A stretch of 22,574 bases of DNA from a bacterium (GTDB lineage: Bacteria; 4484-113; JAGGVC01). Made by a program: the position numbers and the translations under genes. Positions within the stretch are counted from its first letter, which is position 1. Every line of letters begins with the position of its first letter. This document shows, one piece after another, positions 1-22,574 of the stretch. Below the pieces are notes generated by a model. It did not search any database, was not told where the DNA came from, and saw only the letters and a program-made list of their open reading frames with translations. The stretch spans positions 1 through 22,574 of the forward strand of contig JAGGVC010000134.1 in the NCBI GenBank assembly GCA_021158185.1. Direction: 5' to 3'.

Positions 1-461
1 GCGGTTACAACATAGCCGTCTGCTTCAAGCGAAGCAATAACGGGTGCAGCATTAAGCGGCGCAGCGATCGCAAACTCGAATGTCTCCTCCGCAGTCTTCG
101 ACTCTGCGGTTTCGCCCTCGCCGATAGTCTCGGTCACTATAACCGAGCCGGTTGCCGTGCCTTCGGCGTCAAGATGAACATCGATTGCAGCGGTTTCATC
201 ACCACCGGTAACTGTACCCCAAGCGCCGTCAAGGGTCCACGCATAAGTGAGCGTACCCTCTCCGGTGGCGGCAGCCGTTACTGTAACAGTAACGTCATCG
301 CCTACATAGTACGGGGCGGCGGGTGCAATCGTAATGCCCGTAATGGACGGTCCGAGCCAGCCCGCTGCCGTGATAAGTACGCCGTTCTTTGTGGCGCACG
401 ATGCAATAAGCATCAGGACCAAGGTCCACGAGATCGTAAACAAAACAAGATTCCTTCTCAC
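1..461 (-). CDS. Partial lipoprotein (5' end in window, continues past position 1) with Ig-like/T- and V-rich repeat region
   Basis: Minus-strand translation from GTG at 461..459 gives MRRNLVLFTISWTLVLMLIASCATKNG, a signal peptide with lipobox LIAS|C. AAGGAGG sits 7 nt upstream (469-475). The frame is open to the window edge. Downstream sequence is TVTVTAAATGEGTLTYAW..., beta-rich and Ig-like. The tracked ORF 174..497(+) is antisense to this gene and likely spurious. Confidence 0.55.
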   Translation of the reverse strand, partial: MRRNLVLFTISWTLVLMLIASCATKNGVLITAAGWLGPSITGITIAPAAPYYVGDDVTVTVTAAATGEGTLTYAWTLDGAWGTVTGGDETAAIDVHLDAEGTATGSVIVTETIGEGETAESKTAEETFEFAIAAPLNAAPVIASLEADGYVVT

Positions 462-521
462 AACATTTCCTCCTTAAGCAAATGGAAATTCGAATGAAAA
501 CACATTACGCCAGGTTCGGCG

Positions 522-550
522 ATTATAGCCAAACAACAGAGCAAAATCAA
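522..550 (-). promoter_or_regulatory. Sigma70-type promoter TTGATT-17-TATAAT driving the lipoprotein gene
   Basis: Minus strand reads TTGATT (550..545), a 17-nt spacer, then TATAAT (527..522). This lies about 60 nt upstream of the GTG start at 461. Confidence 0.5.
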
Positions 551-925
551 CCGCTTACGGCGGTCTGCATCTTTTCTTCACATCCTCCAATGGCACCCCT
601 CCCTCATGCGGAGTACCGCACAGTAACCACAATATCCCCAAGTGCGGTGATATGGATTGTACCAGAATCAGAACGAACCTTCAACCTCCATACCTCCGGA
701 ACTCAAGGCGGTATTATAAACCCAAAATGCGTGAAATTTCAACCGTCAGTGAAAAAAGCGCGATTATCGATTCGCTTCGAACTCAATCTCAAATTCAAAT
801 AGCATTCAAATTCCGTTGCTGGTGAGGGCTAAGCGCGATTTTCGCATTTATACCGGTTGTCAGTTTCCAGCGTAGAATTTATGAATTTGTACGTTCGCGG
901 AAGCGCGCAACGGTCGCGGAGCTTG

Positions 926-3900
926 TCATTCCTGCAAATCCTCAAGCCTTTCGAGGAATAACATGAGTTTCGGCGCAACTTCAGAATCGAGCTGAACGCC
1001 CAAATCCACAAGATCGTTTTCCTTCAACTCAGCCTTGCGGTCGAGAAGCGTTATCTTCTGAACCCAGGATGGTCGTCCGCTCCTGAATCTGAATCTGAAA
1101 GCATTCTTGTGTCGCATATACTCGACGGAAGAAATTCCGACACTTTCCGCCATCAACTTTATGGCAATAACGGCAAGCAGGTTTTCTACGGCCTCGGGCG
1201 GCTTTCCGAATCTGTCCTCAAGTTCGGAGCGAAAGTCATCAATCTCGGAAAGATTCAGACCTGCGATTCGTCTAAGGAGATCGAGCCTCAAGACCGAGTC
1301 CTCAATGTAATCGGGCGGAATGAATGCTGGAATGGGAACATCCACCACGCAGCCCGCTCTCTCTTCTTCGAATGCATCCAGCAGCGCGCCTTCATCGAAA
1401 TCGTCCAAATCGTCAAGCCCATATGCCCCTTCGCGCACGGCTTCGAACGAGTCGTGCAGGATTTCGAAGTAATAGTCGTAGCCGACATGCGCGGCAATCC
1501 CGCTCTGCTCGGTGCCGAAGATGTTCCCGGCGCCGCGCAGCCTCAGATCGCTCTGAGCGATTTCGTAGCCCGAGCCGAGGTATGCGTAGTTATAGATCGA
1601 GTGAAGCCGCCCCTGTGCATCCGGCGTGAGGCCGCGCTCCGGCTCATGGAAGAAGTACGCATACGCTTGCACATGACTCCGTCCGACGCGCCCTCGCAGC
1701 TGATGCATCTGAGCCAGTCCGAGATTTTCCGCCTTGTCAACGATGAGAGTATTCACATTCGGAATATCAAGCCCGTTTTCGATTATTGTGGTTGCAAGAA
1801 GGATGTGGAATGCGCCGATGGCGAACGTATTCATTATTTCTTCGAGAGCGTCTTCCTTCATCTGTCCGTGAGCGATTGTGATCTTGGCTTCTGGAACGAG
1901 ATGTTCGAGTTCGGCTTTGAAAAGCTCGATGTCCTCGACGCGGTTGTGGAGGAAATAAATCTGTCCGCCGCGCCCTATCTCGCGTAGGACCGCGTCGCGC
2001 GCGATCTGTCTGTCGTATTCACCGACGTATGTCCTGACCGGCTTACGATCTACAGGCGGTGTTTCGATGAGTGACACATCCCGCATTCCGACGAGCGACA
2101 TATGCAGCGTGCGCGGAATCGGCGTCGCAGTCAACGTCAGCGAATCCACGCCGGGAAATTTCATTTTGAGCCTTTCCTTCTGCTTTACACCGAACCGCTG
2201 CTCCTCGTCTATGACGAGAAGCCCGGGGCTTTTTGGCTTTACATCCTTCGAGAAAATCCTGTGCGTTCCGATAAGCACATCCACTTTTCCGGCGTTGAAA
2301 TCGGCAACGATCGCCTTTTGATCCCTGGGCGAAAGGAATCGCGACAGCATTTCAACCCTGAACGGGAATGCAGCGAACCTCCGCCTGAAGGTATGGTAAT
2401 GCTGGTCGGCCAGAATCGTTGTCGGGCACAATACGAGCACCTGCCTGTCGTTCTGACACGTGAGAAACGCTGTACGGAGCGCTATCTCGGTTTTGCCGAA
2501 GCCGACATCACCGCAGATAAGCCTTTCCATCGGGCGCGACGCCTCCATATCCTCGCGCACGGCGTCCCAAGCTTCCCTTTGATCCGGTGTGAGCTCGTAA
2601 GGAAATGCCGCACCGAATTCGTCGAGCCAGCCCTCGCTGTCGCAGTAGCTCATTCCCGACATATCAGCACGTTTTCTGTACAACTTGAACAACCTGAGTG
2701 CGAGCTTGATGGAGTCCTTGCGGATTTTCCGCCGGATCTTCTTCCAAGTGCGGCGTCCGAGGTTGTTCAGCTTCGGCGCATTTCCATCGAATCTGTATCT
2801 GCGAACGCGGTCGAGCTGGTCGACCGGAACGTACAGCTTGTCCTTGCCCTCATACTCGATTTCAACATAGCTTCGCCTGATACCACCGACTTCCTGATCG
2901 GAGAGCGCAACAAATCTACCGACACCATAATCAATGTGTACTACGTAATCACCGATCTTTATCTCGTCAACCGCTTTTATACCGCCCTTCTCGTATCGGC
3001 GCGGCCTCTTTGTAACCGTGTCCTCGATTTCCCCGAAGATCTCCGCGTCGGTTATCAGATGTCCGGCATCAGGGAAGGAAAAGCCCCCGGGCAGGATGGC
3101 CTTGTTAACGGCAGTGCCGGTTATGCCTTCTTCCTTCAGTTTTTCCTGCAAACGATCTGCAAACTGGCTTGTGATCCACACTTCGTTTGCCTGCTCTCCC
3201 ATCGCGGACAGCGTCGCGGTCAGGAATCCAAGTCTGAATTTTGCAGAGCTCGGCGTGCCCAGGCGCAGGTCGGCCGCGGGTACTTCGGAATGAGCGAAGT
3301 CGAAGCTGTTCGTCAGAATAAGCGACAGATCGCCGCCAGAAATCAGGCGATGATTCCTGAAATAATCATAGAGCTTCTCGTCCGGCGCGATGTAGTAATC
3401 ATCGAGCTGTGTGATAGAGAGCGCGCTTTTTCGCCATTCAAGGAATCGCTCCTCCCAAAATCTGAGATACGTCCGCAGTTCCCCTTCGACTAGCGCCTCG
3501 TCGTGAATCAGCAGCGAAGTGCCATTTGGGAAATAATCGAGGAGCGTATAGTCGCCTGAAAAGAGTGGCGAGTAGAATCCTGCGCGGTTGAAGTCGGTCC
3601 CGATTCGAATACGCTCGATGTCTTCCTCTATGACCTCGGAAAGTTTCTTAACCGATGCAGGCAGCCTTGAACCATATTCACCGACGTATTCGTCGAGTCT
3701 TGTTTTTACGAGATCCGCAGCGCGCATCGCGTCCTCGCCGTGCACCGCGCGCGCGCGCGCCGGGAGTATCACTGCTTCGCCTGCACCTTCAAAGCTGCGC
3801 TGGGTTTCCGGGTTAAACCTGCTTATTTCCTCGATCTCATCACCAAAGAAGTCGATCCTTATCGGAGATGCAGCACCCACAGGGAAAACATCCACGAGTC

Positions 3901-4540
3901 CGCCGCGGATCGAAAACTGTGCAGGTGCGAAAACGAGATTCGCGCGCTCGTAGCCGAAATCGGAAAGCCGCTCTGCAAGCTCGATGGTCGATATGCTTGT
4001 TCTGACGCCGAACCTTCCCGTATCCGACGCACCCGCGGCGCACAGCGCGAGCTTTGCATCTCTCACCGTTTCAGGATCGGGCAGCCGTCTGAAGATCGCA
4101 GCGGGCGTTGTGAATATCACGCATACATGTTCCCTGAGCATCAGGTCGAGTGCGAGCCGCCTTTGTGCGGTCGTTTCGATATCAGGGATTGCAAAATCGA
4201 ATATGTTTGAGGGCTCGAAATCGGGATAAAGGAGGAAATCATCGTCGCGCTCGTACTTATCCGTAAGAAGACGCCATGCCGTAATAACATGTGCGCGCGT
4301 ACTCTCGGCCTGCCTCCCGGATTCGCACAAAACGATCAGCGGGCGCGTTTTCGCGCGCGCGAACATATACGCGATAAGGAAATGTCGCGCGGATCCGCGC
4401 ACGTTTGCAGCCTGGAAAATACCCGCGCGCGTCTCCCGCGCCGCAAGCGTATCTTCAAAAAGGTTCCTCAGTCTGATAGCGAGACTATGCATCAGCCGTA
4501 ACATTACCTCACGCGTTTTTATTAAACAAGTATTTCGCAA
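926..4540 (-). CDS. mfd: Transcription-repair coupling factor Mfd
   Basis: The 1204-aa ORF has Walker A GDVGFGKT and a DEEQ box (LLVIDEEQRFGV), the superfamily-2 helicase core typical of Mfd/RecG. It also has an N-terminal UvrB-homology region and a C-terminal TRG-like region. The tracked start is TTG at 4540 with AAGGCGG upstream. Alternative ATG starts at MLRL/MHSL have poor SD spacing, so the start is uncertain. Stop is TGA at 926-928. Confidence 0.9.
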   Translation of the reverse strand: MRNTCLIKTREVMLRLMHSLAIRLRNLFEDTLAARETRAGIFQAANVRGSARHFLIAYMFARAKTRPLIVLCESGRQAESTRAHVITAWRLLTDKYERDDDFLLYPDFEPSNIFDFAIPDIETTAQRRLALDLMLREHVCVIFTTPAAIFRRLPDPETVRDAKLALCAAGASDTGRFGVRTSISTIELAERLSDFGYERANLVFAPAQFSIRGGLVDVFPVGAASPIRIDFFGDEIEEISRFNPETQRSFEGAGEAVILPARARAVHGEDAMRAADLVKTRLDEYVGEYGSRLPASVKKLSEVIEEDIERIRIGTDFNRAGFYSPLFSGDYTLLDYFPNGTSLLIHDEALVEGELRTYLRFWEERFLEWRKSALSITQLDDYYIAPDEKLYDYFRNHRLISGGDLSLILTNSFDFAHSEVPAADLRLGTPSSAKFRLGFLTATLSAMGEQANEVWITSQFADRLQEKLKEEGITGTAVNKAILPGGFSFPDAGHLITDAEIFGEIEDTVTKRPRRYEKGGIKAVDEIKIGDYVVHIDYGVGRFVALSDQEVGGIRRSYVEIEYEGKDKLYVPVDQLDRVRRYRFDGNAPKLNNLGRRTWKKIRRKIRKDSIKLALRLFKLYRKRADMSGMSYCDSEGWLDEFGAAFPYELTPDQREAWDAVREDMEASRPMERLICGDVGFGKTEIALRTAFLTCQNDRQVLVLCPTTILADQHYHTFRRRFAAFPFRVEMLSRFLSPRDQKAIVADFNAGKVDVLIGTHRIFSKDVKPKSPGLLVIDEEQRFGVKQKERLKMKFPGVDSLTLTATPIPRTLHMSLVGMRDVSLIETPPVDRKPVRTYVGEYDRQIARDAVLREIGRGGQIYFLHNRVEDIELFKAELEHLVPEAKITIAHGQMKEDALEEIMNTFAIGAFHILLATTIIENGLDIPNVNTLIVDKAENLGLAQMHQLRGRVGRSHVQAYAYFFHEPERGLTPDAQGRLHSIYNYAYLGSGYEIAQSDLRLRGAGNIFGTEQSGIAAHVGYDYYFEILHDSFEAVREGAYGLDDLDDFDEGALLDAFEEERAGCVVDVPIPAFIPPDYIEDSVLRLDLLRRIAGLNLSEIDDFRSELEDRFGKPPEAVENLLAVIAIKLMAESVGISSVEYMRHKNAFRFRFRSGRPSWVQKITLLDRKAELKENDLVDLGVQLDSEVAPKLMLFLERLEDLQE

Positions 4541-4627
4541 GCAGTCGTCCGCCTTGATCGTACAGCAACATCGCGTCTGCGTTGCGGTATCGGTATTGCG
4601 GGCACAAGGCGACTGCTTTCGGCTCAG

Positions 4628-4636
4628 TGCTATAAT
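4628..4636 (+). promoter_or_regulatory. Extended -10 promoter element (TGcTATAAT) for the DUF502 gene
   Basis: ggctcagTGcTATAAT at 4621-4636 lies about 95 nt upstream of ATG 4732. No good -35 is present. A near-identical 15-nt motif recurs upstream of glyA. Confidence 0.35.
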
Positions 4637-4731
4637 CCCGAATCCTGATGGGTTTTTGATCTTTCTCGATCATTTCCCAGATCATCCATCAGCTGATCGA
4701 ACATAAGCAGACATGGTTTCGAGGTGTGAAA

Positions 4732-5463
4732 ATGAAAGGCATATTAAAAAAGGTTACAACCTGGTTCATAAGCGGACTAATTACGATTCTGCCGCTCGCT
4801 CTCACGATCGGGCTTCTCGGATGGATATACACCAAAATAGTTTCGCTTTTCGGAAAGGACTCTGCGATAGGACGCATTCTCGTAAGGACAGCAGAAACTC
4901 ATAACCTTCCGTCCAGTCTGACGATCATATGCGTGTACCTGGCCATAATCGTTCTCATTATTCTTATAGGGGCGTTTGTCCATATTCGCGCGAGGAACCG
5001 CGTTTCCGAATGGATCAAGGGCCTGGTGAACCGCTTTCCTGTTATTAACAGCATCTACAATTCCGCAGAACAGGTAGTAGGCATTTTCGGTAAGACGCCC
5101 GGCGCTGAAGGACAAGGGGATGATCCCGCGCACGGAAGCAACATTGTACTTGTGCGGTTTGCAAACACGCTTATCCTGGGAATGCTGCCCTCGCAGGACG
5201 CTGTAGACATCGGCGGTGTGCCACACTACATGGTCTATTTCCCGTCGACCCCGGTGCCGATGAGCGGCTTCAACTACCTCGTTCCCGCGGACAGCGTCTT
5301 TATGACCGAGCTTAAGTTCGACGATCTCACAAAGGTGCTCGTATCGCTCGGAGCACTCGCGCCGCAGACACTCGGCGGAGCAATCGAACTCAAACCGGCA
5401 TTCAGCCCCGGCAACGCATCCGCCGACCCCGCCGCAATCGAACCCGATGGCGAACAACCGTAG
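4732..5463 (+). CDS. DUF502 (COG2928) family membrane protein
   Basis: ATG at 4732 with GAGG 7 nt upstream. The tracked ORF starts at an in-frame GTG at 4726. It has two N-terminal TM helices (FISGLITILPLALTIGLLGWIY; LAIIVLIILIGAF). Conserved DUF502-like blocks are VLVRFANTLILGMLPS and FPSTPVPMSGFNYLVP. It is transcribed divergently from mfd. Confidence 0.75.
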   Translation: MKGILKKVTTWFISGLITILPLALTIGLLGWIYTKIVSLFGKDSAIGRILVRTAETHNLPSSLTIICVYLAIIVLIILIGAFVHIRARNRVSEWIKGLVNRFPVINSIYNSAEQVVGIFGKTPGAEGQGDDPAHGSNIVLVRFANTLILGMLPSQDAVDIGGVPHYMVYFPSTPVPMSGFNYLVPADSVFMTELKFDDLTKVLVSLGALAPQTLGGAIELKPAFSPGNASADPAAIEPDGEQP

Positions 5464-5586
5464 GGCAGCAGGTTTCTTTCTCGCCATTCAATGAATAATG
5501 GATGAAGGCGAAAAGCGGTATAGGCACGTTCATCGCAAACCGCTGATCACTTCATGTAGCAGGCCACACGTATGCGCAGTCATTTC

Positions 5587-5602
5587 CGCGCGTATACGCG
5601 CG
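5587..5602. promoter_or_regulatory. Perfect 16-bp palindrome CGCGCGTATACGCGCG followed by direct repeats GCGCAAT x2
   Basis: The palindrome is read directly at 5587-5602. GCGCAAT occurs at 5601-5607 and again at 5618-5624, spanning an A7 run. It lies about 75 nt upstream of the -35 at 5677. This is a candidate regulator-binding site, not a terminator, because no T-run follows on either strand. Confidence 0.3.
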
Positions 5603-5676
5603 CAATCGCGAAAAAAACGCGCAATTTCAGCAGGAAGGTGAAACGAAAGAATTTTTAAGATTCCTGCTAAAAACAC

Positions 5677-5705
5677 TTGACAAAGCCAAACTCATAGGTT
5701 ATTAT
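5677..5705 (+). promoter_or_regulatory. Consensus sigma70 promoter TTGACA-17-TATTAT
   Basis: TTGACA at 5677-5682, an exact 17-nt spacer, then TATTAT at 5700-5705. It sits in an AT-rich intergenic stretch and is the only plausible driver of the 5.8-8.1 kb plus-strand cluster. Confidence 0.6.
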
Positions 5706-5725
5706 TGTTCTAGCTTACTAGAACA
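5706..5725. promoter_or_regulatory. Operator-like inverted repeat TGTTCTAG-n4-CTAGAACA overlapping the transcription start
   Basis: Perfect 8-bp arms at 5706-5713 and 5718-5725 with a 4-nt spacer, immediately 3' of the -10 hexamer. This placement is typical of a repressor operator. A GntR-family regulator is encoded in the downstream cluster. Confidence 0.4.
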
Positions 5726-5787
5726 CCAGTGTTTCTTTGAAATCCTTGTGGACTGGTAGCTGAGATCAGGGAAGGCTGTAAGTGAAA

Positions 5788-6003
5788 ATGGAATTTTTAA
5801 GTGTCAGGGGTCTTCTGAATAGGCTGTTTCTTATTCGAGCATCAAAGCCTAGCGATGAAGGAAAATCCCAAGCAGCGATTGGGACTTGTTCATTATCAGC
5901 CGGGATGGACGATTCAGGAAATGGCGATTCCGCAGGCAACAAGCTTTACGGAGCTGTTAGGGCAGGATCTGAGCATGAGTTGTTTGGTTTAGATGTTTTG
6001 TGA
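5788..6003 (+). CDS. Hypothetical small protein (71 aa) in the promoter-proximal leader
   Basis: ORF MEFLSVRGLLNRLFLIRASKPSDEGK... The tracked version starts at GTG 5782. SD is weak and there are no recognisable motifs. It is listed only because the cluster is compact and co-directional. Confidence 0.15.
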   Translation: MEFLSVRGLLNRLFLIRASKPSDEGKSQAAIGTCSLSAGMDDSGNGDSAGNKLYGAVRAGSEHELFGLDVL

Positions 6004-6041
6004 AATGACTCAGAAGTTTTGGTCATCGCACTGGAGGAAAA

Positions 6042-6224
6042 ATGCTTGCCAAAGTTTATGTTGTTCTTATTGGCGTATACTCGGTTCTGCTACTATCACG
6101 AGCCATCGAGGTTGCAGCTGGGCTAATTTACAGCCACGGCGTGACGCTTCAGAAGGCCGTGAGCTTTCTCGTAGAGTGTTACGAGCTTTCGATCGATTTC
6201 GGTGTGAAGCTGTGGTCGATCTGA
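6042..6224 (+). CDS. Hypothetical 60-aa single-pass membrane protein
   Basis: ATG 6042 is preceded by GGAGG (6033-6037). It has an N-terminal hydrophobic helix VYVVLIGVYSVLLLS. It is mutually exclusive with the R-rich tracked ORF 5993..6298, which looks like compositional noise. Confidence 0.3.
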   Translation: MLAKVYVVLIGVYSVLLLSRAIEVAAGLIYSHGVTLQKAVSFLVECYELSIDFGVKLWSI

Positions 6225-6294
6225 GATGCGGATGTCGGATGGATTATTCCGATGCAGGCGCTATTAAGGCTTATAAGAAGCGAAGGAGGTTGCC

Positions 6295-6453
6295 ATGAAA
6301 AGATGGGAATATGTGAGGATCCAGACGGATGCGCACAAAATCAAGAGTATCGATGACACCGTCGATCAACTTGGCAGAGACGGCTGGGAGCTTGCGGGCG
6401 TTATCTACACGCAGTCCTTTGTTCATATGTGGTTTAAGCGTCAGATGAGATAG
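6295..6453 (+). CDS. DUF4177-family small protein (52 aa), not in the ORF track (<60 aa)
   Basis: ATG 6295 with strong GAAGGAGG at 6280-6287. Translation is MKRWEYVRIQTDAHKIKSIDDTVDQLGRDGWELAGVIYTQSFVHMWFKRQMR. The MKxWEY...GxxGWEL motif and the ~50-aa size match DUF4177. It ends at TAG 6451-6453, 23 nt before the GntR start. Confidence 0.65.
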   Translation: MKRWEYVRIQTDAHKIKSIDDTVDQLGRDGWELAGVIYTQSFVHMWFKRQMR

Positions 6454-6476
6454 CGGAAGATCTGGGAGGATTTCAG

Positions 6477-6857
6477 ATGACTGAGTTTCGAATGAGCGTC
6501 GATTTCGAAAGCGAAGTGCCGATTTACGTGCAGGTGAAGAACCGAATCCGCATGTTGATCGACCAGGGCGAGCTTAAGCCGGGAACGCAGCTTCCCACGG
6601 TGCGTGATCTAGCCGTAGAGCTTGAGATAAACCCGAACACAGTGAGCCGGATCTACGCCGACCTCGAGCGCGAGGGCTACCTTTTCAGGCGTCGGGGAAT
6701 CGGCACGTTCGCGGTAGATCCGCGTAAAGTGGAAAAGAGTGAGCCGCCGGGGAAGGCACAGCTCGTGGAGACGCTCCGTCAGCTCCGTGCACTCGGCTAC
6801 AGCTCTCGCCAGATACTCGAAATGACTGCGGAGGTTTTGCGGGAGGTAAAGGTATGA
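6477..6857 (+). CDS. GntR-family transcriptional regulator, short YtrA-like subfamily (126 aa)
   Basis: N-terminal winged HTH of GntR type (LPTVRDLAVELEINPNTVSRIYADLEREGYLFRRRGIGTFAV). The short C-terminal region is typical of the YtrA subfamily. RBS GGGAGG is upstream of ATG 6477. Confidence 0.85.
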   Translation: MTEFRMSVDFESEVPIYVQVKNRIRMLIDQGELKPGTQLPTVRDLAVELEINPNTVSRIYADLEREGYLFRRRGIGTFAVDPRKVEKSEPPGKAQLVETLRQLRALGYSSRQILEMTAEVLREVKV

Positions 6858-6943
6858 TCGGTGCCTTGGCTTTCGTAGAATTTGCAGCGATGCATTTGTA
6901 CGAGGACGAGATGACATTGGCGTTTTCATTGCTGTTCTTGTAG
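6854..6943 (+). CDS. Candidate 29-aa hydrophobic micro-protein, start overlapping the GntR stop (ATGA)
   Basis: ATG 6854-6856 overlaps TGA 6855-6857 of the GntR gene. It encodes MIGALAFVEFAAMHLYEDEMTLAFSLLFL. This is plausible translational coupling, but the ORF is too short to be sure. Confidence 0.2.
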   Translation: MIGALAFVEFAAMHLYEDEMTLAFSLLFL

Positions 6944-7071
6944 AAGTGTTTACTGTTCTGATTGCAGTTGCAGCCAAGGCGGGACGTCTTTCGGACCGCA
7001 AGGGCTTGATAGGGAGTAAATCCCGATTGTTTAGTGTTTGTAGATACGGAAGAACTCAAAAGGAGAAGGAA

Positions 7072-8076
7072 ATGCCAGTTATGCCTATTGTTACAAGTGG
7101 AAGTCGTAGAATTGGTGCCGCGCAGCAGGAAGTCCATATGCACCCGTTTACTGTTTTGTGGGGTGTGGTGCCGAGCATAATCGCGGCAGTTTTCTTTGTT
7201 CTCGGCGTCATCAAGCTCGATGTTGGTGAATATGTCCTCGGTTTTACATACCTCGTAATTTTCCTTGTGTTTCTCGGCCTGGGGCTGATCATATTCAACT
7301 GCCTTAAGGTCGCGGATCAGTGGGACAGGGTGATTACTCTGCGCTATGGTAGGTTCAAGGCGGTTCAGCAGCCAGGTATTTTTTGGCTCACGCCGTTCGT
7401 GGACACGATTGCTAAATGGATCGATACGCGCGTGATGACAGCAGACCTGCTCGCCGAGGAAACGCTTACGAAGGATACCGTTCCGGTTGACGTGGATGCG
7501 GTTATGTTCTGGCTGGTGTACGACGCAAAGAAGGCAGCGCTTGAGGTTGAGAATTTCGAGAATGCGGTTACCTGGGCCGCCCAGACAGCATTGCGAGACC
7601 TGATCGGAAAGACCGAGCTTGCGGATCTTCTGGTGGGGCGCGAGGAGCTGGACGCAAAGCTCCAGGAGATTATCGACGAACGTACCGAGCCGTGGGGCGT
7701 AAGCGTGAGGAGCGTCGAGATCCGCGAGATCAAGATCCCTAAGGATCTACAGGATACTATGAGCCGTCAGGCGCAAGCTGAGCGCGAGAGGCAGGCTCGT
7801 GTGATCCTCGGCGAGAGTGAAAAACAGATTGCAGCTAGCTTTGCTGAGGCAGCCAAGGAGTACGTAAACAATCCGACAGCACTGCACCTTCGTGCGATGA
7901 ACATGCTCTTTGAAGGGTTAAAGGAAAAGGGCAGTCTTATGATCGTGCCTTCGAGCGCCATAGACAGCATGAACCTCGGTGGAATGGTGGGACTCGCTGC
8001 GGGCGGCGGAGTGCTGGAGCAGATCACGCAGCACCAAGGTGAAAAGACGGAAGGTAAGAGCGACAGCGTTGTATAG
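7072..8076 (+). CDS. SPFH/band-7 (stomatin/prohibitin/HflKC-like) membrane protein
   Basis: ATG 7072 with AAAGGAGAAGG immediately upstream. The tracked ORF begins at an in-frame GTG at 6946 with no RBS. It has two N-terminal TM helices followed by an SPFH domain (ITLRYGRFKAVQQPGIFWLTPFVDTI...VDVDAVMFWLV...) and a coiled-coil segment QAQAERERQARVILGESEKQIA. Confidence 0.8.
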   Translation: MPVMPIVTSGSRRIGAAQQEVHMHPFTVLWGVVPSIIAAVFFVLGVIKLDVGEYVLGFTYLVIFLVFLGLGLIIFNCLKVADQWDRVITLRYGRFKAVQQPGIFWLTPFVDTIAKWIDTRVMTADLLAEETLTKDTVPVDVDAVMFWLVYDAKKAALEVENFENAVTWAAQTALRDLIGKTELADLLVGREELDAKLQEIIDERTEPWGVSVRSVEIREIKIPKDLQDTMSRQAQAERERQARVILGESEKQIAASFAEAAKEYVNNPTALHLRAMNMLFEGLKEKGSLMIVPSSAIDSMNLGGMVGLAAGGGVLEQITQHQGEKTEGKSDSVV

Positions 8077-8253
8077 CCGGGCTGATCTTGAAAGAAATCG
8101 GCCCCAAATGGTAGATTCGGATCGCGGCTGATCAAGGCAAAATGACTTTGGTCAGCCGCGTGTGCATATCGAATCAGGTAGACGGCGCAAAAATCCTGTT
8201 CGACATAAAAGTTCTAAACAAAGAATGATGTTGTCGTGATATAAATATGTGGC

Positions 8254-10449
8254 ATGGAAGCACCTATCCTGGGGATCTCAGTCTGCCTTCAGTTTGCTGC
8301 AGCGTTCTTCGCTCTGCGGCTCACGAGAATTACGGGCAGGCGGGCTTCCTGGTACCTCATTTCCTCGGCAATTCTGCTGATGGCCGTAAGGCGAAGCATT
8401 ACATTGTACGCTGTCTTGACCAGCAATGATCCACGGCCTTTGGACATGCAAGCGGAGATAGTTGCCCTTCTCACCTCAGGTCTTTTACTCATAGGAGTCA
8501 TACTGATCGCCCCAATTTTCCGATCGTTCAGGCGCATTGAAGAATTGCAGGAATCCGAAAAGAGATTCAGGACGCTTTTCGAAACTTCTACAGAAGGAAT
8601 TCTTATTGCAGAAACCAAAACAAAGAAGTTTCTCTACTCAAATCCGGCGATATGCCGAATGCTTGGATATTCTGAATCCGAAATGAAGCAAATGGGCGTG
8701 GTCGATATTTTTTCTGGGAATGCAATTGAGTATGCAGTCTCCGAATTCGAGGCTCTGGAACGGAAAGAAAAAACCCATGTTACAGACCTTCGGTGTCTGA
8801 CTAAGGATGGCAGGATAATTATTTCTGATATGTCGGCTACGATCATTCCGGTTGATGGGAAGGAGTGCATTGTAGGCTTTTTTAGCGATGTAACAGAGCG
8901 GAAGAAGGCCGAGGAAGCGCTCAAGTGGAGCTGGGAGCGATATAGGCTCTTCATCAAGAATTTTCAGGGAATCGCGTACGAAGCGGATATCCTGACATTC
9001 AAACCAACCTTGTTTCATGGCAAAATAATGGATATCACTGGCCATTCAGCGGATGAGTTCCTGAATGACAAGATCACCTGGGTGGGGCTTATCCATCAGG
9101 ATGATCTGGCATCGGTGATGCAGGAGCGAAAGAAGCTTGTATTAACTCCGGACTATGTTGCAAATTCAGAATATCGAATCCGCCGCAAAGACGGGCAGAT
9201 CCGCTGGATTAACGACATTGCTGTTGTCGTCAGGTCGGGAACATCTGAAGCCACAAGAATCCAGGGCACGATTTTCGATATCACAGAGCGCAGGGAGCTT
9301 GAGAAAAAGCTGCTTCAATCACAGAAGCTTGAAGCGGTGGGTCTCCTCGCCGGCGGCGTGGCGCATGATTTCAACAACATTTTGACCGGAATTATGGGCT
9401 ATGCGGATATTCTTGCCGATGAACTGGGCATGGACAGCTCTCTCATCAGTGAAGCAGAAGAGATAAAAGGTGCAGCCATTCGTGCGGCAGATCTCACGAG
9501 CAGGCTTCTAGCATTTAGCCGCAAGCAGGTTATTCAGCCAATCAATATCAGATTGAACGAGTTGATTAATGATATATGTAAGCTCATCAGCAGGTTGATA
9601 GGCAGTAATATCGAGATGGTTTTTGTTCCCGGCAAGGATATCGATGAGATTCATGCCGATCCGGGTCAGGTTGAACAAGTCATGCTTAATCTCGCCGTGA
9701 ATGCCAGGGACGCGATGCCCAATGGCGGACGGTTTACAATAAAAACCGAAAGCGTTGTGCTGGATGATCGGTTTTGCATAGACCATCCGGGCTCAAAACC
9801 CGGCAAGTACGTACTGCTTACGGTTGCTGACACTGGAATCGGGATGGCGCAGGATATAATCGATCATATTTTCGAGCCCTTCTACACAACGAAAGGAATC
9901 GGCAGCGGCACCGGACTTGGGCTTGCAACCGTATATGGAATTATCAAGCAGCATGACGGCCTAATCTACGTAACCAGCGAAACAGGGAAAGGGACTCAAT
10001 TCGAGATGTATTTGCCGGCAGTTGAATCGGAAATCATAAGCAAGCCTGATGAATATGAAGATCATATTGAGGAAATCGGTGCGACGATTCTCCTGGCTGA
10101 TGACGAGGATATGGTACGCAAAACAACGGAGAGATTTCTCACAAATGCAGGATATACAGTTCTAACGGCATCGGATGGAGCTGAAGCGGTGCGCCTGTTC
10201 GAAGAGAATGCTTCATCGATCGACCTCGCCATCATCGATATGATAATGCCCGAATTGGGAGGCATTGAAGTTATCGAACGTATCAGAATGATTGAGCCCG
10301 GTATCAATGTAATCGTCTGCACGGGCTACGGCGGCGCTTCTCAGCCCGAAAAGCTGGCTGAAAAGCACGGGTTTACGCTCGTTGCCAAGCCATTCAGATT
10401 CAAAGAACTTCTTAGCACTGTTCGCAGGGCTCTTCAGAAAGACGAGTGA
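8254..10449 (+). CDS. Hybrid sensor histidine kinase / response regulator with multi-TM sensor and PAS domains
   Basis: The N-terminus has 3-4 TM helices. Two PAS-like regions follow (LFETSTEGILIAE...; YRLFIKNFQGIAYEAD...). HisKA H-box is AGGVAHDFNNILTGIMGYADIL. HATPase_c carries N, G1 and G2 boxes (NLAVNARDAMPNGG, DTGIGM, GTGLGLATV). A C-terminal receiver is ILLADDEDMV...DLAIIDMIMPELGG. The start ATG 8254 has no clear SD. Confidence 0.85.
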   Translation: MEAPILGISVCLQFAAAFFALRLTRITGRRASWYLISSAILLMAVRRSITLYAVLTSNDPRPLDMQAEIVALLTSGLLLIGVILIAPIFRSFRRIEELQESEKRFRTLFETSTEGILIAETKTKKFLYSNPAICRMLGYSESEMKQMGVVDIFSGNAIEYAVSEFEALERKEKTHVTDLRCLTKDGRIIISDMSATIIPVDGKECIVGFFSDVTERKKAEEALKWSWERYRLFIKNFQGIAYEADILTFKPTLFHGKIMDITGHSADEFLNDKITWVGLIHQDDLASVMQERKKLVLTPDYVANSEYRIRRKDGQIRWINDIAVVVRSGTSEATRIQGTIFDITERRELEKKLLQSQKLEAVGLLAGGVAHDFNNILTGIMGYADILADELGMDSSLISEAEEIKGAAIRAADLTSRLLAFSRKQVIQPINIRLNELINDICKLISRLIGSNIEMVFVPGKDIDEIHADPGQVEQVMLNLAVNARDAMPNGGRFTIKTESVVLDDRFCIDHPGSKPGKYVLLTVADTGIGMAQDIIDHIFEPFYTTKGIGSGTGLGLATVYGIIKQHDGLIYVTSETGKGTQFEMYLPAVESEIISKPDEYEDHIEEIGATILLADDEDMVRKTTERFLTNAGYTVLTASDGAEAVRLFEENASSIDLAIIDMIMPELGGIEVIERIRMIEPGINVIVCTGYGGASQPEKLAEKHGFTLVAKPFRFKELLSTVRRALQKDE

Positions 10450-10534
10450 TTGCACGCCTTATGTGGTAATCGTTTAACTCACTTGATTCTACTCGCTTTG
10501 CGTTACAATGCGGTTTCATTTGTCGAGGTGTTAT

Positions 10535-11707
10535 ATGGCCAAGCCGGATGTCTTCGATTTTTTCGATGCCGAGAGCCTTTTGACCGATGACCAGAAGGCG
10601 ATCCGAGACACGGTGCGCGCCTGGGTCTCGGAGCGGTTTATGCCGATCATCGCCGATCATTTCGAGGCGCACACGTTTCCGATGGAGATAGTGTCCGAGA
10701 TGGCGGAGATGGGGCTTCTCGGGCCGACGCTTCCGGAGAAGTACGGCTGTGCCGGCGTGGACAACATTTCCTACGGACTGATCATGCAGGAGCTCGAACG
10801 CGGCGATTCGGGGTTGAGGAGCTTTGCGAGTGTGCAGGGCGCGCTCGTAATGCACCCGATATTCACGTGGGGGAGCGACGATCAAAAGGACTACTGGCTG
10901 CCCAGGCTTGCGAAGGCTGAGGCCGTGGGCTGTTTCGGGCTGACCGAGCCTGATTACGGCAGCGACCCCGGCGGGATGATCACGCGCGCGTATCCTGCGG
11001 ACGACGGCGGGTACGTATTGAACGGTGCGAAGATGTGGATCACGAACGGCACGATTGCGGATGTTGCCGTGGTATGGGCGAAAACGCCTGACGGATTCGG
11101 CGGATTCCTCGTGGAGAAAGGGATGCCCGGATTCACAGCGCCGGAGACATTCAAGAAACTCAGCTTGAGAGCGAGCGTAACGAGCGAGCTCATATTCGAC
11201 AATGTGAAAATCCCGTCGAAAAACAGGCTTCCTGATGCCCACGGACTCAAGTGTCCGCTGAAATGTCTCACGCAGGCGCGATACGGTATCGCGTGGGGCG
11301 CGATCGGCGCCGCGATCGACTGTTTCGCGTGCGCGATCGAGTACCAGAAATCGAGGCGTCAGTTCGACAAGCCGCTCGCGGGTTTCCAGATTCAGCAGGC
11401 CAAATTCGCGGACATGCTGACCGAGATCACGGCGGCCCGGATGCTGTGCATGAGACTTGGAAAGCTCAAGGACGAAGGCAAAATGCACCACGCACAGGTG
11501 TCGCTTGCCAAGAGGAATAACGTGATGATGGCACTCCGCATCGCACGGGAAGCCCGACAGATGCTGGGCGCAAGCGGAATCACGCTCGAATATCCGGTGA
11601 TGAGGCACATGGCGAACCTCGAAAGCGTCTTAACCTACGAGGGCACGCACGACATCCATACGCTCGTCCTCGGCGAAGCAGTAACCGGTATATCGGCATT
11701 CAGGTAG
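10535..11707 (+). CDS. gcdH: Glutaryl-CoA dehydrogenase-like acyl-CoA dehydrogenase
   Basis: ATG 10535 with GAGGTG upstream. The tracked ORF starts at 10508. It has the acyl-CoA dehydrogenase fold with GCFGLTEPDYGSDPGGM and YEGTHDIHTLVLG motifs. Overall similarity pattern and the 390-aa length fit GCDH. The long antisense ORF 10412..11608 is a high-GC artefact. Confidence 0.75.
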   Translation: MAKPDVFDFFDAESLLTDDQKAIRDTVRAWVSERFMPIIADHFEAHTFPMEIVSEMAEMGLLGPTLPEKYGCAGVDNISYGLIMQELERGDSGLRSFASVQGALVMHPIFTWGSDDQKDYWLPRLAKAEAVGCFGLTEPDYGSDPGGMITRAYPADDGGYVLNGAKMWITNGTIADVAVVWAKTPDGFGGFLVEKGMPGFTAPETFKKLSLRASVTSELIFDNVKIPSKNRLPDAHGLKCPLKCLTQARYGIAWGAIGAAIDCFACAIEYQKSRRQFDKPLAGFQIQQAKFADMLTEITAARMLCMRLGKLKDEGKMHHAQVSLAKRNNVMMALRIAREARQMLGASGITLEYPVMRHMANLESVLTYEGTHDIHTLVLGEAVTGISAFR

Positions 11708-11715
11708 GGAAAAAA

Positions 11716-11787
11716 TGGGCGTTACTGGATTCGAACCAGTGACTTCATACGTGTGAAGCATGCGCTCTGCCACTGAGCTAAACGCCC
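11716..11787 (-). tRNA. tRNA-Val (anticodon CAC)
   Basis: Reverse complement folds as a cloverleaf: acceptor GGGCGTT/AACGCCC, D-arm GCTC-AGTGGCA-GAGC, anticodon arm CATGC-TTCACAC-GTATG (U33, CAC, A37), T-arm ACTGG-TTCGAAT-CCAGT, discriminator A. No CCA is encoded, and the 3' end is followed by a T6 run. The tracked ORF 11630..11947(-) overlapping it is spurious. Confidence 0.85.
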
Positions 11788-11886
11788 ATACCGCCTCTGG
11801 TACATCGAAATTATACCATGGCTGAGCGGATCGAAAATGCCGAGCCGGCGTCATTCGAAACATGCGCCGCTCATTCCGTTGCAGGG

Positions 11887-11940
11887 AAAGAAAAAACGAC
11901 CCGATGGCACCGGGGATCCCATCTGGTCGCATGTTTGTTA
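11887..11940. terminator. Hairpin with flanking A-run and U-rich tail; bidirectional terminator candidate between tRNA-Val and glyA
   Basis: Stem CGACCCGATGG (11897-11907) pairs with CCATCTGGTCG (11919-11929), 10 of 11 bp. A(A/G)-run at 11887-11896 gives UUUUUUCUUU after the hairpin on the minus strand. CAUGUUUGUUAU follows on the plus strand. Confidence 0.35.
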
Positions 11941-11995
11941 TACCCATCGCGCTTTTTTCTCAATCTCGATTTCGCATGGTTTTCACTTTGGCCAG

Positions 11996-12004
11996 TGCTA
12001 TAAT
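11996..12004 (+). promoter_or_regulatory. Extended -10 promoter (TGcTATAAT) for glyA
   Basis: ggccagTGcTATAAT at 11988-12004 sits about 27 nt upstream of glyA ATG 12031. It is the same 15-nt motif as at 4621-4636. Confidence 0.4.
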
Positions 12005-12030
12005 TGATGGGAAAGCAAGGAGGAATCATT

Positions 12031-13335
12031 ATGTACGAACACTTGAAGGAAGTCGATCCTGAAATCTACCAGGCCGTGGTAGACGAGGCTCACCGCGAGC
12101 ATGCCAAGCTCGAACTCATTGCGAGCGAGAACTTCGTGCCCTACGCGATTCTCGAAGCCATCGGACAGCCGATGCAGAACAAGTACGCGGAAGGTTACCC
12201 CGGCAGGCGTTATTACGGCGGATGCGAGTTCGTGGACGTCGCGGAAAGGCTAGCGCGGAAGCGTGCGAAAAGGCTTTTCGGCTCCGAACATGCAAATGTC
12301 CAGCCTCATTCAGGCGCACAGGCGAACACGGCGGCATATATGGCCTTCTTGAAGGCCGGCGACAAGATTATGGGGATGGATCTTTCACACGGCGGACACC
12401 TGACGCATGGTCATCCTCTCAACTTCAGCGGTATCTACTTCGATGTTGTGAGTTACGGCGTGGATCGCGAAACCGAGCAGATAAATTATTTCGCTCTGGC
12501 GGAGCAGGTTCAGAAGGAAAAGCCGAAGATGCTTGTCGTGGGCGCGAGTGCGTACGCGCGCAAAATAGACTTCGCGAGAACCCGCGAGATCGCAGACAGC
12601 GTTGACGCGTACTTGATGGTCGATATTGCGCACTGGGCGGGGCTTATTGCTGCAGGGCTTTACCCCACGCCCATTCCACACGCTCATGTTACCACTTCAA
12701 CCGTTCACAAGACTCTGCGAGGCCCCAGAAGCGGACTAATCCTCTGCCCGAAGGACTTCAAGAAGCAAGTCGACAAAGCCGTTTTCCCGGGAGTTCAGGG
12801 AGGGCCGATGATGCACGCCATCGCCGCAAAGGCCGTGTGCTTCAAGCTCGCGGCAACAGAAGAGTTCAAGATCTACCAGCAGCAGGTTCTCAACAACGCT
12901 AGAGCTCTTGCGAGTGCGCTTGCAAAGAACGGATTTCGAATCGTTTCCGGTGGAACCGACTGCCACCTGCTTCTAGTGGATGTGAAGAGCAAGGGTCTTA
13001 CGGGCAAGGAAGCGGAAGAAAAGCTCGACAGTGTAGGGATTACCTGTAATAAAAACACGATTCCGTTCGATACCGAAAAGCCATTCATCGCAAGCGGCAT
13101 CAGACTTGGTACGCCCGCACTGACGACACGGGGAATGGGCGTGGATGAAATGGGCGAGATCGCGGATCTGATTGCCGCAGCGCTTATGGCAGGGGATGAT
13201 TCAAGGGAATTGTCTGCGGTGAAGGGAAAGGTAGCTGAGCTTTGCGATAAATTCCTGCTCTACGAGGAAATCTGGAAGGGAGAGGAATTGACTGTAAACA
13301 AGATCGAGGAAGAAGCTGCGAAGACTGTTCGGTAA
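12031..13335 (+). CDS. glyA: Serine hydroxymethyltransferase
   Basis: ATG 12031 with AAGGAGG 8 nt upstream. SHMT signature blocks are [30 protein letters not shown] and [15 protein letters not shown] (PLP-lysine region). Confidence 0.92.
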
Positions 13336-13448
13336 TCCGGCGTTTCTGCCAGGTAAGCATTGAGTCGGCAACTCAGCCGATTAGGTTCGAGTGTTGTTCG
13401 CTCGCGTGAAGGGCGAATGATGGATAAAGGCAATAAGGAGGACTTATT

Positions 13449-14678
13449 ATGGAATGGGCAAACGAGATTTTCTCGGAACGCGCTCTGAACCTGAAGCGCT
13501 CCGAAATCCGTGAGCTTCTCAAACTCACGTCACGTCCTGGAATAATTAGTTTTGCAGGTGGGCTTCCACATCCCGATACGGTCAACAAGGAGGTTATGCT
13601 CAAGCTCGCCGAGCATGTCATTTCGGAGCACAAAAATACAGCTCTTCAGTATGGGCAAACGGAAGGGATACCGGAACTCGTCAAGCAACTCATTCAATTG
13701 CACAAGGAACTTGACGGCATCGATGTTCTTCCAGAGAATATGATCGTGACATCCGCTGCCCAGCAGGCCATCGCACTCACCGCCAAGATATTCCTCGATT
13801 ACGAGGACGAAGTGCTGTGTGCCCGACCGACTTACCTCGGCTTCCTGCAGGCGGTGAGAAGCTATCGGGGCAAGTTCGTTGGCGTTGACCTCGATCCCAG
13901 CGACGGGATTGACGTCGAGCATATCGAGCGCATTTTCAAGGCGCAGGGACGCGGCAGGATCAAGTACCTTTACCTCGTGCCCGACTTCCAGAATCCTGCG
14001 GGTGTGACGCTGTCACTCGAAAAGAGAATTCGCCTTATCGAGCTTGCGCGCGAGTACAGGTTCGCCATCGTCGAGGACAGCCCTTACCGCCAGCTTCGCT
14101 ACACGGGCGAGAACATCCCTTCGATGCTTGCGCTTGACACGGAGCGCAACGTTGTTGTGACGCTCTATACATTCTCGAAGGTGTTCGCACCCGGTCTTCG
14201 ACTCGGATGGGTAACGGGGCCGAAGCAGGTAATCGACAAGCTCACGCTTGTAAAACAGCCTGCGGACCTTTGCACAAGCCCGTTTGCACAGTTCCTTGCC
14301 GCACATTACATCGAAGACGGTCATCTCAGGAATCAGCTTGGCTTCATCGCAGATTTCTACAGGCCGAAGCAGCAGGCGATGATCGAAGCCGTCGAGCGTG
14401 AGCTTGGCGGTATTCCGGGCGTGAGCTTCACGAAGCCAGAGGGCGGAATGTTCCTATGGATTCAGCTTCCAGAGGGCATAGATTCGGGCGAGCTTTTCCA
14501 GGAAACGCTCAAGCGCAACGTGGCATTCGTCGTCGGCTCCGCGTTCGATCCTTACGCAGAGCGCAACAACTGCGCGAGGTTGAATTTCAGCTTCCCGACC
14601 GTGGAGCAGATTCACGAAGGAATGAAGATCCTCGGCGAGTGCGTGAAGGAAATGGTTACGAAAAAGGCGTCGGCGTAA
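13449..14678 (+). CDS. PLP-dependent class I/II aminotransferase (ARO8/LysN-like, COG1167 type)
   Basis: AAGGAGG upstream of ATG 13449. The N-terminal INFAGGLPHPD-like motif (ISFAGGLPHPDT) and the SKVFAPGLRLGW PLP-lysine region are typical of the 2-aminoadipate/aromatic aminotransferase family. Confidence 0.8.
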   Translation: MEWANEIFSERALNLKRSEIRELLKLTSRPGIISFAGGLPHPDTVNKEVMLKLAEHVISEHKNTALQYGQTEGIPELVKQLIQLHKELDGIDVLPENMIVTSAAQQAIALTAKIFLDYEDEVLCARPTYLGFLQAVRSYRGKFVGVDLDPSDGIDVEHIERIFKAQGRGRIKYLYLVPDFQNPAGVTLSLEKRIRLIELAREYRFAIVEDSPYRQLRYTGENIPSMLALDTERNVVVTLYTFSKVFAPGLRLGWVTGPKQVIDKLTLVKQPADLCTSPFAQFLAAHYIEDGHLRNQLGFIADFYRPKQQAMIEAVERELGGIPGVSFTKPEGGMFLWIQLPEGIDSGELFQETLKRNVAFVVGSAFDPYAERNNCARLNFSFPTVEQIHEGMKILGECVKEMVTKKASA

Positions 14679-14688
14679 TCCGCGCGTC

Positions 14689-15231
14689 CTAGCTCTCGCC
14701 GTTGCCGCCGTCATCTTCCGCGGGATGGACGACAATCTCGTACTCCCGTACGACGGCATGGTCGTGGACAGGCGGAATTGGATATCCTGTATCGTATTCA
14801 AGTATTAAACCGCCCCACTCAGGAGAATCTGCCGTTTCCACTAACAAACGGTAGGTGCCAGCGGTAAGCCCGTCATATTCGAATGAAACTTTGTTTACAG
14901 GCGGTTCGGACGACTTTAGGTTCTTATCCAGATTAGTGATCCAGGCCTTCAAATTGAGATCGCTTCCGTATTTGTAGCTGAAGCAATGGAGCTGATTCGG
15001 GGTTAGCCCACGGAGCACCTTTGGTTTGCGCGATGCCGACACTCTAAGTTCAATCGAAAAAGGCTCGAATTCCACGATTTCGTCGGGGATTATTACAGAC
15101 TCCACATACAAGAGCGCAGTATGAGCTATGGGGAAGCCATAGCCGTACTCCCCATTATCCACAATCCCGCAACTGGAAATCGCAGTGCAGCAAAACACGG
15201 CCATCAGCAGAAAGATACTGAAATATCGCAT
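14689..15231 (-). CDS. Hypothetical lipoprotein (180 aa), last gene of the minus-strand operon
   Basis: AGGAGG 6 nt upstream of the ATG (minus strand). Signal peptide MRYFSIFLLMAVFCCTAISSC with lipobox ISS|C. No recognisable domain. It converges on the aminotransferase gene with only 10 nt between stop codons. Confidence 0.6.
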   Translation of the reverse strand: MRYFSIFLLMAVFCCTAISSCGIVDNGEYGYGFPIAHTALLYVESVIIPDEIVEFEPFSIELRVSASRKPKVLRGLTPNQLHCFSYKYGSDLNLKAWITNLDKNLKSSEPPVNKVSFEYDGLTAGTYRLLVETADSPEWGGLILEYDTGYPIPPVHDHAVVREYEIVVHPAEDDGGNGES

Positions 15232-15271
15232 ATCAACCTCCTACCAGGTTGAAAGAGCTTCATAATAATCC

Positions 15272-15277
15272 ATTATA
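15272..15277 (-). promoter_or_regulatory. Possible internal promoter (-10 TATAAT) for the 180-aa lipoprotein gene
   Basis: Minus-strand GGTGGGTATAAT is about 40 nt upstream of ATG 15231, inside a 230-nt intra-operon gap. The -35 is weak. Confidence 0.25.
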
Positions 15278-15463
15278 CCCACCGGCGCGCGCTCGCGGAA
15301 AAAGTGCTCGCAAAATGCTGAGGATTTTCACCGGTTCTGTGTATAGATCAGCATGGCTTCATATCTTTCATCGCGAGTGAGGATGCCCGAATACCTGGCC
15401 ATGGATGCGTAGTCAGGCGAACGTCCGGCTACCCACCATCCAAGCGAAACTATCCAATACGAG

Positions 15464-16651
15464 TCAATCTCCGTATGAAGCACTTTGATTGGGTAAGGGC
15501 TTTATCTGCACAAACTTGGTAAACAAATCTCCTTCCGGAACGACCAGCCTGTCGGTGTTGAGATCATAGATGAGATTTCCACCTATAGCAAATCGGTCAT
15601 CGCCGAGGTTTGCCACATCGCCCATTTCCTGCTTTTCAGGCAAAACATGAATGGACATCCACTCATTGGTCCGCAGATCAAGAACCGCAAGCTTGTCTCC
15701 AAATCCGATTATCGCTACGGCCAGATTGCCGGTTCTGTCGAGGTCGCAAGTGCCGTTTGACAAAAATATCCCGTGCTGATCCAGGTATTCTCTCGGTGGT
15801 TGGGCAATTGCAAATTCTTCGATGGCGAGCTTTGGATGAATGTACACTTTTAGACCTGTTGTATCTGTGGGAGCGTTGGGAGTCCTAAGGCGCGAAGAGC
15901 TGACAGGAGGAGCCATAACGAGCATGATCAACGCTTGTTGTGAGGGTGAGTATACGATCGGCCCGAATAATCGCCTATCCTTCAAGCTATCGATAACCTC
16001 AAAGGAATCACGATCGACAATTGCTATTCCTTCAAACAACCGGATAACGAGCAGATTCCCGCGCTGGCCGCTTATCATTGCCATTACGCTGCCCCATCCG
16101 CCACCGTCATAGGGCAGGGTCAGGCTTTCTCGATATTCCGGGTGTTCAAGAGAGAGCCTCATCAGTTCACTTTCAGTCAGCGAATACTTTAGTAGAACGT
16201 AAAGCCATTTGTCATCCGCAATCACGTTAAAAGGGGAAGGCGGCTTGTCCCCTAGGTCGATTACAAGCGCTTCCTCTGACGGATTAAGCGGGTCAATACG
16301 AACGAGCTTATTCCCCGTAAAATCGAATCGTGAAAGAGGATACCAGATATACCCGTCTGCGGTCACAGCAAAGTCGAACACGGCGGCGAATGAATCGTCG
16401 GTTTCCGGCAAGCGGCAAAAAACCGGTTCGGATCGACCATCCTCGAAAATGGCAAGCGTATGCCACGCGATGCCCACCCAATGCTGGGCCGCTTTGTCTC
16501 CGGGCAATGCTCCCTGCAAGTTGTTGCCGACAATTTCTTTATTTGTCCGATTAGGCTGCCAGCAACTTAACAGCGCGATGGGTGCAAGCAACAACAAAAT
16601 CAAAAACTGGCGTGTGCTTGCCAAATATGCCCTTTTAACTATTCGCTGCAT
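15464..16651 (-). CDS. Hypothetical lipoprotein (395 aa), possibly beta-propeller-like
   Basis: Start ATG at 16651..16649 shares one nucleotide with the TGA stop (16653..16651) of the upstream gene (TGATG coupling). The tracked ORF extends to 16717 through an upstream in-frame start with no signal peptide. From this ATG the signal peptide is MQRIVKRAYLASTRQFLILLLLAPIALLSC with a lipobox. No recognised family. Confidence 0.6.
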   Translation of the reverse strand: MQRIVKRAYLASTRQFLILLLLAPIALLSCWQPNRTNKEIVGNNLQGALPGDKAAQHWVGIAWHTLAIFEDGRSEPVFCRLPETDDSFAAVFDFAVTADGYIWYPLSRFDFTGNKLVRIDPLNPSEEALVIDLGDKPPSPFNVIADDKWLYVLLKYSLTESELMRLSLEHPEYRESLTLPYDGGGWGSVMAMISGQRGNLLVIRLFEGIAIVDRDSFEVIDSLKDRRLFGPIVYSPSQQALIMLVMAPPVSSSRLRTPNAPTDTTGLKVYIHPKLAIEEFAIAQPPREYLDQHGIFLSNGTCDLDRTGNLAVAIIGFGDKLAVLDLRTNEWMSIHVLPEKQEMGDVANLGDDRFAIGGNLIYDLNTDRLVVPEGDLFTKFVQIKPLPNQSASYGD

Positions 16652-18390
16652 CAATAATCCCACCACCACCACAAGTAGCTCCACTGATACAAGTATATGT
16701 CCCCTGGCGTCACCCAAAATCCACCGTCCACATCTATATCTTCAGAATACCAGTACGGGTTGAAATATGCTCCACCCCACCATCCGACCCACGCAAGTTG
16801 AGAGCAGTAATGCTCGTTAAAATCATCCTTTTGCACACCTAAATTGTATGTCTGGCCTACAGTCCAATCGAAAAAGGTCATTAGCTGGTCAAGTACACCT
16901 GGACAAATCATTTGATCAGCGTGGTATATCCAAATTTCCCAAGTGCACCTAATAGCCCGAATATCCCGGTTGTAGACCCAGTTTCTTGCATATGGTATTC
17001 GCTGCACACCTTGTCCAAAGCCGATTGCTTCGACCGTTTCCGCATAGGTCCAGTACTGTGAATACGTGTCCGTGGCTACAATACCGGTATGGTGCCAACC
17101 GTATGGCCACAACCACTCAGGGACCCATGTGAGTGGATTTTCGAAGTTCTGTTCGTAATTCGCCGTCAAAATGTCTCCACGAAAGAAACATTGAGGAAAT
17201 GCGCTGTAATTGGTTGGGCCAACCGGGTTGGGCGAGTTACCTCCGTACGGATAATACTGGCTCGGAAGCCTGCCAGCGAAGTAGTCCTCAAAGAACTTTT
17301 TCCACCAATTTGGAAGCCAGAACGATGGCTCACGTTCGAGCAAGGGAGTCATGGGCTCGCTGCTTCCAGCTTCACGCCGAAACTTGTTTTCAATGGCTTG
17401 CGCTTTTATGTCGTATATAGGTTGCTCAAGATCAATGCCTTCCAAATCTAGAGGGTTTATATTCCAATCCTCGATATCCAGAATATATGCATCGTAATAG
17501 ACCTGTCCCGTAGGCATTGCAATGCAGGGGTTCACGCTCTCACCAAGGATTGTTTCTGCCACTTCTGGAGTCAACCAGACCGCTGTACCAGGCTCCTCGT
17601 GAGAGATGGGCTCGCCCCTCATGTAGTATGACCCGTCGGACTTTTGCAGCAGGGGCACCATTTGGTTTGCTAGGTCTTCTCGAGAGTGAAAGCTGGAGCT
17701 TTCAATATCAATAAATTCTCCCGAGACGGTTGACGTCGTAATCACCAGTTCACCCTCGAACCCTACTGCGGCGACCAGATGGCGCTCCGACTCGCCGATA
17801 ACATCGGGGGAATCCTCAATTACGCTTGGAAGAAGGAAATATACTGTTCGTCTCCCGGTTTCCGGATCGGTGAAAGTTGTGTCAATCTGTTCATTCGCCT
17901 GTTGGGGAGATATAACGTGGTAGCCAAGCAAAAGCTCAAGCTGATTCTGCTGTTCATCCAGCGCTTGATAAGCAACCTCAAATTCAGGGTCAGGCAACTG
18001 ATGCCCTTGATCATCTTCATAGATGTACTCGAAGTAACCGATCACGTATCCGGTGTTGCCTTGGAATTCAACAACATGGGAACTACCGAATGTTAAGTCT
18101 GTAAGGCAGGGCGTGAATATCTCGGTCACGGGATCCAGAATTAAAGGCAGTTCAGTGTAATAAAGGCCCACGATCCAAGGCGAATACACACTCACGGTTC
18201 CTCCATTGTACTCGACCTCGACGACAGGCGTATCACTAAGGCCGCCAGCTAGCGGGTACTCCCCTCCTCCAATTCCCGGATCAAAACCGGGGCTGTTACT
18301 GGGCAATCTAAAAGGACCAAGTTGAGTCCTGTCAACTGGTACCGACCCGTCGCGTTCCAAGTCACCGGTTTGCGGTTTGTCCGGATTCAA
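16651..18390 (-). CDS. Protein with C-terminal YiiX/YaeF-like permuted papain-fold (C92, NlpC/P60 superfamily) domain and an acidic N-terminal region of unknown function; 5' end unresolved
   Basis: The C-terminus carries WHHTGIV (His block) about 95 residues before EHYCSQLAWVGWW (Cys block). This matches the permuted His...Cys order and the SHTGM / YCSEVVW motifs of E. coli YiiX. The C-terminal tail is W/Y-rich (YLYQWSYLWWWWDY). The tracked start is TTG 18390, but the frame stays open to 18537 and the only strong SD+ATG (18536) is in the +1 frame. Confidence 0.6.
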   Translation of the reverse strand: MNPDKPQTGDLERDGSVPVDRTQLGPFRLPSNSPGFDPGIGGGEYPLAGGLSDTPVVEVEYNGGTVSVYSPWIVGLYYTELPLILDPVTEIFTPCLTDLTFGSSHVVEFQGNTGYVIGYFEYIYEDDQGHQLPDPEFEVAYQALDEQQNQLELLLGYHVISPQQANEQIDTTFTDPETGRRTVYFLLPSVIEDSPDVIGESERHLVAAVGFEGELVITTSTVSGEFIDIESSSFHSREDLANQMVPLLQKSDGSYYMRGEPISHEEPGTAVWLTPEVAETILGESVNPCIAMPTGQVYYDAYILDIEDWNINPLDLEGIDLEQPIYDIKAQAIENKFRREAGSSEPMTPLLEREPSFWLPNWWKKFFEDYFAGRLPSQYYPYGGNSPNPVGPTNYSAFPQCFFRGDILTANYEQNFENPLTWVPEWLWPYGWHHTGIVATDTYSQYWTYAETVEAIGFGQGVQRIPYARNWVYNRDIRAIRCTWEIWIYHADQMICPGVLDQLMTFFDWTVGQTYNLGVQKDDFNEHYCSQLAWVGWWGGAYFNPYWYSEDIDVDGGFWVTPGDIYLYQWSYLWWWWDY

Positions 18391-18626
18391 ACCGGCATCT
18401 TGCGGTGCATCGCCGCCGTAGCCCTCACTCAGCGAAGCATTGGCGCTTGCATCCTGCGAGGGATAAAGGGGACTTGAATCATTGCTGCAACCGGTGAAGC
18501 TGTTCTCTTCACAATCTCTGAAAAATGATATTCCATCTTACTTCCCTCCACGTAAATTCCTCTACAGGCGATATTCGTATCGAATCCCATAGCCTGCGAC
18601 ACTCACGGTATTATTCCAGCATCTTT

Positions 18627-18655
18627 ATTATATCGGAAATCTCCCCGAATTTCAA
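18627..18655 (-). promoter_or_regulatory. Consensus sigma70 promoter TTGAAA-17-TATAAT for the YiiX-like operon
   Basis: Minus strand reads TTGAAA (18655..18650), a 17-nt spacer, then TATAAT (18632..18627). It lies about 90 nt upstream of the SD GGAGGG (18549..18544) and ATG 18536. Confidence 0.55.
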
Positions 18656-18819
18656 GTTTTCTATCGCCAGCTTCTTGAGAACGCCCGTTGAGCCCGCTCC
18701 AGCCAACATGGTCTTACCTCAGTAATACGATACCCCCGCCTGCGGCTCGCCAAACGCCAAAGTCCCATCATCACAACCGAAAACGCTCTTATTTTATTGA
18801 TATAAGCTAAAATCGTCGT

Positions 18820-19701
18820 ATGCTTTATTCGGTTTCGGAATCAAGGCTCGATTTCATTCTGGACAGCGTCGTTGGCAGGGATAGTCCCGTGCATTTCAGC
18901 CTGAAATCCTGGGCGACCATCAGCCATCCGGATGTGCCGCGCCCCGCGGTTCTCACAGATAACCTCGAGAATCCGTCAGTCGTTATCCTTTGCGGAGTTG
19001 ACTGGATGACCGGCTGGACAAAGGACGACGATCTGTGGCTGAAGGTGTTCCGCGACGTTCTGATGGGCGAAGGCGAATTCCCGCGCGGGTTTCCTTCCCC
19101 AGGCGGATGGCGCGGAGGTTCGGTGTCGATGTCCGCGGTTGTGCGCCGCCCGTACCTGTTTCTCGGCCAGGTTCCTTCAGCGATGACCAGGGGTGCGCTT
19201 GAAGCTGGATTCATCGCCGAAGAAGACGATATACAAATCGAGCCCGCCGCCGAGTTCTGGTATCTTGAGGGCGAGCCAAGGTTTTCTGAGCATGTAAAAC
19301 ACCCCTGCCGCGTATGCGAAGGGCTTGGACTATTCGAGCTGATCCGCGCCGGATGGCCGTACGGCGACGCGGAAGGCACATACATTAAAGAGTGCTTGCT
19401 CACCGGGCCGAGCTTTGTTTGCGAGGTGGACGGCGAGCCGGTTTGTGCGAGCGCTACGCATCTTTCACGAACGATGGGGATGATCTACACGCCTGAGGAG
19501 CTTCGGGGCAGAGGCTATGCGTCGAGTCTTGCCGCGTTTCAGGTTGACGAAATGCTCAGGCGCGACGGAATTGCGTCGGCACATATCTGGCATTCGAACG
19601 AGCCCAGCAGGGCACTTGTGAAAAAGCTGGGTTTTGAGAGATTTGCGGGATGGTTTGGATGGTATCGGCTCTTCTTTCCGGAAACACAATTCCTGCCTTA
19701 G
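18820..19701 (+). CDS. GNAT-family N-acetyltransferase (FR47-like C-terminal domain)
   Basis: The C-terminal region CASATHLSRTMGMIYTPEELRGRGYASSLAAFQVDEMLRRDG...KKLGFE has the acetyl-CoA-binding R/Q-x-x-G-x-G/A motif of GNAT enzymes. The start is uncertain: ATG 18820 overlaps a promoter-like TTGATA-16-TATGCT, and in-frame ATG 19006 has GGAG 8 nt upstream. Confidence 0.55.
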   Translation: MLYSVSESRLDFILDSVVGRDSPVHFSLKSWATISHPDVPRPAVLTDNLENPSVVILCGVDWMTGWTKDDDLWLKVFRDVLMGEGEFPRGFPSPGGWRGGSVSMSAVVRRPYLFLGQVPSAMTRGALEAGFIAEEDDIQIEPAAEFWYLEGEPRFSEHVKHPCRVCEGLGLFELIRAGWPYGDAEGTYIKECLLTGPSFVCEVDGEPVCASATHLSRTMGMIYTPEELRGRGYASSLAAFQVDEMLRRDGIASAHIWHSNEPSRALVKKLGFERFAGWFGWYRLFFPETQFLP

Positions 19702-19853
19702 TAACACCGTACCGGCTAAGCTGGAATGAGATTTTTCGAGAAAATATCACAAGCATGTGTTCCGGGAAGTTTTTCTTTTTTGAGCTGGGGAATAATACCA
19801 TTTTTACAAAATCGCGGTATACTTAATTCAGTCGCCCTGTCATGAGCTCGTTT

Positions 19854-19864
19854 CCCCCCCCCGA
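19854..19864. repeat. Homopolymeric poly-C tract (9 or more C)
   Basis: At least 9 consecutive C counted at 19854-19862 in the intergenic region; the exact length and end coordinate were not pinned down. It lies inside a weak minus-strand ORF (19716..19901), where it would encode GGG. Confidence 0.5.
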
Positions 19865-19917
19865 CGGCGGGTTCAGAAGGGCGACCAGGTCTCATTTTCA
19901 ATTACGCTCCATATTTA

Positions 19918-19941
19918 CCCCGCATTTGCGGGGTTTTTTTT
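19918..19941 (+). terminator. Rho-independent terminator
   Basis: CCCCGCA-ttt-TGCGGGG stem-loop followed by T8 on the plus strand. Confidence 0.7.
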
Positions 19942-20127
19942 CGCTGATGCTCAAACCTGCCTGACTCAATCTTCTCCAGGAAAATTATTCTGTGGAAAAG
20001 CCCGAAAGGCGCGATATTGCAGAAGAAACGGTTCACAGCCTGCGCGGATGCCAGGACGTAATTTGAAGTGAATTCGGTGTTCGAAAATAACTGCCAGCCG
20101 GTTTGCAGAATAAGTTATAATAAACTT

Positions 20128-20221
20128 GCGGCGGTTGATGGGGTCCGGTGGCCCCCGCGGTCTTCAAAACCGTTGGCGCGGGAGATCCCCGCGCGGGAGG
20201 TTCGACTCCTCCCTCCGCCGT
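20128..20221 (+). tRNA. selC: Candidate selenocysteine tRNA (tRNA-Sec, anticodon UCA), selC-like
   Basis: 6-bp D-stem GGGGTC/GGCCCC with 4-nt loop CGGT (20140-20155). Anticodon arm GCGGT-CUUCAAA-ACCGT has U33, UCA and A37 (20157-20173). A long variable arm forms a 7-bp stem (20176-20194). T-arm is GGAGG-TTCGACT-CCTCC (20196-20212). The anticodon loop, D-loop and GGTTCGACTCC T-arm are identical to E. coli selC as recalled. The acceptor is imperfect (GCGGCGG/CCGCCGT, 7 bp including G-U) and the acceptor-to-D linker is 4 nt, not 2. TATAAT at 20116-20121 places +1 at the predicted 5' end. Confidence 0.5.
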
Positions 20222-20223
20222 TA

Positions 20224-22012
20224 TTAGCTTGTCTTTCCGAAAACCTCTACCAGAAACTTTTCCATCCGCGTGTAGAAGTCGATCCTGTTTGCGGGATTAT
20301 GAAAACCATGCCCTTCACCGGGGTAAAGCACGTATTCAACGTCCGCGCCGGCCCCTTCAAGCGCCTCAGCCATCCTCCCGCCCTCGGATTCCTTAACTCG
20401 CGGGTCATTCGCTCCCTGCGCGATCAGCATCGGTATCCGCACGTCTGAAGCGAAATTGAGCGGACTTCTGCCTGCAAGAAACTGCACATCGGTTCTGTCC
20501 TCGTCGCTCCATTCCGATTCCGGTTTGAGCTCGCCCGCCATCTCGCCGTCCTCATACCTCGGAACGCGTTCAATCCTATATTCATTTTGTTTGATTCTGT
20601 GCGTGAAGTGTTGCGGAGACGAGCTGAGATGACTCACGAGATCCGAGACGCCGTATAGCGAAATTGCCCCCGCATACAGGTCTGGCGTGAAAGTCGCACC
20701 TGCAAACGCGGCGTATCCGCCGTAGCTTTCCCCGAATATGACGGTTTTTCCCGCCTCGGTTATGGCCTGCGACTCAGCCCACTTGACGGCATCGGTCAGA
20801 TCGTCCTGCATCTTGCCACCCCACTCGCGGTATCCCGCACTCAGAAAGTCCTTGCCATATCCCATCGAGCCGCGGTTGGCGAGCCACTGAGCCACCGGGT
20901 TGAATCCCCAGAAATCGCGCCCCATAGGACCGCCGTGCACGTTAAGAACCATCGGCCCCGGCCCTTGCCAGTCCAGGGGAAGCGTGAGATACCCGTGGAT
21001 TTCCAAACCGTCGCGCGCAGTAAAACTCACGGGCGTCATTCTTGCCAGCGGCAGTCCTTCAAGCGCCGTCGAATACACGAAAAGCCTCCTGTAAACCGAC
21101 GTTTTGCAGTCATAGATCCCGTAGGAAGCGGGCCCATCGTCCCGCGTAAACATGACAAGAATGTATTCGCCGTCCAACGACTGGTCGATGATATACATGT
21201 CGCCCCGTTCCGCATCGCTCAGTGCATCGATGATGTTTCTGTAGTCGTCCTCGATGGCGCGCCATTCGACCCTCTCTTTCAGGAAATTCGCCGCCACGAC
21301 TTCCCTTGTCCTTGGGTGTTGGGTGACGGCCAGGACATCGTATTGCGGGTCTTCCAGCAGCACGCACTCCTCTCCTGATGCAATGTTGTACTCGCAGAGC
21401 GCGCCGGCATTTCTGTTAATGCTGTCGACCAAGTAGAGCTTGTCGTTGTCCATTGAGAAGCCGATGATTCTGGTTGTTTGTGTATAGTCGGGCGGGATTG
21501 CGAAAAGCATCCGATATGGCTCCGATGTTCGTTCACGGAGATGTACTTCTGCGCCTCCGTCCGCAGTCACCGCAATGTAACCGCGTATATCGAGATTGTT
21601 GTCGATCAGCCAAGTCTGGATGTCCGTCCTTGACTCCTCTGCGAGCTTCATCTCGCCTGTCCGGATGTTTATTCGGTACAGGTCATGGACTCGCCGCTCC
21701 CGCCTCAGGGTCGAGAAGATAGAACTGGAAGTCCTCAGACCTGCCAGGGTCGCGTCTGAATAGTATCTTGCCGTTCATCGTCCAGGAGTAGTAAGGATCG
21801 ATATCGAGTTCGTTTTCATGCGTAAGCACACGAGGCTCGCCCCCATCAGTCGGCATTATCCACAGGTTTAGAACTCCCTCGTATGGTGCAAGGTACGCAA
21901 CAAGCTTTCCATCGGGGGAGATTGATGGGCATGCGCGGTAAGGCGCGCCTAAGAGAACTTCAAGAGGAATGATCTGTTTTTCTGTACCGGAAAGGTTCAA
22001 CATATTAATCAC
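20224..22012 (-). pseudogene. S9 family (prolyl oligopeptidase / dipeptidyl-aminopeptidase-like) serine peptidase, split by a frameshift near 21683-21725
   Basis: The N-terminal beta-propeller part (22012..21683) starts at GTG with GGAGG 8 nt upstream and contains SPDGKLVAYL. It ends in ...FYLLDPEAGAASP*. The C-terminal part (21651..20224) continues in another frame, which is open upstream as ...REREVHDLYRINIRTGEMKLAEE. It carries catalytic GESYGG (Ser) and GEGHGF (His). Deleting one G in the gaggcgggagcgg run would fuse them into a single peptidase of about 596 aa. Confidence 0.65.
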
Positions 22013-22173
22013 CTTAATCGCCTCCGGTTGCTGAAACGAAACATGAGATTAATGTACGATAACCTGAATAGGCATCTAAAGCAAATTTCTTCTGCGCTGA
22101 CAATTGCCAAACTACCTGGCATACTGTCGGGTGATTATGCGCATCCGGCCACCTGGTGTGATAAGGTAAACAG

Positions 22174-22574
22174 GTGGAGATGCTTGAATTTGCAAAGGTT
22201 GTCAGTGACGATGGGCGTGCCAACAAATGGCTTCGAAATTTGGCACGAAAAATCGACCGCCGGGGAGCGCTTTCAGGGCGCGAAATATGTCCCGTATGCG
22301 GCTTCAGAAAGCGATGGAAGCTACGCCGTGATCATTACAAGTGTGCACGATGTAAATGCGAATATACACCGATAACTGGTACCGTATTATGCAACTCATG
22401 AATTGAAGTAAGGAAATGGCTTGTTATCATAAAGATGTTTCAACTGGAGCAGTCTGCCAGGCGGGCCGCCGCGGAAGCCGATGTGAATTACCGGACGGCG
22501 CATCGCATATACATGCTTCTGAGGGAGGCGATTCTCGCCGGTGATTTCGAGGAGTCGGCCGCGCTCGGAGGCGA
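22174..22574 (+). mobile_element. IS1595-family transposase, 5' portion (zinc-ribbon then HTH), interrupted by in-frame TGA at 22399-22401; truncated by window end
   Basis: The N-terminus (start GTG 22174 or ATG 22180) has ...KWLRNLARKIDRRGALSGREICPVCG...YKCARCKCEYTPITGTVL, matching the IS1595 zinc-ribbon (RWP.G..CP.CG....Y.C..C....S.TGT.F). After TGA the same frame continues open to 22574 as IEVRKWLVIIKMFQLEQSARRAAAEADVNYRTAHRIYMLLREAIL. This matches the following HTH segment (..KW.......S.R..A.ELGV.YKTAWRM.H.IREAM). Confidence 0.55.

Follow-up and report, generated by a model that had tools for sequence, protein, structure and literature searches.

A conserved, putatively self-repressed operon that joins a YtrA-type GntR regulator and a DUF4177-like protein to a stomatin-type SPFH protein in uncultured Planctomycetes-like bacteria

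SPFH/stomatin proteins are found in nearly all organisms and yet, to our knowledge, little has been learnt of how their production is controlled in bacteria. Prokaryotic stomatin/SPFH operons typically encode an NfeD partner. Those used here for comparison, Pyrococcus PH1511–PH1510, E. coli qmcA–ybbJ and B. subtilis floA–nfeD, combine an SPFH domain preceded by an N-terminal hydrophobic hairpin with a small membrane partner that is encoded adjacent or fused. The other points of reference are YtrA-type operons, namely ytr of Bacillus subtilis and those of Staphylococcus aureus PmtR, Mycobacterium Rv1152 and Sulfolobus YtrA_Sa. Their regulators of about 125 aa consist of a winged helix and some 45 C-terminal residues and are encoded within the operon. 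YtrA-type motifs are single long palindromes that overlap the promoter and whose conserved GT and AC stand well away from the centre (PMC4494728). Most YtrA regulons encode an ABC transporter (PMC4494728); the cargo of the Sulfolobus regulator consists of membrane proteins, as it does here (PMC6746942). A full-text literature search returned no paper on a GntR-controlled SPFH operon or on a link between DUF4177 and SPFH.

The locus described here resembles both kinds of operon. The window, a stretch of 22,574 nt from contig JAGGVC010000134.1, carries on its forward strand genes for a 52-aa DUF4177-like protein (positions 6295–6453), a 126-aa YtrA-type short GntR protein, presumably an autorepressor (6477–6857), and a stomatin-type SPFH/Band-7 protein (7060–8076 including its SD; 334 aa from ATG 7072). 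The same three genes occur in this order and in one orientation in 12 independent relatives (L006–L012, L015–L017, L019 and L098), the identity to the window being 48–61% for the DUF4177-like protein, 62–74% for GntR and 66–85% for SPFH. An earlier note on this DNA, all of whose listed sequence features were found where it had placed them, proposed that the three genes form a single module, and their co-occurrence was recovered from either protein. Loci retrieved with the GntR protein have the DUF4177-like gene upstream in seven of seven cases and SPFH downstream wherever the contig is long enough (that of L014 stops at the GntR gene, so that the SPFH side is absent there), and a search with the DUF4177-like protein (identity of at least 49%) gave seven loci, all of which have the three genes in this order and orientation. 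The spacing within the cluster is compact: the GntR gene starts 23 nt past the DUF4177-like stop and is followed at −4 nt by a 29-aa ORF. A scan for internal promoters and terminators found none that was significant and none that split the genes.

All three genes show gene-like codon usage. Within the species, the ratio of non-synonymous to synonymous SNPs is 0:5 for GntR and 2:4 for SPFH, and no SNPs occur in the DUF4177-like gene, a pattern that points to purifying selection on all three. Assemblies of the relatives that bear the predicted operon are labelled Planctomycetales or merely 'bacterium'; by this comparison it is conserved in a lineage of uncultured Planctomycetes-like bacteria. 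PADLOC gave no match to anti-phage defence, and the only PHROGs match, to the SPFH protein, was of a generic SPFH type. We favour the reading, with a probability of roughly 60%, that the whole region is transcribed as a single autoregulated unit which this uncultured lineage has conserved.

The GntR protein, which is preceded by GGGAGG at 6464–6469, matches PF00392 over residues 17–78 with 63.2 bits against a cut-off of 27. Its length falls within the 120–130 aa of YtrA-type regulators, in which a C-terminal part of about 45–50 aa replaces the ligand-binding domain. Residues 6–120 align with solved short GntR proteins of 125–134 aa (3neu, 4r1h, 4ham, 3ic7 and 3by6), which we take to be YtrA-type entries. 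The YtrA-like regulator reported 23 nt after the DUF4177 gene is thus what it had been said to be. We found 107 relatives of it. In the NCBIfam models it scores 62 against a cut-off of 200 for PmtR and 59 against 170 for Rv1152, so far under the cut-offs that it is no orthologue of either. The locus is an undescribed variant of the YtrA-type operon, and departs from the described ones in several respects. Its cargo is a stomatin-type SPFH protein and a DUF4177-like protein instead of an ABC transporter, which is a typical but not obligatory member of the regulator's own operon and follows GntR only in a distant homologue (L099). Moreover, the regulator is not the first gene, and eight relatives carry a second, still shorter GntR paralogue of 90–99 aa.

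The only strong promoter-like site found upstream by a promoter scan is a sigma-70-type TTGACA-17 nt-TATTAT sequence at 5677–5705 (forward strand), which agrees with 11 of 12 positions of a consensus that may not be the one used by this lineage. It accounts for the promoter that had been placed about 590 nt upstream of the DUF4177 gene. One nucleotide past the −10 hexamer begins a perfect 18-bp palindrome, GTTCTAG-cttA-CTAGAAC (5707–5724, no strand), which therefore covers the predicted transcription start; a further ACCAGTGT half-site extends this candidate GntR operator to 5732. The palindrome occurs once in the window, none of 100 shuffles contains a match, and none is expected by chance. 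Its GT and AC stand at the outer ends, 14 nt apart, as would be expected of a YtrA-type operator. In L006, L007, L008, L010, L011 and L012 the first gene of the operon is preceded by variants of GT.CTAG-N4-CTAG.AC, and L009 has a ACTGGTAC motif in this position. The −35 and −10 elements keep the same register to the operator in L007, L008, L010, L011 and L012, and a similar one in L006 and L009. Altogether, eight loci have a TTGACA/TATTAT promoter beside such a palindrome, an arrangement consistent with one operon under repression by the GntR that it encodes, and the operon is probably controlled in this way.

Between the operator and the first conserved gene lies a leader of about 570 nt (5725–6294, forward strand), the GC content of which (0.385–0.47) is lower than that of the flanking genes (0.50–0.61), as its description as AT-rich had implied. 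If the locus is a single unit, its 5′ untranslated region would be about 583 nt long, which is unusual and could hide a promoter invisible to a sigma-70 scan. The leader contains a 60-aa ORF (6042–6224), with a GGAGG ribosome-binding site at 6033–6037 and the single TM-like segment ascribed to it (residues 1–19), and a 71-aa ORF (ATG 5788–6003) that is contained in a 73-aa GTG ORF; both had been noted before, and neither is conserved in any relative. DNA and protein similarity searches against 14 related loci and the rest of the window, including a comparison of the leader ORFs with all six-frame fragments of these loci (phmmer, E≤1), gave no meaningful match to the leader. By these comparisons, the long leader is confined to this species. 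Its derivation by decay from an accessory gene for a two-TM protein of 152–180 aa, a gene that L007 and L011 carry between the operator and the DUF4177-like gene, was considered and rejected: a profile of five accessory proteins matched no frame of the window, its best score there (E=1.7) fell outside the leader, and the L014 and L016 versions, used as tblastn queries, yielded noise only.

The length of the leader bears on two other readings of the locus. Promoter 5677 might drive a leader transcript only, either a small RNA or the mRNA of the 60-aa ORF, with an unrecognised promoter a short way upstream of 6295 driving the three genes. The operator-to-gene distance of 588 nt is indeed anomalous next to the 43–100 nt seen in L006, L008, L010 and L012, the base composition of the leader differs, and a weak terminator-like hairpin is present at 5866–5884. 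However, the scan detected no promoter-like site in 5706–6294, there is no second operator copy near 6295, and the three terminator-like sites are fewer than the 4.2 expected from shuffles. L007 and L011 also keep promoter and operator about 650 nt from the DUF4177-like gene, and the accessory gene in between indicates that the promoter tolerates inserted cargo at this place. We therefore regard separate units as unlikely. Alternatively, the leader could act as a cis-regulatory RNA (a riboswitch, an attenuator or a Rho-dependent region) and add a second layer of control, which its length, its location behind the promoter and ahead of the first conserved gene, and small upstream ORFs that could serve attenuation would all allow. 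Yet Rfam gave no match to the leader, either for the whole window at the gathering threshold or for 5450–7100 at E≤10, where the best scores of 13.7–16.8 bits were far under threshold, in line with the earlier failure to recognise a riboswitch by eye. The predicted folding of 5711–6300 is also ordinary (z = −1.15; 15 of 100 shuffles fold equally well), and a homologous leader, which would be expected if such an RNA were conserved with the operon, is missing from the 14 related loci. Such a role is improbable, and clearly more so than a division into two units.

A further possibility is that the cluster encodes several genuine small proteins, and that the 60-aa ORF and the 29-aa ORF (6854–6943, forward strand) act with the SPFH scaffold. 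The codon-usage score of the 60-aa ORF, 0.305, resembles that of real genes (0.289 ± 0.108, against −0.353 for off-frames), and gene callers predict it on the four full-length contigs of the same species; it may accordingly be a genuine additional gene. Assorted small TM ORFs also surround SPFH in relatives (55 aa in L006; 90 and 109 aa in L007; 77 and 68 aa in L016; 70, 79 and 59 aa in L098). Against this, a search of 5.8 billion clusters found relatives of the 60-aa ORF in its own species only, and its SNPs are three non-synonymous to one synonymous, compared to 0:5 for GntR, with A26P placing a proline in the predicted helix. The ATG of the 29-aa ORF overlaps the GntR TGA (ATGA), a plausible coupled start, and its codon score is 0.274. 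A three-frame comparison with eight loci nevertheless showed that the ORF is part of an N-terminal TM module of SPFH that has been disrupted (6854–7071, forward strand). Codons 1–19 of the module are in frame 2, where they form the first part of the 29-aa ORF; the TM helix and a basic linker follow in frame 1 (6910–7071), and the last 10 residues of the ORF are out-of-frame readthrough of that helix. A 1-nt deletion near 6910/6911 (GAGGAT to GAGAT) separates the two parts. When a G is inserted, the restored module has a TM segment (KD19 2.77) and aligns with the modules of ten relatives, all of which are fused in frame to SPFH; in the relatives there is no separate ORF with its own stop. The good codon score is then what would be expected of a recently broken coding sequence. 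The 29-aa product, described in the earlier note as hydrophobic, reaches a KD19 of only 0.91 and has no membrane-spanning stretch. By this comparison the 29-aa ORF, although present with its start inside the GntR stop, is the broken-off start of the SPFH gene and no separate micro-gene, and functional small proteins here appear about as doubtful as separate units. The two frames jointly encode a complete module and could be joined by a −1 shift, so that a programmed ribosomal frameshift would yield some long-form SPFH. But the sequence at the break, GAG GAC GAG ATG AC, holds no X XXY YYZ slippery heptamer, no relative needs such a shift, and the single-base deletion fully accounts for the break, which leaves programmed frameshifting the least probable of these readings, very nearly negligible. 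Five contigs of the same species from two samples all carry the deletion, with no indel at the break site, and on this evidence it is fixed in the species. The case also counsels caution in the search for micro-ORFs: an attractive, stop-start coupled ORF of 29 codons proved to be what is left of the start of the adjacent gene, which only the comparison with relatives made recognisable.

Downstream of the break, the SPFH frame is intact. An AAGGAG at 7060–7065 stands 6 nt before ATG 7072, and the same sequence at the same distance precedes the equivalent ATG in nine of nine relatives examined, within an otherwise variable linker. PF01145 matches the protein with 118 bits, which passes the Pfam threshold, and TM-length hydrophobic segments at residues 29–47 and 60–78 (KD19 2.48 and 2.63) would form an N-terminal hydrophobic hairpin; the two-TM band-7 protein with a strong ribosome-binding site that had been recognised at 7072 is thereby borne out. 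Its closest solved relatives are stomatin 9oh9 (6e-42), the PH1511 stomatin 3bk6 and QmcA 8z5g. E-values for stomatin, PH1511 and QmcA range from 6e-42 to 1e-33, compared to 2e-10 to 8e-8 for HflC and HflK, and scores in the HflK and HflC NCBIfam models are far under the cut-offs. In contrast to the described stomatin operons, the Pfam matches of neighbouring genes, in the window's species and in the relatives examined, include no NfeD-family partner. Its place is taken by an N-terminal module with one helix, which is fused in the relatives and broken here, and the operon also encodes a transcription factor and the DUF4177-like protein. Since the AAGGAG–ATG site lies inside a longer frame in the relatives, these may make both a long SPFH form, with an extra N-terminal TM helix, and a short one. 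The deletion in the upstream module implies that the present species can make the short form only, and L098 provides a natural SPFH without the N-terminal module. A strong hairpin at 8123–8160 (forward strand; −31.2 kcal/mol, z = −5.4, with none of 200 shuffles folding as well) lies 47 nt past the SPFH stop and is a candidate transcript end; it has no T tract, which is why the terminator scan passed over it.

Returning to a single autoregulated unit, we propose that the promoter at 5677–5705, overlapped by the 18-bp palindrome at the −10/+1 edge, would give a transcript that comprises in order the 570-nt leader, the 52-aa DUF4177-like gene, the 126-aa GntR gene, the remnant of the decayed one-helix module and the SPFH scaffold. 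A GntR dimer bound to the palindrome would block RNA polymerase, and the operon would thus repress itself. The C-terminal domain of YtrA-type regulators is too small for a ligand pocket; the releasing cue is therefore probably sensed at the membrane and not through a small-molecule pocket. Release of the repressor would then lead to more SPFH scaffold. The SPFH core would be translated from ATG 7072 behind the conserved AAGGAG, with the 29-aa ORF as debris of the deletion. A function in membrane stress or membrane microdomains would be in keeping with family membership. The operon provides a testable case, with one repressor, one clear candidate operator, one scaffold and one tiny conserved partner.

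The partner is encoded by an ORF with AGGAGG at 6284–6289, 5 nt before its ATG. The ORF and its ribosome-binding site are as first described, although it is not an unannotated gene: it is called on every contig of the same species, and its product has an NCBI entry as hypothetical protein J7K50_09940. Its assignment to DUF4177 also needs qualification, given that PF13783 matches residues 12–40 only, with 17.6 bits (E=0.0045) against the Pfam gathering threshold of 25 bits. Four of five DUF4177-like proteins from such operons likewise give sub-threshold matches, the best with E=7e-4. The nearest NCBIfam model is that of the Sp36 family, with a score of 29 against a cut-off of 50. A word-based homologue search returned the protein itself only, and an exhaustive phmmer search of 1.84 billion representatives was needed to find 44 matches at E≤1e-3. 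Among its small relatives, 26 of 35 match PF13783 at E≤0.01, and four tandem-repeat relatives (P0111, P0132, P0117 and P0141) pass the cut-off with 53, 65, 37 and 36 bits, respectively. By these profile searches, the 52-aa protein joins the DUF4177 family only through relatives, with which it shares a length of about 50–65 aa and the signature WEY...LG..GWEL...FKR. The AlphaFold model (pLDDT 97) has a beta-alpha-beta-beta fold. Foldseek found no match to it in the PDB at E≤0.001; the top-ranking entries, among them the KCTD5 C-terminal domain, a KH domain and dodecin, are small beta-alpha-beta-beta domains of a generic kind. Hydropathy analysis detected no hydrophobic segment; it is a small cytoplasmic protein. 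In all relatives the gene lies immediately upstream of the GntR gene or genes, and from this adjacency the protein most likely acts together with the regulator.

The link of this operon to the wider DUF4177 family is narrow among the genes sampled: DUF4177 genes further removed in sequence (identity no higher than 50%) had no adjoining GntR gene, SPFH adjoined them in only two related clusters of the 45, and the other 43 adjoined neither. We offer only tentatively, as an idea less likely to be right than wrong by a wide measure, that DUF4177 proteins are dedicated partners which connect small DNA-binding regulators to SPFH/stomatin scaffolds. The resulting three-part module would have arisen in, or spread to, at least two lineages that are not related: its regulator would be a YtrA-type GntR in the one described here and an Arc-like protein in the one represented by the high-GC loci L045, L088 and L095. 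If true, the assembly state of SPFH in the membrane would act back on transcription, with a 50-residue protein as the adaptor; DUF4177 would thereby acquire a first function, and a previously unknown way of regulating SPFH proteins would come to light. The second lineage is represented by a high-GC metagenomic cluster with the order SPFH, Arc-like, DUF4177, DUF3887 and VanY (L045, L087/L088 and L095/L096). It differs from the present operon in that SPFH comes first and is merely 24–25% identical, the organisms are unrelated, and the DNA-binding protein is ribbon-helix-helix-like, with weak similarity to Arc (E=0.0014). Nevertheless, here too SPFH, a small putative DNA-binding protein and DUF4177 are encoded in a tight same-strand cluster, in which the DUF4177 gene abuts the DNA-binding gene.

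Every ORF and signal that an earlier note had read in this cluster was recovered at the same position, all on the forward strand. The 52-aa DUF4177-like ORF (6295–6453) has AGGAGG 5 nt upstream of its ATG and is followed after 23 nt by the GntR gene (6477–6857; PF00392, 63.2 bits). A 29-codon ORF (6854–6943) starts within the ATGA that closes the GntR gene, and the SPFH gene (PF01145, 118 bits) starts at ATG 7072, 6 nt after an AAGGAG. Upstream, TTGACA-17-TATTAT (5677–5705) is the one strong promoter-like site. The 52-aa ORF and its ribosome-binding site are present as claimed, but public annotation does include the gene: gene-calling programs predict it on each contig of the same species, and its NCBI entry is a hypothetical protein. 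Its assignment to DUF4177 is sub-threshold (17.6 bits versus a Pfam cut-off of 25). After the SPFH stop lies a 14-bp hairpin (8123–8160; −31.2 kcal/mol, z = −5.4) without a T tract; should it act as a terminator, terminators lacking a U tract may be in use in this lineage.

Five same-species metagenomic contigs share at least 99.6% identity with the window and have no indels. Since such near-identical sequences are uninformative on conservation, more distant relatives were required. Relatives of the window GntR numbered 107, mostly at 60–78% identity. The DUF4177-like gene lies directly upstream of GntR in all seven of the loci retrieved with GntR (L006–L009 and L014–L016), and an SPFH gene follows in each of these whose contig is long enough. 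Using the DUF4177-like protein as query, we retrieved another seven loci from GTDB genomes and metagenomes, all with at least 49% identity; L013 among them coincides with L008. GntR and SPFH occur in the same order in every one of them. All three genes are found together in twelve independent loci, L098 included. Two of the assemblies carry the label Planctomycetales and the others ‘bacterium’. The association weakens with sequence distance. In locus L097, a GntR gene at 46% identity still precedes SPFH and the DUF4177-like gene is absent; in L099, a GntR whose match, at 49% identity, is confined to the winged helix precedes an ABC transporter.

Immediately downstream of the promoter, one base after the −10 hexamer, is a perfect palindrome, GTTCTAG-CTTA-CTAGAAC (5707–5724), which occurs once in the window and was matched in none of 100 shuffles. 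Variants of the form GT.CTAG-N4-CTAG.AC precede the first gene of the operon in six related loci (L006, L007, L008, L010, L011 and L012), with TTGACA and mostly TATTAT ahead of them in the same register and extra ACCAGT/ACTAGT half-sites after them; L009 carries a related motif. In a comparative study (PMC4494728), YtrA-type GntR regulators were associated with long palindromes having GT and AC at their outer ends, which the palindrome of the window resembles. The regulator itself fits the YtrA subfamily by size, and almost all of it can be aligned with solved short GntR proteins. From the conserved palindrome beside the promoter and the YtrA-type features of both site and regulator, we infer that GntR represses its own operon; bound at the candidate operator, it would cover the transcription start. 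The conserved synteny and the conserved operator together back the proposal of one GntR-controlled membrane module, and the observation as a whole is confirmed. Taken singly, the components are familiar: an autoregulated operon of the YtrA type and a scaffold of the stomatin type; no description of their combination with a DUF4177-like protein was found in the literature searched.

The small ORFs fared differently from the module. In ten relatives, the SPFH frame reaches back 65–110 codons beyond the counterpart of position 7072, and the extension consists of a short N-terminus with an acidic end, one TM helix and a basic linker. All three parts are present in the window, but they are divided between two frames: frame 2 reads MIGALAFVEFAAMHLYEDE, the start of the 29-aa ORF, and frame 1 reads DDIGVFIAVLVEVFTVLIAVAAKAGR..., continuing to 7071. 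With one G added after 6910 (GAGAT to GAGGAT), the module is whole again: it can be aligned with all ten relatives and has a strong TM segment (KD19 hydrophobicity of 2.77), while no TM segment was found in the 29-aa product itself. Every contig of the species has the deletion, and these contigs derive from two samples. The split frames, their restoration by a single G and the shared deletion identify the 29-aa micro-ORF, at the level of sequence, as the stump of a broken module. What had been taken for a small protein of its own is, by this comparison, gene debris.

AAGGAG stands 6 nt before the ATG equivalent to 7072 in every relative examined (nine), while the linker around it varies in sequence and length. 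Inside the long SPFH frame of these nine relatives, this signal and the ATG show up in the protein as a conserved K-E-x-x-M, in the region 30 nt before the ATG. In L098, SPFH is without the N-terminal module altogether. The predicted SPFH start at 7072 is thereby independently supported, and the conserved internal Shine-Dalgarno sequence and ATG suggest that the relatives may produce a long as well as a short SPFH from one gene. In L009, the SPFH gene (5479–6530) is broken into pieces in different frames, and the 271-aa product called there translates the wrong frame; this copy is a pseudogene, or else the contig was misassembled. By sequence, the window SPFH protein resembles stomatin, Pyrococcus PH1511 and E. 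coli QmcA, its closest matches, and not HflK/C, which are much further away. The gene tables of the examined loci listed no NfeD partner gene.

The leader, from the promoter to the 52-aa ORF, has a lower GC content (0.385–0.47). The operator lies 43–100 nt from the DUF4177-like start in L006, L008, L010 and L012, and about 650 nt from it in L007 and L011, where the gap is filled by a gene for a 176–179-aa two-TM protein. The corresponding 588 nt in the window hold orphan ORFs only. The leader showed no similarity to the accessory gene of L007 and L011, to 14 related loci or to the rest of the window; the Rfam scan proposed in the earlier note was run and gave no family match, and the stability of the leader RNA is ordinary (z = −1.15). 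The 60-aa leader ORF has a good ribosome-binding site and a gene-like codon score of 0.305, compared with 0.289 ± 0.108 in real genes. No relative of it was found outside its own species, and its within-species SNPs are non-synonymous and synonymous in a ratio of 3:1, against 0:5 in GntR and 2:4 in SPFH. This evidence on coding is mixed, and we put the odds of a real gene somewhat short of even. These four SNPs are the only ones from the promoter to the GntR gene, and all lie within 63 nt of this ORF (6085–6147); the remaining leader and the DUF4177-like gene carry none. The 71/73-aa leader ORF looks non-coding, because its codon score is 0.00 and its GC3 0.37. The earlier note's view of the small ORFs does not find support, since apart from the debris ORF they are confined to this species and it is doubtful that they code for protein.

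A search of 1.84 billion representatives with the DUF4177-like protein gave 44 relatives at E ≤ 1e-3, and most of the small ones match PF13783. The protein is predicted with very high confidence (pLDDT 97) to fold as a beta-alpha-beta-beta unit, for which comparison with the PDB gave no informative match. Five relatives (P0111, P0117, P0132, P0141 and P0150) are larger proteins in which the domain forms 3–5 tandem repeats, and secreted relatives of this kind pass the Pfam threshold. The N-termini of the five resemble signal peptides, which indicates that the DUF4177-type domain also works outside the cytoplasm. In a wider survey of 77 loci with more distant DUF4177 genes, corresponding to 45 clusters at about 80% identity, no GntR was detectable by tblastn. 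Two related high-GC metagenomic clusters (L045/L095/L096 and L087/L088) have a tight gene row, which in L088 (2826–5241) comprises, in order, SPFH (288 aa), a 64-aa Arc-like protein, DUF4177 (67 aa), DUF3887 and VanY. The DUF4177 of these clusters is above the Pfam cut-off and its start overlaps the stop of the preceding gene. They are a second case, in an unrelated lineage, of SPFH with a small DNA-binding protein and DUF4177, which we regard as a lead and not as a statistical result.

Operons of relatives also carry a family of 152–180-aa two-TM proteins whose C-terminal part is conserved (L007 3991–4530; L008 6597–7136; L010 6749–7291 and 7299–7826; L011 5471–6001; L014 206–664; L016 1–501; L017 about 4002–5046), for which the members scanned gave no Pfam or NCBIfam match. 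The position of the gene varies: ahead of the DUF4177-like gene, between the two GntR genes or downstream of SPFH. Some relatives have it in duplicate, and the window lacks it. A second, shorter GntR paralogue (90–99 aa, about 38–49% identical to the main GntR) separates the DUF4177-like gene from the main GntR in eight relatives (L006 4656–4949; L007 4720–4992; L010 6421–6720; L011 about 6197–6466; L014 893–1183; L016 699–989; L017; L019) and is absent from the window, L008, L009, L012, L015 and L098. None of the DUF4177-like, GntR and SPFH proteins, the two leader ORFs and two accessory proteins of relatives matched defence-system families. Downstream of the operon, the window has a PAS/histidine-kinase/receiver hybrid gene (8254–10449); L006 (7557 onward) and L008 (9797 onward) have one there as well, at varying distance, which could be coincidence or a loose association. 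Elsewhere in the window are an ordinary tRNA (11716–11787, reverse strand, 69.9 bits) and a selenocysteine tRNA (RF01852; 20130–20219, forward strand, 70.7 bits), the latter indicating that the source organism probably uses selenoproteins.

Follow-up and report, generated by a model that had tools for sequence, protein, structure and literature searches.

A rare two-gene envelope module predicted to pair a very divergent YiiX-like cysteine enzyme with a lipoprotein beta-propeller

Do three co-directional genes in the window analysed here (the whole stretch of 22,574 nucleotides) form one functional unit, and on what would its enzyme act? A sequence-only reading had described them as a three-gene operon encoding a YiiX-like permuted papain-fold protein and two lipoproteins behind a consensus promoter. 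One carrier, MAG AUK046, belongs to the GTDB candidate phylum UBP7_A, and the bacteria carrying genes 1 and 2 are uncultured inhabitants of hydrothermal sediment. The best explanation, to which we give about an even chance, is that genes 1 and 2 form a two-gene envelope module, in which a lipid-type cysteine acyl hydrolase or transferase is accompanied by a propeller partner.

Layout of the locus

The three minus-strand open reading frames and the divergent GNAT gene were found where they had been placed, and the region has the following features.

14689..15231, minus strand: gene 3, 180 aa
15464..16651, minus strand: gene 2, 395 aa counted from the ATG
16651..18390, minus strand: gene 1, 579 aa from a TTG start, NCBI locus tag J7K50_09995
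16654..17181, minus strand: predicted C-terminal permuted NlpC/P60 (YaeF/YiiX, Peptidase_C92-like) domain of gene 1, with the Trp-rich tail ...YLWWWWDY
17089-17091 (His434), 17029-17031 (Glu454), 16846-16848 (Tyr515) and 16804-16806 (Cys529), minus strand: catalytic tetrad of gene 1
17182..17370, minus strand: linker of gene 1, about aa 341-403, an aromatic segment FWLPNWWKKFFEDYF and then a Gly/Pro-rich spacer
17371..18234, minus strand: N-terminal beta-rich domain of gene 1, about aa 53-340, ~290 residues
18391..18537, minus strand: in-frame stretch upstream of the gene 1 start, DGISFFRDCEENSFTGC followed by SNDSSPLYPSQDASANASLSEGYGGDAPQDAG, with a lipobox-like FTGC and a Ser/Asp/Pro-rich tether
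18429..18536, minus strand: upstream ORF of 35 codons in a different frame from gene 1, MEYHFSEIVKRTASPVAAMIQVPFIPRRMQAPMLR and stop, its ATG preceded at 7 nt by GGAGGG
18627..18655, minus strand: sigma-70-like promoter candidate, TTGAAA-17 nt-TATAAT
18820..19701: divergent GNAT gene (Pfam FR47, 1.6e-9; Acetyltransf_1, 8e-6)

The promoter candidate lies where it had been noticed (18655..18627), agrees with the consensus at 11 of 12 positions and sits in the divergent intergenic region that is common to the GNAT gene. Shuffles led to an expectation of 0.07 sigma-70-like sites with at most one mismatch, and the window has 2; the near-consensus match suggests that the site works as a promoter. 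The TGA of gene 1 and the ATG of gene 2 share one base (TGATG; ...TATTGATGCAG), and the GC content of genes 1-3 is 0.49-0.50 compared with 0.54-0.57 in the neighbouring genes; both observations agree with the earlier description.

The catalytic and N-terminal domains of gene 1

The block WHHTGIV (His433/434) precedes HYCSQLAW (Cys529) in the gene 1 product, which is the permuted order recognised before, and the tetrad His434/Glu454/Tyr515/Cys529 is invariant in this order in 6 family members. The C-terminal domain is as rich in aromatic residues as had been claimed (9.5% Trp and 10.4% Tyr). Its assignment to PF05708 was formally borderline, as the domain gave E=0.11 and 13 bits where the Pfam cut-off is 27, the relatives gave 6.4e-4 (best member) and 0.0045 (P0007), and no match in the family reached the Pfam threshold. 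The comparison by hhalign of the family-only profile with P0016, a bona fide PF05708 protein (8.4e-16), gave 98% with E=1.5e-13, and the family profile retrieved two PF05708 proteins from 1.84 billion representatives. When these two were included in the profile, YiiX (2if6, E=0.004) became the top PDB sequence match with His, Glu, Tyr and Cys aligned; the family-only profile matched nothing in PDB by sequence, and the AF2 model of the catalytic domain has pLDDT <50. The domain call is thus rescued by the transitive profile evidence and the catalytic residues. The proposed fold class and the permuted His/Cys order stood while the Pfam threshold was missed, and the domain is predicted to be a divergent YaeF/YiiX (C92) permuted NlpC/P60 domain that is sub-threshold in Pfam.

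The YaeF/YiiX-like enzymes (PF05708 Peptidase_C92; E. coli YiiX, 2if6; B. cereus BcPPNE, 3kw0) have the same His...Glu...Tyr...Cys order with similar spacing, the residues being His49/Glu64/Tyr115/Cys128 in YiiX (PMC3142127). They also have in common with gene 1 the G.PY at the Tyr, the YCS.L at the Cys and a C-terminal D.D.NGG..VTP.DI block. However, YiiX and BcPPNE each consist of one domain and about 190 aa, whereas gene 1 is multidomain, scores under the Pfam threshold, has inserts, is extremely rich in Trp/Tyr on its surface and in its tail, has a novel ~290-residue N-terminal domain fused on and is always paired with a beta-propeller lipoprotein.

The N-terminal part had been called acidic and unrecognised; the gene 1 product has indeed a pI of 4.1, and searches of Pfam, NCBIfam, PDB, PHROGs and PADLOC detected no relatives of the N-terminal domain. 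The AF2 model of this domain is mostly beta with pLDDT of about 55-80, and its structural matches are generic Ig-like sandwiches only. The domain exists on its own, too, in the form of a membrane-anchored protein (P0009, P0010), and the stand-alone proteins stop directly after the MW(F/Y)..F.GG segment that is equivalent to the aromatic segment of the gene 1 linker. This aromatic segment is possibly amphipathic, the spacer behind it aligns with GGGNGGGNPPP in the relatives, and the aromatic and Trp-rich segments of gene 1 together suggest an interfacial location.

The beta-propeller partner and the conserved pair

The gene 2 product starts with a hydrophobic signal and a lipobox (MQRIVKRAYLASTRQFLILLLLAPIALLS followed by C30; ...IALLSC30), in agreement with its description as a lipoprotein. 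Contrary to the view that none of the three products belongs to a family that can be named, it is a recognisable 7-bladed YncE/YVTN-like beta-propeller. It has no Pfam match and only 9-13% identity with the YncE/YVTN-type propellers (E. coli YncE, 3vgz; Bacteroides BtuG, 8ptf/8blw), and the name denotes a fold class and not a family because YncE and BtuG match no better than many other 7-bladed propellers.

The homologues of genes 1 and 2 stand side by side in the same orientation in six further lineages, where the flanks are unrelated, and the gap between them ranges from a 19-nt overlap to 51 nt. The most distant pair (L014) has 35%/34% identity with E=2.3e-52 by hhalign. The N-terminal half of the propeller protein is nearly invariant, and the whole partner of ~390 aa is as conserved as the enzyme. 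Thus, the neighbourhood comparison retained the linkage of genes 1 and 2 but not that of gene 3, and conservation as a unit is confined to genes 1 and 2. A stand-alone homologue of the N-terminal domain (P0010) has no propeller neighbour, and from this single example the propeller may belong with the catalytic half of gene 1.

Gene 1 belongs to a very rare family of multidomain lipoproteins. Only 3 homologues at ~50% identity were found among 5.8 billion sequences and the family profile had 11 matches among 1.84 billion representatives, most homologues being without taxonomic assignment. The conservation statistics are thin because the family has only about 10 members. We consider such a rare envelope gene pair to be modestly interesting.

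Proposed function and alternatives

The near-consensus promoter at 18655-18627 probably drives the transcription of genes 1 and 2, whose translation is probably coupled through the TGATG overlap. The family architecture would run from a lipid anchor and flexible tether through the novel beta-rich domain, the aromatic segment and the Gly-rich linker to the permuted NlpC/P60 domain, and gene 1 would most likely be a membrane-tethered acyl hydrolase or transferase on lipid-linked substrates. Cys529, activated by His434 and Glu454, would attack the acyl-chain carbonyl of a membrane-associated substrate, for which a phospholipid, an N-acyl peptide or a lipoprotein N-terminus are candidates. The thioester formed at Cys529 would then be hydrolysed or transferred. 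The co-anchored propeller may be a binding or regulatory partner, which would bind the enzyme or the substrate and present, position or restrain it.

The analogues used for this mechanism are YiiX/BcPPNE, LRAT/PLAAT, Tox-Act1/TseH and LnsA. The permuted NlpC/P60 members have a hydrophobic S1 pocket, many of them are fused to lipoprotein signals as in the gene 1 family, and YiiX was crystallised with a fatty acid (PMC3142127). The T6SS effectors Tox-Act1 and TseH, which have the permuted catalytic core in common with gene 1, are phospholipases (PMC12994826), and their lipid-directed activity is the most direct biochemical precedent. Each of them also has an adjacent envelope partner gene; however, they are T6SS-secreted and occur in conflict-system contexts with small immunity proteins, whereas the gene 1/gene 2 pair has no secretion-system linkage, a lipoprotein enzyme family and a large conserved propeller as partner. 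LnsA of Staphylococcus aureus, a YiiX-like permuted NlpC/P60 protein with a role in lipoprotein N-acylation, needs a second protein for its lipid-modified envelope substrate (PMC7387801), and LnsA-LnsB sets, at the superfamily level, a precedent for acyl transfer by two components. In place of a propeller there is LnsB, a polytopic membrane protein, and lnsA and lnsB are not contiguous and have monoderm hosts, unlike the contiguous genes 1 and 2. Among the functions suggested earlier, the lipid-amidase option thus best fits the published permuted NlpC/P60 proteins, and cell-wall remodelling and an effector/immunity role are less supported.

The alternative that survives best, a doubtful one in our judgement, is that the copy of gene 1 in this genome is decaying or is not exported, a 5' lesion having removed the signal peptide and left the module non-functional here, whatever its role in relatives. 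The open reading frame at 16651..18390 exists as described, but its TTG start at 18390 has no Shine-Dalgarno sequence before it, and the frame is open for 49 codons further upstream (...SFTGC, then SNDSSPLYPSQDAS...). The annotated product has no signal peptide, and all the homologues have intact lipoprotein signals; their alignment puts LASCG, LASCS and AASCG at this upstream stretch, L014 has LLCSCG, and the stretch is probably the remnant of the signal and tether of the family. A TAA at 18538-18540 bounds the stretch ahead of FTGC, the stretch lacks a start codon, and a hydrophobic core is missing from every frame. It is the out-of-frame ORF of 35 codons that has the good Shine-Dalgarno sequence, and this ORF may be a leader ORF or a by-product of the lesion; the folding of the leader RNA is unremarkable (z = 0.30), and Rfam yielded no match to it. 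The NCBI contig and two ENA assemblies agree on the upstream sequence letter for letter, but the three may share reads from the same site, which makes a systematic error possible. Against decay, the frame of 579 codons is unbroken, no catalytic or otherwise invariant residue has been lost, the promoter-like site is strong, and gene 2 is intact with its coupling to gene 1 kept. On the reading as a two-gene module, too, gene 1 is a member of a lipoprotein family but has itself lost the signal peptide in this genome. With the signal peptide gone its export is doubtful here, and without a Shine-Dalgarno sequence as well the copy may miss the envelope or be decaying.

Cell-wall remodelling, in which gene 1 would act on peptidoglycan as a peptide amidase or endopeptidase, as canonical NlpC/P60 enzymes do, and the propeller would be a regulator or scaffold comparable to the lipoprotein regulators of envelope hydrolases, appears improbable. 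The catalytic domain falls within the NlpC/P60 superfamily, both genes encode envelope lipoproteins and the novel beta domain could bind the wall; but the order is permuted (His before Cys), the substrates published for permuted members are lipids or acyl chains and not peptidoglycan, and the Pfam search found neither LysM, SH3b or PG-binding domains nor any other domain for wall binding.

We give still less credit to the pair being a toxin-immunity system, in which gene 1 would, like Tox-Act1/TseH, be an antibacterial effector directed at lipids and the gene 2 lipoprotein would confer immunity to it in the periplasm. Effectors of the permuted NlpC/P60 type whose immunity proteins are membrane-associated do exist (PMC12994826). 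The genes are tightly coupled with the enzyme first and the partner next, the GC is below that of the surroundings and the family is sporadic and rare. However, the gene 1 homologues are lipoproteins themselves and hence resident rather than secreted, they are collinear over the full length without C-terminal domain swapping, PADLOC gave no match, and no T6SS, T7SS, CDI, Rhs or PAAR genes lie nearby at any of eight loci. Typical immunity genes are small and fast-evolving, which the large and conserved propeller is not.

That all three products work together, the model of the sequence-only reading, is just as improbable: the genes are co-directional behind one strong promoter-like site without a predicted intrinsic terminator between genes 2 and 3 and all encode envelope proteins, but 232 nt lie between gene 2 and the downstream gene 3, gene 3 has its own ribosome-binding site, and in other lineages nothing equivalent to it stands beside the pair. 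Gene 3 does encode a lipoprotein with a strong ribosome-binding site as claimed (hydrophobic signal and lipobox, ...AISS before C21; AGGAGG 5 nt before the ATG). It is a recent duplicate and an unrelated neighbour outside the conserved module, its paralogue J7K50_06820 at another locus of the same MAG being 92% identical, with DNA identity spanning from ~50 nt upstream of the ATG to ~10 nt past the stop. The gene 3 family is partnered with Peptidase_S8 (subtilase) genes, behind which its members stand in tandem in L006 and L009.

Organisation of the locus

The locus comprises three genes in one orientation, which the sequence-only reading had taken as an operon of a YiiX-like enzyme and two lipoproteins behind a consensus promoter. 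The features are as follows.

Features of the locus
16651..18390, minus strand: gene 1, 579 aa, TTG start
15464..16651, minus strand: gene 2, 395 aa counted from the ATG
14689..15231, minus strand: gene 3, 180 aa
18655..18627, minus strand: promoter-like site, TTGAAA-17-TATAAT, 11/12 consensus positions
18820..19701, opposite orientation to gene 1: divergent GNAT gene

The three minus-strand reading frames have the coordinates and lengths claimed for them, and the TGA of gene 1 and the ATG of gene 2 have one base in common (TGATG), as had been described. The strong Shine-Dalgarno sequence ascribed to gene 3 was found as AGGAGG 5 bases 5' of the ATG, 232 nt downstream of gene 2, and the GNAT gene is indeed divergent. 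The consensus promoter held at the sequence level; sites of this type with one mismatch or less occur twice in the window versus 0.07 expected from shuffles. The gene 1 product proved acidic (pI 4.1) with a tail rich in Trp and Tyr (9.5% and 10.4% of the last 200 residues), and the lower GC content of the stretch was confirmed, at 0.49-0.50 in genes 1-3 versus 0.54-0.57 in the neighbours. The window is a complete contig of the NCBI MAG (locus tags J7K50_09990/09995), and two ENA assemblies of Auka hydrothermal-sediment samples (L004 and L005) contain this locus too. The window also encodes a tRNA for selenocysteine (20130-20219, plus strand; Rfam RF01852, 70.7 bits) next to a Peptidase_S9 gene, and an ordinary tRNA at 11716-11787 (-). 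The longer ENA contig carries an IS1595-type transposase fragment (L004:2531-3021) ~4 kb past the GNAT and S9 genes, outside the module of genes 1 and 2.

Domains of the gene 1 product

Scans of all three proteins with Pfam, NCBIfam, PADLOC and PHROGs gave nothing usable, and the full-length gene 1 product had no Pfam or NCBIfam match at E<=1. The isolated C-terminal domain scored 13 bits (E=0.11) on PF05708, the Pfam family Peptidase_C92, for which the Pfam gathering threshold is 27 bits; the best score among the family members was E=6.4e-4, and the related protein P0007 reached 17.5 bits. Three homologues of gene 1 at ~50% identity were found among 5.8 billion clustered proteins, and the family profile gave 11 matches among 1.84 billion representatives. 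Two of these 11, P0014 and P0016 (E=1.5e-4 and 4.8e-4 in the 1.84 billion proteins), are bona fide Peptidase_C92 members with 44.9 and 58.9 bits on PF05708 (E=1.7e-11 and 8.4e-16, respectively). Furthermore, a profile of only six family C-domains (A7) aligned to P0016 with an hhalign probability of 98% (E=1.5e-13). When P0014 and P0016 were included in the profile, the best match among PDB sequences was YiiX of E. coli (2if6, E=0.004); the family-only C-domain profile found nothing there. The profile alignment to 2if6 paired four residues of gene 1 with those reported as catalytic in YiiX by Xu et al. (PMC3142127).

Gene 1 residues aligned to the catalytic residues of YiiX (2if6)
His434, motif WHHTG: YiiX His49
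Glu454, motif ETVEA: YiiX Glu64, acidic third residue
Tyr515, motif GQTYN: YiiX Tyr115, oxyanion Tyr
Cys529, motif HYCSQ: YiiX Cys128

All four are unchanged in 6/6 family members, and His434 lies ahead of Cys529, which is the permuted order. The earlier call of a YiiX/C92 domain is borne out by the A7-P0016 alignment and by this tetrad. Its proposed profile support was realised in part: PF05708 itself remained below threshold, and the homology to its members is transitive. Assignment of the C-domain as a predicted YaeF/YiiX-like permuted NlpC/P60 domain is right on this transitive profile evidence, not as a Pfam-threshold match.

The N-terminal part of gene 1 (residues ~53-340) was modelled as a beta-rich region with pLDDT 55-80. 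No relatives of this domain were found in Pfam, NCBIfam, PHROGs, PADLOC or the PDB sequences, the last searched also with an N-domain profile, and structure comparison returned generic Ig-like sandwiches only. The domain also stands alone in P0009 and P0010; both are complete, have a membrane anchor at the N-terminus and stop just past an aromatic segment, MW(F/Y)..F.GG. The equivalent in gene 1 is FWLPNWWKKFF, and in the fused proteins this segment is followed by a Gly/Pro-rich linker and then by the catalytic domain. The stand-alone gene has no propeller next door; its neighbours were considered as homologues of the gene 2 propeller and rejected (hhalign probability ~0.1%). The P0010 gene (L015:8001-9296) closes a run of three genes in one direction, with products of 441 aa, 425 aa (faint TPR matches) and 431 aa, and this run is located near pilM/pilN and a glycosyltransferase gene.

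The gene 1-gene 2 pair and its neighbours

Gene 2 encodes a seven-bladed propeller of the YncE/YVTN-like type, and Pfam and NCBIfam propeller repeat families gave no match at E<=1. Lipoprotein signals were called by eye and from hydropathy, on the basis of a positively charged n-region, then a hydrophobic core, then a lipobox whose last residue is Cys. The gene 2 product starts with MQRIVKR and continues through FLILLLLAPIALLS to C30 (Kyte-Doolittle maximum 3.07), its signal ending in the lipobox IALLS before C30; its homologues likewise carry a signal and lipobox. Gene 3 shows the same arrangement with MRYFSIFLLMAVFCCTAISS before C21 (maximum 2.74). The description of genes 2 and 3 as the two lipoproteins of the locus stands on this basis. 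The full-length homologues of gene 1 also all begin with lipoprotein signals (LASCG, LASCS, AASCG, LLCSCG), the window copy being without one.

When all loci were compared together by tblastn, every full-length gene 1 homologue with an available 3' flank had a gene 2 homologue directly downstream and co-directional, with a spacing between a 19-nt overlap and 51 nt.

Loci of relatives carrying the pair
L001
L002 / L009 / L019 (one lineage)
L003 / L010 (one lineage)
L011 / L012 (one lineage)
L014: 35%/34% identity; hhalign E=2.3e-52

Between lineages the propeller hardly varies in its N-terminal half, and its middle is variable. The genes flanking the pair are dissimilar in each lineage, and thus the pair is a self-contained module; a conserved third partner was rejected on the same ground. 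The family was found in only one species representative in a scan of a genome collection, and a metagenome scan added one pair. The pair is carried by the MAG AUK046 (L009/L013), which comes from vent sediment of Auka (Pescadero Basin) and is classified as GTDB p__UBP7_A; c__4484-113 (PMC9213671 supplement). A secretin gene near the L014 family locus suggests a diderm envelope. Large guanylate-cyclase/AAA/TPR proteins are encoded at variable distance in L009 (1170-4181) and L014 (3598-6432), which carry the pair, and in L006 (13831-16991), which carries the gene 3 paralogue; probably these proteins are typical of the lineage and do not belong to the module. In L001, from a related organism, the 23S rRNA gene (13242-16883, minus strand) spans 3642 nt versus a model length of 2925, and an ORF within it (14247-14726, minus strand) with a LAGLIDADG-like N-terminus, by eye, may be an intron-encoded homing endonuclease.

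Gene 3 does not share this conservation. As close relatives it has only its counterpart at this locus in L004/L005 and J7K50_06820, a 92% identical paralogue elsewhere in the same MAG, with DNA identity from ~50 nt before the ATG to ~10 nt past the stop. Distant relatives (26-35% identity) form tandem pairs right behind Peptidase_S8 genes in L006/L007 and AUK046; the two independent tandem loci are L006:4810-6991 and L009:12979-16365, with lipoproteins of the type MR...SCG. The paralogue and the Peptidase_S8-linked relatives together indicate that gene 3 is a recent duplicate from a subtilase-associated lipoprotein family, whose members may act as partners or inhibitors of subtilases or be their substrates, and gene 3 just happens to sit beside the pair. 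No terminator-like site was found in the 232-nt gap, and read-through transcription into gene 3 is possible. The three-gene operon as a conserved unit was therefore not upheld: gene 3 is a lone duplicate and the flanks of the pair vary, and conservation of the neighbourhood applies to genes 1 and 2, which adjoin in all lineages with an available 3' flank.

The missing signal of the window copy bears on whether this gene 1 has decayed. Its product has no hydrophobic core (Kyte-Doolittle maximum 0.15), and the annotated TTG has no Shine-Dalgarno sequence. The frame is open for 49 codons upstream of the TTG (18391-18537, minus strand) and there encodes SFTGC followed by SNDSSPLYPSQDASANAS, that is, a lipobox-like FTGC and a typical Ser/Asp/Pro-rich tether, behind a TAA and with no start codon. 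No hydrophobic core was found upstream of 18390 in any of the three frames, and a perfect GGAGGG Shine-Dalgarno sequence belongs to a 35-codon ORF (18429-18536, minus strand) out of frame with gene 1. The short ORF and the startless lipobox and tether look like the remains of a 5' lesion that deleted the lipoprotein signal of the family. Since the 5' sequence is identical in three assemblies, the lesion appears real; an assembly error or a signal peptide hidden by a frameshift was rejected on that agreement and on the absence of a core in any frame, and no canonical slippery heptamer was seen by eye in the overlap. A riboswitch or structured leader was also rejected (fold z-score 0.30, no Rfam match). 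The gene 1 copy in the window may be defective and may not be exported; its decay is one of the rival readings of the locus.

Candidate function of the pair

The conserved pair combines an intact permuted Cys/His/Glu/Tyr active site with a propeller, both in envelope proteins, and the two genes are probably translationally coupled. The S1 pockets of YiiX and BcPPNE are hydrophobic, and YiiX bound a fatty acid; cleavage of fatty-acyl-amino-acid amides was proposed for such enzymes, and fusions to lipoprotein signals are frequent (PMC3142127). Tox-Act1 and TseH are phospholipases (PMC12994826), and LnsA, together with another protein, takes part in the N-acylation of lipoproteins (PMC7387801). 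By analogy with this permuted NlpC/P60 literature, the enzyme would probably act on an acyl chain carried by a membrane-associated molecule. An interfacial enzyme is consistent with the Trp-rich tail and with the aromatic segment of the linker, and the propeller could, speculatively, dock on the enzyme or else present the substrate, position it or restrain it. We put forward, as an unlikely proposal, that in a candidate phylum the pair is a two-component system not described before, which remodels acyl chains on envelope lipids or lipoprotein N-termini. It would be either a counterpart of LnsAB in diderms, anchored as a lipoprotein, or a deacylase/transacylase of outer-membrane lipids, and the novel N-domain and propeller would select the substrate.

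Bacterial YaeF/YiiX-type permuted NlpC/P60 enzymes are widespread, and few of them have, to our knowledge, an assigned physiological substrate. With its constant propeller-lipoprotein partner and its new accessory domain, this C92-type enzyme offers a defined pair of proteins in which to study substrate choice, and the catalogue of domains gains an uncharacterised one of ~290 residues, fused or stand-alone. The novelty is a very divergent C92-type enzyme whose architecture is undescribed and whose propeller partner is obligate, and is not categorical. The practical impact is limited by a tiny family of environmental sequences, mostly hydrothermal or from sediment, with little taxonomic assignment, and by a window copy that may be defective.

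A less likely alternative is that gene 1 hydrolyses peptidoglycan and that the lipoprotein encoded next to it has a regulatory role. Canonical NlpC/P60 peptidoglycan endopeptidases have Cys before His and usually LysM or SH3b wall-binding domains; the permuted topology of gene 1, with His434 before Cys529, argues against this reading, as does the lack of any accessory wall-binding domain in the Pfam scan. Polymorphic toxin modules are linked to secretion or delivery systems, their C-terminal toxin domain can be swapped, and their immunity gene is small and evolves fast. A toxin-immunity pair is unlikely here: PADLOC gave no match, the eight loci have no secretion or delivery-system neighbours, the gene 1 family is lipid-anchored, homologues remain collinear from end to end, and the partner, at ~390 aa, is a large protein with high conservation.

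Follow-up and report, generated by a model that had tools for sequence, protein, structure and literature searches.

A selC gene of the minor 12-layer acceptor/T class in a deep-branching bacterial MAG

We analysed a stretch of 22,574 nt (hereafter the window) from an NCBI metagenome-assembled genome (MAG; locus tags J7K50_*). It carries a tRNA-Sec gene (selC, anticodon UCA) at positions 20130-20220 of the forward strand. The gene is most likely a functional member of the minor bacterial tRNA-Sec class with a 12-layer acceptor/T helix. We established the gene itself, its fold class, its homology to selC genes linked with other sel genes, and the conservation of its structure through compensatory change. 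Charging of the tRNA, its conversion and its delivery, as well as selA, selB and selD elsewhere in the genome, would be expected by analogy with known systems. Apart from its sixth layer, which holds a U•U (or, following a UU bulge, a G•U), the window selC has no individual features.

Identity, ends and arms of the tRNA

The original prediction had placed a probable selC for tRNA-Sec (UCA) here and had named ARAGORN as a check. ARAGORN returned tRNA-SeC (tca) at 20129..20221, and the Rfam model RF01852 (tRNA-Sec) matched 20130..20219 with 70.7 bits (gathering threshold 47, E = 6.5e-13), confirming the call. This score falls inside the spread of 15 comparison selC genes (67.9-76.4). A degenerate pattern combining the D loop, the anticodon arm and the T arm had one match in the window and none in 100 shuffles. 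The gene and its surroundings comprise the following features, where A2 is an alignment of 14 sequences (the window tRNA and 13 relatives):

19917..19934, + strand: terminator-like hairpin with a T run, at the end of the upstream GNAT gene (window scan)
20116..20121, + strand: -10-like hexamer TATAAT, 8 nt before G20130 (sequence)
20130..20220, + strand: tRNA-Sec (selC), from G1 to the discriminator G73, 91 nt (ARAGORN, RF01852, class model)
20130..20137, + strand: 5' acceptor strand GGCGG-U-UG, with five Watson-Crick pairs, U20135 and U20136 (bulge or U•U), and G20137 (alignment A2, pair counts)
20138..20139, + strand: 2-nt linker A8 U9 (columns 9-10 of A2, invariant in 14/14 class members)
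20140..20155, + strand: D arm, 6-bp stem GGGGUC/GGCCCC and 4-nt loop CGGU (sequence, MFE fold)
20156..20175, + strand: anticodon arm, 5-bp stem, loop CUUCAAA at 20162-20168, anticodon UCA at 20164-20166 (sequence, ARAGORN, A2)
20176..20194, + strand: long variable arm, 7-bp stem 20176-20182/20188-20194 and 5-nt loop (MFE fold, A2)
20195..20213, + strand: T arm, 5-bp stem G20196-G20200/C20208-C20212 and loop UUCGACU (folds, A2)
20213..20219, + strand: 3' acceptor strand CUCCGCC, 7 nt from the 5-bp T stem to G73
20220, + strand: discriminator G73, aligned with a G that is invariant in all class members

Both ends were set by homology and by a class-specific model, with G20130 as the 5' end and G20220 as the discriminator. 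The aligned G is position 73 in the class because the relative in Yokenella (L042) encodes CCA right after it. The window selC encodes no CCA, and G20220 is followed by GTTA. The surplus base that ARAGORN included at either end corresponds to a fortuitous flanking pair, C20129-G20220; the start at 20128 used in the original prediction adds a further G•U beyond it. Since one flanking base was added at each end, the ARAGORN coordinates are offset and its anticodon stands at position 36 in the window. The same position was given for 6/8 of the relatives run that have 7 nt on the 3' side, and position 35 for two canonical controls. This observation concerns the window (20129-20221), L012, L026, L035, L042, L074, L123 and L124.

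The arms that the original prediction had described (a 6-bp D stem with a CGGT loop, a CUUCAAA loop, a 7-bp variable arm and a T arm) were all recovered in the sequence and in the fold. The D stem pairs 20140-20145 with 20150-20155, and this helix (helix 2) is 100% paired across the class in A2. A D arm with a 6-bp stem and a 4-nt loop is a SelA recognition feature in bacteria (PMC7609411). The anticodon stem is closed by an extra pair, C20156-G20175, with one U bulged (20173 or 20174, position 43a). Helix 3, the anticodon helix, is likewise 100% paired in A2, and 27:46 is C-G or U-G in all members. A bulge at 43a in the anticodon stem is often found in the 12-bp tRNA-Sec class (PMC5330540).

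In the variable arm (helix 4), 4/5 pairs in A2 have changed on both sides. A long variable arm together with G73 is a SerRS identity element. The T arm carries GGTTCGACTCC, and G20195-C20213 could form a sixth T-stem pair. Besides U20136/U20214, all stems of the window tRNA are fully paired, and every loop is at consensus.

Acceptor geometry and relatives of the window gene

The acceptor is irregular and departs from the bacterial 8/5 rule, as originally predicted: to align it, RF01852 must drop a position from both acceptor strands, and two pairs are flagged as non-standard. The stretch from G20130 up to the D stem is 10 nt long, i.e. the usual 8 + 2 of bacterial tRNA-Sec. On the 3' side, only 7 nt separate the T stem from G73 (8 in canonical bacterial tRNA-Sec), and the strand running from the T loop up to C20219, the last acceptor base (position 72), has 12 nt, compared with 13 in E. 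coli selC. The window tRNA, with 12 nt only, thus lacks the 13-bp acceptor + T helix of the bacterial 8/5 fold, and its surplus nucleotide is on the 5' side of the acceptor (10 nt before the D stem vs 7 nt on the 3' side).

Santesmasses, Mariotti & Guigo 2017 described 47 bacterial tRNA-Sec with a 12-bp acceptor/T stem (PMC5330540). This class, with a '7/5 fold', has a bulged nucleotide (3a, 4a or 5a) or an extra linker nucleotide, 7a, and is usually found in selABC operons (PMC5330540). The consulted part of the Secmarker supplement holds canonical sequences only, with members of the 12-bp class absent.

Relatives were sought with a purine/pyrimidine-tolerant pattern in one genome per GTDB species, and at least 119 loci matched. 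Among the GTDB matches listed, 103/119 had the canonical 10-nt/8-nt layout and a minority had 7 nt on the 3' side, with the 10-nt/7-nt layout of the window in 11/119. Nine of these 11 relatives were from Spirochaetota (one of them a Leptospira MAG), and the others were from an uncultured bacterium (L012) and from Yokenella regensburgei (L042). Two further L012-type genes, both from uncultured bacteria (L123 and L124), came from a stricter scan of metagenome contigs; with the D-arm/T-arm pattern, the metagenome scan returned these two L012-type genes only and no closer relative of the window tRNA. In total, at least 13 public tRNAs have the 10/7 layout (nine from Spirochaetota, one from Yokenella and three from uncultured bacteria). 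All relatives except Yokenella read GGAAG-A-GG-AU ... CCCTTCC-G, the Yokenella gene reads GGAAG-U-UG-AU ... CGCTTCC-GCCA, and the window reads GGCGG-U-UG-AU ... CTCCGCC-G, so that the 5' acceptor layout GGCGG-U-UG equals that of GGAAG-A-GG in the relatives. The irregularity noted in the original prediction was therefore real, but it is not peculiar to this gene, since the published 12-bp class and 13 relatives match it.

The sel neighbourhood was checked at four loci (L027, L111, L042 and L074). In two Spirochaetota (L027 and L111), selA (TIGR00474, 484 and 480 bits, respectively) and selB (TIGR00475, 304 and 315 bits) come directly after the tRNA. In Yokenella, selB follows the tRNA (289 bits), and at L074, which has a related 11/7 variant, selD stands directly after the tRNA (376 bits). 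Because these tRNAs adjoin selA, selB or selD, the 10/7 geometry belongs to genuine selC genes. In L012, L123 and L124, selC stands apart from selA and selB.

Several further observations were made at these loci. The 11/7 variant (L066 1048-1139 and L074 3050-3140) has 11 nt ahead of the D stem and a 3' strand of 7 nt; its hosts are Phycisphaerales and Chthoniobacterales MAGs, and its sequence reads GGAGAGU.../CCTCTCC. In Yokenella regensburgei ATCC 49455 (L042 1402-4036), an Rfam SECIS_4 element (60.7 bits) at the end of an ORF stands immediately before the 12-layer selC, and selB immediately after it; the whole resembles a second Sec module that is compact and may have been acquired. A conserved pair of ORFs of 542 aa and ~385 aa stands upstream of selC in L012 (2990-7999), L123 (1-5244) and L124 (463-4236); in L012, and only there, it was identified as bshC + bshA, genes of bacillithiol synthesis. 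The L012 tRNA also directly borders a Xer-like tyrosine recombinase, which fits selC as an integration site. For the window tRNA, no second copy of its 3' end (att-site remnant) was found in the window.

Three pairing registers were compared on A2 by counts of standard pairs. With a 7/5 fold and a bulge after pair 5, 99.7% of 348 cells were standard and the acceptor helix was 98.8% paired; the sole non-standard cell of the 348 was U20136•U20214 of the window. In this register, 10 pairs had changed on both sides, and the shuffle and slid controls came nowhere near. The 8/4 register gave 96.3% standard cells and an acceptor helix only 86.5% paired, and was dropped as the best description. The 6/6 register (5 bp, a 2-nt bulge, one pair and a 6-bp T stem) gave 99.7% and 98.6%, respectively; here the window is wholly paired, with G20137•U20214, and the exception is Yokenella. 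Thermodynamic prediction prefers a 5/6 division of the 12-bp branch: the minimum free energy (MFE) folds that ViennaRNA gave for the window, L012 and Leptospira had one topology, a 5-bp acceptor and a 6-bp T stem. Taking G20130 as +1, the window stem reads either as 5 bp, one bulged U, the U•U and a G-C, or as 5 bp, a UU bulge and a G•U that stacks on the 6-bp T stem. Because G68 and C86 of A2 are invariant, the exact register stays ambiguous for the entire class. What is constant across the class, as judged from the aligned sequences, is the 12-layer helix.

Two further details of the original prediction depend on this choice of ends and register. The mismatches it reported at positions 7-8 arose from the start at 20128 and the forced 8/5 frame. 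Its 4-nt linker between acceptor and D stem is, with G20130 as +1, the invariant AU dinucleotide, and a linker of 4 nt corresponds to the 6/6 register. Forcing the 8/5 frame on the 12-layer class misplaces both ends and creates spurious mismatches.

A class covariance model (R1), built from the 13 relatives with the window excluded, matched the window at exactly 20130..20220, full length, with 89.9 bits. Training members scored 96-116 and the other tRNA-Sec loci searched at most 83.5, so that the window was the best match outside the training set and scored above every canonical tRNA-Sec tested. The nearest relative among those found was L012, from which the window differs at seven stem pairs. 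Five of the seven are compensated on both sides (3:70, C-G vs A-U; 4:69, G-C vs A-U; 32:40; and two in the variable arm). Of the other two, one still pairs (C-G vs U-G), and the reading of the other as U•U or G•U depends on the register. The compensatory changes, together with normal Rfam and class-model scores, argue against a decaying copy, an option that the original prediction had raised and that is now disfavoured.

In A2, the D arm of the window is the same as that of the Spirochaetota L035, L038 and L111, and its anticodon arm is shared with the aligned spirochaete selC genes. The D and anticodon arms differ little or not at all among Spirochaetota, a gammaproteobacterium and two unclassified lineages, and the acceptor and variable arms covary. 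This combination suggests horizontal spread of this selC type.

Promoter and genomic context

The TATAAT hexamer has no -35 partner, and a scan for two-hexamer sigma-70 promoters gave no match here. Its distance of 8 nt from G20130 makes it plausible that transcription starts at the mature 5' end or slightly ahead of it. The original prediction had taken the hexamer to set +1 at the 5' end of the tRNA; the hexamer was confirmed, but the end then assumed, 20128, lies 2 nt too far out, and G20130 takes its place. In L012, L123 and L124, TTGATT and TATAAT or TATACT, 17 nt apart, stand 6 nt before G1. The terminator-like hairpin at 19917..19934 marks the upstream limit of the selC transcription unit.

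The window encodes mfd, a DUF502 gene, a GntR regulator, an SPFH protein, a hybrid histidine kinase, an acyl-CoA dehydrogenase, tRNA-Val, glyA, an aminotransferase, two orphan proteins, a GNAT acetyltransferase and a frameshifted S9 peptidase. selC lies between the GNAT gene and the convergent S9 peptidase gene downstream, with no selA or selB adjacent. A search for selA, selB, selD and SECIS elements found none within ~42 kb (the window and ~19 kb of flank). The flank extended 9 kb past the right end and 10 kb past the left end (via the mfd ATG at 4504), and neither sel genes nor any obvious selenoprotein gene were found in it. A selC standing apart from selAB is common, e.g. in E. coli. Neither an Rfam SECIS nor a credible UGA-interrupted gene was found in the window, in agreement with the original prediction that no selenoprotein or SECIS was evident there. 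Each of the TGA-interrupted ORFs inspected in the window either overlapped a real gene in another frame or was the frameshifted peptidase.

A 66-kb contig from JGI sample 3300016457 contains the window sequence too, and other contigs of that sample have an identical tRNA. The Mfd encoded in the window has three metagenomic homologues that are 59-61% identical, and all others are at most 48% identical, which sets the organism apart in sequence space. The best matches of named homologues were scattered over Planctomycetota and Ca. Electryoneota (FCB group), among others.

Searches for an orthologous selC were made through neighbouring genes. By S9 peptidase synteny, the best homologue was ≤48% identical and its locus (L125) had no tRNA. 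Through Mfd, the locus of a 59%-identical relative (L126) had no selC, and neither had the loci of homologues of an orphan protein of ~579 aa (L127-L129). Between L126 (5017-9281) and the window (926-5460), the divergent DUF502-mfd pair is the only synteny shared, so gene order appears poorly conserved in the clade.

Other features of the window were recorded as well. The S9 peptidase gene (20224-22012, - strand) is split by a frameshift into a 109-aa N-terminal ORF (21683-22012) and a 475-aa ORF (20224-21651), and its homologues are single-piece proteins of ~640 aa. An IS1595 transposase fragment lies just past the window end, and contigs from the same sample disagree in their gene calls in the peptidase region (L001 8951-9969; L003 9633-9969). 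The two orphan proteins, of ~579 aa and ~417 aa, are encoded by consecutive genes (15464-18390, - strand) and have no Pfam or NCBIfam match. A search of 5.8 billion clusters gave the ~579-aa protein just three homologues (49-53% identity), and one of their loci (L127) comes from the same metagenome and carries hypC + hypD. The acyl-CoA dehydrogenase gene and glyA flank an ordinary tRNA-Val(CAC) gene (11715-11788, - strand, 69.9 bits).

Likely function, alternatives and known systems

The steps by which the tRNA would act are taken from the established bacterial pathway. selC would be transcribed alone from a weak, -10-only promoter, and CCA would be added post-transcriptionally. SelA would recognise the D arm by its 6-bp stem and 4-nt loop and turn Ser into Sec. 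A SelB adapted to the 12-layer helix would then bring the tRNA to UGA codons with a following SECIS hairpin. That a 12-layer tRNA-Sec would work with SelB is suggested by the operon context in the literature.

Compared with the canonical E. coli-type selC (8/5, 13 bp), the window gene has the same UCA in CUUCAAA, the 6-bp D stem with a 4-nt loop, the long variable arm, G73 and the GGUUCGAcUCC T loop, and it exceeds the RF01852 threshold, but its 3' acceptor strand is one nucleotide shorter (12 vs 13 nt). It is closest to the 12-bp class (PMC5330540), with D and anticodon arms nearly identical to those of the Spirochaetota and Yokenella members. It differs from them at 6:67, where a U•U (or, with a 2-nt bulge before it, a G•U) takes the place of the G-C or U•G of the relatives. 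It also lies outside any selABC operon, and its host is a deep-branching bacterium that is not among the taxa listed in 2017.

The lineage might have lost the Sec pathway and kept an orphan selC, intact yet unused and in early decay. The absence of sel genes and SECIS elements within ~42 kb and the missing -35 element would fit this, as would the change of U20136/U20214 on both sides without a Watson-Crick pair being regained; the frameshifted S9 peptidase and the IS1595 fragment nearby also mark the region as not pristine. However, we consider such a relic unlikely, given that every other stem is fully paired with the loops at consensus, that five pairs are compensated on both sides relative to L012, and that neither the Rfam score nor the class-model score falls outside what is normal. 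The separation from selAB is shared with the L012/L123/L124 lineage, and the U•U itself vanishes in the 6/6 register, becoming a G•U.

A tRNA outside the Sec pathway could look similar. Mukai et al. 2017 mentioned the minor 12-bp tRNA-Sec and defined its look-alikes, the allo-tRNAs and the selC* tRNA-Cys (PMC5389517). An allo-tRNA-like tRNA for Ser, or a selC*-like one for Cys, would act as a UGA suppressor via EF-Tu or a SelB paralogue. Known look-alikes have a 12-bp branch, a long variable arm, a long D stem and sometimes UCA (PMC5389517), and the window tRNA does not adjoin sel genes. The selC* tRNA-Cys in particular has a tRNA-Sec-like cloverleaf with a 12-bp branch, and UCA in some members, but its own features are U73, an 8/4 fold with the bulge A51a, and selB* (sometimes cysS*) downstream (PMC5389517). 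The window tRNA has G73 instead, and what lies downstream is the convergent peptidase, with no selB*, selB-like gene or cysS*. Allo-tRNAs (8/4 or 9/3; Mukai et al. 2017) share the 12-bp branch, the tRNA-Sec-like D arm, the long variable arm and also G73, features that together predict Ser identity. They mostly have sense anticodons and are often near toxin-antitoxin or transposon genes, whereas no toxin-antitoxin context was seen in the window and its tRNA groups by sequence with sel-linked selC genes. The 8/4 register of allo-tRNA and selC* also fits the acceptor worse than the 7/5 register with a bulge. Finally, the D arm is identical in L035, L038 and L111, of which L111, like L027, stands directly before selA/selB, and the aligned spirochaete selC genes have the same anticodon arm. 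We therefore regard a look-alike of either kind as very unlikely.

Given that no selA or selB lies within 42 kb, there is also a very slight chance that the 12-layer tRNA(UCA) lacks a SelA/SelB partner and is an EF-Tu-compatible opal suppressor that may insert Ser, or Sec without SECIS control. If so, it would amount to a naturally occurring equivalent of the allo-tRNA Sec systems made by engineering.

[quoted passage not shown] In the window, U6•U67 appears in the 7/5 numbering with a bulge and is register-dependent. Eukaryotic tRNA-Sec differs in its domain, its 9/4 fold and its partners (PSTK, SepSecS and eEFSec), and the resemblance is probably coincidental.

For the reading we prefer, a functional selC of the 12-layer class, the ARAGORN end offset and the forcing of the 8/5 frame matter for annotation pipelines and raise no new biological question. 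The class, whose geometry has itself been known since 2017, gains one lineage, together with a sixth-layer variant (U•U or G•U). For the organism, the window selC flags a Sec-decoding trait in a deep-branching bacterial MAG.
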